Shown here one piece after another: positions 1-64,000 of a stretch of 64,000 nt of DNA. Every line of letters starts with the position of its first letter. The stretch's first letter is position 1. A program made the translations under genes and the position numbers. Source of the stretch: Rhodothermales bacterium (GTDB lineage Bacteria > Bacteroidota > Rhodothermia > Rhodothermales > Bin80); contig CBDBLZ010000021.1 in the NCBI GenBank assembly GCA_965207385.1, positions 641,205 to 705,204 on the forward strand. The letters run 5' to 3'. Under the pieces are notes generated by a model. The model was given only the letters and a program-made list of their open reading frames with translations. It searched no databases and was not told the DNA's origin.

Positions 1-351
1 GGACAGCGCCTGCCGCCGCCGGCTGGCTACCAGGAGCATTGCGGCGATCACGTATTCCACGACCGATTCGGCATTGGATCCGGGGGCATGGTCGAAGGCG
101 ATGCCGAGCCGCCTGAGTGCTGCGGTGTCGACATGGTCGGTACCCGTGGTTGCGGATCCCACGAATCGGATTCTGCTACCCGTCACCAGACCCGCGCCAA
201 CGCGCGTAACGCTTCGCACAAGGAGCACGTCCGCTGCCGCCAGGTCCCGAGCGGGGACGTGCGGGCCGATAAAGGTCGAAACGGTACCCAGATCCGAGAA
301 TACCGCCCTGACGTGCGGAATATTCTCGTCCGCCAGAATGGTTAGCGGCAC
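1..351 (-). CDS. pdxB: erythronate-4-phosphate dehydrogenase-like D-2-hydroxyacid dehydrogenase, 5' part only (gene runs off the left edge)
   Basis: Absent from the ORF track because there is no stop in the window. Hand translation of the minus strand from GTG at 351 gives MPLTILADENIPHVRAVFSDLGTV..LLVRSVTRVGAGLV..FVGSATTGTDHVD..APGSNAESVVEYV. This tracks the E. coli PdxB N-terminus motif for motif (ILVDENMPY, MVRSVTKV, FVGTATAGTDHVD, APGCNAIAVVEYV). Confidence 0.75.
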   Translation of the reverse strand, partial: MPLTILADENIPHVRAVFSDLGTVSTFIGPHVPARDLAAADVLLVRSVTRVGAGLVTGSRIRFVGSATTGTDHVDTAALRRLGIAFDHAPGSNAESVVEYVIAAMLLVASRRRQALS

Positions 352-369
352 GCGTGCTGTCGGCCTCTT

Positions 370-1002
370 TCAGAAAGCTATTGCTACTCGCAGCATGGCA
401 CTGTTCAGTGTCTGGCCTTCATTCGCTGACAATGTAACAGAACCGATGACGAGCTCCCTGTCGATGAAATCGGTAATGCCCCACGTATAGGCGATCTCGG
501 GGAGTATGCGGAGCCCGCCCACGGAAATCTCCAGGCCGACGCCCGCTTCACCGGCCAATGACGGAGACTTTATGTCGTCCACCAGTTCGGAATCTACCAA
601 TGCCTTGAACCGTGCGACCGGGCCAGCAAAGACGGTTGGCTGCACGGCGGACACTCCGATCGCATAGCGCAACAGCACCGGGATCTCCAGCAGGCTGACG
701 TCAAAGTTGTCGCGTACGCTTGATGTGTGCTCCGACAGACCGGAAAACAACATGCCGGCATCGGTGTAGCGTGCACCTGCACGCAAGCCAAGCGGGCCCA
801 TAGGGAATTCGATCCACAGCTCAGCGTGCCAGCCTGTAGTGCTGCTGAAGGTAGCTTCCCGGTCGTTGAACTGGATGTCTGTCAACCGGTCAAAATTGGC
901 TCCAACGCTTGCTCCGATGGACTGCGCAGCCCCCCCGTGGGCCAACAGCAGCCCCGTTACGAACGAGCATGTCACTCCCAGCGCGCGCTTCACGTCTGTC
1001 AT
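370..1002 (-). CDS. outer-membrane beta-barrel protein (OmpW/PorT-like porin-family fold)
   Basis: ORF 370..1122. The likely start is the internal ATG at 1002 (MTDVKRALGVTCSFVTGLLLAHGGAAQ, a signal peptide). The sequence has alternating hydrophobic beta-strand patterning and a C-terminal aromatic residue (..RVAIAF). Confidence 0.6.
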   Translation of the reverse strand: MTDVKRALGVTCSFVTGLLLAHGGAAQSIGASVGANFDRLTDIQFNDREATFSSTTGWHAELWIEFPMGPLGLRAGARYTDAGMLFSGLSEHTSSVRDNFDVSLLEIPVLLRYAIGVSAVQPTVFAGPVARFKALVDSELVDDIKSPSLAGEAGVGLEISVGGLRILPEIAYTWGITDFIDRELVIGSVTLSANEGQTLNSAMLRVAIAF

Positions 1003-1108
1003 TGCCTGAAGGCCGGGCAGGATCGGGTCAGTGCCGGGATGGTTTCTTTTGCAACCTAGCGGGTGGAGCGGGGTTTCGGCGCGTTGCAGGGACCCGAACT
1101 CCAGCCGC

Positions 1109-2254
1109 ATGAAGATAGGCATTAGTTGCTATCCGGTATACGGAGGCAGCGGCGTCGTCGCTACGGAGCTTGGCAAGGCACTCGCAGCGCGCGGGCACAA
1201 GATCCACTTTATCGCCTATTCGATGCCGTTCCGGCTGACGCATGTCACCGAGAACATTTTCTTCCACGAGGTCAGCGTTAATACATATCCCGTCTTCGAC
1301 TATCCGCCGTACGCGCTCTCGCTCACCAGCAAGATGGTGGATGTTGTCATGTACGAGCAACTGGATCTCTTGCACGTGCACTATGCCATACCGCACGCCC
1401 TGAGTGCCGTGCTTGCCCGAGATATTCTGCAGAAGCAGGGCATAGAGATTCCCGTCGTAACGACATTGCATGGAACTGACATTACGGTAGTGGGCCGCGA
1501 TCCCAGCTTTGCGCCCGTTGTCACTTACTCCATCAACCAGTCCGACGGGGTTACCGCTGTTTCGAACAATCTGCGGAAGGCGACCCTGGATGCCTTCCAG
1601 ATCGAGAACCCCATTGAGGTCATCCCCAATTTCATCGACACGGACCGGTTTCGCCGCCTCAAAAAGGAGCATTTCAAGCGCGCTATATGCCCCGGCGGTG
1701 AAAAGGTCATCGTGCACATATCCAATTTTCGTCCCGTAAAGAATGCGTCGCATGTCGTGCAAATCCTGCACAGGCTTCGTGGCCAGGGAATGCCAGTCAA
1801 GCTGCTACTGGTGGGCGATGGCCCTGACCGCGCGTCTCTGGAGCGTCTCGCGCGGGAGTTGGGCGTCCAGAGCGACATTCACTTCCTGGGTAAGCAGGGA
1901 CCTGTTGAGGAGATCCTGTCCATTGCCGACGCATTTGTCATGCCAAGCGGTTTCGAGTCATTCGGACTTGCTGCCCTGGAGGCGATGGCCTGCGGCGTGC
2001 CCGTCATCTGCAGCAACATTGGGGGCCTGCCGGAGCTGGTGGAAGGCAGCAATGCCGGGTTTCTTTGTCCCCTGGGCGACATTGAGGCATTTACGGCCTG
2101 CGTGCGAAGCATCCTGGAGGACGAAGACCTCCGTGGTCGCATGGGCGAGGCTGCCAGGCTGCACGCTGTTCGGCAATTCGATACCAAGAGCGTGGTGTCG
2201 CGCTACGAAGCGTACTATGAGCGGATACGCAAGGCTGGTCGCGGTCCGGAGTGA
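1109..2254 (+). CDS. bshA: N-acetyl-alpha-D-glucosaminyl L-malate synthase (GT4 glycosyltransferase, bacillithiol biosynthesis)
   Basis: ORF 1031..2254. The start MKIGISCYPVYGGSGVVATELGKALAARGHKIHFI.. at 1109 parallels B. subtilis BshA ([34 protein letters not shown]). The motifs HYAIPHA and TTLHGTDITV are conserved. Confidence 0.85.
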   Translation: MKIGISCYPVYGGSGVVATELGKALAARGHKIHFIAYSMPFRLTHVTENIFFHEVSVNTYPVFDYPPYALSLTSKMVDVVMYEQLDLLHVHYAIPHALSAVLARDILQKQGIEIPVVTTLHGTDITVVGRDPSFAPVVTYSINQSDGVTAVSNNLRKATLDAFQIENPIEVIPNFIDTDRFRRLKKEHFKRAICPGGEKVIVHISNFRPVKNASHVVQILHRLRGQGMPVKLLLVGDGPDRASLERLARELGVQSDIHFLGKQGPVEEILSIADAFVMPSGFESFGLAALEAMACGVPVICSNIGGLPELVEGSNAGFLCPLGDIEAFTACVRSILEDEDLRGRMGEAARLHAVRQFDTKSVVSRYEAYYERIRKAGRGPE

Positions 2255-2329
2255 GCTGAGTCGTGCGCCCGTGGCAGAATCTCGCCCTGTCGGCGCTTCC
2301 GCATCTCGTGCAAGTGCAGGCGTCCGGTC

Positions 2330-2851
2330 TCAGGGCTGACCAGGTCTCCGGCGCCGATATGTCACGAAGCGGTAGCCGCTGTGCCGCTCTTCTTCGGTCA
2401 GGTGGAACCGGTCCTCGAGGAGATGTTCGTACGGCGGAAAAAAGGCGTCCCCGGCGTAGGTTCCCTCAACAAGGGTCAATTCCAGCGTATCAGCAATTGG
2501 AAGCGCGGCAGCATATACGGCGGCGCCCCCACAGATATAGATCTTCCGCGCAGTGGACGCGGCCGCAATGGCGGATTCCAGTGAATCGAAAGGCCTGATT
2601 TCCGGATAGCCCCGAAGTGCTCTTCCGGATGTCAGCATGAGCATCTGGCGGCCGGGCAGCGGTCCTCCCAAGTGGTCCAGCACGGACTGAACGGTGCGCC
2701 GGCCCATGATAACGGGGTGGCCGTACGTCAGCTGTTTGAATCGGCGCAGATCTGCCGAAATATGCCAGGGCATAGCTCCGTCGCGGCCAATTACGCGGTT
2801 CGAAGAGGCGACGGCTGCAATTATGACGATTTCCGGGCGGTGCTCCTGCAC
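2330..2851 (-). CDS. folA: dihydrofolate reductase
   Basis: ORF 2330..2911 contains IVIIAAVASSNRVIGRDGAMPWHISADLRRFKQLTYGHPVIMGRRT. The first ATG would overlap the upstream gene. A GTG at 2851 lies 5 nt after the MamK-like stop and gives a typical ~173-aa DHFR. Confidence 0.85.
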   Translation of the reverse strand: MQEHRPEIVIIAAVASSNRVIGRDGAMPWHISADLRRFKQLTYGHPVIMGRRTVQSVLDHLGGPLPGRQMLMLTSGRALRGYPEIRPFDSLESAIAAASTARKIYICGGAAVYAAALPIADTLELTLVEGTYAGDAFFPPYEHLLEDRFHLTEEERHSGYRFVTYRRRRPGQP

Positions 2852-2855
2852 TGCC

Positions 2856-3860
2856 TTACATGTCTTCCCAATACTCTTCCGGCATATCCTGAGCCAATTC
2901 CAGTGCACCAAGTGCGCCGGCGTATAGAGGATCGTCCACGACCGTAATCTTGAATGTACCGTAGTCGCTCAAGGCATCCCCCAAGGCGTCGGCTATGCCT
3001 TCGGTCTGGCTTCCGCCACCGGCCAGGTAGAGGTTCTTCCTGATTCTCTCCTGAAACCCCGGATCGTAGCGCCCTACGAGGTCCATTAGCGTTTCCGCTA
3101 TGGGCGCTACAAGACTCTCGCATGCCTGCGTAACCTCTTTCGTTATATCGTGAGGCTCAAACTTGCCCGCGATGGGCAAGCTAACCTTGATTCGGCCTCT
3201 GCTCTTTCCCACCCGGCCGTATCGCTCCTTGTACTCGCGGACCAACGTGTGCGTGAAGACCGAATCCGGGAATTTCTCCTTGAGCAAGTCATACAGCTGC
3301 CGGTCTATGTAGTCGCCGGCGGTGCGCAATGACCGTTGGTCTTCCTCTGATGGCATCGTGCCGTGCATGGCGCAGAAATCTATGGTACCTGCCCCGACAT
3401 CTATTATTACCGCATTGTTGAGAGCCCCCAGGCTGTAGGCCACGGCGAATGGCTCGGAAATAACCATGAGGGTGTCGGCATATTCCCGCACCGCCTCACG
3501 AATTGCGATCTTGTTCACCTTGAGCGCTTCTGCCGGGACGCCGACCGCGGCGTAAATCTGTTGCTCCTCGCCCGGCTCGACCAGATGGATCAGGTGGTGA
3601 ATCAGGCGCCGGACCGCCTCTTCCTCGCGGTTGGTCCCATCCCGGATCACCCCGTTTTCCATGGGACGAAACAGATGGACCGAAAGATGATTGTCCAGCG
3701 CATCCTGTCCGAACAGAATGTCACGCTTGAGCAGCTTGCGAGCGATAAAATCACGGGGCCAACCCACGTAGCTTTGGACCCAGTCGCGCTTGCCATTGCT
3801 GGCTGCGACGGCGCTGCGGGAAGTTCCGAGGTCTATGCCGATATACAGGATGTCGTCCAT
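2856..3860 (-). CDS. MamK-family actin-like ATPase
   Basis: 334 aa. Motifs align with magnetosome MamK: GIDLGTS, YVGWPRD (MamK VVGYPKD), AVGVPAEALKVNK (VIGVPARASAANK), VISEPFAVAYSLG (VVSEPFMVGYGL), IIDVGAGTIDFCAMHGTMPSEEDQ (IVDIGAGTTDICALKGTVPGPEDQ), LAGGGS, and ALELAQDMPEEYW (ALRLAEELPPQYW). Confidence 0.75.
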   Translation of the reverse strand: MDDILYIGIDLGTSRSAVAASNGKRDWVQSYVGWPRDFIARKLLKRDILFGQDALDNHLSVHLFRPMENGVIRDGTNREEEAVRRLIHHLIHLVEPGEEQQIYAAVGVPAEALKVNKIAIREAVREYADTLMVISEPFAVAYSLGALNNAVIIDVGAGTIDFCAMHGTMPSEEDQRSLRTAGDYIDRQLYDLLKEKFPDSVFTHTLVREYKERYGRVGKSRGRIKVSLPIAGKFEPHDITKEVTQACESLVAPIAETLMDLVGRYDPGFQERIRKNLYLAGGGSQTEGIADALGDALSDYGTFKITVVDDPLYAGALGALELAQDMPEEYWEDM

Positions 3861-3902
3861 CGTCTCTTGGGGCTAGGAAGAACTTGTAATAAGCCGGGTG
3901 AC

Positions 3903-4967
3903 TTATCTGTCAAGATATGAGAGAATTCCGGATTCCAATGCGGTTGCCACGCGCTCAAGGTACGCGTCAGAATACAGCAGAGCTTCATCCGACGGCGTAC
4001 TTATAACGGAAATCTCTGCCAATACTGCCGGTACAGGGACGCCAAACAGGACTTCAAAGGGTCCCGGACGCGTACCCCAGTCGATTACGGCCGGGTTCAC
4101 TTCGCGAATACTATTGAACAGTTCGGTTTGTATGGCAGCCGCCAGCAACTTGGATTCGGAAATCTTCATCGACTTGCCGAGGCTGCCGAGATCCCGCTGC
4201 CACTCGAAGAAGGAGTACCCGGAATTCTCGTTTTCCCTCCTCGCCAGACGCAAGCTCGCTTCCGTCGCGCTGGTTCCAAAGTAGTAGGTCTCCACAGTTG
4301 ACAGCGTCTCCGGGAGGGCATTTGCATGCACGGAGATGAACAGGTCCGCCTCCATATCGGTCGCATACTTGACGCGTTCCTTGAGACTGATGCCGATGTC
4401 GTCGTCGCGCGTGAGCAGCACGCGGAAGCCGCCTGCTTCCAGACGCCTGCGCAGGCGAAGTGCGACATCTAGCGCTACGGACTTCTCGGTCAATTCCGTC
4501 GGCCCGACGGCACCAGGATCTCTTCCTCCGTGGCCGGGATCAATGACGATCGTCTTGACCTCTAGTCCAAACATCTCGGCCAGCGAAACGAGCCGCGTGT
4601 CGACCGAATCGCCGCCGCCGGCTCGACTGTCACCGGCCGCAGGCGCCGCGCTGATGGCGCGGGCACCGTCCGCAGCGGGAGCTACCGTGCTTTCCGCGGG
4701 AAGCAGGTACCTGCCGCCGAAGGTTAGCAAAAGAGCGGCCAGCGCGACAGGAAGCCAAAAGCGCCGAGTCTCCCGCGGCTGAGCCTCGTCGCCTGTCAGC
4801 AGCCGCCCGGATATGCGCAGGTTCTCCTCGTAGACGCCACGAAAGATGCGGCGCATATGCCCCCGATTATGCAGCCGTGTCCATTTCATCGGTGCTTGCG
4901 CATCATGCACATAATCCATTATCGTACGCGGCCGGCTTGGCTGCGGTCCTGGAGCACGGGCTCGCAA
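3903..4967 (-). CDS. N-acetylmuramoyl-L-alanine amidase (Amidase_3) with N-terminal cytoplasmic tail and one TM helix
   Basis: 354 aa. Motifs: VIDPGHGGRDPGAVG, ADLFISVHANA and TM segment FWLPVALAALLLTFGG. The exact start is uncertain because internal Met codons exist. Confidence 0.8.
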   Translation of the reverse strand: MRARAPGPQPSRPRTIMDYVHDAQAPMKWTRLHNRGHMRRIFRGVYEENLRISGRLLTGDEAQPRETRRFWLPVALAALLLTFGGRYLLPAESTVAPAADGARAISAAPAAGDSRAGGGDSVDTRLVSLAEMFGLEVKTIVIDPGHGGRDPGAVGPTELTEKSVALDVALRLRRRLEAGGFRVLLTRDDDIGISLKERVKYATDMEADLFISVHANALPETLSTVETYYFGTSATEASLRLARRENENSGYSFFEWQRDLGSLGKSMKISESKLLAAAIQTELFNSIREVNPAVIDWGTRPGPFEVLFGVPVPAVLAEISVISTPSDEALLYSDAYLERVATALESGILSYLDR

Positions 4968-5304
4968 TGTCCAGATTCGCTATTCGCCGTGCGGGTCCAG
5001 AGGCCAGCGGCCGGATGTCACGTGGGGCATCGAACCGGGTTAAGCAATCAGTGGCCACACTGGTCGTCCCTTGCGAATCCGTTGCCCGGAGAGCAGCAAG
5101 CGCACGACGCCACGGACTGCCATTCAACGCCCGGACCATACCCGGGTGGTCCGGACACAGTTGGCATGCCTGGCTGGAGCACACTGTGCGATTGCGCTGG
5201 CTAGACCGCAATAGGAGCCCTTATGCCCGGGTGATGACGATAGTCTTGAAGGGCAAAGTCCTCATACCGGTAGTCAAAGATTGAAGGCGGGCGCCGCTTG
5301 ATGA

Positions 5305-6093
5305 TCAGTCGCGGCAAGGCAGTGGTTTCCGTTCCAGCTGCAGGCGAATCTGGTCCAGGTGGTTGAGATATGCGTGCGCGTCCCCGATGGTATAGATAAG
5401 ATCCCCGGCTCCAAGGTCCGTCTGCTGTGCGACCATGTGGGTGAGCAGCGCATACTGCGCAATATTGAACGGCGCGCCCAGAAAGAGATCATTGGACCGG
5501 ATATACAAATGGCAGCTCAGCTTGCCGGTGGCGACGTAGAACTGATAGAACATGTGGCACGGCGGCAGCGCCATTTCGTGCACCCGACTCGGGTCCCACG
5601 CGCTGACTACGTGCCGGCGGCTGTAGGGGCGTTTCCGTACCGATTCAATTACGGCCGCTATCTGATCCGTGCCGCAAAAGTCCCGCCACTGCCTGCCATA
5701 AACGGGTCCGAGGTCTCCATGCCTTTCGGCAAAGTCGCCGTCCTCACGGATGCGCTTTTCGAATGCTTCCTTATGCGTCTGCCATTCGTCCGAGTTGGGT
5801 TTGGGTACGGCGGTCCCGGAAGATTCCAGATACCTGGCCAGCGGCCAGTCCGTCCATATCGAGATGCCGGCGTCCACTAGCGGCTTTATGTTGGATGAGC
5901 CCGTCAGAAACCACAGCATTTCAAGGGCGAGCGCTCGGAACCACACGCGTTTCGTCGTCACAATCGGAAAGCCTTCTTCAAGGTCAAACCTCATCTGGTA
6001 ACCGAAAACGCTGAGCGTGCCTGTGCCCGTGCGGTCCTCCTTGCGCTCTCCATGCGCCAGCACATGCTCAAGAAGATCGAGATACGCCTGCAT
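5305..6093 (-). CDS. thyA: thymidylate synthase ThyA, reading frame broken near the 3' end (conserved C-terminus continues in another frame to 5201)
   Basis: [65 protein letters not shown]. The ORF stops at [10 protein letters not shown]. The -1 frame then reads [38 protein letters not shown] and ends at 5201, which matches E. coli [38 protein letters not shown]. Confidence 0.85.
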
Positions 6094-6187
6094 ACAGCAC
6101 GACCCGGCTGTTATTGCGGAACGTGGGAATCTGCGGAGCTGTTATTCCCACAATATCAAAGCAAAGTTAAGTCAATTCGCAGGCTCC

Positions 6188-6448
6188 ATGGATCCCAATC
6201 TTCACCAGCAGCAGGGTATCAATCACTTGAACAAGGTTCTGGCCTATGCCCCCCTGGTAGCCTCCGATGGCGAGGCAACCGTACATCTGACTTTCGAGGA
6301 CTGGCATGTACTGGCGGACACGCTGTTTCGGATGAATACACCGAAGGAGTTTCTGCCTTCCGCCATTGTTGACTTCAGGATCCGCAGTGACGGGCAAGCC
6401 ATCGAGCTGGACACGGCTGACTATCGCATTTCGGTGGAAATGTTCTGA
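6188..6448 (+). CDS. hypothetical small protein
   Basis: This is the internal ATG of ORF 6017..6448 (MDPNLHQQQGINHL..). It is divergent from thyA, has non-repetitive composition and shows no recognisable domain. Confidence 0.3.
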   Translation: MDPNLHQQQGINHLNKVLAYAPLVASDGEATVHLTFEDWHVLADTLFRMNTPKEFLPSAIVDFRIRSDGQAIELDTADYRISVEMF

Positions 6449-6805
6449 GCGGCGCGCGTAGTTGTCGGCAAGATCCAGGGACTTCCTGCCTGTGGCTGTC
6501 CCCGATGCGCCGCGCTGCACGGTGGGGTTGTAATGTAGGCCCTAATAGTGAAGCCACGGGCATTGAAGGATTCGCGTTCGGGAGCGCCCGCATCCCGTGG
6601 CGAATGTTGCGTGTGACCACTGTCGACGCTGGTCCCGGTCCAGTGGAGCCTTCGGGAGCCGTAGTCGGCACGCTTTTCGGCCAGGCCGCGTGACAATGGA
6701 TACATGGCCCCGCAGCATTGCCCTGGAATCGTGGCATGGTTTTATGTTGGGTCAGCCCATAGATTTAGGCCTGCTGCCTGGAGTAAGCCCTGGCCCTGCC
6801 CCGCA

Positions 6806-8008
6806 ATGGCGTCGATACTACTAATAGGAACGCTGGATACTAAAGGGGCTGAAGTGGCCTACGTTCGTGACCTCATTAGTGAAAGGGGGCACGCCGTCGT
6901 GGTCATGGACTGCGGGGTCATGGGGGATGCCCCGTTTGCGGCCGATATTTCGGGCCAAAACGTTGCACACGCCGGAGGAAGCACGCTTGAGGAGCTCAGG
7001 GCAACAGCAGATCGCGGCGAGGCGCTGGAAGTGATGACGCGCGGTGCTTGTGCGCAGCTGCAGGCACTCGTGGAAGAGGATGGCGTGCAAGCCGTGCTGG
7101 GGCTGGGAGGTTCTGGGGGTACTGTCGTGGCTACGGCCGCCATGCGGACCCTGCCGGTTGGCATTCCGAAGGTGATGGTGTCCACCATAGCCTCAGGGGA
7201 TGTGGGACCGTATGTCGGCGTGAAGGACATCACCATGATGTATTCGGTGGTCGATATAGCCGGCCTCAACGGCATATCAAGGCGCATTCTGGGAAACGCA
7301 GCGGGTGCGGTGTGCGGCATGGTGGAGCAGGCGGTTCCGGAATTCGAAGAACGACCGCTTGTTGCGGCTACCATGTTTGGTGTTACCACCCCGTGTGTGG
7401 ATCGCGTCAGGAAGCAGCTGGAAAGGGCCGGGTTTGAAGTGATCGTGTTTCATGCCACGGGAAGCGGCGGTCGTGCCATGGAGGCCCTCATTGACAGTGG
7501 TTACATCAGCGCAGTTGCGGACATCACAACCACGGAATGGTGCGACGAAGTGGTCGGAGGAGTCCTTAGCGCGGGTCCGGATCGGCTGGGTGCGGCCGGA
7601 AGGCGTGCTGTGCCCCAGGTCGTGTCGTGTGGGGCACTGGACATGGTCAATTTCTGGGCATTGGATACCGTGCCGGCAAGGTTCCAGGGCCGCAATCTTT
7701 ATCGACACAATGCAAACGTGACCCTAATGCGGACTACCGCGGAGGAGACTGCATGCATTGGCAAGGAAGTAGGCAGGAAGCTTGCCCAGGCGGCAGGGCC
7801 GGTCACGCTGCTGCTGCCGGGGCGCGGAGTGAGCGCCATTGATGCGGACGGACAGCCGTTTCATGATCCCGCGGCCAATGCGGCGCTGTTTGCTGCGCTG
7901 CGGGAGCATGCGGGACCGTCCGTCGACGTAAGGGAGCTGGACCTGCACATAAATGATCCGGCGTTCGCAGACGCCGTCGCCAGCCAATTGCTGAGGTACT
8001 TGAGCTGA
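6806..8008 (+). CDS. UPF0261 / Tm-1-like ATP-binding family protein
   Basis: ORF 6704..8008. Internal start MASILLIGTLDTKGAEVAYVRDLISERGH at 6806 is typical of UPF0261 N-termini (IGTLDTKG). Confidence 0.7.
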   Translation: MASILLIGTLDTKGAEVAYVRDLISERGHAVVVMDCGVMGDAPFAADISGQNVAHAGGSTLEELRATADRGEALEVMTRGACAQLQALVEEDGVQAVLGLGGSGGTVVATAAMRTLPVGIPKVMVSTIASGDVGPYVGVKDITMMYSVVDIAGLNGISRRILGNAAGAVCGMVEQAVPEFEERPLVAATMFGVTTPCVDRVRKQLERAGFEVIVFHATGSGGRAMEALIDSGYISAVADITTTEWCDEVVGGVLSAGPDRLGAAGRRAVPQVVSCGALDMVNFWALDTVPARFQGRNLYRHNANVTLMRTTAEETACIGKEVGRKLAQAAGPVTLLLPGRGVSAIDADGQPFHDPAANAALFAALREHAGPSVDVRELDLHINDPAFADAVASQLLRYLS

Positions 8009-8068
8009 CCTTGCTGCCAGCGATAGAGGGCGCGCTGGCCTATCCCCGGCAATCACACGAGACAACGC

Positions 8069-11000
8069 ATGACCGTCAGATGCGACGCCCCGGGGCATGC
8101 TGCCACCCCGGCTTTCGGGCAGGCAAATGGGAGGACCGGCTACGCCAAGGTGAGGTCGCTCCTATTTCAGACGTCAGCGGCTTCAATGCTGGCTTGTGCC
8201 CTTGTGGCATGCAGGCCGGCGCCGGACACCGGCCCCAGGAAGGTCGAAGTGTTGTTCCTTGGTCATGAGAGCACGCACCATGACGCGCAGACCTACGCGT
8301 CTGCCGTTGCTGCGTCCTTTGCTCGGGAGGGCATCAATATTTCGTATTCCAACGATCCGAGCGTACTGGAGCCGGCCACACTTGACCTGTATGATGTTCT
8401 GCTTCTGTATGCCAACCACGATTCCATTACCGCTTCACAGGAGAGGGCACTGCTGGACTTTGTGGCCTCCGGAAATGGATTTGTGCCGGTGCACAGCGCC
8501 TCGTACTGCTTCAGGAATTCGGATGCATTTGTGCGGCTTGTCGGTGCCCAGTTCCAGGAGCACGGCGTTGGCAGGTTTACGGCCCCGATCCTCCAGGCGG
8601 ACCACCCTGCCATGCAAGGGCTCAAGGAATTCGAAACGTGGGACGAAACCTACGTGCACACGAGGCATGCACCAGACCGAGCCGTGCTCATGGAGCGCGT
8701 GGACGGCCAACACCGCGAGCCCTGGACATGGACGCGCACGCACGGCAAGGGGCGGGTGTTCTATACCGCCTATGGCCATGACGAACGCACATGGAACCAT
8801 CCGGATTTCCTGAATCTCCTCAAGGCGGGTCTGCTGTGGGCCGCGGGGGATAGAGTGCGTGCGCGATGGGAGGCGCTCGATCTTCCGCCGCTGGTTTACT
8901 CACCGCACGACAGCATTCCCAACTACGAGGAGCGGGATCCTCCTCCCAGGTTTCAGCATCCCCTGTCGCCGGAGGCTTCCCGGGCTCACATGCAGATTCC
9001 GCCCGGATTTGAATTGACACTATTTGCCTCCGAGCCGCTCATCAGAAACCCTATTGCGATGGCCTGGGACGAGCGGGGAAGGCTTTTCGTGATAGAAACT
9101 CGGGACTATCCTCACAACCTGCGCTCGGAAGGGGGCGATGCGATAAAGATCCTGCACGACACGGATGCGGATGGCAGGGCAGACTCCGTCACCGTGTTTG
9201 CTGACGGGCTCAGCATTGCCACAGGTCTCGCGTTCGCACACGATGGCCTCATAGTGTCCCAGGCGCCCGACATGCTCTTCCTGCAGGATACGGACGGAGA
9301 CGACAGGGCTGACAGGCGCGAGGTGTTGTTCTCGGGATTCGGGACAGGGGACACGCACGCCGGTCCGTCGAATCTCAAGGCTGGCTTTGATAACTGGACC
9401 TGGGGCACGGTGGGATACAGTGATTTCGAGGGAGTGGTGGGCGGTGACACCGTTCGAATGGTTCAGGGTGTATTTCGATTCAGGCCCGGCCAGTTGGAAC
9501 AGGTTTCCACGTATACGAACAATACTTGGGGACTTGGTTTCTCGGAGACGTTCGACGTTTTCGGATCCACCGCCAACAATGAGCACAGCGTGTTCGTCGC
9601 GATACCGGATCGATACTATGCCGGTGTCCCGGGACTGCTGGGCGATGGCAAGATCAAGATCGATGGCCACTATGCCATGCGGCCCAATACGCCCAACATT
9701 CGTCAGGTCGACGTATGGGGCGGATTTACCTCCGCTGCGGGGCACAACCTGTATACGGCGCGCGATTTCCCTGACGAATACTGGAATCGCATCGCCCTTG
9801 TCAACGAGCCAACAGGTCACCTTCTGCACCGGGCAATCATCGAGAGCGCAGGATCGGGCTACCGTGAGCGAGATGCCTGGAATCTCCTGGCAAGTGCCGA
9901 TGAATGGGTGTCGCCCGTACATGCAGAAGTGGGGCCGGACGGCGCCGTGTGGATTCTGGACTGGTACAACTTTATCGTGCAGCACAATCCCACGCCCGAG
10001 GGATTTCGCACGGGAAGGGGAGCTGCCCACGTCAATATTCTGCGGGATTACCAGCACGGACGCATTTACCGGCTCGCGTACAGGAATGCAAGGCGCCGAC
10101 GCATTCCAGAGCTGGACATTGAGCGGCCGTCTACCCTGCTAAGGGCACTTCAACATGACAACATGTTCTGGCGCATGACGGCCCAGAGGCTTCTGGTGGA
10201 GCGCGGCGGCCTTGATGTAGTGCCTGGTCTGCTGGAAATCGCGAGCGATGCGGGACTGGATGCAATAGGCCTGAATGGAGGCGCCGCGCACGCGCTTTGG
10301 ACCCTCCAGGGACTGGATGCCGTGCGTGGAGAAGCGCTGCGCATTGTGGAGTCAGCTCTTCGGCACGCGGCGCCAGGCGTCAGAAAGGCGGCGCTGGCCG
10401 TGCTTCCACGGACGGATTCCAGTCTCTCGGCCATTCGGCGCGCCGGCGTGCTGGAGGACAAGAATCTTAATGTTCGTCTGGCGGCGTTTCTGGCGGCTTC
10501 CGAAATGCCCGCCGACCGTGAGACGGGAGCCGTGCTCTACGGGCAGAGCACGCTGCCTGAAGTCAGGACGGATGTCTGGCTTCCGGAGGCGCTGTACATT
10601 GCGGCAAGCCGCCATTGGGAAGGGTTCGTGGACGCGTACGCGCAGGACCTGGGGGCGCTCGCATTCACACGGATGGCAGCTCGCCTTGCCTCCGGTTACA
10701 CGGAGACCCCGACAGACTGGTCAGCGCCCGATCTGGAAACATCGGAGTGGGGGACCATGGCCCTTCCGATGCCATGGGTAAGGACAAATGCACTGACGTC
10801 ATTCGATGGAGCCGTGTGGTTTCGCATTGAGGTCCACCTGCCGGATGCGCCCGCAGGTGCGACGCTCGGCCTGGGCGCGATATATGACAGCGACGTGACC
10901 TTTGTGAACGGCGAGCAGATCGGGGAAACCCTGAACGGCTACGATGCAGCGCGGGTCTACGGCATCCCGCCGGGTCTGTTGCAGGCCGGCCGCAACGTGG

Positions 11001-11641
11001 TTGCTGTCCGCGTGGACGATCCCCGCGGTCGTGGAGGGTTTTGGGGTAGTGCGTATGACCTGTTCCTGCGCACGGGCGGCAGAGCGCATTCGCTTGCCGC
11101 CGAGTGGCACTTCAAAGTCGAGGAGGAATATGTCGGCGGCAAGAAGAGCGAGCTGGCTGCGCATACGCCGATTGCGGAGCACTTTGTCCGGCACCACCTG
11201 GACCGGCTCGATATCGCAGCAGAACGTGTTGGTCCGTCTGCCAACAACGAAACGATACATGAACTGACTCTTTCGGTTATTCCGGGCGCACTGCAGTATG
11301 ACCGCACCTTGCTTGAGATTCCCGCCGGAAGCCTTGCAAGGCTGACGCTTACCAATCCAGGGGATATGCCCCACAACGCCGTGTTTACGGCCCCCGGCAC
11401 CGCGGAAGCTGTCGGACTGAGGTCAGAAAGGGAGGCGGCCGTGGGAGTTTTCGTTCCTGATACGTCTGCCGTGCTGTTTGCCACTGGCATGGCAGACCCG
11501 GGGTCCGAGATTTCGGTAACGTTTCGATCGCCGTCCGCGCCCGGTGACTATCCGTTTCTCTGCACGTATCCGGGCCACTGGAGAGTGATGCAGGGAGTAC
11601 TGCGCGTGACGCGGAATGCGACGGGCCGCGAGGCTTCGTAG
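8069..11641 (+). CDS. large exported multidomain protein: ThuA-like + beta-propeller (membrane-bound dehydrogenase-type) + HEAT-like repeats + jelly-roll + C-terminal cupredoxin
   Basis: 1190 aa. It has a lipobox-like N-terminus (SMLACALVAC). The ThuA-like region reads VLFLGHESTHH..LLLYANHD..FVPVHSASYCF. The middle region is of the propeller/dehydrogenase type (WDERGRLFVIETRDYP, WILDWYNFIVQHNP). The C-terminus reads GDMPHNAVF....GDYPFLCTYPGHWRVMQG, an azurin/plastocyanin-type H..C..H..M copper ligand pattern. Confidence 0.75.
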   Translation: MTVRCDAPGHAATPAFGQANGRTGYAKVRSLLFQTSAASMLACALVACRPAPDTGPRKVEVLFLGHESTHHDAQTYASAVAASFAREGINISYSNDPSVLEPATLDLYDVLLLYANHDSITASQERALLDFVASGNGFVPVHSASYCFRNSDAFVRLVGAQFQEHGVGRFTAPILQADHPAMQGLKEFETWDETYVHTRHAPDRAVLMERVDGQHREPWTWTRTHGKGRVFYTAYGHDERTWNHPDFLNLLKAGLLWAAGDRVRARWEALDLPPLVYSPHDSIPNYEERDPPPRFQHPLSPEASRAHMQIPPGFELTLFASEPLIRNPIAMAWDERGRLFVIETRDYPHNLRSEGGDAIKILHDTDADGRADSVTVFADGLSIATGLAFAHDGLIVSQAPDMLFLQDTDGDDRADRREVLFSGFGTGDTHAGPSNLKAGFDNWTWGTVGYSDFEGVVGGDTVRMVQGVFRFRPGQLEQVSTYTNNTWGLGFSETFDVFGSTANNEHSVFVAIPDRYYAGVPGLLGDGKIKIDGHYAMRPNTPNIRQVDVWGGFTSAAGHNLYTARDFPDEYWNRIALVNEPTGHLLHRAIIESAGSGYRERDAWNLLASADEWVSPVHAEVGPDGAVWILDWYNFIVQHNPTPEGFRTGRGAAHVNILRDYQHGRIYRLAYRNARRRRIPELDIERPSTLLRALQHDNMFWRMTAQRLLVERGGLDVVPGLLEIASDAGLDAIGLNGGAAHALWTLQGLDAVRGEALRIVESALRHAAPGVRKAALAVLPRTDSSLSAIRRAGVLEDKNLNVRLAAFLAASEMPADRETGAVLYGQSTLPEVRTDVWLPEALYIAASRHWEGFVDAYAQDLGALAFTRMAARLASGYTETPTDWSAPDLETSEWGTMALPMPWVRTNALTSFDGAVWFRIEVHLPDAPAGATLGLGAIYDSDVTFVNGEQIGETLNGYDAARVYGIPPGLLQAGRNVVAVRVDDPRGRGGFWGSAYDLFLRTGGRAHSLAAEWHFKVEEEYVGGKKSELAAHTPIAEHFVRHHLDRLDIAAERVGPSANNETIHELTLSVIPGALQYDRTLLEIPAGSLARLTLTNPGDMPHNAVFTAPGTAEAVGLRSEREAAVGVFVPDTSAVLFATGMADPGSEISVTFRSPSAPGDYPFLCTYPGHWRVMQGVLRVTRNATGREAS

Positions 11642-12010
11642 CTCCGGGCGCTTGCTTTGATAGCGGCGTTTTGTGTCTATCCTCGGACATGACGTAGCCT
11701 CGATTATCGAGCCACGGCCACCATCAGGGCAATAGCTGTCACTATCAAGCCTACGCGTCAATTCCATCCGCTGCGTCGCCGATTCTTGGTCCGGGAACTT
11801 ATCCAGTAATCCCAATCAATTCACTGCCTGCACTCTCTGCCACATGAAATATGCTATCTGCGAGGGAAATATCAATAGACTTGCCACATAATCTCTACAG
11901 TGTTGTCACAAATCCTGTTCCCGTCGTCTTCAGTTGTACATCTCCAACGACTTCCCTATATTGAAAGCACAACATTTCTTCACCGATATTCGTTAACCAG
12001 CTAGATACAA

Positions 12011-12298
12011 GTGACCATGAAGATCATAGCTATGAAGACCGTAGACAGGACGGTATTCTCGGCATTACTATTCGCAGGGCTGGCCATCCTGGCATTTGCG
12101 GGTGGTGGGCTTTTTAATGCAGCGTTTCTCTCACCCGCTGATACTCAAGCGGGTGACGATACTTGTGACCACGACGTTTGCAAAGAGATCACATACGCAG
12201 ATGACTCAGTGGAGTGGGTCTGCGGAGACGATGGGACATTTACTTGGGAAGATTGCAATGCCCAACACAATAAGGAATGCGACATGGATGACTGTTGA
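12011..12298 (+). CDS. exported acidic Cys-rich mini-protein (cassette 1)
   Basis: 95 aa with GTG at 12011 and ATG at 12017. The leader is hydrophobic (FSALLFAGLAILAFAGGG). The tail is GDDTCDHDVCKEITYADDSVEWVCGDDGTFTWEDCNAQHNKECDMDDC, with 6 Cys and 16 D/E among the last 48 residues, and it ends on Cys. It lies in an AT-rich island preceded by about 370 bp of non-coding sequence. Confidence 0.6.
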   Translation: MTMKIIAMKTVDRTVFSALLFAGLAILAFAGGGLFNAAFLSPADTQAGDDTCDHDVCKEITYADDSVEWVCGDDGTFTWEDCNAQHNKECDMDDC

Positions 12299-13052
12299 CA
12301 CTGGACCGGGATTCCTAGTATGCGGTTTAAGATGGCGCTCTGGCTCTGAAGATGAACTTCGTCTTGACCGCGAGAAGAAGGTCGCGCTCGGTGGATTCCA
12401 GGTCGACGATTAACGTTGAGGCTCCCCGATGGGGCATAGCAGTAGCCATTCGCTGCCCGACTCCGCCGGAGCTCAATGGATTGGATGTGTCCATGGTGAG
12501 AAGGGGTTTGATGATGAACAAATTAGGCTGGACTACTTGACCAGTTCCGCTGCTAGAACCCCGCTGCGGCTACACTTCTAATGTACAACCGTATCTCACT
12601 TTTTGTTGGCACGGAGGGCAGGACATACCAGCCCGCCATTGTAGTCAATGGACCAGAGGTCACGGTTCAAGCGCGAATTCGTAATTCGATTGTGCAAGAG
12701 ATTTCCCGTCTGTGCTTCGATGTGTCGTCGCGGGCGGTGCTACTAAAACGAAATGGTCGAGCGCCGGTAGTGCAGCCTCACCCGCGAAAAGGTCCGCTAA
12801 TGCGAGTACGTGCCGTTGCCCGAGGCCCCGAAGTGCCTTCACTCGCCCCCATCGACGCCACAAATAGCTCAAGAATTGCGGTCCGGCCACCGTTTATTGT
12901 GAGCTGGACGGAATCCCTTTGGCCAAATCCGAAGTCACCACTACAACGCATTACTCACAGGGTTCGCCATGTCCCACGCTTACCGAGGTAAGACTGCCCC
13001 GAATCCGCCGGCGCACTGTCCCGCCGAATGGGTACATCCTAATAGTTAAACC

Positions 13053-14198
13053 ATGATTTCCTGGAAGCTACGCATCATAATTCTTTGTGCCGTTATCGGG
13101 CTACTTTTGGTTGTTGCCCTTCTCGCGAATATCGTAGGTGATAGAATCGGCGGGGCGACTAATCCTGTCGGAGAAGTACGCCATCCTACTCCCGAGAACA
13201 TACCCTCGGTAACCGATGCACGCCGCGTAGCAGGCCATGGGCCCGCTACCGGCGATGGTAGTCATGCCTTCTTGGATTCAACGTCCTACAGCGAGCTAAC
13301 TATTGGTGTAGCAGAGGGATCGGCGCACGAAATGTTCGGCCTGATTGAAGATGTCGTCATCGACTATAGTGGCAACATTTTTATTTTGGATTCTCAGTAT
13401 AACCAGGTGCGAGTATTCGACTATGATGGCTCCTTCATTAGCACGATCGGTGCTCCTGGACAAGGACCGGGTGAATTCCTTTCTGCACGAAATGTGTTGA
13501 TTTCCTCTCTAGGGAACATTGTTGCGGTTATGAGTGGCCCGAAGATCGAGATGTTTGAACGACAGGGTCCGACTTCTTTCGCATACCGCTCTACTTTCTC
13601 CAGAGAAGGTTACCTTGGGCCCGGCGGATGCGCAATGAACAACCATTTGTATCTATTGGCCGTAGTTCCCAATAGGGACGGTATGATACATAAACATACG
13701 CTCGACGGCGAAATAGCCCGTTCTTTTGGAGCGCTATACAATTCTGACAACGAACAAGTTGTCAGACATATGTCGACGAAAGCTCGACTAGCGTGTAGTG
13801 AGAAGTATAGTATTGTAAGCTTCCTTATGGACTTTTCGCCGGTTCTTACCGGCTATCGCGAAGACGGTACGGTGGCTTGGCATGTGTCATTCGAGGGTTT
13901 TCTGGCATCGGCCGTTTGGGAAAGAAGAACTCCGGAAGGCCGGAATCGTATCTCGTATAGCGCAAATGAGGTCGGGGAAGCGTTCTACACGCATATGTTT
14001 TTTCATCATGATCACTTTTACGTCGGTTACAGAGTACGAGGTGATGGCACAGGACAGCACTTCAGAATTCACGCAGAAAGTGGGTATACGGAGTACTTGG
14101 GAACTCTCGACGCAGCAGTCTATGGTATCGACGGAGAGCGTGTAATAGTGGCCAGGAATTTTCCGTTCCCGAGAGTCAAGGTGTTCACTAGGCGATAG
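13053..14198 (+). CDS. 6-bladed beta-propeller protein (NHL/DUF5128-like), N-terminal signal anchor (cassette 1)
   Basis: 381 aa. TM segment LRIIILCAVIGLLLVVALLANIV. Blade motif DYSGNIFILDSQYNQVRVFDYDGSFISTIGAPGQGPGEF. It is a paralogue of 21150..22166. Confidence 0.75.
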   Translation: MISWKLRIIILCAVIGLLLVVALLANIVGDRIGGATNPVGEVRHPTPENIPSVTDARRVAGHGPATGDGSHAFLDSTSYSELTIGVAEGSAHEMFGLIEDVVIDYSGNIFILDSQYNQVRVFDYDGSFISTIGAPGQGPGEFLSARNVLISSLGNIVAVMSGPKIEMFERQGPTSFAYRSTFSREGYLGPGGCAMNNHLYLLAVVPNRDGMIHKHTLDGEIARSFGALYNSDNEQVVRHMSTKARLACSEKYSIVSFLMDFSPVLTGYREDGTVAWHVSFEGFLASAVWERRTPEGRNRISYSANEVGEAFYTHMFFHHDHFYVGYRVRGDGTGQHFRIHAESGYTEYLGTLDAAVYGIDGERVIVARNFPFPRVKVFTRR

Positions 14199-14206
14199 AC
14201 GCTCAC

Positions 14207-14812
14207 GTGAAGGTACTTGAAGTCAAGTGGATACGGTGGGGAGGCGCTGGTATAGTGGCGTCGTGTTTTTGGCTCGGGGCCGTGGTGGGAATTCCGATTT
14301 CGTCAGTGGAAATTCATTGGAGAGTAAAAGACTCTCAGCCTGGGGAAAGGTATGTGCCCTCACATTCTGTGGTTAGCGGGCGGGAAATGGTGATGGTTTA
14401 TCTTGGCGCGTATTCTTGTGCGTTCGCAAATGACGAGGCGTTGCCTCGGATTGTTGAGAGGATTAAGCTTGGTTTGCAGGACAAGGCTGTGAACGAGGGT
14501 ATGTCATTTTCAGCTATTGGAGTGGCGGTGGATTGGCGCGTTGGTGAGGGAGTTGAACACTTGGAAAAATTTGGACAGTTTGATGAGATCTTGGCTGGGC
14601 GCAAATGGCACGGAGTCGGCTCTCTGCAGTTCTTCAAGGAACGGTTAGCGGGAGTAGCGGCGACGCCGCAAGTCTTGGTGTTTAAGCGGGATATAGAGGC
14701 GGAAGAGGGTGCATTTCGAGTGTCGAACGAACGCGTGCTTGTCCGAAAGATGGGCGTGTTAGGCATAGGCAATTGGCTTGAACGCGGGTTGCCTTTGCCT
14801 GAGAACTTATAG
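14207..14812 (+). CDS. membrane-anchored thioredoxin-fold protein, monothiol CAFA variant (cassette 1)
   Basis: 201 aa with a GTG start 8 nt after the propeller stop. TM segment AGIVASCFWLGAVVGIPI. VMVYLGAYSCAFANDEALPRIVERI aligns with the CSFC site of 22169..22675. A later TPQVLVF looks like a cis-Pro loop. Confidence 0.55.
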   Translation: MKVLEVKWIRWGGAGIVASCFWLGAVVGIPISSVEIHWRVKDSQPGERYVPSHSVVSGREMVMVYLGAYSCAFANDEALPRIVERIKLGLQDKAVNEGMSFSAIGVAVDWRVGEGVEHLEKFGQFDEILAGRKWHGVGSLQFFKERLAGVAATPQVLVFKRDIEAEEGAFRVSNERVLVRKMGVLGIGNWLERGLPLPENL

Positions 14813-15091
14813 AGCAGGTTGAGCTGGAATGGCGGTGGCACTGCGCGCATAGCGCCAGCAAATCAAACGAGCAGAAACAGCCCAAATCTAGAATATGTGT
14901 AGGTAGACTTGGACATCTATCTCCGCATGTACGCGCTTGAAGGCATGGACTTTTGCGGCATGCCAATATTCAGCGAGGGGTTTAAGGGATCTCTTGGGGC
15001 GCTCAGACCCGACCGCCTCCATCCGTGACTTTGAACGGATCGCCGGCGGCAGGCAGACAGTTCGCGCGGCTAAGCCGCCCATAAAAGCGTG

Positions 15092-16531
15092 CTACGCGAT
15101 AATTCCCTTCACCACAAAAGCCTCCTCTACCCCTGTTAGCTTTTGGTCCAGTCCCCGAAACTTGACAGTGAGTCGCTCATGGTCGATGCCTAGCTGATGC
15201 AGAATTGTGGCGTTCAGGTCGCGGATGTGTACGGGATCCTCGAGTATGTTATAGGCGAAGTCATCGGTTAGTCCATACTCGATCCCCGGCTTTATGCCGC
15301 CGCCCGCAAGCCACAGCGTGAAGCAGCGACCATGGTGATCGCGGCCGGCGCTTGGATGTCCCAGCTCACCCTGGCTGTATATGGTACGACCGAATTCCCC
15401 TCCCCAGATGACGAGCGTCTCCTCCAGCAAACCGCGTCGCTTCAAGTCCTTGACCAGGGCAGCCGATGCCTGATCCACATCCAGGCACTGCGAAGGCAAT
15501 TGCTGCCTGAGCGCGATGTGCTGGTCCCATCCCCGATGGAAGAGTTGCACGAATCGCACGCCCCTTTCCGTCATTCGCCGCGCGAGCAGGCAATTTGCGC
15601 TGTAACTGCCAGGCTTGCGGGAGTCCGGGCCATAGAGTTCGAATACTTCCTCCGGCTCATCAGACAAATCCATCAGATCCGGAACCGCAGTCTGCATGCG
15701 GAAGGCCATTTCATAGGCTTCGACCCGGGCAAGGGTCTCGGGATCACCCACCGCTTCGGCTTCGCGGCGGTTGAGAACGGCCAGATCGTCCAGCATGCGC
15801 CTTCTTTGCGCACGAGTCACGCCCGGTGGATCGGAGAGGTAAAGCACCGGGTTCACCCCCGGTCGCAGTAGCACGCCCTGATGGCTACTGGGCAGGTACC
15901 CGCTGCCCCAAAGCCGCGCATAAATGGGCTGTCCGGGATTTTTCCCGGATCCTTGGGACAGCAGAACCATGTAGGCGGGGAGGTTCTCGTTTTCGCTGCC
16001 AAGTCCATAGCTCAGCCAGGCACCTAGGCTGGCATGTCCGATTTGCTGTGATCCGGTGTTAATGAACGTGATGGCAGGATCATGATTGATGGCCTCCGTA
16101 TGCATCGACTTGATGATGCAAATGTCATTTGCAATAGACTGAATATGTGGCAGCAGGTCGCTTATCCATGTGCCGTGGTGGCCGCAGCGGCGCATGGGCC
16201 ACATGGGAGATACTACCGGGAAGGAATTCTGCCGTGAGGTCATGCCGGTAAGCCGTTGGCCACCGCGTATGGAGTCCGGCAACTCAGTGGAATGCAAATC
16301 TGTCTGGGCGGGCTTGTAGTCGAAGAGGTCGACGTGCGAAGGACCACCTGACTGGAAGAGGTAGATTACCCGCTTTGCTTTTGGCAGAAAGTGAAGCGGG
16401 CTGCGCCCGCCGGTCCCCGTCAGATCCGGGAACAACAGGCTGGCCAGGCCGAGCCGCCCGATTCCCCTTGCTGTCTTGCCAAGGAAAGTACGGCGTGTGA
16501 TAGCACGTTCGAAATCGAGGACCGGATGCAT
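15092..16531 (-). CDS. DUF1501 family protein (sulfatase-like fold), Tat signal
   Basis: 479 aa. N-terminus [25 protein letters not shown] is Tat-like. Its size and sequence are typical of the DUF1501 partner of DUF1553 proteins. It starts 1-2 nt after the upstream gene's stop. Confidence 0.75.
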
Positions 16532-16532
16532 G

Positions 16533-19625
<3,093 letters not shown>

Positions 19626-20583
19626 GTAGCTTGGCCGCTTTGACGTGATCGATTCCAGCTCCAACTCCAGCATACAAGGTAGAGGATAAGCCAATTACGA
19701 ACTCGCCCAAGTCGAATGCCTGAGATGAACCCAACCGCTACTTCCACTATCGTAGACAACTTGGAATCGATTGGCACGATTAAGCAGACTTGGCCTTAGG
19801 ACCGCAGTGGATGTCACGGCGTGGCCTTGGCGAAGAGGTCCCTTGAACAGCCGTAAGAAGATTGGCAGTAGCAAATTGGCCGGCACGATAGCTCACTTGA
19901 TAGTTCGCGGCCATAGGCGCGGGACGGGGGCCCACCAATCTTATTGGCAGATGCGGGACCAACAAACCACCGTGGCAACCGCGGACCCAAGGCGCGCTGT
20001 GGGCCCTTAGGATCACTGTGTCCGCGGCGATCGCCAGACTGACACGGGATTCACGGAGTGGCACACGGAAAAAGGACCGGTGGAACTAGGGTTGGGACGG
20101 ACGAGCGGATAGACCAGATTAAACTCGGTAGAAGGTTAGGATTCGATCCGACTGGAAGCCTTGTCGGTGCTGCAGCACAGTGCAACCGGCATCCCGCAAG
20201 GGGCTGGCGGGCCAATAGGGTAGTAGATGGCACCGTACTACCGAAGCCATTGGGTAATGCCTACCGAGGAAAGCAGCCTTGAGCTGAGCGCTGTGTGGAC
20301 GGACGTAAATCGATGTCCGGGACGTAAGCGGTACTGTAATCGCTATACTTTACCAGATCTAAAATGTCCATTTATGGTTCTCCGAGTAGTCCAATAATGG
20401 CGTGCCCTCTCTAAGGGCCCGTCCCGGCTGCTGCCAACCATATCGACGTGGCCTCGAACGATTCCCGTCAGCCTACGTCTTCATCCATTCTTAACTCGCA
20501 AGCACTCGAACATTACTTGTCGCCCATTATGACATTCTCTCTACTTCGTCCGCTACTTACTCGTACATGTCAACTAAATCTCT

Positions 20584-20862
20584 ATGACCATGCATGCCCA
20601 TAGCCGTTCAATCAGTCGGACCTTTCTCGCTCTAGCGTCGGCCGCTACTTTCATTGTGCTGGCCCTTTCATTTCCCGACGGCCAAGTAGCGCAAGCGAGA
20701 GACCCAGTGTGCAATGGAACTTGCGGCGCGCATTGCGATCTAGGCCCGGATTACTACTGCCACACGCTCTATTGTTGCGATAGGAGCCAACTTCCGTGCT
20801 CCGAAGGAGATGTGGAACCCTTCACCTGCTATGGCGACACCGACATTATGGTCACGCCCTAA
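20584..20862 (+). CDS. exported Cys-rich mini-protein (cassette 2, copy A)
   Basis: 92 aa. Leader RTFLALASAATFIVLALSF..VAQA. Tail RDPVCNGTCGAHCDLGPDYYCHTLYCCDRSQLPCSEGDVEPFTCYGDTDIMVTP has 8 Cys. Like 12011, it begins M-T-M (ATGACCATG versus GTGACCATG). Confidence 0.6.
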   Translation: MTMHAHSRSISRTFLALASAATFIVLALSFPDGQVAQARDPVCNGTCGAHCDLGPDYYCHTLYCCDRSQLPCSEGDVEPFTCYGDTDIMVTP

Positions 20863-20883
20863 CACTAAACAAACGGTGCCTTC

Positions 20884-21153
20884 ATGATCAAGAAAAGGAT
20901 TTCTCGCTTACTCGTGTCGGTCCTCCTGACAGGGCTATTCTTAAGTCTAACGTTGGCTTCCTCTACCGCAGGCAAAGTCCCAGTCCCTGACTGCGGAGCT
21001 GATGCGATGCGCCGTTGTATCGCAGCAGGATGCGGGGGCGATGAGGTGGTGCTATGCGGTTCCACGACGTGTCTGGAATGTGTCGATTTTGCGGGTCTTT
21101 TTAATTTGGGTTGCTGGCTCAAGGACTTCTACTGTTACGGGGACTATCCATGA
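20884..21153 (+). CDS. exported Cys-rich mini-protein (cassette 2, copy B)
   Basis: 89 aa. Signal peptide MIKKRISRLLVSVLLTGLFLSLTLASS. Tail VPVPDCGADAMRRCIAAGCGGDEVVLCGSTTCLECVDFAGLFNLGCWLKDFYCYGDYP has 8 Cys. Its stop overlaps the next gene's ATG (ATGA at 21150-21153). Confidence 0.65.
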   Translation: MIKKRISRLLVSVLLTGLFLSLTLASSTAGKVPVPDCGADAMRRCIAAGCGGDEVVLCGSTTCLECVDFAGLFNLGCWLKDFYCYGDYP

Positions 21154-22166
21154 TCCGAACTCTGTCCTTCTTCTTGTGCCTGTCTTTGGTGTCGTGCCGC
21201 GCCACGCCAGCGGGACAAGATGGTACACGGCTCTTTGCCAAATTGTTGCTGTCGCCGGTCACGGAACAAGAAGCACAAGAACGGGAGTGGCGCGATGTTT
21301 CTCTCCGCCAGGTATTCAGCTTGCCAAGGTCACCGGATGTGTTGCTGTTTAACCCGGGAGAGATTACAGTTGATGCCGCAGGAAATATTTTCGTGACAGA
21401 TCACGCTGTGTTCAAGGTCTTGGCTTTTGATCAGGACGGCCACTATATCAGATCGTATGGAGAGGGAGAAGGAGAAGGGCCTGGTGAGTTGAGATCCGTA
21501 ATGAATACTGGATTAATCGGCGACACCACGCTTTTTGCCGTAGACTACGCTTCTAGGAAGATCTCATACTTCTCCAAAGATTCAGGAGCCTTTATTGAAT
21601 CTCGTACGATCACCGGAGTGCCCATTAGGCACACTGTTAGTACCGAAGGTGTCGCGTATACGCTGGTCGGTCGTACCGACTCGCTATTCCGATCCGAGAG
21701 TGGATCAGATGTGATCCAGTTCGGGGAATTGGTTGAGAATCAAATCTCACATGGCTTTAACCTGGCCTTAGGGTATATCGATACATACCGGGACAAGATG
21801 TTGCTCAGCCTAACCTACTTCCCAGTAATTGCGCAATACGAATCAGATGGGTCCCTCGTGTATGCGCGCACAACTCCGGACTATTTCGCGCAGTTTGACG
21901 AGCCGGAATGGGTGCGCACCGACTTTGCGGGAGCCATCGGTTTTCGTATTCAGGGCCAGGCGATTAACACTAGAAGCAGCGTGTACAACGATCAGCTTTT
22001 TGTGCATTCACGGAAAGCAGGTGCTATTGACGTGTTCGATGCCGAGACGGGTGACTACGGTTACTCCTTCCGGCTTCCACGAGATAGGAGTGCAGCGTAT
22101 GTTATGAACAATCGTCTGTATCAAGCGGAAGATACAACCGTAGTTGTATACTCATTTAGCTTGTAA
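21150..22166 (+). CDS. 6-bladed beta-propeller lipoprotein (NHL/DUF5128-like) (cassette 2)
   Basis: ORF 21111..22166. The likely start is MIRTLSFFLCLSLVSC (lipobox) at 21150. Blade motif DAAGNIFVTDHAVFKVLAFDQDGHYIRSYGEGEGEGPGEL. It is a paralogue of 13053..14198. Confidence 0.75.
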   Translation: MIRTLSFFLCLSLVSCRATPAGQDGTRLFAKLLLSPVTEQEAQEREWRDVSLRQVFSLPRSPDVLLFNPGEITVDAAGNIFVTDHAVFKVLAFDQDGHYIRSYGEGEGEGPGELRSVMNTGLIGDTTLFAVDYASRKISYFSKDSGAFIESRTITGVPIRHTVSTEGVAYTLVGRTDSLFRSESGSDVIQFGELVENQISHGFNLALGYIDTYRDKMLLSLTYFPVIAQYESDGSLVYARTTPDYFAQFDEPEWVRTDFAGAIGFRIQGQAINTRSSVYNDQLFVHSRKAGAIDVFDAETGDYGYSFRLPRDRSAAYVMNNRLYQAEDTTVVVYSFSL

Positions 22167-22168
22167 CG

Positions 22169-22675
22169 GTGAGTAGACCCGCATCTCGGACGCCGTTGAT
22201 AATGGAATGGGTCAGTTACGCTGTCCTATTGGTTACCATTGTCATGTTCGCTTGGACGGTTTTCGGACCGCCAGAACCCACACCGTATGTCGACGTTGGC
22301 GATAGCATTCAGGCCGTGAAAGGTATGGAAGGGGAGTGGCCGGGCGAAAGCCTGTTGTTGGTTTTGTCCCCGACGTGTTCTTTCTGCACGGGAAGCCTGC
22401 CGTTCTATAAGCAGTTGGTGGATCAGAGAGAGAGGGAGGTGAACATAATTGTTGCTATAGATACCAGTGCGTCTGCAACTTTGCAGCGGCGTCTACTCGG
22501 GCAAGCAGGGGTAGCTCCGGATACGACGATCGTAATTCCTACGGTAGACGATAGGGTTGTGTATGTCCCAACAATTATTCACGTAGATCAAGGAGCGATG
22601 GCAAAGAGAGTGTGGGTTGGCCAGTTGAATGGCGAACAGGAAGAAGAAGTACTGTCGATTGTACGAATGAAGTAG
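22169..22675 (+). CDS. membrane-anchored thioredoxin-like protein with CxxC (CSFC) (cassette 2)
   Basis: 168 aa with a GTG start 2 nt after the propeller stop. TM segment WVSYAVLLVTIVMFAWTVF. LLLVLSPTCSFCTGSLPFYKQL is a TlpA/ResA-type active-site context, and VPTIIHVD looks like a cis-Pro loop. Confidence 0.65.
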   Translation: MSRPASRTPLIMEWVSYAVLLVTIVMFAWTVFGPPEPTPYVDVGDSIQAVKGMEGEWPGESLLLVLSPTCSFCTGSLPFYKQLVDQREREVNIIVAIDTSASATLQRRLLGQAGVAPDTTIVIPTVDDRVVYVPTIIHVDQGAMAKRVWVGQLNGEQEEEVLSIVRMK

Positions 22676-23002
22676 CGCAATTGCGGAGCAATGGTCGCAA
22701 TACGTAAGGAAAACGGGCCGAGTACAGGGTGGAAATTCGCGCGATATAGCGGTTGAAGCCAGCCATACCATTTGCGGGGCCGGCCGGTCACTCGCGCGGG
22801 GGCACGGGTGGAGGATCAGCACCGGCGTAAATGGATAGGGCGACCGGCGACGTTTTGGACTTACGCCGGCGAGAGACTAGTAGTACGGGGACTCGAGGTC
22901 TGCTCTAAAGTGGATCGGCCGTTTGTTCGGTCAGTTCACAAGCGAGATGGTATGGGGGTACGCCATTGGGCGCATATTCTCTCTTCTGACCTGCTAGCCG
23001 AA

Positions 23003-24844
23003 CTACCAGCCGATGCCGTAGTCCTCGCCATGGTGGCTGGCGCCGCCCCACATAGTGCCGTGTTCCCGGTCAAAATAGATGGCCGTGATGGGGCCCGAGG
23101 TTCGATCGCTGAACGTAAGCCTGTATCCCATTTCACGGAGGCTTCGACGCACCCAAGGTGGTGTGTCGTCCTGCAACAGGAGCCGACCCGGCTGCACCTC
23201 ATGCTGTCCGAAGGACCCGCGCATCTGAAAGCTGTTGATATTGGCTGCCTCGACGGCTTCCTGTACATTCATGCCGAATTCCACCACGTTCAGGAAAAAC
23301 TGAACGAGATTCTGGTCTTGGCTGTCACCGCCCTGGACAGCAAATGACAGGTATGGCCGTCCGTCCTTGAGCGCCATGCCCGGCGTGAGTGTCGCGCGTG
23401 GCCGTTTGCCTGGTTCAGCGACGTTGTACGGGTTCTCCGCCGGATCTAGAACAAAACTCTGCATTCGCTGACTGAGACCGATTCCGGTACGGCCCGCTAT
23501 GGTGGCCGGTATCCATCCCCCGCTCGGCGTGACCGAAACAACCCAGCCTTCAGCGTCTGCAGCCTGGATGGACGTCGTTCCCGCGTAGAAATCCTCCTGG
23601 TATGCCTCGTCAAATACGGAGGCGGAAGCGCTGTCGCCCCATTTCTCCAGGTAGTGCAAAAAGGGGTTCTCGCCACCCTGAAACGGGTAAGGGTCCCCAG
23701 GCTTGGCCGCCGCGTCGTTCTGCTCCCAATCGATACCCTTGATTCGCTCCTTCGCATACTCCTTGGAAAGCAGACCCCGGAGCGGCTCTTCCGGCGGGAA
23801 GTATGGATCCCCGTAATAGAAGTCACGGTCTGCGAAAGCGAGATTCATCACCTGGTACAGGGCATGGATATACCGGGCGCTGTTGTATCCCATAGCCTGC
23901 AGGTCAAAGGGTTCCAGCATGTTCAGGGCCTGCAGCATCACTGGACCCTGTACCCAATGCGTAAGCTTGTAGACTTCAATATCGTTGTAGGTGGTCGTTA
24001 CGGGTTCTTCGATGTGGACTTGCCATTGGTCCAGATCTTCCATGGTCAGGAGGCCGCCCTGCTCTTGGGTGCCGCGGACGATCTCCTCTGCAATATCTCC
24101 ACGGTAGAATCGGTCGTATGCCGCGTAAATGGCTTCCTTGCGGCTCTTGCCTTCAGCAAGCGCCGCTTCCTCCGCCTCGATGAGTTGGCGCAGGGTACGT
24201 GCGAGGTCAAGCTGCCTGAAAATCTCGCCGGGCTTCGGGGCCTCGTATTCCTCGCCAAAGTGCGGCAGCAGGACAGCGCGCGAGTACGGCCACTCCTTTA
24301 TCCTTTCCTTGTTCTGCTCAATGCTGCGCGAGGCTTCCGCCTCAATGGGATACCCTTCTGCCATCTGCAGAGACGGTTCAAGCACGTCCTTGAGACTGAG
24401 CGTGCCAAATTCCGCAAGCATCACCATGAGAGCCCCCGGCGTACCGGGTGTCACGGCAGCCAACGGGCCGAATTCGGGCGGGTACCGGAGACCTTGCTCC
24501 GCGAAAAATGCGGCGGTAGCCCCGGTCGGCGCCACACCAAGACCGTTGATTCCGATTACCCTGTTCTCGCCGGGATGGTAGATCAATGCCTGCGTTTCCC
24601 CGCCCCAACTGAGCACATCCCACATGGTGGACGTGGCGCCGAGCATGGCGCAGGCGGCGTCGACCGCGTTGCCGCCCTTGGCGAACATGAGTGCGCCTGC
24701 GGTGGCGCCGAGCGGCTTGCCCGTTATCGCTACCCAGTGCTTGGCATGCAATACAGGCTTAGCGGTCTGCTGCGCCCGCGACGGCGCCGCAAGAGCAATC
24801 GCCAGGCCGAGCAGAACGGCGGGTGTAATCTTAAGTGGCGGCAT
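23003..24844 (-). CDS. ggt: gamma-glutamyltransferase
   Basis: 613 aa with a signal peptide. Motifs: GGNAVDAACA and GTTSIQAADAEGWVVSVTPSGGW (autoprocessing Thr region). Confidence 0.85.
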   Translation of the reverse strand: MPPLKITPAVLLGLAIALAAPSRAQQTAKPVLHAKHWVAITGKPLGATAGALMFAKGGNAVDAACAMLGATSTMWDVLSWGGETQALIYHPGENRVIGINGLGVAPTGATAAFFAEQGLRYPPEFGPLAAVTPGTPGALMVMLAEFGTLSLKDVLEPSLQMAEGYPIEAEASRSIEQNKERIKEWPYSRAVLLPHFGEEYEAPKPGEIFRQLDLARTLRQLIEAEEAALAEGKSRKEAIYAAYDRFYRGDIAEEIVRGTQEQGGLLTMEDLDQWQVHIEEPVTTTYNDIEVYKLTHWVQGPVMLQALNMLEPFDLQAMGYNSARYIHALYQVMNLAFADRDFYYGDPYFPPEEPLRGLLSKEYAKERIKGIDWEQNDAAAKPGDPYPFQGGENPFLHYLEKWGDSASASVFDEAYQEDFYAGTTSIQAADAEGWVVSVTPSGGWIPATIAGRTGIGLSQRMQSFVLDPAENPYNVAEPGKRPRATLTPGMALKDGRPYLSFAVQGGDSQDQNLVQFFLNVVEFGMNVQEAVEAANINSFQMRGSFGQHEVQPGRLLLQDDTPPWVRRSLREMGYRLTFSDRTSGPITAIYFDREHGTMWGGASHHGEDYGIGW

Positions 24845-24885
24845 GGATTAATTCGTGCTTTACACGGTGTTCAACGAGTAAGTCC

Positions 24886-26160
24886 TCACAGCGTGCGACG
24901 CAGGGCATCACTGCTGTCCAGATCTTCCAGTATGTGACCCATCCGGTCCCGTTTGGTCTGCAGATAGGACCGGTTGCATTTGTTTGCGGGCATTTCAATC
25001 GGGACCCGTTCAACGATCTCAAGTCCGTAACCGTGCAGTCCTATGCGCTTGGTTGGATTGTTGGTCATCAATCGCAGTTTCCTGATTCCCAGAGAGCGCA
25101 GTATCTGACAGCCAATGCCGTAGTCGCGGTGGTCCATGCGGAATCCCAGGGCTTCGTTGGCCTCGACGGTATCCAGGCCTTTCTCCTGCAGTTCGTAGGC
25201 CCGAAGCTTGTTAAGCAGCCCGATTCCCCGTCCTTCCTGCTTCATGTAGAGCACCACGCCCTGGCCATTATTGCTCACGCTTTCCATGGCGGTCCGGAGC
25301 TGCTCCCCGCAGTCGCATCGCTGGGATCCAAAGATATCTCCGGTGACGCATTGGGAGTGAACGCGCGTGAGGACGGGCTCCTCCTCGGTCCACGTGCCCT
25401 TGTAAAGGGCAAGGTGCACTTCACCGGCCAGACTGTCTTCGAAAGCGGCCAGGCTGAACTCGCCATACCGGGTGGGAAGCGTTACGTCGGCAACCTGCCG
25501 GATGAGCGTTTCATGCTGCATCCGGTAAGCGATGAGGTCGCTGATGGTGATGATGCGCATGTCGAAGCGCCGAGCGATCTTCATCAGCTCGGGCACGCGG
25601 GCCATGCTGCCATCCTCATTGAGAATTTCAACGAGAACACCTACGGACTTCAGCCCGGCAAGTGTTGCCAGGTCAACCGCAGCTTCCGTGTGGCCGGCCC
25701 GGCGAAGGGTACCGCCGCGCTGGGCCCTGAGGGGAAATACGTGCCCCGGGCGTGCAAAGTCCTCCGGGGCCGAAGCGGCGTCGGCCAGAGCCCGTATGGT
25801 CCGGGCACGATCGGCAGCACTGATGCCGGTCGTCGTGTTCCGCCGGTAGTCCACCGAGACTGTGAACGCCGTGTTGTAGAGTCCAGTGTTAGCTTCAACC
25901 ATCATTTCAAGACCAAGCGAATCCGTTCTTTCCTTGGTCATCGGGACGCAAATGAGTCCCCGGCCGAAGGTTGCCATGAAATTGACCAGGTCGGCTGTGA
26001 TGGTCTCGGCCGCTCCAATGAAGTCGCCTTCGTTTTCACGGTCCTCGTCGTCGGTTACGACGACCAGGCGGCCGCTGCGGATTTCGGCCACGGCATCTTC
26101 GACCGAATCGAAGCGGAAGGATGGGTGACCGGAATCCATGCTCCCGGGATTGTGCGGCAC
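24886..26160 (-). CDS. ribBA: bifunctional 3,4-dihydroxy-2-butanone-4-phosphate synthase / GTP cyclohydrolase II
   Basis: 424 aa. Motifs: VVVTDDEDRENEGDF, RAGHTEAAVDLA, and then VHSQCVTGDIFGSQRCDCGEQL..EGRGIGL. Confidence 0.9.
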   Translation of the reverse strand: MPHNPGSMDSGHPSFRFDSVEDAVAEIRSGRLVVVTDDEDRENEGDFIGAAETITADLVNFMATFGRGLICVPMTKERTDSLGLEMMVEANTGLYNTAFTVSVDYRRNTTTGISAADRARTIRALADAASAPEDFARPGHVFPLRAQRGGTLRRAGHTEAAVDLATLAGLKSVGVLVEILNEDGSMARVPELMKIARRFDMRIITISDLIAYRMQHETLIRQVADVTLPTRYGEFSLAAFEDSLAGEVHLALYKGTWTEEEPVLTRVHSQCVTGDIFGSQRCDCGEQLRTAMESVSNNGQGVVLYMKQEGRGIGLLNKLRAYELQEKGLDTVEANEALGFRMDHRDYGIGCQILRSLGIRKLRLMTNNPTKRIGLHGYGLEIVERVPIEMPANKCNRSYLQTKRDRMGHILEDLDSSDALRRTL

Positions 26161-26170
26161 CGGTAGGGTG

Positions 26171-26482
26171 TTACTTCGGCGTCACGTTGGCGATGGCGCT
26201 CTTCTCGACGCGAAGCTTTACGTTGGTGGCAACTTCCATGAGCACACTTGCATCGTCAACCTTGGTCACGATGCCGTGGATGCCACCTGCGGTTACAACC
26301 TTGTCGTCCTTGCGCACCGCTGCGATCATAGCCTTGCGCTTGTCCTCGCGTTTCTTTTGCGGGCGTATGATGAAAAGGTAGAAGACAATGAAGATGAGTA
26401 CTAGCGGAACCAGCATTCCGAAAGGGCCAAAGGTTCCACCTTCAGCTTGCTGTGCCGCCGCCATTACGGGCAATAGTTTCAT
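26171..26482 (-). CDS. yajC: preprotein translocase subunit YajC
   Basis: 103 aa. Contains FIVFYLFIIRPQKKR..VVTAGGIHGIVTKVDD. Confidence 0.85.
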   Translation of the reverse strand: MKLLPVMAAAQQAEGGTFGPFGMLVPLVLIFIVFYLFIIRPQKKREDKRKAMIAAVRKDDKVVTAGGIHGIVTKVDDASVLMEVATNVKLRVEKSAIANVTPK

Positions 26483-26760
26483 GAGAATAGGTCAGGCTTT
26501 TCGGCTGGCATGGAAAATACGATCAGACCGCCTTAGGCGCAGCTACGGGAGAATTGGGTAACAGCAGCTGAAAGGGCCAAGTGTGTCGGGTACTTGGAGA
26601 AACGTGGCCAAAATAAAGAAGGGCAAGCTCCCCGCATCGCGTCGCTGCAACCTCCTACCGCTGCTGCCTTCCGGCCCTGACGGGGTTCAGAGGGAGCTGA
26701 CCGCACGGGACTTACCCTTCTTTTCACATCAACAGGGACCACTTGGGGCAGTTCCCGGAG

Positions 26761-29211
26761 CTAGTCGAGTCCCATTGGATCCACGTTTGCCGAAATGCGG
26801 TATCCGGCGGGAGGGCGCCCGAATGCCTCCAGAGCACCGCGGACGGTGCGCGAAAGGCTGGATTCAGTCTTGGGGGCTTTCAGCAACGCCTGGTACCGGT
26901 ACTGCTTCTTGATGCGCGCCACGTATGCTGATCCGGGACCGAGAACGTCTACCGAGCGCGGCAACTCCCTTTTGAGCACATTCGTGCATTCATGGGCAAG
27001 CCGGGCCACGCGCGCCTCTTCCGGCCCCTTGAACTCCATGGCTACCAAGCGCCCGAAGGGCGGGTAGCGGAGCGCGCGGCGTTCCTCCAGGGCAACTTTC
27101 GAAAAGCCGACATAATCGTGTGACAGCAGGTAATGAAATACCGGGTGATCCGGGCGATAAGTCTGCAGCAGGACCTCGCCCTTCAGCTCAGCGCGTCCAG
27201 CGCGTCCGGCTACCTGCATCAGGAGCTGAAAAGTGCGCTCCTCCGCGCGGTAGTCTGGCAGGTGCATGCCCACGTCGGCGCCCACAACGCCGACGAGCGT
27301 GACCCGGCGGAAGTCCAGGCCCTTGGCGACCATCTGTGTTCCAACCAGGATGTCGGCGTCACCCCTTCCGAATCGGTCCAGTATTCTGGTGTGGGCATCC
27401 TTTTGATGGGTGGTGTCCAGATCCATCCGCACGACGCGAGCCTCGGGCAGCATTTCAGCCAGCTCTTCTTCCACTCGCTGGGTACCGGCCCCGCGCTGTT
27501 CCATCTCGGTCGCGGAACACTTCGGGCAAATGGCAAGGGGCTTGCGCGTACCGCCACAGAAATGACATCGGAGCTGCAAGCGCACCTTGTGATACGTAAG
27601 CGTTACGGAGCAGTCGCGGCAGGTTGGCACGAAGCCGCAGTTGCCGCACTGCATGACCGGCGCATAGCCTCTGCGATTCTGCAGCAGGATGATCTGTTCC
27701 CCGCGTGATAGTCGCGTCCTGATGGCCTCGCGCAGGGGCTCCGAGACAGCGCCGTGCAGGCGGTGCTTTTTGCTCTCCAGCGTCAGGTCAATAATGCGAA
27801 CATCCGGCAACGAGGCCAACATGGGTCCGCTAACCGGTACCCTCTCCGGCATCTCCAGCAGCTTGTATTTGCCGGAGGATGCATTGTTGAGGCTTTCCAG
27901 GCTAGGCGTGGCGGAGCCAAGCACGCAAACAGCGTCCTGCATGCGCGCACGCATAACCGCCACATCCCTTGCATTGTATCGGGGGGCGGGTTCCTGCTGC
28001 TTGTACGAGGCCTCCTGCTCTTCATCTACGACGAAAAGTCCAACGTTTGCCAAGGGTGCCAGCACGGCGGACCGAGGACCGATTGCAATACTGTAGCGCC
28101 CCTGCCTGAGGTGTCTCCATGCATCATAGCGTTCGCCAAGGCTCATGCGCGAGTGGAGCACGGCAACCCTGTTGCCAAACCGGTGCCGAAAGCGCCGGAC
28201 GGTCTGGGGCGTAAGGGCGATCTCCGGCACGAGAATAATGCCCGTCTTGCCACGCTCCAGCACGCGGGCAAGGGCTGCAATGTAGACTTCCGTTTTGCCA
28301 CTACCGGTCACACCGTGGAGCAAGAAGGTCTGGAAAGCTCCGCGGTCCACAGCTTCCTCAATGCACGCAACCGCAGTCTTCTGAGACGGATGGAGCGACA
28401 CCGGAGCCGGTGCTCGCCCGGCGGAGAACTTCGGCAAGCGCGTGGCTTCAAGCCGAATGACTTCTATCAGTCCCTTCTTGGCCAGGCTGGCGGCGGAACT
28501 GTGGCTGGCATCCGCCCGGCGGAGGACTTGTCGGCGCGCAGGAGTATCGACACCTTCCTTGACGAAGGCATCCATGGCCGCGAGGATGGCTTTCTGTTTC
28601 GGCCCCCGCACGTCGTCATGTCCTTCGATACCCGCGACCAATCGAAGATGGTCTTCGAATCTTGGCCGTACTCTTGGTCCCCGCGCCGCAGATTCAATAC
28701 TGATCAATCCGGCACTTTCCAGGCGTCGCAGCAAGGCTATCGGCACATCCAGCCCCGCATTGCGCATGCCTGCACGCGTGGCTTCCGGGTGCCGTTTCAG
28801 GTACTGGAAGATCGGACCCGCCTTGGGATGGGCCTTGACCTGAATGTCCGGTTCGCCGGTGGCACGAATCGTGAGGACAACCTGGCTGTCGATGCCGCTT
28901 GGAAGCGCCGCCCGAATGGCCTCCCCCCATCCGCAAATGTAGTAGCTGGCAATCCATCTCGTAAGCCGCAGCAGGTCCCGGGTCAGCAATGGTGCTGCAT
29001 CCAGAACGTCAGAGATCGGCCGTAGTCGCAGCTTTTCGTCTGTCTCCGAACTCTTGTCGACGATGACGCCCGTGATGCGACGCCCGTGGAAGCCTACCTC
29101 AACGCGGCATCCGACATTTGCCACATCCCGGAGTTCTTCCGGGACCAGATAGGTGAATGTACGGGCGAGGGGAAGTGGCAGCGCAACGCGCACTGTCAAC
29201 GGAGGACCCAC
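26761..29211 (-). CDS. priA: primosomal protein N' (replication restart helicase PriA)
   Basis: ORF 26761..29346. Motifs: LLHGVTGSGKTEVY, a DEEQE box, and a Cys4 zinc region CGNCGFVPTCRDCSVTLTYH..CHFCG. A GTG at 29211 avoids overlap with the upstream GNAT gene. Confidence 0.85.
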   Translation of the reverse strand: MGPPLTVRVALPLPLARTFTYLVPEELRDVANVGCRVEVGFHGRRITGVIVDKSSETDEKLRLRPISDVLDAAPLLTRDLLRLTRWIASYYICGWGEAIRAALPSGIDSQVVLTIRATGEPDIQVKAHPKAGPIFQYLKRHPEATRAGMRNAGLDVPIALLRRLESAGLISIESAARGPRVRPRFEDHLRLVAGIEGHDDVRGPKQKAILAAMDAFVKEGVDTPARRQVLRRADASHSSAASLAKKGLIEVIRLEATRLPKFSAGRAPAPVSLHPSQKTAVACIEEAVDRGAFQTFLLHGVTGSGKTEVYIAALARVLERGKTGIILVPEIALTPQTVRRFRHRFGNRVAVLHSRMSLGERYDAWRHLRQGRYSIAIGPRSAVLAPLANVGLFVVDEEQEASYKQQEPAPRYNARDVAVMRARMQDAVCVLGSATPSLESLNNASSGKYKLLEMPERVPVSGPMLASLPDVRIIDLTLESKKHRLHGAVSEPLREAIRTRLSRGEQIILLQNRRGYAPVMQCGNCGFVPTCRDCSVTLTYHKVRLQLRCHFCGGTRKPLAICPKCSATEMEQRGAGTQRVEEELAEMLPEARVVRMDLDTTHQKDAHTRILDRFGRGDADILVGTQMVAKGLDFRRVTLVGVVGADVGMHLPDYRAEERTFQLLMQVAGRAGRAELKGEVLLQTYRPDHPVFHYLLSHDYVGFSKVALEERRALRYPPFGRLVAMEFKGPEEARVARLAHECTNVLKRELPRSVDVLGPGSAYVARIKKQYRYQALLKAPKTESSLSRTVRGALEAFGRPPAGYRISANVDPMGLD

Positions 29212-29252
29212 TCGTAAGTCATGCTGGCGTGTGCCCGGGCGCTCCGCTACAG

Positions 29253-29939
29253 CTATTCCTTCTCCGGATCGTACAGCATGCCCGTGCAAAGACACATTTT
29301 CCGCTTCATGCGAGTAAGCACGTCGTAGTTGGGACAGCTCTGGCAACCCTCCCAGAACACGTCGTCCGACGTGAGCTCGGAAAATGTTACGGGCTTGTAA
29401 CCGAGCTCGGAGTTGATCTTCATTACGGCAAGGCTGGTGGTAATGCCGAACAGCTTCGCGTTCGGATACCGCTGGCGTGACAGCTCAAAGGCCCGCTTCT
29501 TGATGCGCTTGGCCAGTCCTCGCTTGCGGAAAGCCGGAGCCACGATCAGTCCGGAATTAACGGCGTACTTGCCGTGGCTCCACGTTTCGATATAGCAGAA
29601 ACCGGCCACTTCTTCACCGCACAGCGCAATGATGGCCTTGCCCTCTGCCATCTTCCGCCGGATATACTCGGGTTCGCGCTTGGCAATGCCCGTGCCGCGC
29701 GCCGAAGCGGCCTCCTCGATCAGCTTGCACACGGTGTCTGCAAACGTGTGGTGCTCTGGACCCGCAACGACCACTATAATATCTTCTGCCTGAGCGGTCG
29801 GCTCTGCTTCCGCAACGGCCGGTGCTGATGGTGCGTTCACGTTACACACGGTTGGAATGAAGTCCAAGTAAAAGCGTATTTGGGCCGGGAGTTTCGATGT
29901 TGCTTGAACCGATACCGGAATAGATGAAGGAATGTCCAT
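29253..29939 (-). CDS. GNAT family N-acetyltransferase with Cys-rich C-terminal tail
   Basis: ORF 29253..30002 with a likely start at ATG 29939. The acetyl-CoA site reads LIVAPAFRKRGLAKRI. The C-terminus reads FWEGCQSCPNYDVLTRMKRKMCLCTG. Confidence 0.7.
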   Translation of the reverse strand: MDIPSSIPVSVQATSKLPAQIRFYLDFIPTVCNVNAPSAPAVAEAEPTAQAEDIIVVVAGPEHHTFADTVCKLIEEAASARGTGIAKREPEYIRRKMAEGKAIIALCGEEVAGFCYIETWSHGKYAVNSGLIVAPAFRKRGLAKRIKKRAFELSRQRYPNAKLFGITTSLAVMKINSELGYKPVTFSELTSDDVFWEGCQSCPNYDVLTRMKRKMCLCTGMLYDPEKE

Positions 29940-30093
29940 CTTGCGCGCTCGATGTTCCGCGCCAGGCAGAAGCTTGCCCCTACTGCCAATACGAGTTTCC
30001 AATGCAGAAGAGCTCTCGCTCCATCATGGCCATTGTCATGGCACTGCTGCTGGTCTGGCCGATCCTTGAGCTGCTGAAGCTGGTTTTTCGAAG

Positions 30094-31260
30094 ATGACGC
30101 CGCACGCATCCGTTTTCGGTGAGCTCTCTGTCCGGGAATTCCTGGGCGAATTCTGGCGCAAGCGGCCGCTGCTGGTTCGCGCCGCCTTGCCGGGACTCGC
30201 AACCGCGGTTTCACGTGAAGATTTGTTTGAGCTCTCTCGTCGGGAAGACGTTGCGGCGCGCATCGTGCTGGAGGAGGGCGGAGATTATCCATGGGAAGTG
30301 AGGTTTGGACCATTCGAGCGACGGGAGTTTGCGAAGTTGTCCTCCTCGCACTGGACCCTTCTGGTCCAGGAGGTGGATCGGCACAACGAATCGGCACAGC
30401 AACTCCTTTCCCGCTTCAGGTTCATGCCCAACTGGCGCCTGGATGATGTGCAGGTCAGTTACGCACCCGTGTCCGGAAGTGCTGGCCCGCATGTGGACAA
30501 CTATGATGTTTTCCTGATCCAGGGACAGGGACGCCGTAGATGGATGATCGGTCACGTTCCCGTGCCCCTGGACGCGGAGATTGCGAGTGACCTGGATCTT
30601 GACTTGCTCAAGGATTTTAAGCCCGATACCGAGTGGGTGCTGGAGCCGGGAGATATGCTGTACCTGCCACCGCGCTTCCCGCACTGGGGCGTTGCGCTTG
30701 GCCCGTGCATGACCTATTCGGTGGGATTCCGTGCGCCCGATGCCCGGACAATGGTGCAAGGCTATCTTGAGACCGCTTCCGAATCAGCCGGTCGCAGTTG
30801 CAGGCTCGAGGATGATGGAACGGACGTCAGCCTTGATCCCGGGTGCATTTCACCGGAGACTCTGAATCGGGTGCGTGGTATTGTGCGGAAAGCCGTAGAG
30901 GACCCAGAGGCTATTGATGACTGGTTTGGTTGCTTCGTGACAGAGCCGCAGCGAGGTTTCTATCCGGCGGAGCCCGATGTTGCCTGGACACCGTCGCGCA
31001 TAAGGCGTGCTCTAGGCCGCGGCCACCGTCTCGGTCGCAGTGCGATTGCCTATTTTGCCTACAGGCACGGACGCTCGGGCCCCGTTCTTTATGCCTGCGG
31101 CCAGCGGCACGACTTGTCCGAGGACATGGCGTCTACAGCTTCACTCCTTGCAGGCTCGCGCGTTCTGGATGCATCGACCTTCGGAGAACTCCTCGACAAT
31201 GCTCCATTCATGTCTTTGTTGGCAGACCTGGTAAATGACGGCTCACTTCGTGTTCTTTAG
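30094..31260 (+). CDS. roxA: cupin-4/JmjC ribosomal protein L16 arginine hydroxylase-like oxygenase
   Basis: 388 aa, colinear with E. coli YcfD/RoxA. Matching motifs: FLGEFWRKRPLLVR, WTLLVQEVDRH, GPHVDNYDVFLIQGQGRRRW, EPGDMLYLPPRFPHWG and YSVGFRAP. Confidence 0.8.
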   Translation: MTPHASVFGELSVREFLGEFWRKRPLLVRAALPGLATAVSREDLFELSRREDVAARIVLEEGGDYPWEVRFGPFERREFAKLSSSHWTLLVQEVDRHNESAQQLLSRFRFMPNWRLDDVQVSYAPVSGSAGPHVDNYDVFLIQGQGRRRWMIGHVPVPLDAEIASDLDLDLLKDFKPDTEWVLEPGDMLYLPPRFPHWGVALGPCMTYSVGFRAPDARTMVQGYLETASESAGRSCRLEDDGTDVSLDPGCISPETLNRVRGIVRKAVEDPEAIDDWFGCFVTEPQRGFYPAEPDVAWTPSRIRRALGRGHRLGRSAIAYFAYRHGRSGPVLYACGQRHDLSEDMASTASLLAGSRVLDASTFGELLDNAPFMSLLADLVNDGSLRVL

Positions 31261-31271
31261 CGGGACATGCC

Positions 31272-31832
31272 ATGACAAGTAGCTGGGATCGCGTGGGCTC
31301 TCGGCAGCGCGGTCAATACTCCATCTTTTCGGTTCGACACGACCGCAGCCGGTCGCCGAGAACAGGTAACATTCATGATTTTTATGTAATAGAAGCTCCG
31401 GATTGGGTGAACGTTATTCCCGTTACGCCGCACGGAAAGCTGGTGTGTCTGCGCCAGTATCGGCACGGGTCGCGCAGCATTTCGCTTGAAGTACCGGGAG
31501 GACTCATAGATGCCGATGAGACACCTGAGGAGGCCGCTTTGCGGGAAATGCGCGAAGAGACAGGCTATCGGGCTGACCAGGCTACGAGGATCGGGCGCAT
31601 GAGTCCCAATTCGGCCCTTTTCGGCAACCTGTGTCACTTCTTCGTTGCGTTAGACGTATTGCCGGATGGTGATCAGCGGCTGGACAGCGCCGAGGACATC
31701 GAGGTGGTTCTAATCGATCCTGGTGAAGTGCCGGGTCTCATTTTGGACGGTACCATCGATAATGGCATAATGGTGGCTGCCTTCCATTATTTTGAGTTGT
31801 ATTTGCGCGGGCCGCATAGTACTGGCACCTGA
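31272..31832 (+). CDS. NUDIX hydrolase (ADP-ribose pyrophosphatase-like)
   Basis: 186 aa. The Nudix box reads GGLIDADETPEEAALREMREETGY. Confidence 0.8.
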   Translation: MTSSWDRVGSRQRGQYSIFSVRHDRSRSPRTGNIHDFYVIEAPDWVNVIPVTPHGKLVCLRQYRHGSRSISLEVPGGLIDADETPEEAALREMREETGYRADQATRIGRMSPNSALFGNLCHFFVALDVLPDGDQRLDSAEDIEVVLIDPGEVPGLILDGTIDNGIMVAAFHYFELYLRGPHSTGT

Positions 31833-32686
31833 TGTTGTCGCCACACTCCGTTCGCAGGCGCTCCTTCGGCTCCGGCTCGCTCAAGGGGCGACGCCTGGAA
31901 ATTCACAAGCTGATTTTCGGGGGTGACAGCCCGCAAGGCAGGCTCTTTGACGAACTGCTCATAGTGGTCATCCTGGCGAGTGTGGCCGCGGTCATGCTGG
32001 AGAGCGTGGAGACGTTTGGGACGCGCTTCCATTCGGCTCTGATCTGGATGGAGTGGGGCTTTACGATCATCTTTACCGTCGAATACGCGCTGCGACTGGC
32101 GTGCGTCGGACGTCCGCTTCAGTACGCGCGAAGCTTCTACGGAATCATCGATCTGCTCGCCGTGCTGCCGACCTACCTGTCACTCGTGTTGCCCGGTGCT
32201 CATGCGCTGCTGGTCATCCGGCTCCTGCGAATTCTGAGGGTATTTCGCGTCCTGAAGCTTGTAAAGTACCTGACGGAAGCGGACTTCTTGCTTACGGCCC
32301 TGCGCAACAGCCGTCGCAAGATCACCATATTCATACTTGCGGTCCTTACACTGGTTACCATCCTGGGGTCGCTGGTCTACCTGATTGAAGGTGCCGAGAA
32401 CGGATTCGACAACATTCCGCGCAGTGTCTACTGGGCAATCGTGACCCTGACCACGGTTGGATACGGAGACATCTCCCCGCAGACGCCGCTCGGACAGGCG
32501 CTGGCAGCCGTTGTAATGATCATTGGCTATGCCATCATCGCTGTGCCGACGGGAATAGTGACCGCGGAGCTGGCCAAATCTCGCGATTGGGGAGCCGGGC
32601 AAAAGACACGCGTTTGCAGCCGGTGCTATTTTGCCTCGCACGGCAAGGACGCGAAGTTTTGCAGCAAGTGCGGCAAGAAGCTGTAA
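31832..32686 (+). CDS. voltage-gated-type K+ channel (6TM) with C-terminal zinc-ribbon
   Basis: 284 aa. S4-like segment VIRLLRILRVFRVLKLVKY. Selectivity filter TTVGYGD. C-terminal RVCSRCYFASHGKDAKFCSKCGKKL has two CxxC pairs. The ATG shares its A with the NUDIX TGA stop. Confidence 0.8.
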   Translation: MLSPHSVRRRSFGSGSLKGRRLEIHKLIFGGDSPQGRLFDELLIVVILASVAAVMLESVETFGTRFHSALIWMEWGFTIIFTVEYALRLACVGRPLQYARSFYGIIDLLAVLPTYLSLVLPGAHALLVIRLLRILRVFRVLKLVKYLTEADFLLTALRNSRRKITIFILAVLTLVTILGSLVYLIEGAENGFDNIPRSVYWAIVTLTTVGYGDISPQTPLGQALAAVVMIIGYAIIAVPTGIVTAELAKSRDWGAGQKTRVCSRCYFASHGKDAKFCSKCGKKL

Positions 32687-32893
32687 GTGGCACGGCCTGT
32701 AGACAGCCAAGACCTTCCTCGACCGCCCGGCTGTTCTACGCATGGCAGGCAGCGTAATCGGCAGCCGCTCTCAAGCGGCGCTTAGAGCAGCTCCTGACGC
32801 AGCCGGCACATTTGAGGCAGGTCCGCCTGGCACGTGCCGATTGCATCCACGGCACTGATTCAGCACAGTGCGTGTTACGGCGGCAGGTTACGG

Positions 32894-35464
32894 TTACTGC
32901 AGGACGATTTCGGAGGCGGGCGCGCGGTGATTGTACGAACTGCTCATAACCCGGCCATAGGCGCCGGCCGTGGCGATAAGCAGGACATCTCCTTCACGCG
33001 TCTCTGGCAGTCTACGGCCGCGTCCCAGTATGTCGCCCGTCTCACAAATGGGTCCCACCACGTCCGCCGTCATGGCCGCAGGCGCGGCCAGTCGCGTAAG
33101 GTTTACTATGGCATGGTACGAACCGTACAGGGCTGGCCGGATCAGGGAATTCATGCCGGTATCGACGCCGATATAGTAATGAGCGCCTTTTCGCTTTACC
33201 TGCGTAACGCGGACCAGCAGGACGCCGGCCTCCGCCACCAGATATCTGCCCGGCTCCATCCATAGAGCAAGTCCTTCGTGGGCATTCTTGAATCGCTCCA
33301 GATTTTCCCCAAGTGCTTGAAGGTCGAGGGGCAGGGTCCCCGGATATTCCGGCACTCCCAGGCCTCCGCCAATGTTCACGAGTCGCACCTCGGGAAAGAG
33401 GTCCACCAGGGAAGACAGAAAAAAAGCCGTTTCCGACCATGTTTCCGGCACGAGGATACCGCTTCCCACATGTGCATGCAGGCCTATGATGCGTAGGTCG
33501 ACGCTTCGGGCCAACTGGCGCAGCCTCGGCAACGTAGCGGGTGATACCCCGAATTTCGTCTGGGCTCCTGCCGTTCGCACGTGCTGGTGGTGGCCTTGCC
33601 CCCGACCCGGATCCACGCGAACAATGACCTCCCTGGACTCGAAAAGCTCGGGCCAGAGTTCAAGCGGCCTTACACTGTCCAGCGTAACGAAGCCTGCGTG
33701 CGCAAAACCCTCAGCGTATTCTTCCCGTGGCACGAGATTGGGCGTAAAGAGAATCCGGCTCGTCTCAAGATCGGGATAGATATCGCGGATGTGTTCGAGC
33801 TCGCCCGGCGAAACGCATTCGAAGCCGAGTCCGGCCCGGTGAAAGACGTCGAGGACTTCTCTTTGACCGCAGGCCTTGACTGCGTAAAAGCAGCGGTCAA
33901 TGGCCTTGATGCTGAGCAGCCGCTGGGCGCTGTCCTGCAGCGTGGGCGCATCATACACGAACGCCGGCGTAGGCAGGCGCAGCAATTCTGCGCGGCGGAT
34001 GTGCCACCATGGAGAGGTGACAGCGGGCATGTCCGCTTCCTGCAACTCCCGGTAGGTTGGGCCAAACGGACCCTGGGCGCCGACGGTGGCAAACACATGC
34101 GAGTGCAGCTTGCTGACCAGTCGCTCGGCATGCTTTTCGGTGACCACGAAGGTAAGGTTCAAATCGCTTGCCGCCTGCGTCACCAGCAAGACCTGCTGCT
34201 CCTCCAGTACCTGAAGCGCAGGGCCGAGCTCGTGCAGAACGCTTCGAAGCTGCCGGCCAACGAGACTGACGGACGCGCATGGACCGATTATCCTGGGCTG
34301 ACAAAGGGATTCAAGCTTTTGCATTAGGGCCTTAAGCGTTCCGGATTCCGGTTCAGCTCCACGGACGGGATCAATGGAAACAGTCACGTTTGATTCGGAA
34401 GTCGCTACCAGTCCGACGGACAGGCCGAAGCGCTCAAAGGCAGCGAAGATCCGGGCCAGGAACCCCACCTGGTGCCACATTCGGGGAGTTTCCATGGATA
34501 CAAGCGTCAGGCCGGTCCGCATGGAAATGGCCTTGACATGGGCTCCGTGCCCGGGCACAGAGTCTGAAATGAGCGTGCCCGGGCTCTCGGGGTTGTCGGT
34601 ATGCCGCAGATGCAGCGGAATTCTCTGGGCCCTTACAGGGTCCAGGCATCGGGGGTGGAGCACTTCAGCCCCTGTGCTGGCCAGTTCCTGCGCTTCTTCG
34701 TAGTCCAGGTAACGAAGGAGCCGCGCCGCCGGAATTCGCCGCGGATCCGCTGTAAACATTCCTGGCACGTCTGTCCAGATCTCCAGCCGCCGGGCCTGAA
34801 GCTTCGCTGCGAAATAGGCCGCCGACGTGTCCGAGCCTCCCCAGCCCAGGAGCACGGTCTGCCCGCGGCCATTGCCCGCGATGAATCCCTGGGTGAGTGC
34901 GATTTGGCAGCCACTCAGCTCTAACTGCAAATCGGGGTCCGGCTCAGCGGCGCAGCTGGCCGCCAGAAATTCCCGGTGCGCCGCCGTTCGGGGCTCATCC
35001 GTGGAGCTGAGCAGCGTGCGTGCATCCAGCCATGTTGTCGAGAGTCCCTGGCCGTTGAGATAGGCGGCAGCCAGGCGCGTGATCAGAAGCTCGCCGACTG
35101 CGAGTACGCGGGCGCGCGTCGCGGGACTGGATTCCGCAGTCAGGCCTATGCCAAGCGAGAGCCGGTCCAGCTCGCTCAAGTATGGTGCAAGGAGCTCTTC
35201 CCCATCCAGACCCAGGTGCCGCGCGAGTTCGAAATGCCGGGACTTGATCCAGCGCTTTTCTTGCTGGCCGTCGCCAGCCTGCACAGCTCGTATAAGTTCT
35301 TCCAGTCTACGCGAGACGTTGGCGAGCGCCGCAAAAACAAGAAACGGGCGCTCCCCGCGTGCAACGCATGCACGTATTATACCGGCAATCGTTTGCCACT
35401 GTGCGTGCGTGGCAACGCTTGTGCCTCCGAACTTGAGCACGACCCAGGAATCCACATTGGTCAT
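32894..35464 (-). CDS. bifunctional aspartate kinase / diaminopimelate decarboxylase
   Basis: ORF 32894..35614. The aspartokinase N-terminus is VVLKFGGTSV. The C-terminal half is a PLP-type DAP decarboxylase (FYAVKAC, HAHVGSG, EPGRYLVAEAG). The likely start is MTNVDSWVVLKFGG at 35464. Confidence 0.8.
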   Translation of the reverse strand: MTNVDSWVVLKFGGTSVATHAQWQTIAGIIRACVARGERPFLVFAALANVSRRLEELIRAVQAGDGQQEKRWIKSRHFELARHLGLDGEELLAPYLSELDRLSLGIGLTAESSPATRARVLAVGELLITRLAAAYLNGQGLSTTWLDARTLLSSTDEPRTAAHREFLAASCAAEPDPDLQLELSGCQIALTQGFIAGNGRGQTVLLGWGGSDTSAAYFAAKLQARRLEIWTDVPGMFTADPRRIPAARLLRYLDYEEAQELASTGAEVLHPRCLDPVRAQRIPLHLRHTDNPESPGTLISDSVPGHGAHVKAISMRTGLTLVSMETPRMWHQVGFLARIFAAFERFGLSVGLVATSESNVTVSIDPVRGAEPESGTLKALMQKLESLCQPRIIGPCASVSLVGRQLRSVLHELGPALQVLEEQQVLLVTQAASDLNLTFVVTEKHAERLVSKLHSHVFATVGAQGPFGPTYRELQEADMPAVTSPWWHIRRAELLRLPTPAFVYDAPTLQDSAQRLLSIKAIDRCFYAVKACGQREVLDVFHRAGLGFECVSPGELEHIRDIYPDLETSRILFTPNLVPREEYAEGFAHAGFVTLDSVRPLELWPELFESREVIVRVDPGRGQGHHQHVRTAGAQTKFGVSPATLPRLRQLARSVDLRIIGLHAHVGSGILVPETWSETAFFLSSLVDLFPEVRLVNIGGGLGVPEYPGTLPLDLQALGENLERFKNAHEGLALWMEPGRYLVAEAGVLLVRVTQVKRKGAHYYIGVDTGMNSLIRPALYGSYHAIVNLTRLAAPAAMTADVVGPICETGDILGRGRRLPETREGDVLLIATAGAYGRVMSSSYNHRAPASEIVLQ

Positions 35465-36130
35465 GCGCTGTCCAGACGATGACGCCGAATCGGTCGCCGA
35501 CATGCTGCTTGAAGATGCTTTTTCCACGCTGGCCGAAAAAGCTTTCCCAACCCAGCTAGCGCCGACTTTGTTCAATCTTGATCGGGACACGGATCCCTGT
35601 TGCGCCCGCACCAATGCTGCGGACTCGCGCCGGCACTTTCGGCGGATTTATCCTGACGCTACGTGTCTCGCCCGGAGTAATTCCTGCTGCCAGAGGCGCC
35701 GAGCCCATAGGGCTGCCGATTCTCGGGCGCGGCGGTTATGGCAAAGGCCCGGCTGTAAGCCTTTGTTTTAGATGGGAGGGCGGCGAGCTTCGTGCACAGT
35801 TCCGTGCACGCGCCAATTGGCGCGCGCCGAGATCTTGGCTTCCGTGCACTCTTTATGAGATGCGTTTGCTGCCGTTGTGGCAACGCGTCATGCGGACCGC
35901 AGATTCGTAAAATCCCGGATCCATCCCTTACTGCCAATACCGTTGAATTGACCGTGCCCCCGGCATGGGGCAAGTGAACGCCCGGTGGGTCCGAGTCGCT
36001 GCGCGGCAGCGCTCGACAGGGGCGCCGAGATTCGGGTCGTAGCGCCGTAGCGCGTTCGGACAGTCGATTGATCCACACCTAGCGGGTGCCTGGCTTGAGA
36101 ACAAAGCGCCGTGATTCGCCGCACCTGTGC

Positions 36131-37867
36131 CTAAACGCTCACACTGCTCGTACGGGTTTGACCGCGGACTGCGAGCCGAAACGCCGTCAGACTCTCGGCA
36201 ATCCCATCCCCGGCGTGACGGAATTCCTCGGGGATGGCGCGCTGGTGCGCCTTTGCACGTTGCAGCGCTTCCTGAACGAACTCGTCTGAAATCGCTGGTG
36301 TACCGTCAGACCCCGAACTGACTTCATTGAGCGATGCCAACTCCGATTTCAGGTACGCCTTGAATTCCCGCAAGACCGTCTGCTGACGCGTGAGCTTCTC
36401 GCAGTGATAGCCCATGGCGGCGAGGCGGATTGCCAGTGGCAACAATCGCGGATGCTCCTTGGAGACCTTGGCGATGTAGCGTGAAAACACTGGCAACTGG
36501 TTCGGTGTTAGGCGCCTCCGGATCCCCATGATGCTCAAATAGAGCAGGTGTTCGCTAACCGGTTTGTACAGGTGCGGCACCGGATTGAGATTTTCCAGGA
36601 GGGTCAGGCAGCGGTCGAAATAATTCTCCAGCGTTGAATCGTAGATGGTTCCGACGACCCGCAGGTATCCTTTCACCAGCGTCGCCGGATCCATCTGCGG
36701 CTTGAAGTTCAGGGCAGTAGCATCGATTTCGACGGGTTTGTCCAACAACCGGTTCTCACGTTCCAGCCTTGCCCACAGGTTCGTTCCCTTGAGCGCGGTC
36801 AGCAGCCCGACCAGCGCGATAGGAATGCCTGTCTCCTGTATGAATTCGATCTGGGAGTCGAAAGCATTGTCGTCGTCGTCATCGAGACCGAGGATGAAGC
36901 CGCCCATGACCATCATTCCCTTCTGCTGAATCTTGCGCACAGACGCGGACAGGTAGTTGTCGTTGCGCATGTCGAGGTTCTGGGGCTTCTTCATCTTCTT
37001 GAGGGCCTTCGGGTTGGGCGTCTCAATGCCCACGAAAACCGAGTCGAAGCCGGCATTGATCATGTTGTCCATCAGGTCGTTCATCCGGACGAGATTGATG
37101 CTCGCTTCGGTGAACAGCGAATACGGATGGCGACGCTCCCTCTGCCATTCGGCGATCACAGGCAGAAGCCTCGAAACCTCGCGCTTGTTTCCGATGAAAT
37201 TGTCATCGACCAGGAAAAGCGGTCCCCGCCAGCCCAGTTCGTACAGGTGGTCGAACTCGGCTACCATCTGCTCCGGCGTTTTTGTTCGGGACACGCGGCC
37301 GTACAGCTTCGTGATGTCGCAGAACTCGCAGTCGAACGGACATCCCCGCGAGAACTGCAGACACATCGAGTGATACTCGTTCATGTCGATGAGTTCAAAT
37401 CGGGGAACCGGAGACAGGGTCACATCGGGCCTTCTCGGTGCACGATAGACGGCGCGCGCGCTCCCGTTTTCCAGGTCGCGAAGAAAGGGGACGAAGGTCT
37501 CCTCGACCTCGTCGAGCACGAAATGATCGACCCCCTCTATCTCTTCATGAAATGTGGTCGGATGGGGTCCGCCGGCAATCACCGGTACCCGTGCGCGGTT
37601 GCAACGCTCTACGACCTGCTCGAGCGAGGGGCGCTGCGGAATCATGGTCGATGTGAACGCCAGATCCGCCCACTCCAGGTCGTCGTCCTCGAGTGGGGTC
37701 ACGTTGAGATCGACCACGCGCAGGGCGTACCGGGCCGGGAACATGGCGGCGAGGGTGAGCAGGCCGAGCGGAGGAAACGCAGCCTTGATGCCCAGCAGGT
37801 CCAGGGCGTAATTGTTGCCCCAGTAAGTAGGAGGGTGCTTCGGGTATATGAGGAGGGCATTCGGCAT
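36131..37867 (-). CDS. B12-binding domain radical SAM protein (DUF4070-type C-terminus)
   Basis: 578 aa. The N-terminal B12-like region reads PPLGLLTLAAMFP. The radical SAM cluster motif is SRGCPFDCEFCDITKLYG (Cx3Cx2C). Confidence 0.8.
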   Translation of the reverse strand: MPNALLIYPKHPPTYWGNNYALDLLGIKAAFPPLGLLTLAAMFPARYALRVVDLNVTPLEDDDLEWADLAFTSTMIPQRPSLEQVVERCNRARVPVIAGGPHPTTFHEEIEGVDHFVLDEVEETFVPFLRDLENGSARAVYRAPRRPDVTLSPVPRFELIDMNEYHSMCLQFSRGCPFDCEFCDITKLYGRVSRTKTPEQMVAEFDHLYELGWRGPLFLVDDNFIGNKREVSRLLPVIAEWQRERRHPYSLFTEASINLVRMNDLMDNMINAGFDSVFVGIETPNPKALKKMKKPQNLDMRNDNYLSASVRKIQQKGMMVMGGFILGLDDDDDNAFDSQIEFIQETGIPIALVGLLTALKGTNLWARLERENRLLDKPVEIDATALNFKPQMDPATLVKGYLRVVGTIYDSTLENYFDRCLTLLENLNPVPHLYKPVSEHLLYLSIMGIRRRLTPNQLPVFSRYIAKVSKEHPRLLPLAIRLAAMGYHCEKLTRQQTVLREFKAYLKSELASLNEVSSGSDGTPAISDEFVQEALQRAKAHQRAIPEEFRHAGDGIAESLTAFRLAVRGQTRTSSVSV

Positions 37868-37870
37868 GAT

Positions 37871-38490
37871 TCAGCCGGCGCGCGTGCTGCAGGTATGGCC
37901 GGGGACGCCGGCGCCGGGAATATCGCGTTCGCGCAGTCTCTTCATGTCTACTTTGCCGCGCCAGTCCGTTTCGAAATGAAGGGCGGGCCCGAAACGGAAG
38001 CAGAACACATGCCGTACCCAAGCAAGGTCACGTCGTTACATGCCGAGTTGCGGGTGGAAGACCAGATGTTCTTTCCGGCAGAGCGATCGGACGGCAGAAT
38101 CATGGATACGGCTAAAAAAGGGGATCTGTCTGCGTAAGTTCCCGGGTCCCGGTAGCTGTGGTGACCTCGCGGACCCGCTTGTGCCCCACTCGCGGGAGTG
38201 CAAAGACCATCGACTTCGTCTGCCATTGCTCTTCGATTCCGCCTACACGGTGCGCGGTGGATCGCGAAAACATTCTCGACGGCCGGCACGGCGTGCTGCA
38301 CATCGGGATCGGCCCCGGTCCCGGACTGCAAGCTATTCTCCAGAGCGGTCTGCCACGCTTTGGCAAGCGCGCCGTAAGGATACGAACCGGTGCCATAATT
38401 CAAGAGCCTCTTACCGTTCGTCCCACGATTGCCTTCCGTTCCGTGGATGAACCCTAAGAATGGCGGAAGGGAACGCGCCCTGCACGCCAT
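37871..38490 (-). pseudogene. possible frameshifted remnant of an adenylate-forming (ANL) enzyme C-terminal region
   Basis: Hand translation of the three minus frames gives three fragments. Frame A has ..AVPAVENVFAIH (compare YPAEVENVL). Frame B has VGGIEEQWQTKSMVFALPRVG (compare VGVPDEEWGERVVAFVVLRPG). Frame C has ..HFETDWRGKVDMKRLRE.. (compare the GKVDRxxL terminal motif) and ends 3 nt before the radical SAM ATG. No N-terminal adenylation core is visible upstream. This is motif-level only. Confidence 0.3.
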
Positions 38491-38819
38491 CCCACGCTCG
38501 TTGTGAGATTATATGCGATTACGCGGGATTGCGCAAGAACTCGCGGGAGGACAAAGACGCGTGGCCACTGCCATGCAATACCGTGATACCGAAGATTTGC
38601 AGCCACGCGCGGTCTGGGCTGTTTCTGGCGGCAGGCCCGAGGTCCCAGCAAGAGCTTCAGACTGCAGGCGGGCAGGACCTCTACATTCGCCGTCCTCCGC
38701 AATAGGGAACCGTGGAGTTCGCGGCAGGGATTCGGACCGCGCCGGATGGCTGATTTGCACCTGGCGGAAGTCCTTTGTTCCTTGCAGGAGCATTTCCGCA
38801 AGAAGCCGGAACTGGATGC

Positions 38820-39764
38820 ATGATGAAGCACCGGCGGCGCCTGGCGCTCATACCGGAACTTGAATCCGAGGGGTGGCACCGTGCGGCTGACCTGGCCAGC
38901 CGTTTCGGCGTCAGCATTCGGACCATCTACAGGGACCTGGCCGCGCTGCAGCGCGAAGGACTTCCGGTCATGGCCGTGCCTGGTAGGGGTTATCGTCTGC
39001 AGGCAGACTTCTTCTTGCCTCCCGTAACCTTGACAGCGGATGAAGCGGTGGTGCTCTTACAGGCCATCCACCTGGCAGACAGGCGGAGGGCGATTACCCA
39101 CCAGGCCGCCGCAGAATCGGTTCGCGTCAAGCTCCATTCAGGGCTGCCGGATCGGCTGCAAGAATCGGTACGGAGACTTGAAAACGCCTGGCAGCTGGTT
39201 CCGATCAACCTGTTTGACGATCCCGCGGAACTGATCGGCGTCGAGATCCTGAACCAGGCTCTCGTGGAGCGGCAAGCCATCCGTGGCAAATTGCGTAGCG
39301 GTCGCGCCGTAGACCTCGAACCGTACGCGCTGAGTCACGTCGGTGGCGCCTGGCAGCTTGTAGGCCTGGAGCGCGAAGGGGGTGTGGTGCGTCACTATCG
39401 ACTGGCGGACATTGTGGAATTCCAGCTTCTGGGAGACAGCTTCGAGAGACCGCCGGCTTATCGCCAGGTTACTGTGCCAGAGCCTGCCAGGGAGAAAACA
39501 ACCGTGCGCGTGCAATTCGGGCATCCGGCCGCATACTGTGTCAGACAAGTTCCCTCGCCGTACCTGGAATCCATGGAAGAACTGCCCGAGGGATTGATCC
39601 TGGTGCTGCAAGTAGATCGCGAGGCGGAACTCATGCCATGGCTGTTGAGCTGGGGGGCACATGCACGCGTATTGTCACCAGCCTCGCTCAAGCACAGGCT
39701 GGCTGCGGAGGCGGCCGCAATCGCCGATCGGTACAGGGATGAGCCGGTGCTGCTTCGAATGTAA
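38820..39764 (+). CDS. YafY/WYL-domain transcriptional regulator (HTH + WYL)
   Basis: ORF 38775..39764 starting MMKHRRRLALI at 38820. HTH segment ADLASRFGVSIRTIYRDLAALQREGLPV, followed by GRGYRL and a WYL-type middle region. Confidence 0.75.
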   Translation: MMKHRRRLALIPELESEGWHRAADLASRFGVSIRTIYRDLAALQREGLPVMAVPGRGYRLQADFFLPPVTLTADEAVVLLQAIHLADRRRAITHQAAAESVRVKLHSGLPDRLQESVRRLENAWQLVPINLFDDPAELIGVEILNQALVERQAIRGKLRSGRAVDLEPYALSHVGGAWQLVGLEREGGVVRHYRLADIVEFQLLGDSFERPPAYRQVTVPEPAREKTTVRVQFGHPAAYCVRQVPSPYLESMEELPEGLILVLQVDREAELMPWLLSWGAHARVLSPASLKHRLAAEAAAIADRYRDEPVLLRM

Positions 39765-39776
39765 GGGTAGCTTCTC

Positions 39777-41153
39777 GTGAAGGATCTTTTTGCCGAAGCT
39801 GAAAAGCGCCACCGGTTAAGGGCTGCACCTCTCGCCGACCGCATGCGGCCGCGCGAACTGGGCGAGTTCGAGGGTCAGGAGCGTATTCTGGGCCGCGGGA
39901 AGCTGCTGCGCCGAGCCATCGAGGCCGACAGGATCCGCTCTCTAATACTGTTCGGGCCTCCCGGTACGGGCAAGACCACGCTTGCGCGCGTAATAGCCCG
40001 CACCACGCGTGCGCACTTTGCTACGCTCAATGCGGTAATGTCCGGAGTAAAGGATATTCGTGTTGCGACCGAGCAGGCCGATGAACGGCTGCGCATGCAC
40101 GGCAGGCGCACCATTATGTTTGTAGACGAGGTGCACCGCTTCAACAAGGCCCAACAGGATGCCCTACTGCCAAGTGTCGAAAGCGGGACCATCGTCTTTA
40201 TCGGCGCTACGACGGAGAATCCGTACTTCGAGGTCATAAAGGCGCTGGTGAGCCGATCGCGCGTATTTGAATTCCGGCCCCTGGAAGAAGTCCACCTGAA
40301 GAAGCTGGCGATACGCGCCCTGTCAGATGCACGGGGGTATGCGGACCGGCAGGTCGCACTGGAAGACGAAGCGCTCGAGCACCTGGTCCACACATCGGGA
40401 GGCGACGCTCGCTCGCTGCTCAACGCCTTGGAACTTGCCGTTGAAACGACGCCCCCCGGTCCGGAAGGTACCGTGCACGTTACGCTGGACGTTGCGGAAG
40501 ACAGCATTCAGCAGCGTGCTGTTCTGTATGACCGGGACGGGGATGCCCACTACGATACCATCAGCGCGTTTATCAAGAGTATGAGAGGCAGCGATCCCGA
40601 TGCCGCGCTGTACTGGATGGCACGAATGCTGTATGCAGGGGAAGATCCGCGCTATATCCTGCGCCGGATGCTGGTTTTTGCCGCCGAAGACGTAGGTCTG
40701 GCGGATCCCCGGTGCCTGCAGGTGGCTGCGAGTGCGGCGCAGGCATTCGAATACGTGGGTATGCCCGAGGGCCAGTACCTGCTTGCTGAATGCTGCCTAT
40801 ACCTGGCCACCGCCCCCAAGAGCAATAGTACCAAGGCGTACTTTGGCGCCTTGCGGCACGTAAGGAGCGAGGATGGTGGTGCTGTACCAGATGCTCTCAA
40901 GGATGCTTCGAGGGATAGCTCGGAACTTGGCCATGGAAAGGGATACCGCTACCCCCACGACCATGCCTACCACTACGTGCCTGCTCAGTATCTTCCGTCC
41001 GGCATGCTAGGTACATACTTTTACGAACCGGGCGCAATGGGTTTTGAGAAGTCCATTCGGGACCGGCTGGACTGGTGGCGTAAGCAAGATTTGGAAGCGG
41101 GCCTTGACAAGCGAAGCCGGCACTACTCGGCTGAAAAGCAGCGTGACCAATAG
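39777..41153 (+). CDS. rarA: replication-associated recombination protein A (AAA+ ATPase RarA/MgsA)
   Basis: 458 aa. Walker A is GPPGTGKTTLARVIA and Walker B is IMFVDEVHRFNK. Also FIGATTENPYFE and a C-terminal MgsA region (YDTISAFIKSMRGSDPDAALYWMARML). Confidence 0.85.
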   Translation: MKDLFAEAEKRHRLRAAPLADRMRPRELGEFEGQERILGRGKLLRRAIEADRIRSLILFGPPGTGKTTLARVIARTTRAHFATLNAVMSGVKDIRVATEQADERLRMHGRRTIMFVDEVHRFNKAQQDALLPSVESGTIVFIGATTENPYFEVIKALVSRSRVFEFRPLEEVHLKKLAIRALSDARGYADRQVALEDEALEHLVHTSGGDARSLLNALELAVETTPPGPEGTVHVTLDVAEDSIQQRAVLYDRDGDAHYDTISAFIKSMRGSDPDAALYWMARMLYAGEDPRYILRRMLVFAAEDVGLADPRCLQVAASAAQAFEYVGMPEGQYLLAECCLYLATAPKSNSTKAYFGALRHVRSEDGGAVPDALKDASRDSSELGHGKGYRYPHDHAYHYVPAQYLPSGMLGTYFYEPGAMGFEKSIRDRLDWWRKQDLEAGLDKRSRHYSAEKQRDQ

Positions 41154-41156
41154 CAC

Positions 41157-41783
41157 ATGCAGCGCTGGTTGAAATTTGCTGATCGCGTGGACCGCCTCAA
41201 CGGGCGCATCGGTCGGTTTGTCTCGTGGCTGGCGTTGCTGATGGTGCTGGTTGGGGCCTACAATGCCGTGGTTCGTTACCTGGCCGGGTTCTCAAGCATC
41301 GACGGCGATTCGGCCACGGGATTCGGCCGCATTCTCAAAGCTGTTGGCGAGCTGGCCCTTCCGCTGAATTCCAACATGTTTATTGAACTCCAATGGTATC
41401 TGTTCAGCATCATTTTTCTGCTGGGTGCCGCATACGGTCTCCGGTGCGGGGCGCACGTGCGTGTCGATGTCCTATACCAGCGCTTGTCGCCCCGCAACCG
41501 TGCGCGGATCGACGTAGTGGGGGCTGCCTTCTTCCTGCTTCCTTTCTGCGTCCTTATGGCTTTTGCCTCCTGGCCGTTTGTGGTGGAGTCCTGGGCTGTG
41601 CTTGAAGTCTCTCCTGATCCAGGCGGGCTGCCCCGCTATCCGCTGCTGACCGTCATTCCGGTGGCGTTCCTTCTGTTGGCGTTGCAGGGACTGGCACAGC
41701 TGGTCCGGAGCGTCTCCGCGCTGCGCTCGACGGTTTCCGGTAGCACCTCCACTCAGCCGTTCGAGCAACGTCATGGGATATGA
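41157..41783 (+). CDS. TRAP transporter small permease subunit (DctQ-like)
   Basis: 208 aa with four hydrophobic segments. It sits immediately upstream of the large permease and overlaps it by 11 nt. Confidence 0.7.
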   Translation: MQRWLKFADRVDRLNGRIGRFVSWLALLMVLVGAYNAVVRYLAGFSSIDGDSATGFGRILKAVGELALPLNSNMFIELQWYLFSIIFLLGAAYGLRCGAHVRVDVLYQRLSPRNRARIDVVGAAFFLLPFCVLMAFASWPFVVESWAVLEVSPDPGGLPRYPLLTVIPVAFLLLALQGLAQLVRSVSALRSTVSGSTSTQPFEQRHGI

Positions 41784-43119
41784 GTGGCTTGCGCCGCTGA
41801 TGTTTGCGGCGGCACTCTTGTTCATTTTTTCCGGTTACCCGGTAGCGTTTGCCCTGGGCGGAGTATCGCTGGTGTTTGCCGTGATCGGCGTTCTGGTCGG
41901 CTACTTCGACTGGCACCTGATGCTCGCTCTTCCGGACCGTTTGTTCGGCATCATGTCGAATTATGTTCTTCTGGCGGTGCCGTTCTTCATTTTCATGGGC
42001 ACGATGCTGGAAAAGAGCCGGTTGGCCGAGGACCTGCTGAAGACGATCGGGCTGTTGTTCGGTCCCGTTCGCGGAGGATTGGCTCTCGCCGTGGTATTCG
42101 TGGGTGCGCTTCTGGCCGCGGCAACGGGCGTAGTGGGTGCCTCGGTCGTTGCCATGGGCATGATCTCACTGCCCATAATGATCCGGTATGGCTACTCCAA
42201 AGAACTTGCCACGGGCGTAATCACCGCCAGCGGAACCCTGGGGCAGATCATTCCGCCGAGCGTCGTCCTGGTGGTACTGGCCGACCAGCTCGGCATCTCG
42301 GTGGGGGACCTCTTTATCGGAGCCCTGGTGCCGGGTGTTATCCTTGCAGGACTCTATGCCGTTTTTGCCGGTGCTGTGGCCCTCGTGCGGCCTGGCGCAG
42401 CGCCGGCCCTTCCCAGGGATGATCGGCAAGTCCCTGCGGCTGAGCTCGTCCGCCGCATCTTGCTGGTCATGTTCCCGCCACTGCTACTGATCGTGATAGT
42501 GCTTGGCAGCATCTTTGCGGGAATTGCCACGCCAACGGAGTCCGGGGCACTTGGTGCGGTTGGAGCCATTCTGCTAGCCGCACTCAACAGGCGATTGAGC
42601 CGCAAGGCCCTTCGGGAAACCATGGAGGAAACGGCCAAGCTGACCACCATGGTGTTATTGCTGCTGGTGGGTTCAACGGCCTTTGCTCTGGTATTTCGGG
42701 GGCTCGACGGAGGATTCTGGATCGAGGACCTGTTGACGAGTTTGCCGGGCGGCGTCATAGGATTCCTGATAATCGCGAATCTGGCCATCTTCGTGCTCGG
42801 ATTCTTCATTGACTTTTTTGAGATTGCTTTCATAGTGATTCCGCTGCTTGTAACGCCGGCGGCGACGCTTCTTGCTCCAATGCTCGGTGTACCGGCGGCG
42901 GTCGCACTTGTCTGGTTTGGCGTAATGGTAGGCATGAACCTCCAGACCTCCTTTCTGACGCCGCCCTTCGGATTTGCGCTTTTCTATCTCAGGGGCATCG
43001 CTCCGCCCGGAATAAGGACTACGGAAATCTACCGGGGCGCCGTGCCGTTTATTGGCATTCAGCTCCTGGGCCTGATACTGATCATAGTGTTCCCGGAGCT
43101 GGTGCTCTGGGCTCTATGA
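41773..43119 (+). CDS. TRAP transporter large permease subunit (DctM-like)
   Basis: 448 aa polytopic membrane protein with a DctM-type sequence (AVPFFIFMGTMLEKS, GTLGQIIPPS). Confidence 0.8.
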   Translation: MGYEWLAPLMFAAALLFIFSGYPVAFALGGVSLVFAVIGVLVGYFDWHLMLALPDRLFGIMSNYVLLAVPFFIFMGTMLEKSRLAEDLLKTIGLLFGPVRGGLALAVVFVGALLAAATGVVGASVVAMGMISLPIMIRYGYSKELATGVITASGTLGQIIPPSVVLVVLADQLGISVGDLFIGALVPGVILAGLYAVFAGAVALVRPGAAPALPRDDRQVPAAELVRRILLVMFPPLLLIVIVLGSIFAGIATPTESGALGAVGAILLAALNRRLSRKALRETMEETAKLTTMVLLLLVGSTAFALVFRGLDGGFWIEDLLTSLPGGVIGFLIIANLAIFVLGFFIDFFEIAFIVIPLLVTPAATLLAPMLGVPAAVALVWFGVMVGMNLQTSFLTPPFGFALFYLRGIAPPGIRTTEIYRGAVPFIGIQLLGLILIIVFPELVLWAL

Positions 43120-44247
43120 GGCCTGGGCCGCCGGAGTCCTGGAGGTTTCCCTTCCGAATGCCATTGCCGCATACGACCACTCGGCGGTAGCAGACCAGCG
43201 GTTGGACAGGTCGCGCCAGGCCAGGTAGTCCCCAAGGATCGCAGCATACATCGGATCTACGGCGGGCTCCCGGACAAGCTGCTCGGAGATTTCGGCCGCG
43301 GCGGCCATGATGTCTTCAGGAAACACGCGGAAACGGGTTCCGCTCGCAAGTAGCCTGTCATATGCCGGAGGATTCAGGGCATCGTAGCGCGCCAGCATGT
43401 CAAGGCTTGCTTCCTTGGCCGCCACGTCCAGCGCTTGCTGGTAGTGGACAGGAAGCTCGCGCCAGGCCGCTTCGTTGATATAGAACGACAGGTTGGCGCC
43501 CGGCTCCCACCAGCCCGGATAGTAGTAGTTGGAAGCGACCTCGGCGAAGCCAAGCTTTTCGTCATCGTAGGGGCCGACCCATTCGGCCGCGTCGATCGTG
43601 CCGCGGTCCAGTGCCGGATAAATCTCACCGCCGGGAATCTGCTGTACAGTGACGTCCAGCGCTTCCATTACGCGTCCTCCCAGCCCCGGAATTCGCATGC
43701 GAAGGCCCTTCAGGTCCGCCATGGATCGAAGCTCCCGCTTGAACCACCCACCCATCTGTACACCTGTGTTGCCGCCTGGAAAGTTCAGCACCCCGAAATC
43801 AGCCAGAACTCGGCGCGTCAGATCAAGGCCATTGCCATGGTACATCCACGCATTGAATTGCCGCGCCGAAAGGCCAAAAGGCACCGTGCAGTCAAATACC
43901 AGGGCCGGATTCTTGCCCAGGTAATAGTAGCTCGCCGTGTGCCCTAGCTGGATCGTGGCCTTCTGGACCGAGTCCAGCACGGAGAATGCCGGGACGAGCT
44001 CGCCGCCCGGGAAGATCTGGATCTCGAATCTACCCTCGGTAAGCGAGCTGACACGGCTGGCCAGAACTTCCGCGCCCCTGAAAATCGTGTCCAGTGACCG
44101 TGAAAAGCTCGATGCCAGCCGCCACCGCAACCTGGGCCCGCCCGTTTGGACGGCTGGAGCCTCGGTTGCAGCGCCGCCACAGGATGCGAGCACCAGGCCG
44201 GCGGATGCTCCCGCAGCGGCTTTTCGGACAAAATTTCGGCGCTTCAT
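43114..44247 (-). CDS. TRAP transporter substrate-binding protein (DctP family 7), Tat/lipoprotein signal
   Basis: 377 aa. N-terminus MKRRNFVRKAAAGASAGLVLASCGG. The body is typical of DctP. It is convergent with the permease genes and its stop overlaps theirs by 6 nt. Confidence 0.75.
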   Translation of the reverse strand: MKRRNFVRKAAAGASAGLVLASCGGAATEAPAVQTGGPRLRWRLASSFSRSLDTIFRGAEVLASRVSSLTEGRFEIQIFPGGELVPAFSVLDSVQKATIQLGHTASYYYLGKNPALVFDCTVPFGLSARQFNAWMYHGNGLDLTRRVLADFGVLNFPGGNTGVQMGGWFKRELRSMADLKGLRMRIPGLGGRVMEALDVTVQQIPGGEIYPALDRGTIDAAEWVGPYDDEKLGFAEVASNYYYPGWWEPGANLSFYINEAAWRELPVHYQQALDVAAKEASLDMLARYDALNPPAYDRLLASGTRFRVFPEDIMAAAAEISEQLVREPAVDPMYAAILGDYLAWRDLSNRWSATAEWSYAAMAFGRETSRTPAAQAS

Positions 44248-44288
44248 GGATCGCCTTGGTAGCGTCTAGGGTGTGCCATCGCCGCGGC

Positions 44289-45008
44289 CTAGCCTTTCGG
44301 GCGCAGTGGCCGCATGACGACTTCGGAAATCAGGTAGTTCGGGGATGCCTCCAGGACGTGCACCACGGTGGAGGCGATGTCGTCGGGGTGCATAGGATTG
44401 GGCGCCCCTTTTGAGCCGGCTCTTCTGCCAAATTCCGTGGCAACGGACCCGGGACATACGCACGTCACCTTGATGCCATGGGCGCGAACTTCTTTCATCA
44501 AGGCCTCGCTGAAGCCGCGCAGCCCGAACTTGGTGGCGTTGTACGCGCTCAGGTTCGGATTGCCGACGAGACCGGCAATGGATGCAATGTTGACGATATG
44601 ACCGCCGAAGCCATGCCGGACATTCTGGGCTTTCATGAGAGGAACGGCTAGGCGGGTACAAAGGAAGACGCCGGTAAGGTTGGTTTCGACCTGCGCTGCC
44701 CAGTCGCCTGGCTGTAATTCGTCGACTGCTCCGAATCTCCCGACGCCTGCGTTGTTGAGCAGGACATCGAGCCGGCCCTCATCCGCGCTCACGGCATCGA
44801 ACGCGGCACGGACTTCGCCTTCAACCGTCACGTCGCATTGCAGCGGAACAAATGCTGCACCAAGCTGCGCCCTTGCACGATCGAGCGCGGGCATACTTCG
44901 CGCCAGGCCGAATATCCGGGCACCCCGAGCGGCTATCCGGTGCGCGAAAGCCAGGCCAAGGCCTTCGGTTGCTCCGGTGATGACAACTATCTTTCCTTTC
45001 AGATCCAT
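44289..45008 (-). CDS. SDR family oxidoreductase
   Basis: ORF 44289..45032 with a likely start MDLKGKIVVITGATEGLG (TGxxxGxG). Catalytic motif YNATK and NNAG are present. Confidence 0.8.
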   Translation of the reverse strand: MDLKGKIVVITGATEGLGLAFAHRIAARGARIFGLARSMPALDRARAQLGAAFVPLQCDVTVEGEVRAAFDAVSADEGRLDVLLNNAGVGRFGAVDELQPGDWAAQVETNLTGVFLCTRLAVPLMKAQNVRHGFGGHIVNIASIAGLVGNPNLSAYNATKFGLRGFSEALMKEVRAHGIKVTCVCPGSVATEFGRRAGSKGAPNPMHPDDIASTVVHVLEASPNYLISEVVMRPLRPKG

Positions 45009-45244
45009 TGCTGTTCCATGACGAATAGGCATTATACTGGATTGCGGGTTCGCTGTTTTGGACGTGATCGAAAGTGGTTCTCAACAGTGGCTCGGCCGCG
45101 CATGGCAGGCCGAGTGGCTGGCACATCACGGCCTGGCGTGGGATCTTCTTCCTCCCCGGGGCGCGAACGGGCTGTGGGGGACGCTGCCTGGCCAGGTAGC
45201 TGCTACCCACATTCCGGCGGGCCACGCTGAGCTTCTGTAAGGAC

Positions 45245-46441
45245 ATGCATCCAGAGAACCCCTACCTGCCTAAGCACATCGCCTGGACGAGCGATACGCC
45301 GCTCGGCTTGGTCGTTGAGCGGGCGGATGGTCCTTTCATAGAGCTGGTGGACGGCCGGCGGCTCATCGACTTTGTCAGCGGCATCGCAGTCTCATCACTC
45401 GGACATCGTCATCCTCGCGTACTCGAAGCGGTGCGCACTCAGCTTGACCGGCACCTGCATGTAATGGTGTATGGAGAGTTCGTGCAGAGGCCGCAAGTGG
45501 AATACGCACAGCTGCTTTGCGCGCAGCTTCCGCGTACGCTGCAGTCCGTGTACTTTACAATGACGGGGACGGAGGCCAACGAGGGGGCTCTCAAGGTCGC
45601 AAAGAAGTTCACGGGCCGCACCAAGCTCATCGCTTTCAGCAATTCCTTTCACGGTGACACGCACGGGAGTCTGAGTGTCTCGGGGAGAACCGTTTACCGA
45701 AAACCCTTCTTGCCGCTACTGCCCAACGTAGAATTCCTGCCATTCGATGACGAGGACGCGCTGCGTTTGATCGACGACGAGGCGGCCTGTGTTATCGCCG
45801 AGCCCGTCCAGGGAGAAGGGGGCATGCGGGTACCCGCGGAGTCATGGTTGCTAAAGCTCCGGAAACGGTGTACGGAGGCCGGCGTCCTGCTCATCTTTGA
45901 CGAGATCCAGACAGGATTCGCTCGCACTGGAATGCTCTTCGCCTTCGAGCACACCGGCGTCGTACCGGATATTCTTACCCTTGCCAAGGCAATGGCGGGA
46001 GGTATGCCGCTCGGTGCCTTCGTAGCCAGCTCCGAAATTATGGATACCTTGCGTCGCGATCCCCCGCTGAGCCACGTCACGACCTTTGGCGGACATCCCG
46101 TCTCGTGTGCAGCTGCGCTTGCGACGCTGCGCGTGATACTGGAGGATGGCCTGGCCGCAAGAGCGCGGACCATCGAAGATCGCGTGCGTCAGAGGCTTCG
46201 TCACCCGCTCATTCGTGACCTGCGCGGAAGGGGAGCCATGCTTGGCATGGAACTGCCGGATGCCGCCTTGACCATGAAAGTGGTTCGTCGCTGCCTGGAC
46301 GCCGGCTTGCTGCTGGGGTGGACGCTGCATGCCGGGTCCCTTGTTCGCCTGGCTCCTCCGCTCAATATACCGGAAGACGTGCTGGACGAGGCGCTGGAGA
46401 TTCTGATGGAGTCTCTGGAGGAGAAAGAGCTCCTGCTATGA
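45245..46441 (+). CDS. class-III PLP aminotransferase (acetylornithine/4-aminobutyrate aminotransferase-like)
   Basis: 398 aa. Motifs: GIAVSSLGHRHP, FHGDTHGSLS, LIFDEIQTGFARTG, and LAKAMAGG (PLP lysine region). Confidence 0.75.
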   Translation: MHPENPYLPKHIAWTSDTPLGLVVERADGPFIELVDGRRLIDFVSGIAVSSLGHRHPRVLEAVRTQLDRHLHVMVYGEFVQRPQVEYAQLLCAQLPRTLQSVYFTMTGTEANEGALKVAKKFTGRTKLIAFSNSFHGDTHGSLSVSGRTVYRKPFLPLLPNVEFLPFDDEDALRLIDDEAACVIAEPVQGEGGMRVPAESWLLKLRKRCTEAGVLLIFDEIQTGFARTGMLFAFEHTGVVPDILTLAKAMAGGMPLGAFVASSEIMDTLRRDPPLSHVTTFGGHPVSCAAALATLRVILEDGLAARARTIEDRVRQRLRHPLIRDLRGRGAMLGMELPDAALTMKVVRRCLDAGLLLGWTLHAGSLVRLAPPLNIPEDVLDEALEILMESLEEKELLL

Positions 46442-46449
46442 AACCGGAG

Positions 46450-47955
46450 TCAATCCGTGGCAGGTCCGACGGGAGACTGTCCAATGCCTGACCTCGGTGG
46501 CGGCTTGAGGGCGCCTCTTACGTGGGACGCGTATGCCTCCAATGCGCGTTTTCGTGCGTAGGAATGCTCAACCACGGGATAGGGATACTCGCGGCCAAGA
46601 ACCACTCCTGCACGCTGCAGCGCGGACGCTGGCGCGATCCACGGTGCGTGAATGTGGGCATCGGGCAGTCCTGCAATCTCCGGGACCCACTTCCGCAGGT
46701 ACGCGCCCTGGGGATCGTAGCGCCGGGACTGCAGGACAGGATTAAAGACGCGAAAATAGGGCACGGCGTCGACTCCGGTACCTGCAGACCATTGCCATCC
46801 CGCGCAATTGTTTGCCGTGTCCGCATCCACGAGATGGCTACTGAACCAGGCTGCGCCAATCCTCCAGTCTGTGAGCAGGTGCTTGGTCAGAAACGACGCA
46901 ACCACCATGCGCGCACGGTTGTGCATCCAGCCGGTGGCCAGCAGCTCGCGCATGCCCGCGTCCACAAGAGGGTAACCGGTGGTGCCGTACCTCCAGCAAT
47001 CCAGCTCGGCGGCATTTGCGCGCCAGGGCATCCGGTCAAATGATGTGCGCAGGTTGTCGGTGCCCAGCTGCGGGTTGTAGTGCAACAGGTGCCTGCAGAA
47101 TTCGCGCCACATCAGTTGCCGAAAAAACGCGGTCTCGCCGCCTTCGGACTCAAGATTCGCCAGCGCGCTGGATACTTGCCTTGGGCCTATTTCACCAAAG
47201 TGCAGGTGAGGCGAAAGGCGGCTGGTTCCTCCAAGGCCCGGATAGTTCCGATCCTGTGCGTAACCTGCGATCGCCTGCTGGACAAACGCAGTGAAGCGAT
47301 CGTATGCGGCTGGCTCTCCCGGGTGCCATGCCGCGGCATAGTCCCGCGCCCCTGATCGCAGCTGCCAGGAGTGCAGCGATTCGCTCGCGGGCCAGGTTTC
47401 TGGCGGTGTCAATTCCCCTGGCGTGCTCAGAGGCGCATCAATCTTGCGCTCCCGGCACTGGCGCCAGAACGCCGCAAACACCTGATATGGCTTGCCCGAA
47501 GGCGTCGACACATCCCACGGTTCCACCAGCGCGCTGGCATTGAATGGCATCGCTTCGCAGCGCAGTTCCCGGCAGAGGGCCTTGACGTTTGCATCCGCCT
47601 CCAGCAGCTGCGGTTCGTAGCGGCGGTTCCAGGAAACGGCAGCGGCCTGCGTTTCCTCTATGAGAGCGGGGAGGATACTCCTGACCCGTCCCCGTCTAAA
47701 GGTCAGCCTGCTTCCCATTCGCGCCAGGTCCGCAGCCAGCGACTCCAGACTGCCGTGAAGCCACCAGCGCGAAGCGGACTGTTCCGGCGGATCATCTGTG
47801 GTCTCGTCCAGAATGTAGATCGGCAATACAGGGCCTCTACTTCGGGCGGCCCAGTCGAGCGCAGGATTGTCGGCCAGACGCAGATCGCGTCGGAACCAAA
47901 CCAGGACGGGGCTTCCAGGCTCAGTTCGCCCGGACCGCACGTCTAGCGCCGGCAT
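46450..47955 (-). CDS. phrB: deoxyribodipyrimidine photolyase (class I CPD photolyase/cryptochrome family)
   Basis: 501 aa, colinear with E. coli PhrB. Matching motifs: VWFRRDLRLADNPAL, TSRLSPHLHFGEI, WREF, TGYPLVDAGMRELLATGWMHNRARM, NCAGWQW and PYFRVFNP. Confidence 0.85.
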   Translation of the reverse strand: MPALDVRSGRTEPGSPVLVWFRRDLRLADNPALDWAARSRGPVLPIYILDETTDDPPEQSASRWWLHGSLESLAADLARMGSRLTFRRGRVRSILPALIEETQAAAVSWNRRYEPQLLEADANVKALCRELRCEAMPFNASALVEPWDVSTPSGKPYQVFAAFWRQCRERKIDAPLSTPGELTPPETWPASESLHSWQLRSGARDYAAAWHPGEPAAYDRFTAFVQQAIAGYAQDRNYPGLGGTSRLSPHLHFGEIGPRQVSSALANLESEGGETAFFRQLMWREFCRHLLHYNPQLGTDNLRTSFDRMPWRANAAELDCWRYGTTGYPLVDAGMRELLATGWMHNRARMVVASFLTKHLLTDWRIGAAWFSSHLVDADTANNCAGWQWSAGTGVDAVPYFRVFNPVLQSRRYDPQGAYLRKWVPEIAGLPDAHIHAPWIAPASALQRAGVVLGREYPYPVVEHSYARKRALEAYASHVRGALKPPPRSGIGQSPVGPATD

Positions 47956-48095
47956 TTTATGTTCCAGTCTGCGTGGCGTCTCGTACTGCTATTCCTGCGC
48001 AGCGGCCGGGGCCGTAGTGCGAGCGGTGGCCTCAGCGATGGACGGTCAAATGAGCGCTGCCTGGGCTTTAGGCGACGGCAACGCTGCGGTTCGCG

Positions 48096-48180
48096 CGGAG
48101 GGGGAGGGATTCGAACCCCCGGTACCTTTCGGCACGCTGGTTTTCAAGACCAGTGCATTCGACCGCTCTGCCACCCCTCC
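48096..48180 (-). tRNA. tRNA-Ser (anticodon UGA)
   Basis: Hand-folded reverse complement GGAGGGGTGGCAGAGCGGTCGAATGC..CTGGT-CTTGAAA-ACCAG..long variable arm..GGGGGTTCGAATCCCTC-CCCCTCC-G. The acceptor stem is a perfect 7 bp. The T-loop is TTCGAAT. CCA is not encoded. Confidence 0.85.
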
Positions 48181-48207
48181 GACAGTGGCGTGCGATTCCT
48201 GCGTCGG

Positions 48208-48295
48208 CGGAGAGGGTGGGATTCGAACCCACGATGAGCTTTTGACCCATACTCCCTTAGCAGGGGAGCGCCTTCAGCCGCTCGGCCACCTCTCC
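48208..48295 (-). tRNA. tRNA-Ser (anticodon GCU)
   Basis: Reverse complement GGAGAGGTGGCCGAGCGGCTGAAGGCG-CTCCC-CTGCTAA-GGGAG..variable arm..GTGGGTTCGAATCCCAC-CCTCTCC-G. It has a 7-bp acceptor stem and a class II long variable arm. Confidence 0.85.
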
Positions 48296-48346
48296 GAAGT
48301 TCGGACGTGTCCCGCAAACCAATCGAGCCGAAGTACCCGAAGAAGC

Positions 48347-49261
48347 CTAGCCCTGTTCCAGGGCGTTGGCTCCACTGATGATTTCCAGTATTTCGGTGGT
48401 GATGGCACTTTGGCGCGCACGATTGTATTGCAGGGTCAGAGTGCGCAGCAATTCGCTGGCATTGGAGGTGGCATTGTCCATGGCCACCATCCGCGCACCC
48501 TGCTCCGCAGCGTTGGATTCCAGGAGTGCCCGCCAAATAGCATAGTTCAAGTATCGCGGCACGAGGACATCCAGAATGGTTTGCGAATCGGGCTCAAACA
48601 GGTAATCCGCTACATAGCGATCCTTCAGCTCAGGTTGTTCAACGCCTTCGCTTTCCATGACCGGTGTCAGAAAGTGCTCGGGCGGAATGGGAAGCAGCGG
48701 CTCGACGATGCGATTCTGCGCTATCGTATTCCTGAACTCATTGTACACAAGACAAACCTCGTCCCATCTTCCTGATCCGAAGCCCCCGACAGCAGCTTCC
48801 CCTACGCTTTGTGCGGTATCGAACGTCAGATCCCGAAAGATGCCGCGGTAATCGCCAACGAGCGCATAACCACGCTTCTGGAAATGCTCGTGACCCTTGC
48901 GGCCGGCTGCCAATACTAGGGGGCGCTTGGCCTTATGCTGGTCGAGGTACTGTTCCGCAGTCTTGATAATGTTGCTGTTGAAAGCTCCCGCCAGGCCCCG
49001 GTCACCCGTTATCACGATCAGCAGCACAGCATCTACTTGCGGTCGCTCCACAAACAGCGGATGCGCAGCCGGGGTCACCTTTCCCTGTGACTTTAGGTGA
49101 CCAATTATTTCACCAATCTTGAAAGCGTAGGGTCGGGTCTTGAAAATGTTCTCCTGCGCGCGGCGCAGCTTGGCGGCCGCCACCATCTTCATGGCACGCG
49201 TTACCTGTCGGGTATTCTCTACCGAGCTGATGCGAATGCGGATGTCGCGCAGCGTTGCCAT
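48347..49261 (-). CDS. atpG: F0F1 ATP synthase subunit gamma
   Basis: 304 aa. MATLRDIRIRISSVENTRQVTRAMKMVAAAKLRRAQ at the N-terminus and LTLQYNRARQSAITTEILEIISGA at the C-terminus. Confidence 0.9.
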   Translation of the reverse strand: MATLRDIRIRISSVENTRQVTRAMKMVAAAKLRRAQENIFKTRPYAFKIGEIIGHLKSQGKVTPAAHPLFVERPQVDAVLLIVITGDRGLAGAFNSNIIKTAEQYLDQHKAKRPLVLAAGRKGHEHFQKRGYALVGDYRGIFRDLTFDTAQSVGEAAVGGFGSGRWDEVCLVYNEFRNTIAQNRIVEPLLPIPPEHFLTPVMESEGVEQPELKDRYVADYLFEPDSQTILDVLVPRYLNYAIWRALLESNAAEQGARMVAMDNATSNASELLRTLTLQYNRARQSAITTEILEIISGANALEQG

Positions 49262-49263
49262 GC

Positions 49264-50856
49264 CTAGCGCGCGGCGTACAGTTCGGCCAACCGTTCCGCT
49301 TCTTCCCGGAATGCAGCCTTGACTTCCTCGCTCAGCATGCCGGTATCCCGAATGCTCGCCAGGGCTTCCGGCTTGCGACTTCGGAGATTCTCCAGAAACT
49401 CGCGCTCGAACCTGCCCACGTCCGACACCTCAATGGTGTCCAGAAGGCCTTCGCTGCCCACCGATATGGCAGCGATTTGCTCTTCAACAGGCACCGGCGC
49501 GAATTGGCCCTGCTTGAGAATCTCAACCAGTCTCTGGCCGCGTCGGATCTGCCGCTGGGTTGCCGGATCGAGATCGGAGCCAAACTTTGCAAACGCCTCC
49601 AGGGCGCGGTATTGGGCCAGATCGAGTCGCAGCATGCCGGCGGCTTGCTTCATCGCCTTGATTTGTGCATTGCCCCCGACGCGGCTGACCGAAATCCCAA
49701 CATTGATGGCCGGTCGCACACCGGCATTGAACAGGTCCGGTTCGAGGTAGATTTGCCCATCCGTAATGGAGATGACATTGGTAGGGATATAGGCATCAAC
49801 AGCGCCGGCCTGCGTTTCAATCACCGGAAGTGCCGTCAGGGAGCCTCCTCCCTTTACCTTGCCCTGCAATGAAGGGGGCAAGTCGTTCATCTGACGGGCT
49901 ATATCCTCGTTCGATGAAATCTTGGCAGCTCGCTCCAGGAGCCGACTGTGCAGGTAAAAGACGTCTCCGGGATATGCCTCTCGGCCGGGAGGCCGGCGCA
50001 GCAAGAGAGACACCTGCCGATAGGCGACGGCCTGCTTGGAAAGGTCGTCGTAAAGCACAAGGGCGTGGCGCCCGGTGTCGCGGAAGTACTCGCCTATGCA
50101 TGCCCCGGCAAAGGGTGCTATAAACTGCAGCGGGGCGGCCGTTGAAGCAGGCGCATTGACGATCACGGTGTAATCCATTGCGCCATAATCCTCCAGGGCC
50201 TTGGCAACCTGAGCGACCGTTGAGGCCTTCTGGCCTATGGCCACGTAGATGCAGAAAACCGGCTCGTCCGTATCGTGCGTGCTTGCTTGGCTGATGATGG
50301 CGTCTATCAGGACTGCCGTCTTGCCGGTCTGGCGATCGCCGATGACGAGTTCGCGCTGACCCCGCCCGATGGGAATCATGGAGTCGATGGCCTTGATGCC
50401 GGTAAGAAGCGGCTGCGAGACGGGTTCCCGGTAAATGACTCCGGGGGCCTTGCGCTCAAGCGGCATTTCGCACGTTTCTCCCGTTAGCGGGCCCTTGCCA
50501 TCGAGGGGCTCGCCCAGAGGGTTTATCACCCGTCCGAGCATGGCTTCACTTACCTGGATGGACGCGATACGCCGCGTGCGCCGCGCCTCATCACCTTCCT
50601 TGACGGCCTGCACATTGCCAAATAGAACGGCACCGACATTGTCCTCTTCCAGGTTCAGGACCATCCCCGAGACATTCCGTTCGGGGAAATGGATCAATTC
50701 GCCGGCCTGCACATGGGACAGGCCGTAAAGCCGCGCAATACCGTCACCCACCTGCAGTACTGTGCCCACTTCGTAGACATCCGCTTCAGGATGGAATGCG
50801 CGCAATTCGCGTCTCAGGACCGAGGTAACTTCGTCGGGTTGGATAGCTGTTGACAT
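49264..50856 (-). CDS. atpA: F0F1 ATP synthase subunit alpha
   Basis: 530 aa. The P-loop is GDRQTGKT. Also [21 protein letters not shown]. Confidence 0.95.
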
Positions 50857-50863
50857 GGTCGCT

Positions 50864-51415
50864 CTAGTCTTGCAGTCCGGTTACCTGCGCCTGCGACATG
50901 CGGTTGCGCAGTCGTACCAGCTGGTGGCTCACGCTGCCATCGAATACTGTGTCGCCAATTCGTACCACCACGCCGCCCATCAGAGTGCTATCCGTCTGGA
51001 CCTCCAGGCGGATTCCGTGCCCCGTATGCTGCTCAAGGGCGGCAGTCAGGTCAGCCTTCTGGCGCTCGGACAAATCGAGGCACGAACGCACTTGCGCGGT
51101 CATTACGTCGGACTCGGCATCGCACAAGCTGGCATAGGCATGCGTCATGTCCGGCAGCTGGCTCTCTCGTCTTCGCTCAATTACCAGCCGAAGAAACTGC
51201 ATGGAAAGCGGGTGGAGCCGCTCGGCAAAAACAGCCCGGACAGCCGCAAGCTTGGCTTTACGTTCCAGGACAGGACTCCGCAGGCATGCCGCCAGTGCCG
51301 GTGACTGCTCCAGTGTTGACCCGATCAGGCGCATGTCGGTGCCAATGCGGGCCTCACCTGCAGCTTCCTCGTAGAGGGCTCTGGCATATCTCTTTACAAC
51401 GCTTTGCTCGCGCAT
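50864..51415 (-). CDS. atpH: F0F1 ATP synthase subunit delta (OSCP)
   Basis: 183 aa. N-terminus [13 protein letters not shown]. Called on its position between atpF and atpA and on the C-terminal [16 protein letters not shown]. Confidence 0.85.
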
Positions 51416-51430
51416 ACCGGATTCGCAGAA

Positions 51431-51940
51431 TCAATTGGAGCGAAGTTCGTCCAGAAAGGAATCCACGAGGCCGCGTTGCCGCGCCTTGTCGAGGTTGGTT
51501 CGAATGATACGCTCGGCCGCCTCTATGGCAAGGTTTGCCACTTCCTGTCGCAAGGCCTGAAGGGCCTGCTCTTTGCCGCGGCGGATATCATCCTGTGCTT
51601 GCGCGTGCAACTGACTTATTTCCTCCCGCGCGCGAAGCAGCTCATCGGCCTTCAGGCGTTCGACCTCCTCCCGCGTTGAGCGTAGCAGGCGCTGTGCCTC
51701 AAGCTCCGCTTCGCGGCGGATCCGCCTGTTATCCTCCTGTACCTTTCGACTCTCTTCCAGAGCCTTTTCCGCGCGGCTGATCGACTCGTCTATCTTCCTT
51801 TCGCGAGCCTCGAGAGCCTCTGTTATTGGTCCCCAGGCAAAGCGCCTAAGCAACCATAGCAGTATGAGAAAGACAACGGTCAGCCAGACTACGAGTCCCG
51901 GATTGGCGCTGAGCAGGCTTGCGGCGAAAAACACGGTCAC
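51431..51940 (-). CDS. atpF: F0F1 ATP synthase subunit B
   Basis: 169 aa with a single N-terminal TM helix followed by a long charged coiled coil (ITEALEARERKIDESI..). Confidence 0.85.
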   Translation of the reverse strand: MTVFFAASLLSANPGLVVWLTVVFLILLWLLRRFAWGPITEALEARERKIDESISRAEKALEESRKVQEDNRRIRREAELEAQRLLRSTREEVERLKADELLRAREEISQLHAQAQDDIRRGKEQALQALRQEVANLAIEAAERIIRTNLDKARQRGLVDSFLDELRSN

Positions 51941-51942
51941 GG

Positions 51943-52182
51943 TCAGGCCCCGCCGCTCTTGATTGTCAGGAGGAAGGTGATCACGAGGCCGAACAATGCC
52001 ACACCCTCGATCAGGGCGGCGGCAATGATCATGCTTTGCCGGATATCATCGGTAGCCTCAGGCTGCCGGGCCGTGCCTTCCATGGCCGGCCCTGCAAGTC
52101 GCCCGATTCCAATGCCTGTGCCGAGGGCGATCAGCCCGGCACCCAGGCCGGCTCCGAGCCATGCCAATGCAACGGATTCCAT
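51943..52182 (-). CDS. atpE: F0F1 ATP synthase subunit C
   Basis: 79 aa with a two-helix hairpin. Contains ARQPE in the loop and the proton-binding Glu in ALIEGVALF. Confidence 0.9.
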   Translation of the reverse strand: MESVALAWLGAGLGAGLIALGTGIGIGRLAGPAMEGTARQPEATDDIRQSMIIAAALIEGVALFGLVITFLLTIKSGGA

Positions 52183-52229
52183 AGTGATGGGGGGGTTTGA
52201 TGTTAGTGGACAGCGTGTGCGAAATAGCG

Positions 52230-53324
52230 CTAGGCGTGGGAGTGCTCCGGATGCGGATGCTCAGCGATAGCCATGCCGATAAACAGCGCCGAAAGAAACG
52301 TAAAGATGTAGGCCTGAATAAACGCGATCAGGATCTCCAGGAGATTCACAAATAGCGTAAACGCGATGCTTACGGGCGCAACTCCATAGCCTGCCAATGG
52401 GCCAAAGAGGTCCCCGAAGGTAAAAATCAGACCGATAAGGCTCAGGATTACCAAATGGCCCGCAGTCATGTTCGCAAACAGGCGGATGGCCAAGGCTATA
52501 GGCTTTGTGAACTGCCCCATGATCTCCGTGGGTATGAGCAAGAAACGGATAGGTACCGGGATGCCTGGCGGCCAGAAAATATGCCGCCAATGGTCTCGCG
52601 ACCCGTTAACCTGCGTCAGCACAAATGTGCACGTAGCAAGCACCGATGTCAGCATCAGATTTGATGTGGCGGTGGCGCCGAAAGGCACAAGCCCCAGGAG
52701 ATTGCAAGTCAGAATGAAGAAGAACACGGTCAGCAGGAAGGGCAAGAACGGCTTGTAGTCCTTCCCCAGCCCCGATTTGGCCACATTGTCCCGAATGAAG
52801 AGCACCAGGGTTTCGAACAGATTCTGGAACAAGCCGCGCGGTGCAGTCTCGCGCCCTATCCCTGCCTTGTAGATTTGCGCCAGATGCACAAACAGAAACA
52901 GGACGATAGACGCCCCCAGAATGGCGAATACGAGATGCTTCGTTACGGAGAAGTCTATGATAACTGCGCCCGAGGTTGCCAAAAGATGCGCATCCAGATG
53001 AGCGCCGGAGGCAATGAGATCTTCCGCGGCGTCGCCCAGGTGGCCAGCGGACTGGTCGTCCTGAGCGTGGCCATCGGCAGAAAAACTGCCGGACCGGAGC
53101 GCCGCTGCCGTGCTGAAATAGGCCTTCAGACCCAGTGAGCCATCTTCGCTTCGCACAAGGAAGATTCGCGGCAGTTCAAGCTTCGCGAACGGCTCAAAAT
53201 CGAGGTAGTAGGCATCGGCCGTATGGTGCAGTGGGTCGAACTCATCCTCGGCTGCGCCGGCGAGGCTGACGGGGAGCAGGACAGCGCAGAGAACGGCGAA
53301 CGACGCCTTATCCAGAATTCTCAT
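52230..53324 (-). CDS. atpB: F0F1 ATP synthase subunit A
   Basis: ORF 52230..53366 with a likely start MRILDK at 53324. The a-subunit signature reads LAIRLFANMTAGHLV. Confidence 0.85.
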   Translation of the reverse strand: MRILDKASFAVLCAVLLPVSLAGAAEDEFDPLHHTADAYYLDFEPFAKLELPRIFLVRSEDGSLGLKAYFSTAAALRSGSFSADGHAQDDQSAGHLGDAAEDLIASGAHLDAHLLATSGAVIIDFSVTKHLVFAILGASIVLFLFVHLAQIYKAGIGRETAPRGLFQNLFETLVLFIRDNVAKSGLGKDYKPFLPFLLTVFFFILTCNLLGLVPFGATATSNLMLTSVLATCTFVLTQVNGSRDHWRHIFWPPGIPVPIRFLLIPTEIMGQFTKPIALAIRLFANMTAGHLVILSLIGLIFTFGDLFGPLAGYGVAPVSIAFTLFVNLLEILIAFIQAYIFTFLSALFIGMAIAEHPHPEHSHA

Positions 53325-53622
53325 TCTTGCGAACTGCGAGCCATCGGATTTCCAATCCGATACCAATTACCAGGAACACCAGAAAGGCGCTCAGAAATGG
53401 TATCCTTTGCACGGGCAACAAGAGGACAATGGCGGCAATTGCCCCGAGGGCGACCACCATGCGTCCGAGCATGCCTCCAAACACTAAGATCATAAACACG
53501 CGCTGGTTCTGATGCAGCGCTGACTTGGTCACCAACATGCTTGAGGCTACGTAAAGAAGACCCAAGGCACATCCGGCGCCTACGCTCCCCCACCACGTTG
53601 CAAGTCCCATCATGCGGGCCAA
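53308..53622 (-). CDS. ATP synthase protein I-like small membrane protein
   Basis: 104 aa with 3-4 hydrophobic helices, located directly upstream of atpB. Confidence 0.5.
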   Translation of the reverse strand: MARMMGLATWWGSVGAGCALGLLYVASSMLVTKSALHQNQRVFMILVFGGMLGRMVVALGAIAAIVLLLPVQRIPFLSAFLVFLVIGIGLEIRWLAVRKNENSG

Positions 53623-53702
53623 TCAAACACGCCAGCGCCAATCGGGAGCCGGCCCGGCCGACAATCAGGGGTGAATTCTATGTGAATGAAGCCGGGACGG
53701 GA

Positions 53703-53939
53703 CTACTTGCGGTCAGAGCGAAACACTCCTGCGACATACAGCAGACGCACGAGAACAAAGACGATGCCGGAGAATGCTCCGCTTACCAGCATCCAAGGCT
53801 CCGTTCCCAGCCTACGATCTGCCAATAACCCGGCTGCGACACAGATTATCATGGTCATGGCCACCTGAATGCCAAGACTGACGTGCCGCGAGGCCGCCAA
53901 CGAGATTACACGTCCTTTTCTGGAACTGCGTTGATGCAC
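53703..53939 (-). CDS. AtpZ/AtpI family protein (putative F0F1-ATPase accessory subunit)
   Basis: 78 aa with two TM helices. GIQVAMTMIICVAAGLLADRRLGTEPW is typical of AtpZ (PF09527-like). Confidence 0.65.
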   Translation of the reverse strand: MHQRSSRKGRVISLAASRHVSLGIQVAMTMIICVAAGLLADRRLGTEPWMLVSGAFSGIVFVLVRLLYVAGVFRSDRK

Positions 53940-53945
53940 CGAGGG

Positions 53946-54440
53946 CTACGAAGCTGCAGCCCTGGATACGTCATGGCGCAGCATGTCCAATTGCGCCACG
54001 GTTCCGCTTTCGTTGGATTCGGCCTCCCTCTTGACGATCTGGCCGCTGTGTCCCATTTGACACTCTCCATTGAACGTGGCCCCTTCTTCCACGATGAGCC
54101 TCGAAGACTTGATGGTCCCCTCGACAACAGCCGAGCTGGACAGAAACACCCGCTCTGAAACGATCAGGTTTCCTTCCACACGCCCGGCAATCTTGGCATG
54201 ATCGCTCTGAACTTCACCGTCGATGCTCCCCTCGCTGGCCACGATACAGCAACCCTTGATCCGCAGCTGACCACTCACACGGCCCGAAACTCGAATATCC
54301 GATTCCGCAGAAATGATGCCTTCGATCTGCGTGCCCTCGGCTATAATGTTCACTTTCGGGGATGCGGTTGCCGAAGTATGTCTTTCAGCCATGGGATCCG
54401 CATCTGCGCTGTTTCCAAAGAGGGCCATCGGAGTGCTCAT
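53946..54440 (-). CDS. bactofilin (polymer-forming cytoskeletal protein)
   Basis: 164 aa with repetitive beta-helix turns: IEGIISAESDIRVSGRVSGQLRIKG..IDGEVQSDHAKIAGRVEGNLIVSERVFL..VEGTIKSSRLIVEEGATFNG. Confidence 0.8.
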   Translation of the reverse strand: MSTPMALFGNSADADPMAERHTSATASPKVNIIAEGTQIEGIISAESDIRVSGRVSGQLRIKGCCIVASEGSIDGEVQSDHAKIAGRVEGNLIVSERVFLSSSAVVEGTIKSSRLIVEEGATFNGECQMGHSGQIVKREAESNESGTVAQLDMLRHDVSRAAAS

Positions 54441-54557
54441 CAGGTTTGTAAGTGTGTACGCCGCAAAATGGGGAGTGTTGCTGGGCTACCCTGCCACGGA
54501 TTGGAAGGTTCTCTGGCGTAGCGTATCCGGAATGTAGAGCGTACTTGCGACAATTTC

Positions 54558-55034
54558 CTACAAGTCCAGCAGGTAAAGGCTCGGATCTTGCGCAAGGCCG
54601 TTGTTCCAGATCTCCAGATGCAGGTGCGGGCCGGAAGAATACTCTCCCGTATCGCCGCTCGTGGCAATCGCTTCCCTTTGTCTGACCCGATCTCCTACAC
54701 GCTTTAGCAGCCGCTGGTTGTGCTTGTAGACCGACACGAAGCCATCCGCGTGCTGGACGGCGATTTCATAACCACCAGTCTGGCTCCAGTCCGCAAACAC
54801 TACATAGCCGTCTCCGATCGCGCGCACCGGCGTCCCCAGGCTTGTTGCAATGTCAATGCCGAAGTGTCCGGCTCGAGCGTCGAATCCCCGCGCCAGAAAG
54901 CCGCTCACCGGTGCCAGCGTTGGAAATTCAAGGCTGGTAAGGTATTGTCGGCTATCCGGCACCAGGAGGTCGGGAGATTCGGTCGCGGCGGGCATCTGCG
55001 ATACGGTCAGGCCGGCTGCTCGTGGTCCGGCCAA
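54558..55034 (-). CDS. M23/LytM peptidase catalytic domain (C-terminal half of a split gene)
   Basis: Motifs: GHFGIDIATSLGTPVRAIGDGYVVFADW, AVQHADGFVSVYKHN and SGPHLHLEIW (the HxxxD and HxH zinc ligands). The first ATG is at 54995, and a TTG at 55034 overlaps the upstream ORF. Confidence 0.75.
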   Translation of the reverse strand: MAGPRAAGLTVSQMPAATESPDLLVPDSRQYLTSLEFPTLAPVSGFLARGFDARAGHFGIDIATSLGTPVRAIGDGYVVFADWSQTGGYEIAVQHADGFVSVYKHNQRLLKRVGDRVRQREAIATSGDTGEYSSGPHLHLEIWNNGLAQDPSLYLLDL

Positions 55035-55546
55035 TTCTCGGATACCGAAACGGCGAAATTCTGGTCAAAGCCGGTGTCAGGCGCCTGCGGGCCATCGGCC
55101 TCGGGTTGCTGCGCCTGCTGCTCGCCGGTAAGCAGCACGCGCAGCTGTGCCAAGTATTGCTCTTGCACGGCGAGGGAATCTTCGAGAGCCGACAGCCTCA
55201 TTTCCGTTAGCGCAGCCATGCGCCGTGCATCCGATGTATAGCGCCCCGGCACCAACGCTCTCATCGGCGTATATGCCAGGAGAACGAATACGATGGCAAA
55301 GTACAGGACAAGGAATATTCCCAGTGCGACGCGCACATGATTGGGCTGGACCTGGTATAGCCGGGACTGGGCGGTCGGATCATCGTCCACGACAATGATT
55401 GTGCGCGCGGATTCCGTACGGTCCACAAGGTCGCGGGCAAATTGCCAGTTGTGGACCAAAAGCCTGATAATGGAGCCGAACACGTGTTGGTGGTTCAAGG
55501 TTGTCGCGCAGACCTGGCGCCTGGAGTGGCAGCCTGGGCCACCCAC
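55007..55546 (-). CDS. N-terminal TM + coiled-coil part of the M23 peptidase (split gene)
   Basis: TM segment VALGIFLVLYFAIVFVLLAY followed by TPMRALVPGRYTSD and coiled coil LSALEDSLAVQEQYLAQLRVLL. This matches the N-terminal architecture of single-chain Bacteroidota M23 peptidases. It stops at 55007 in a different frame from the LytM domain. Confidence 0.65.
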   Translation of the reverse strand: MGGPGCHSRRQVCATTLNHQHVFGSIIRLLVHNWQFARDLVDRTESARTIIVVDDDPTAQSRLYQVQPNHVRVALGIFLVLYFAIVFVLLAYTPMRALVPGRYTSDARRMAALTEMRLSALEDSLAVQEQYLAQLRVLLTGEQQAQQPEADGPQAPDTGFDQNFAVSVSENWPDHEQPA

Positions 55547-55571
55547 GGAGGGTCGACGCCAGTCCGTGTGC

Positions 55572-55850
55572 CTAGCAGAATTTAATGGCCCTGACGCTCT
55601 CCGATCCGAGCTCGCTGTTTAGCCGACATAGCCATTCGCTGCGGCGCATGTGCAACTCCTGGCGCCAGATTGCAGATGAAAGCCGCACGTGAAGCGTACC
55701 GCGCTTGACCCAGGTTTGGTCCGTCACACTGTTGATGCTGGCCCCTGCAATAGCAGACCACGCGTTGACTATGCGGACTTCCTCGATTCCCTTGCGCAAT
55801 CCGAGGTGATCGATCGCTGCGCGGATCGCGGTGCCAATGTGTTGCGCCAT
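55572..55850 (-). CDS. DUF721 (DciA-like) protein
   Basis: 92 aa. Contains IVNAWSAIAGASINSVTDQTWVKRGTLHVRLSSAIWRQEL, typical of DUF721. Confidence 0.6.
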   Translation of the reverse strand: MAQHIGTAIRAAIDHLGLRKGIEEVRIVNAWSAIAGASINSVTDQTWVKRGTLHVRLSSAIWRQELHMRRSEWLCRLNSELGSESVRAIKFC

Positions 55851-55951
55851 ACTCTATGTCCGGGTCATCAATTGCAAACCCAATTTCGTTAAGATTCTGG
55901 CGCGCATCAACCTGTCCAAACCGCCCCCAGGCTTGGGCGTTCACGAACCCC

Positions 55952-56947
55952 ATGGGTAGTACGGTACAGGCTCCTTGCGGGCGCTACGCTCCATCACCTA
56001 CCGGTCCATTGCATGTCGGCGGGGCGAGGACTGCGCTTGCAGCGTGGTTGTCTGTACGTGCAGCGGGAGGCACCTTCCTCTTGCGGATGGAAGACCTGGA
56101 CAGCCTCCGAACGGTTCCGGGAATGGCTGAAGACATCTTGGAGGACCTTGCGTGGCTGGGTATCGACTGGGACGCTGGTCCTGATACGGACGCGTCCTTC
56201 GTTCAGTCCCGGCGAGCAAGGATGTATGAGGAAGCCCTTTCGTCCTTGTGGGCACAAGGCAGACTCTTTCCCTGCACACATTCTCGCAAGGACTTGCGCC
56301 GCCTGGCGACGGCTCCCCACGGAAGCCCGCTCAGTCCACCATATCCGGCCGCACTGCGTCCGCGGCGACTTGCGCCCGACTGGTTCAGGCATTACCAGGA
56401 CGGCCAGACATCCCTTCGATTCAAGGTGTCCAGCAATCCTGTCATGTTTGTGGACCGCGTGCACGGCACGGTGTGCGAATACGTCTCGGAGTCTGTGGGA
56501 GACTTTGTCGTCAAGCGGCGTGACGGCGTATACGCCTATCAACTGGCAGTCGTGGTCGATGACCTTAAGATGGGAATTACCGAAGTGGTGCGAGGCCACG
56601 ATCTCATCACTTCGACGGCCCGGCAGATCCAGCTCATCAAGGCGCTAGGCAGCGCACAACCCGCCTATGCCCACGTCCCACTGGTCGTGGCGCCTGACGG
56701 CACTAAGCTCTCCAAGCGGCACGGCAGCCTTGCCATACGGGCGCTGCGTGCGGAAGGTGTGCGCGCCGGTGACTTGGTCGGCTATCTGGCGTATTCACTA
56801 GGGCTGCGCGCTGAGCCATCGTTCTGTCGTACAGCTGATCTGGTGGCCGAGTTTTCCTGGCAGCGCGTGCGCAAGGACCCCTGGGTGCTTCCAGACGGTA
56901 CTTTCGCCCGGGAGGGTGTCACGCGGCACCGTGTTACTTCGGCGTGA
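55952..56947 (+). CDS. gluQ: glutamyl-Q tRNA(Asp) synthetase
   Basis: ORF 55856..56947 with a likely start MGSTVQAPCGRYAPSPTGPLHVGGARTAL (HIGH-type motif). Also LLRMEDLD and KLSKRHGS. It is a truncated GluRS-like protein with no anticodon-binding domain. Confidence 0.8.
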   Translation: MGSTVQAPCGRYAPSPTGPLHVGGARTALAAWLSVRAAGGTFLLRMEDLDSLRTVPGMAEDILEDLAWLGIDWDAGPDTDASFVQSRRARMYEEALSSLWAQGRLFPCTHSRKDLRRLATAPHGSPLSPPYPAALRPRRLAPDWFRHYQDGQTSLRFKVSSNPVMFVDRVHGTVCEYVSESVGDFVVKRRDGVYAYQLAVVVDDLKMGITEVVRGHDLITSTARQIQLIKALGSAQPAYAHVPLVVAPDGTKLSKRHGSLAIRALRAEGVRAGDLVGYLAYSLGLRAEPSFCRTADLVAEFSWQRVRKDPWVLPDGTFAREGVTRHRVTSA

Positions 56948-56979
56948 GCGGTCGCGACATTCGGATGAGAGGCACTTGA

Positions 56980-58371
56980 ATGGATATTCGACTGGTCAGC
57001 ATATTTGCAGCAGGGCTCCTGTTGCCGACCGCAAGCGAGCTGGCAGCTCAGGATACCCTCCATGTGGGGCTTCGGGATGTCATCGAGAAGGCACTTGGAG
57101 CCAGTCCGGAGGTAGGCAGCCTGCGGGCGGACCATGGCTTCGCTGAGGCGCGTAGCGAGCTGGCGCGGGCCGGACGTTTCCTGACGGAGTTCAGCAGCAG
57201 CAGCGCTCTTTCCCTTGCGCCCGGCGTGAGCAACCCCAACGGCGTAGATCCCCAGGCCCTTTATCTGGATCCAGCGGTGCGCAACGACTTTTCCAGCTTC
57301 GCACCGTTTGCATATGCAGATGTAAGCCTCGTGCAGCCGCTGTACACGTGGGGACGCTTGGGTGCGAGTCTCAATGCCGCGGCCCACGGAGCCGATGTGG
57401 CGGCGGCTGCGGTAGCCGCAAAGGAGCGCGAAGTAGCGCTGCGCGCTGCCGAACTCTATTTCAACGTGCTTCTGGCAGAAGACTTCGTGCGGCTGACCGG
57501 CCGGGCGGGAGATGTCGTCGAGCAGGCGAAAAGCGAGATCGCCCGGCTGCTGGAAGAAGGAAGTCCGGATGTTGACGAGGCCGAGCGCTACCAGGTTCTG
57601 ATAACGGAGCAGGAATTCGGTCGCCGGGTAGCAGAAGTGGCCGAGCAGCGCCAGGTTGCGTATGCCGGGCTTCGACGCCAGCTAATGCTGCAAGACTGGA
57701 TGACGCTGGTCCCCGCAGACAATGCCCTGGAGCCACTGACATTTGAATTGGACGATCTGAGCTCGTATCTGGCGGCGGCACTCGAGCGGCCGGTGGTGCA
57801 ACAGGCTCGCGCCGGTCAGGCAGCCCGCAATGCACTGGTGCGCGCGGCACGGGCAGACTATTTCCCCCAGGTGGTGCTGGTTGCCTCGGCCAGCATTAGC
57901 GGAGCGGCCGGCCGATACCGTCAGCCCAATCCGTATGTGAGCGACGGGTTTCGAGCTGCGCGTGCACGCACAGGAGTCGGCATCCGGCAGAAGCTGAACT
58001 TCGCCCAGACCCGGGCAAAGGTTGCCCAGGCTCGCGCTGAACTGGAGGCAGTCGATTACAGGCTCCAGGCGGCGGAACAGTTCGTATTGTTTGAAACTGA
58101 AGCGGCGTGGCGCGAGGTTCGAGTCAAGCAGGCCGCGCTGGTGGCCCAGGACTCTTCCTTGGCCATTACCAAGGAGTGGCTTCGCGTGGAATACATCAAT
58201 TTCGACCTGGAACTAGGCGACACGGAGAATCTGGTCAAGGCCGTTAGGGCAAACCTGGAGCTTGAAGCCCGTTACCTGGAAGCCGTACGCGATTACAACA
58301 TGGCTGTGTTCAGGCTACTGGCTGCTGCCGGGCTGCTGCGAACCGGAGGCGCCGCAATCCTGTTTGAATAG
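56980..58371 (+). CDS. TolC family outer-membrane efflux protein
   Basis: 463 aa with a signal peptide. It shows the two-repeat OEP pattern with long helical segments. The call is by sequence feel and length. Confidence 0.7.
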   Translation: MDIRLVSIFAAGLLLPTASELAAQDTLHVGLRDVIEKALGASPEVGSLRADHGFAEARSELARAGRFLTEFSSSSALSLAPGVSNPNGVDPQALYLDPAVRNDFSSFAPFAYADVSLVQPLYTWGRLGASLNAAAHGADVAAAAVAAKEREVALRAAELYFNVLLAEDFVRLTGRAGDVVEQAKSEIARLLEEGSPDVDEAERYQVLITEQEFGRRVAEVAEQRQVAYAGLRRQLMLQDWMTLVPADNALEPLTFELDDLSSYLAAALERPVVQQARAGQAARNALVRAARADYFPQVVLVASASISGAAGRYRQPNPYVSDGFRAARARTGVGIRQKLNFAQTRAKVAQARAELEAVDYRLQAAEQFVLFETEAAWREVRVKQAALVAQDSSLAITKEWLRVEYINFDLELGDTENLVKAVRANLELEARYLEAVRDYNMAVFRLLAAAGLLRTGGAAILFE

Positions 58372-58391
58372 TCTACATGCACTAGGAAAGA

Positions 58392-59000
58392 ATGAAGTTT
58401 CCCTGTGGCCGACTGGCATTGGTCTGTGCGGCGTGTTCCATATTCACGGCCTCGGCGATGGCGCAGGGCTCTGCCAGCGAGGTTCGGCAATTCCTTGAGC
58501 AGCGAGACCTGCAGATCAAGGCCGCGATAGAATCGCTTGAGACCGAGGACTCAAGCGAAAGCCGCGAGCGTGCAGCCAAACTCATAAACGAGCGCATCGA
58601 CTTTGCTGAAATGGGCCGGCTGGCTCTGGGCCCACATTTCGTAGACCTGTCAGCAGCGGACCAGGAACGCTTTGTTTCGACTTTTGCGGCGATTGTGAGA
58701 TCGCAGGCCCTTTCAGATCTCAGCGTCTACCGTGCGAGCGTGACGTTCGATTCTGTGCGTGTAACGGGACCGACGGCCTTTGTGCGAACCCGTGCAAATG
58801 TGTCCGGGACGACGCTTGAAGTCGACTATTTGCTTCACCGCCAGGAGGATGACTGGTGGCTGTACGATATAGTTATCGACGGCGTAGGAACGGTCGACGG
58901 CTATTCCGTCTCCTTCCGGAGTTATATCCGCAAGCGCGGCTTCGAACGGTTCATGCAGAGCCTTGAGAACCGGTTGAGCAGACTGGGCCAGCAGCCCTAG
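58392..59000 (+). CDS. MlaC/Ttg2D-like phospholipid-binding periplasmic protein
   Basis: 202 aa with a signal peptide. Motifs: INERIDFAEMGRLALGPHF, FVSTFAAIV and WWLYDIVIDGV. Confidence 0.7.
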   Translation: MKFPCGRLALVCAACSIFTASAMAQGSASEVRQFLEQRDLQIKAAIESLETEDSSESRERAAKLINERIDFAEMGRLALGPHFVDLSAADQERFVSTFAAIVRSQALSDLSVYRASVTFDSVRVTGPTAFVRTRANVSGTTLEVDYLLHRQEDDWWLYDIVIDGVGTVDGYSVSFRSYIRKRGFERFMQSLENRLSRLGQQP

Positions 59001-59062
59001 CGCAAGGGCGCCCCAGCGTAGGGGGGTGTATCTTTCTCGCGTTGCTTTCAGCCCACTAGCAC

Positions 59063-60010
59063 GTGCCGGAAGAAGGATACGTACTGCATTCGTACGGCAA
59101 TGAGGCATACCTGCGTCACGCGTTGACGTGCTTGGTGACGCTGCGGCGGCATGACAAAGATCGTCCTGTGGCCTTGTACTGCTCCGACAGGCACCGGCAT
59201 GTTCTGCGTCGACACAGGTTGCTTCGCCTTTTTAGTCTGGTCGAAGTTCTCCCGCCGGAGCATCGCTCGATCGTCGGATTCAAGCACCATCTGCACCGGT
59301 TCATGCCATTCAACCGATGTCTTTACACAGACTCCGATATGGTCTGGTGCCGAAATCCGGATCCGCTCTGGACCCAGCTCTCCGTCTATCCCTTTACAGC
59401 GACTGGCCTTGAGCGCGCCGATTTCTATTTTGGAGGGCCAAAGAGTCTGAGCGTGATCGGGGACGTGCTGCGTAACAGGCGGCAGCGCACGCTGGCAGCC
59501 TTTGGCCTCACGTACTTGCCGCGCGTACAGGCCGGCATGATATATGCCCGGGACAATGAGAGTACGCGCAGTGTTTGTGCCGAAGCGTCCAGCTTTCTCG
59601 CGCGGCACTCTGAGACCCATTTTCGTACACGGTTCAGCGAGGGTCGCGCCGAGGAATCCTGTGAATGGAGTTTGGCGATGGCCATGAGCAGGCTGTCTCT
59701 GCCGACTTATCCGTGGTACCAGGGGCTGAACAGTCCGCAACTGGACTACATTCCCGGGATGACCAAGCACACCCGGGATTTTGAGGAGGTCTCCTGCCTC
59801 TATTATTGCGACCGTTTCATCTACGAAATCAGGGGCCTGCGCAACGAGCGCATCCGCTCTTTCCTGCTAAGGGCTTTCAGCCGTCTTTTGCGGCGCAAGG
59901 ACTGGCTTCATGTTACGCCCTATGTCCTTCACTTCAGCTGGCTACACGCCAAGCGTCCATTCCACATGCTGGCGGACAGGATATGGGCTGAATTGACGGC
60001 TTCCGGGTAA
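59063..60010 (+). CDS. hypothetical protein, possibly nucleotide-diphospho-sugar (GT8-like) transferase fold
   Basis: 315 aa with a GTG start. YVLHSYGNEAYLRHALTCLVTLRRH and YTDSDMVW (a DxD-like motif) resemble GT8-type N-termini. This is weak evidence. Confidence 0.4.
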   Translation: MPEEGYVLHSYGNEAYLRHALTCLVTLRRHDKDRPVALYCSDRHRHVLRRHRLLRLFSLVEVLPPEHRSIVGFKHHLHRFMPFNRCLYTDSDMVWCRNPDPLWTQLSVYPFTATGLERADFYFGGPKSLSVIGDVLRNRRQRTLAAFGLTYLPRVQAGMIYARDNESTRSVCAEASSFLARHSETHFRTRFSEGRAEESCEWSLAMAMSRLSLPTYPWYQGLNSPQLDYIPGMTKHTRDFEEVSCLYYCDRFIYEIRGLRNERIRSFLLRAFSRLLRRKDWLHVTPYVLHFSWLHAKRPFHMLADRIWAELTASG

Positions 60011-60014
60011 GGGG

Positions 60015-61619
60015 TCAACTTCTGGTGGCCAGGTGCCAGAAGAAGCCAAACTGGTTTGCCGCTTCCTGCCAGAATGCCAGGGTCAGCAGTCCGCCCAGGA
60101 GAAGAACCACGGCAGGGTTGCATACGGCCAGCACGACCAGTGTGCTTCGACGAACCGAGCAGACCGCGCCGAAATCCAGCGTTACGCGAACGATGGAAAT
60201 GAAGGCGGCAAGTATCCAGGCTGTACCTAGCACAATCATCACCGCGCCGGCCGCGGGCGGAGCCAGCGAGGGTACAACCAGGGCCAGGCAAGTCAGTATG
60301 GGCTGCGCCCAGAAGGTCCAGGTTACAATGGTCAGGGTACCCTTGAACCTGATTGGGCTGAAGGCCGCAAGACCGGCAGCCCAGATCATTGCGATAGTGG
60401 CATTGATCAGGGCCAGGAACAGCACCAGCGGCCAGATTTGCTCCAGCATGTGCGCCGCGTTCTGCTGCAATCTCTCTGGCAGCGAGGCGATCAGGAAGGT
60501 GACGGCCGGCTCATGCCCGAGCGCTTCCAGAAGAACGCTTCCGAAGACGCCGGCGCAGAGTGCCACTACCGCAAGCGCCGGAAAGGCTATCCGCAGGCGG
60601 AGCTCCCGCCCGTCACGCAGCGAGTCGCGATAGAAGCCGTGCCTGACAAAGTAGCGGCGGAGCAGGTCGCGAAAGCGGCTGGACAGGGCGAAACAGGCGG
60701 CGAGCAGTCCGATGGTGATCCATCCCATCATGAGATTCCATGGCGTTGGCACCGGTGAGCGGCGCCCCGGAGCAAACGCGAATACGGACTGGCTCCCTGT
60801 ATATATGCCGCGGACCACGTCACGCGCAGGCCGGCCTTGCCCGGTTGCGGTAACGAGGCCGAAGCTGCGGGAGGTTGCGGGATGCAGGTCTCGGTAGCGG
60901 TAAACGAATACGGCATAAGGCGTTTCGGGCCCATCCAGCAATTGATTCAGATGGGTTTCTAGATACCGGGCCTGGGCCTGCCGGGAGGAAGGCTGAAGCA
61001 GTCCCTCGGCTCGTTCTGACACGGCCGTGCCCAGTCCCGCGACGCCGGCAGGGGTATTGCGGCGCCACCGGCCCAGATAGTCCGCGGGTGCAGCGCCCGC
61101 CGGCGTGTCAATCAATACCAGATCCACTTCGCTGGAGCAAAGGTCGTCCCGGGCGAAGGGCGACCGATAGTACGAGCGCCGGCCCGGTCGCTGGTGCAGT
61201 CGATTGGTCAGGCGGGCAAAATACTCGCAACTGCGAGGAGAGCTGGTGTCGCTGAGGCTCGCAAGTCCATAGTACCTTACCGGCGATACCCTTCCAGCGT
61301 CCTGTTCCAGGATGCCATCCAGCAGAAGAAGGGCATAGCGGAGGGTGTCACTCAGGTCCGGGGCTGAAAGATGCTCCAAGGGCAGGTCCTGAAACAGCAC
61401 AAGTCCGAGCGAGTCCGCTGCGTCAAGGATTAGCCGGTCTGTCACAAGCTCTGTGCGGACGGCATTTGCGCCTAGAGCCCGGATCTCGGCGAGGTCCTTG
61501 AGGGCCTGCCCGATGTTCGCGGGCGCACTCCACACCACTCCCTTCAGCGGCGCTTGCTGCGCGACGGCACAAACTGCCAAGAGGAAGCTACCCGCGAGAA
61601 GCAGGGCCCGATGCAGCAT
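60015..61619 (-). CDS. hypothetical membrane protein: exported TIM-barrel-like N-domain + polytopic C-terminal domain
   Basis: 534 aa with a signal peptide. The N-terminal half reads GVVWSAPANIGQALKDLAEIRALGANAVRTE (glycoside-hydrolase-like). The C-terminal half has at least 6 hydrophobic helices. Confidence 0.5.
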   Translation of the reverse strand: MLHRALLLAGSFLLAVCAVAQQAPLKGVVWSAPANIGQALKDLAEIRALGANAVRTELVTDRLILDAADSLGLVLFQDLPLEHLSAPDLSDTLRYALLLLDGILEQDAGRVSPVRYYGLASLSDTSSPRSCEYFARLTNRLHQRPGRRSYYRSPFARDDLCSSEVDLVLIDTPAGAAPADYLGRWRRNTPAGVAGLGTAVSERAEGLLQPSSRQAQARYLETHLNQLLDGPETPYAVFVYRYRDLHPATSRSFGLVTATGQGRPARDVVRGIYTGSQSVFAFAPGRRSPVPTPWNLMMGWITIGLLAACFALSSRFRDLLRRYFVRHGFYRDSLRDGRELRLRIAFPALAVVALCAGVFGSVLLEALGHEPAVTFLIASLPERLQQNAAHMLEQIWPLVLFLALINATIAMIWAAGLAAFSPIRFKGTLTIVTWTFWAQPILTCLALVVPSLAPPAAGAVMIVLGTAWILAAFISIVRVTLDFGAVCSVRRSTLVVLAVCNPAVVLLLGGLLTLAFWQEAANQFGFFWHLATRS

Positions 61620-61629
61620 GCGGCAAAGG

Positions 61630-64000
61630 CTAATAGTCGGCTTGAGTCCGCTGGCCTACCAGAAACACCGCGTTGGCCAGCATCAGTCGCCCGCCATACC
61701 AGAATCCCCGGAAAACGGGGTTATCCAGCAGATACACCACCTCGCCGCGTCCAATCGCTTCCATACCAAACACAAGAGAATTCTCCATCGGGCGGACGGC
61801 CTTGGCACCGGCAAAGCCACTCAAGCGAGAATCTTCCTGCAGCACGCCCACATTCCAGCCGTCCTGCAGGTATTCAAAGGCCTGTTCATCACGCTTGAGC
61901 GTGAAATAGTCCTGTGCGTATCCGAATGCCAACGGGTGCGTTACATCGAGCGATACACGGAAGATGGCCCCCGGAATGTCGCTGGAGATGGCCTCACGGT
62001 CACGCGAGGCGTACGTGCGAACGGTAACCGTCGTGTCTTCTGACCCAGCCCTTTCCTCAAGTGAAAACCCCGTTCTGCCCGACAGATACCGGGCCGCGCC
62101 TTCGAGGGCGATGAGCTTGCCGCCCGCCTGGATCCAGTCGCCAACGTCGGAGAGGCTTTCCTCAGTGAGCAGGTCTCCGTACGATCCGTCGGGCAAGATC
62201 AGAACGTCATACCCGTACAGATGCAGGGAGGCAAAATCATCTGCGTGTATGAGCGTTACCGGATAAGCGAGCTGCCTGTCAAAGAAATGCCAAAGCTCTC
62301 CCAGAGAAGCGGAGCGCGCTGCGCCGTCGGCGACAATGCCAACGCGGGGCCGCCGTATGGGCGGTACATCGGCAGAACCGAAGTCAACGCCCTCGGTCAC
62401 CATGGTTGATTCCACGGCAAAGAGGGGCTGTCCCAGCTCCGCAGCGGTCTGGCGGACAATCTGATCAAAGTCTTCCCCCGCTGCGGCATTGCCGCCGCGC
62501 GTTATGATCAGCGTGCCCGGGCCGTAAGAGCGTCCTGCTATGCTGAATGGCTCTTCCGAAAAACGCACGCGCACACCAGCCTGCAGAAGGTCGGACAACA
62601 GGCGCGCATCCTCAAAACTGGCCCATTCGGCCAGGTAGGCCGCGGGCCGGTCCAATCCCGGAGCACTTGGCGGCGTCTGCATCCAGCCAGGGCTGATGCC
62701 GGGAGGCACTTCCTCTGCGCCGTAGGCTTCCAGGCCATAGACATAGGGCAGGGACCAGCCGGTAATGTCGTAGCTCAATGAGTCCGAGAGTACGGATTCC
62801 GGCTCGAACAGCACCTGTACGAGCACGCCAAGCGGCTGTGAAGCGCTGACAACCATGTCACCGGGAGCTACCGTGAAGCTGGTCTGCTCGCCGCTGGCAT
62901 AGGCGTAACCCTCTACCCTGCGCGATTCTGTAGCACTTCCGTACGCAATGCCCTGCAGGTCAAGATGCCTTGCCAACGCTGCGAGCACGTCTCCGCCGCG
63001 AGGCTTGAGGACATAGGCTGCGAAGCGGCCAATTCTGCTAGGCTCGGCAAAATAGGTTGCGAATTCCTGAAGGATCCGCTCGCGCTGAACCGATGCCACC
63101 TCAATTGTCGATAGCCCTGTGGCATGATGGTGGCGGATGCGGTCAGCAAGGGCAAGCGTGTCGGTCTCGGCCGTGATGATCTGCAAGCCGGCCCGGCCGG
63201 ATCCGCCCTGCTCGTACGTCATGCCTATGGCCCCGTTATACATGGGCCAGGTGTCTCCGTAGCCCGGATAAAACAGGTCATATACCTGGCGTGTGAAGTA
63301 CAGCCAGCCTTCCTGGTCAAAATACCGGGCGTGGTTGCGGCCAATTATGTGTTGCAGTTCGCGCTGCCAGGGCGTGATGGCCTGGTGATAGGGCTCCGCT
63401 GCCGGCGCGAAATAATAGGGATCGTCGACACCCTGTTCATGAAAGTCCACATGGATGTGCGGCATCCAGCGCCGGAAGTGCTTCAGGCGCTGACGGGTTT
63501 CAAGCTGTGTGCCCCACGCCCAGTCCCGGTTCAGGTCAAAATAGTAATGGTTTGTGCGTCCGCCAGGCCACGGTTCGCGATGCTCTCGTGCCTCGGGACG
63601 CGGATTGGGTTCGCGTCCAACGGTCTGGTTGTAGAAAGCGACGTAACGGTCTCTTCCGTCCGGATTGAGGCACGGGTCCAGAAAGACGACCGTGTTTGAG
63701 AGCCAGCCTTGCGTGCGTGCATTGGTACTGTCGACCAGATCGTACAGGGTCTGCATAGCAGCTTCCGTGCTGACGGCTTCGTTGCCGTGCACGTTGTAGC
63801 TCAGCCAGACCAGGGAGGGACCGTCGCCATGGGGAGCACCGTCTGCCAGCCTCGCTCTTTGCAAATTGGCCAAGCGAATGGATTCCAGTACGGCCATGTT
63901 CGCGCGGCTGGATACCGTGGCATACAGCAGGGGACGGCCTTCATACGAATGCCCGTAAGAGACGAGTTCAACGTTTTCCGCGTTGTGGGCCACATGTTCG
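61630..64000 (-). CDS. M14 family zinc carboxypeptidase with large C-terminal extension, 5' end outside window
   Basis: Motifs: VELVSYGHSYEGRPLL, YNVHGNE (the HxxE zinc site) and HVDFHEQG. The frame stays open to position 64000 (..EHVAHNAENV), so the N-terminus is missing. Confidence 0.8.
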   Translation of the reverse strand, partial: EHVAHNAENVELVSYGHSYEGRPLLYATVSSRANMAVLESIRLANLQRARLADGAPHGDGPSLVWLSYNVHGNEAVSTEAAMQTLYDLVDSTNARTQGWLSNTVVFLDPCLNPDGRDRYVAFYNQTVGREPNPRPEAREHREPWPGGRTNHYYFDLNRDWAWGTQLETRQRLKHFRRWMPHIHVDFHEQGVDDPYYFAPAAEPYHQAITPWQRELQHIIGRNHARYFDQEGWLYFTRQVYDLFYPGYGDTWPMYNGAIGMTYEQGGSGRAGLQIITAETDTLALADRIRHHHATGLSTIEVASVQRERILQEFATYFAEPSRIGRFAAYVLKPRGGDVLAALARHLDLQGIAYGSATESRRVEGYAYASGEQTSFTVAPGDMVVSASQPLGVLVQVLFEPESVLSDSLSYDITGWSLPYVYGLEAYGAEEVPPGISPGWMQTPPSAPGLDRPAAYLAEWASFEDARLLSDLLQAGVRVRFSEEPFSIAGRSYGPGTLIITRGGNAAAGEDFDQIVRQTAAELGQPLFAVESTMVTEGVDFGSADVPPIRRPRVGIVADGAARSASLGELWHFFDRQLAYPVTLIHADDFASLHLYGYDVLILPDGSYGDLLTEESLSDVGDWIQAGGKLIALEGAARYLSGRTGFSLEERAGSEDTTVTVRTYASRDREAISSDIPGAIFRVSLDVTHPLAFGYAQDYFTLKRDEQAFEYLQDGWNVGVLQEDSRLSGFAGAKAVRPMENSLVFGMEAIGRGEVVYLLDNPVFRGFWYGGRLMLANAVFLVGQRTQADY

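Follow-up and report, generated by a model that had tools for sequence, protein, structure and literature searches.

A rare mobile operon of Rhodothermales encoding two candidate exported disulfide-rich mini-proteins, a predicted NHL-type propeller lipoprotein and a thioredoxin-like protein

Gene content of the locus

The stretch of DNA analysed here (the window) comprises 64,000 nucleotides of contig CBDBLZ010000021.1 from a Rhodothermales bacterium (assembly GCA_965207385.1, positions 641,205 to 705,204). It contains two cassettes in which small cysteine-rich peptides are encoded ahead of a DUF5128 propeller (Table 1), both lying in low-GC patches (0.51-0.52 vs 0.59 for the window). In the second cassette four genes follow one another on one strand, in the order pepA, pepB, propeller lipoprotein and putative thioredoxin-fold gene. 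The stop codon of pepB overlaps the propeller start (ATGA), the gap between the propeller and the last gene is 2 nt, and the cassette is bordered by a DUF1553-type gene and a GGT gene. Scans of the surroundings of the operon for Rfam elements, sigma-70 promoters and terminators and the Bacteroidetes -7 box gave nothing useful, and no flanking repeats marking the ends of an element were found. The seven proteins of the two cassettes all went without a PADLOC hit to anti-phage defence components, and no meaningful matches were obtained with PHROGs.

Table 1. Genes and motifs of the two cassettes (window coordinates).
Feature	Position	Strand	Remarks
Cassette-1 peptide	12017..12298 (or from 12011)	+	predicted signal peptide; acidic mature part with 6 Cys; ends ..ECDMDDC
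Cassette-1 DUF5128 propeller	13053..14198	+	N-terminal membrane anchor; PF17170 42.8 bits (cutoff 22.9)
Cassette-1 third gene	14207..14812	+	membrane-anchored protein; one conserved Cys in a YSCAFA context
pepA	20590..20862	+	ORF; 90-aa precursor (92 aa from 20584); predicted Sec-type signal peptide; 8 Cys
C-Y-G-D of pepA	20827..20838	+	CFGD in L001, CLGM in L011
pepB	20884..21153	+	ORF; 89-aa precursor; predicted Sec-type signal peptide; 8 Cys
C-Y-G-D of pepB	21133..21144	+	CFGE in L001, CGGS in P0030
DUF5128/NHL propeller lipoprotein	21150..22166	+	predicted six-bladed beta-propeller; Pfam PF17170; lipobox LVSC, Cys16
Putative thioredoxin-fold protein	22169..22675	+	N-terminal membrane anchor; C-S-F-C at residues 70-73, VPT at residues 133-135

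The six cysteines initially read from the cassette-1 peptide were confirmed, and an orthologue at locus L006 retains all of them at 85% identity; the peptide lacks CYGD, and homology to pepA or pepB was not detectable. Twenty-five relatives of the cassette-1 propeller were found. At L007 an intact propeller lies behind the last 13 codons of the peptide gene, all that is left of it. The third gene returned zero profile matches, leaving the idea that its product is a CxxA thioredoxin variant unsupported, and no homology could be detected between the membrane proteins encoded downstream in the two cassettes.

Distribution, mobility and decay of the operon

A propeller relative with 74% identity (P0002) was located on the 5.4-Mb contig OZ244148.1 of a Rhodothermales MAG (locus L001). 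The DNA homology between this locus and the window extends from 20576 to 22663, that is, over the four genes alone, with unrelated sequences on either side, which in L001 include IS66 and DDE transposase genes. The same gene order is repeated in GCA_012271205.1 and three metagenomes (L011-L014), where genes resembling pepA and pepB precede those of a DUF5128 lipoprotein and of a CxxC protein (CPYC) with a TM anchor. These are the loci of P0030, the sole full-length relative of pepB, which was found by exhaustive phmmer against 1.84 billion representatives (E=4e-6); the GCA_012271205.1 lineage surfaced through pepB only. What travels between genomes is consequently a conserved but patchily distributed, mobile four-gene operon.

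The cassette is rare. A word-indexed search of ~5.8 billion protein clusters produced three close propeller clusters, the window's own included, and zero matches to pepB, while a propeller-profile scan of the GTDB species representatives identified one locus, that of the Rhodothermales MAG. Exact look-up of pepA gave zero matches. A degenerate DNA pattern for the pepB core (AAGCGG-x5-CGSTxC[LV][EQ]C) had 0 hits in JGI metagenomes, and one for the pepA tail (EPFTC[YF]GDTD) had 0 hits there and 0 in viral contigs.

In a fourth lineage (L002-L004) the propeller is intact and 52% identical, and the rest of the cassette is partly decayed. Its pepB is a pseudogene, interrupted by an in-frame TAA and shortened by an internal deletion, both identical in three metagenomes, pepA is a short remnant, and the thioredoxin-like gene was not detectable; descent of the 54-aa ORF behind the L002 propeller from such a gene could not be demonstrated. 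The propeller thus outlasts decayed peptides or thioredoxin-like genes in L002-L004 and in L007, a pattern resting on two decayed loci. Cys-rich ORFs do not accompany the more distant DUF5128 genes; some of these are solitary, some form five-paralogue arrays and some sit in IS/AbiE/Mrr islands. Since most DUF5128 relatives occur without peptides, the propeller does not need them, and its linkage to Cys-rich peptides and a thioredoxin-like gene was observed in the small sublineage described here alone.

The peptide precursors and their predicted export

Both ORFs hold the eight cysteines that the sequence-only reading had counted, including the CC pair of pepA. The mature part of pepA, of about 54 aa, has the framework C3C3C7C4CC6C9C and ends in ..VEPFTCYGDTDIMVTP; that of pepB, of about 59 aa, has the framework C7C4C7C4C2C10C6C and ends in ..LKDFYCYGDYP. 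Orthologues of pepA at L001 (5450-5722) and L011 (5695-5985) each retain 8/8 Cys, and pepB has its L001 counterpart at 5744-6004. Over three lineages the frameworks are fixed except for one loop each, as C3C3C7C4CC6C(9-11)C in the A family and C7C4C7C4C2C(9-12)C6C in the B family. No Pfam, NCBIfam or PDB family was matched by pepA or pepB which, as far as such comparisons reach, belong to no described family.

The N-termini of both precursors present a basic n-region, a hydrophobic core of 17-18 residues and small residues at positions -3/-1, the n-h-c organisation of Sec substrates processed by signal peptidase I. Cleavage sites read from the sequences are predicted at ..VAQA|RDP in pepA (ARA|K in L001) and at ..STA|GKV in pepB (SSA|T in L001, STA|V in P0030). 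It is conceivable that these segments stay uncleaved and act as signal anchors, tethering the Cys-rich domains at the inner membrane as accessory proteins beside the thioredoxin-like protein and the propeller. The length of the h-regions would suit such an arrangement, as would the unusual conservation of the pepB N-terminus (L001 and the window agree in 27/29 residues), which exceeds that of the mature part. However, a TM helix would normally be longer than these h-regions, and the small -3/-1 residues recur in 3/3 lineages, placing the predicted site 5-8 residues ahead of the first Cys, so that retention in the membrane is considered unlikely.

The even cysteine counts had been taken as a sign of fully disulfide-bonded exported peptides. 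This view is favoured by the Sec-type signals, by the invariance of the cysteines in three lineages and by the presence of a CxxC gene of putative thioredoxin fold in the operon, and together they support the idea that the products of pepA and pepB are exported, disulfide-bonded mini-proteins. With signal peptides on the two peptides, a lipobox on the propeller and an N-terminal TM helix on the fourth protein, all four products are predicted to be extracytoplasmic.

The putative thioredoxin-fold protein

The assignment of the last gene is weak, as all scores are sub-threshold. The family profile (A10) retrieved mainly PDI and thioredoxin-fold chains from the PDB, with a best E of 1.6e-3 and the CxxC aligned to CGHC. 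Against Pfam, family members matched Thioredoxin_2 (5e-4; 20.7 bits vs a cutoff of 27), Redoxin (1.7e-3) and also Thioredoxin, all below the Pfam cutoffs. A CSFC or CPYC motif and a V-P-T motif of the cis-Pro type are invariant in the family. A single-sequence AF2 model was poor (pLDDT 48), with a confident TM helix at residues 9-32 and an order of elements that fits the beta-alpha-beta-alpha-beta-beta-alpha topology of a thioredoxin fold.

Thioredoxins of the TlpA/ResA/CcmG type, which have a TM anchor, usually act as reductants, and the peptide cysteines could therefore be kept reduced. The mini-proteins would then serve in thiol-based metal or redox buffering, binding metal or scavenging oxidants in the periplasm under the upkeep of a TlpA-like reductase. 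A likeness to periplasmic reductants is indeed seen in the membrane anchor and in the Redoxin/TlpA-type Pfam match, the Cys density is high, and the cassette-1 peptide is very acidic. Yet structural disulfides typically show just such even, invariant cysteine counts and fixed spacing, the CPYC of L011 is a motif of the more oxidising type, the peptides are devoid of His- or Met-rich motifs, and neither a metal transporter nor a regulator is encoded in the cassette. A buffering role thus appears quite unlikely.

The propeller lipoprotein

The product of the third gene scored 34.8 bits against PF17170, above the Pfam gathering threshold of 22.9, and its L011 homologue 40.6 bits; the lipobox Cys is invariant. 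Like the cassette-1 propeller, it passes as a member of DUF5128, the 'BF0058-like' exported propellers of Bacteroidota among which paralogue arrays are common. One clear NHL repeat was recognised at residues 65-108, matching the Pizza, TRIM and Brat repeats of the PDB at E 1e-14 to 1e-9. Thirteen family members went into an AF2 model (pLDDT 70.5, pTM 0.72), which was all-beta with about 24 strands. Its top Foldseek matches (target-normalised TM 0.7-0.78) were macromolecule-binding NHL domains, those of Thin, Brat and TRIM2/3/71; BF0058 of B. fragilis (4raa) was also matched. The repeat signature and the six-bladed fold of an NHL-repeat propeller are therefore both found, the family being established by sequence and the fold as modelled. 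DUF5128 is not mentioned anywhere in the literature covered by a full-text search, and a literature search for NVEALA found nothing.

The heavy chain of methylamine dehydrogenase (MADH) is a seven-bladed propeller, unlike the six-bladed NHL propeller predicted here, but in MADH too a propeller, a small multi-disulfide protein and a CxxC thioredoxin-fold factor (MauB, MauA and MauD) are encoded together. By analogy, the propeller could be the large subunit of a periplasmic complex, the mini-proteins its small subunits and the thioredoxin-like protein a maturation factor of the MauD type. The architectures run parallel, in that six disulfides are found in the MADH small subunit, which depends on MauD, a CxxC protein of thioredoxin fold (bioRxiv 10.64898/2026.03.05.709764), and the translational coupling of pepB to the propeller suggests matched stoichiometry. 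On the other hand, there is no sequence similarity, the cassette has no analogue of MauG or MauE for cofactor maturation, and propellers persist without peptides. The conserved Trp pair of TTQ is also missing from the peptides: the window pepA has 0 Trp and pepB has 1, which is not positionally conserved in P0030. Such a complex is accordingly a distinctly improbable reading.

The C-terminal motif and the question of amidation

The CYGD near both C-termini had been proposed as a conserved recognition or processing site. The cysteine spacing did prove to be conserved when homologues from three lineages were aligned, whereas CYGD itself varies (Table 1); what is invariant, in 6/6 tails of the A and B families, is the last Cys followed by x-Gly and, 2-8 residues on, by a Pro at or near the C-terminus. 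In post hoc tests, a 4-mer shared within the last 15 residues arose in 0.4% of composition-preserving shuffles of the mature regions and the pattern [FYW]xC[FYW]G[DE] in 0.08-0.2% of shuffles. The likeness of the spacing vectors (3,3,7,4,0,6,9 for A vs 7,4,7,4,2,10,6 for B), likewise assessed post hoc, was matched by ~1.2% of random placements. When the two families were compared with hhalign, the signal peptides alone aligned (probability 5-17%). A and B are hence plausibly old tandem paralogues, a relationship that rests on the cysteine spacing and the tail motif.

The invariant Gly two residues past the last Cys invites a comparison with RiPP-like processing, in which the propeller would be an enzyme, for instance PAL-like, trimming or amidating the peptides at this residue, as the sequence-only reading had speculated. 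The propeller shares with the PAL domain of PAM a six-bladed architecture of NHL type and a weak match (3fvz, E=0.018) that spans one NHL repeat only; besides, some six-bladed propellers are lyases, and Vgb was among the Foldseek matches. PAL uses a zinc site of three His, with a catalytic Tyr and Arg. In the 11-member propeller alignment no His is invariant, which excludes a PAL-type three-His zinc site; H286 is the only His retained in the four cassette-2-type propellers of this alignment. PAL was absent from the top 50 Foldseek matches of the model, its nearest folds being NHL domains of the binding type, and a PHM-like monooxygenase is encoded by 0/4 cassette genes. The tail Gly is not C-terminal, as a PAL substrate would require, but internal, 3-9 residues from the end, and the residues past it are conserved within families (for example DTDI[MI]VTP in A and [DE]YP in B). 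Moreover, the peptides carry Sec signals instead of RiPP leaders, and many propellers of the family have no peptide partner. The amidation proposal is consequently not supported, and enzymatic processing by the propeller is regarded as very improbable.

Selection on the operon

Between the window and L001, purifying selection is apparent in pepB (dN/dS 0.15; p=4e-10 vs neutrality), the propeller (0.19) and the thioredoxin-like gene (0.23). The pepA gene behaves differently, with a dN/dS of 1.05 for this single sequence pair, substitutions spread evenly over the codon positions (21/23/25) and a nonsynonymous-to-synonymous ratio that differs from that of the propeller (p=1.7e-5). Even so, it retains 8/8 Cys, for which the neutral expectation is about 0.002, and several of its blocks are identical even at synonymous sites. 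That pepA and pepB are chance ORFs, as might be suspected from the pepA ratio and from public gene calls that omit both peptides at L001 and pepA at L012-L014, is refuted by intact ORFs with all cysteines conserved across three lineages, by the constraint on pepB and by the pepB homologue being a called gene in GCA_012271205.1. Both genes are real.

Proposed mechanism and comparison with known systems

The reading that we prefer, to which we assign a probability of about 0.5, is that of a mobile operon for exported four-disulfide mini-proteins with their own thioredoxin-fold protein and with the propeller as their binder. The Sec signal peptides would take the products of pepA and pepB to the periplasm and be removed about 5-8 residues ahead of the first Cys. 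With a length of about 55-60 residues, each mature mini-protein would then fold round four disulfides that the periplasm-facing CxxC protein of the operon may make or shuffle. The NHL/DUF5128 lipoprotein would bind the mini-proteins, acting as a partner rather than as a peptide-processing enzyme, and the tail shared by both would be a structural or docking feature and no amidation signal. The module would shuttle between Rhodothermales genomes in a toxin/immunity-like (peptide-plus-protector) or a ligand/receptor capacity; mobility, orphan propellers, paralogue arrays and the fast-evolving loops of pepA fit either role. The cassette includes no outer-membrane route, lysis gene or transporter, which weakens a role as secreted toxin.

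A more specific version would have pepA and pepB form a Sec-exported, four-disulfide two-peptide toxin or signal of a family not described before, whose tail docks on the propeller as immunity protein or receptor. This version is held to be a rather long shot. If it were true, the peptide-free DUF5128 arrays and orphan propellers of Rhodothermales and other Bacteroidota would be acquired immunity islands, and the large DUF5128 family would gain its first role.

Exported Cys-rich peptides that come with a thiol oxidoreductase of their own are a kind already known from the bacteroidetocins, class IIf bacteriocins of Bacteroidetes. The thiol oxidoreductase encoded in their regions is believed to form the peptide disulfides, and its deletion attenuates the secreted toxin activity; in different genomes these regions too form compact units of four genes between unrelated flanks (PMC6671954). 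Bacteroidetocins, however, carry 4 Cys behind a double-glycine leader of 15 aa, and their regions add an ABC transporter/C39 peptidase and a 5-TM protein (PMC6671954), whereas the operon described here encodes two peptides, each with 8 Cys and a Sec-type signal peptide, together with a propeller lipoprotein. A GG leader is absent from the precursors, as are transporter and peptidase genes from the cassette, and sequence similarity to bacteroidetocins was not found.

The pairing of a thioredoxin-fold module with an NHL propeller, in turn, recalls NHLRC2 and its bacterial homologues. In NHLRC2 the thioredoxin-like domain and the six-bladed NHL propeller form one functional cleft lined by conserved residues, implying joint action on one bound partner (PMC6107167). 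The comparison is one of architecture. The active site is CSFC or CPYC here and CC(I/V)NC in NHLRC2, and the two modules would lie outside the cytoplasm on two proteins encoded by neighbouring genes, one a lipoprotein and the other TM-anchored. Should our model hold, the operon would be a split, extracytoplasmic counterpart of the NHLRC2 pairing, which becomes testable because candidate substrates are encoded next door. It would also provide the first functional handle on DUF5128, a widespread propeller family of Bacteroidota, and add two new families of bacterial disulfide-rich mini-proteins mostly overlooked by gene callers. The pepB relative, which emerged only by exhaustive phmmer, illustrates how annotation mostly passes over such short genes.

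Translation starts and upstream sequences

A common ancestry of the leaders had been suggested from M-T-M starts in the leading peptide gene of each cassette. These genes do show the strings ATGACCATG and GTGACCATG, but the upstream start is not conserved: L001 has ACC and L006 has GTA as the in-frame codon ahead of the second ATG. The probable translation starts are therefore 20590 and 12017, which leaves M-T-M outside the peptides, and the case for shared leaders is rated as weak. An ACCATG start context and a box resembling AACTAAAT nevertheless recur, the latter in 4/5 upstream regions.

Divergence and Decay of the Peptide Genes

In the single pair compared (the window versus L001, a Rhodothermales MAG locus with the same four genes), the first peptide gene of cassette 2, pepA, gave a dN/dS of 1.05, with substitutions spread evenly across codon positions. 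Its dS was unusually low, 0.30 versus 0.86-1.76 for the other three operon genes. All eight cysteines were identical, as were several blocks, even at synonymous sites. The gene is a mosaic in which frozen segments lie alongside hypervariable ones.

The second peptide gene, pepB, survives as a pseudogene in three independent metagenome assemblies (L002, L003 and L004), which share the same in-frame TAA. The end of the open part still reads ..CIDCYGIQ, meaning that a Cys-Tyr-Gly tail outlasts an internal deletion.

Sequences Upstream of the First Peptide Genes

The 889-bp stretch 5' of pepA contains no convincing ORFs, Rfam match or consensus promoter, and it is not conserved in L001. In both cassettes the leading peptide gene is preceded by a AACTAAAT-like box, located ~12-20 nt 5' of an ACCATG start context, and the same holds in L001 and in L006, a cassette-1-type relative. 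Box and start context may constitute a translation or transcription signal common to both cassettes.

Propeller Types and Their Surroundings

The cassette-1-type propellers (window and relatives, A11) carry two conserved cysteines, in GGCAMN and LACSE motifs, that are absent from the cassette-2 type, and in most of them an N-terminal membrane anchor replaces the lipobox. The third cassette-1 gene carries a single conserved cysteine, in YSCAFA, with a TPQVLVF motif further along; the two motifs recall a CxxA thioredoxin variant, a likeness that no profile or pairwise comparison backed.

Two unrelated genomes (L015 and L020; GC 0.57 and 0.40) bear five DUF5128 propeller paralogues in tandem, with no Cys-rich small ORFs within or between these arrays.

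A ThuA/DUF7133/cupredoxin protein gene (~1170-1190 aa) repeatedly adjoins cassette-1-type propeller islands (window, L006, L007 and L008), which in some genomes additionally contain transposase genes of IS21 and IS1595 as well as AbiEi and Mrr. The site has the look of a hot spot for integration.

Positions of the features discussed, by locus
Feature	Locus	Positions
ThuA/DUF7133/cupredoxin gene	window	8069-11641
AACTAAAT-like box and start context, cassette 1	window	11987-12017
Cassette-1 propeller	window	13053-14198
Cassette-1 third gene	window	14207-14812
Stretch 5' of pepA	window	19695-20583
AACTAAAT-like box and start context, cassette 2	window	20560-20590
pepA	window	20590-20862
pepA	L001	5450-5722
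pepB pseudogene	L002	5850-6010
pepB pseudogene	L003, L004	
DUF5128 array	L015	3269-10430
DUF5128 array	L020	3823-9848
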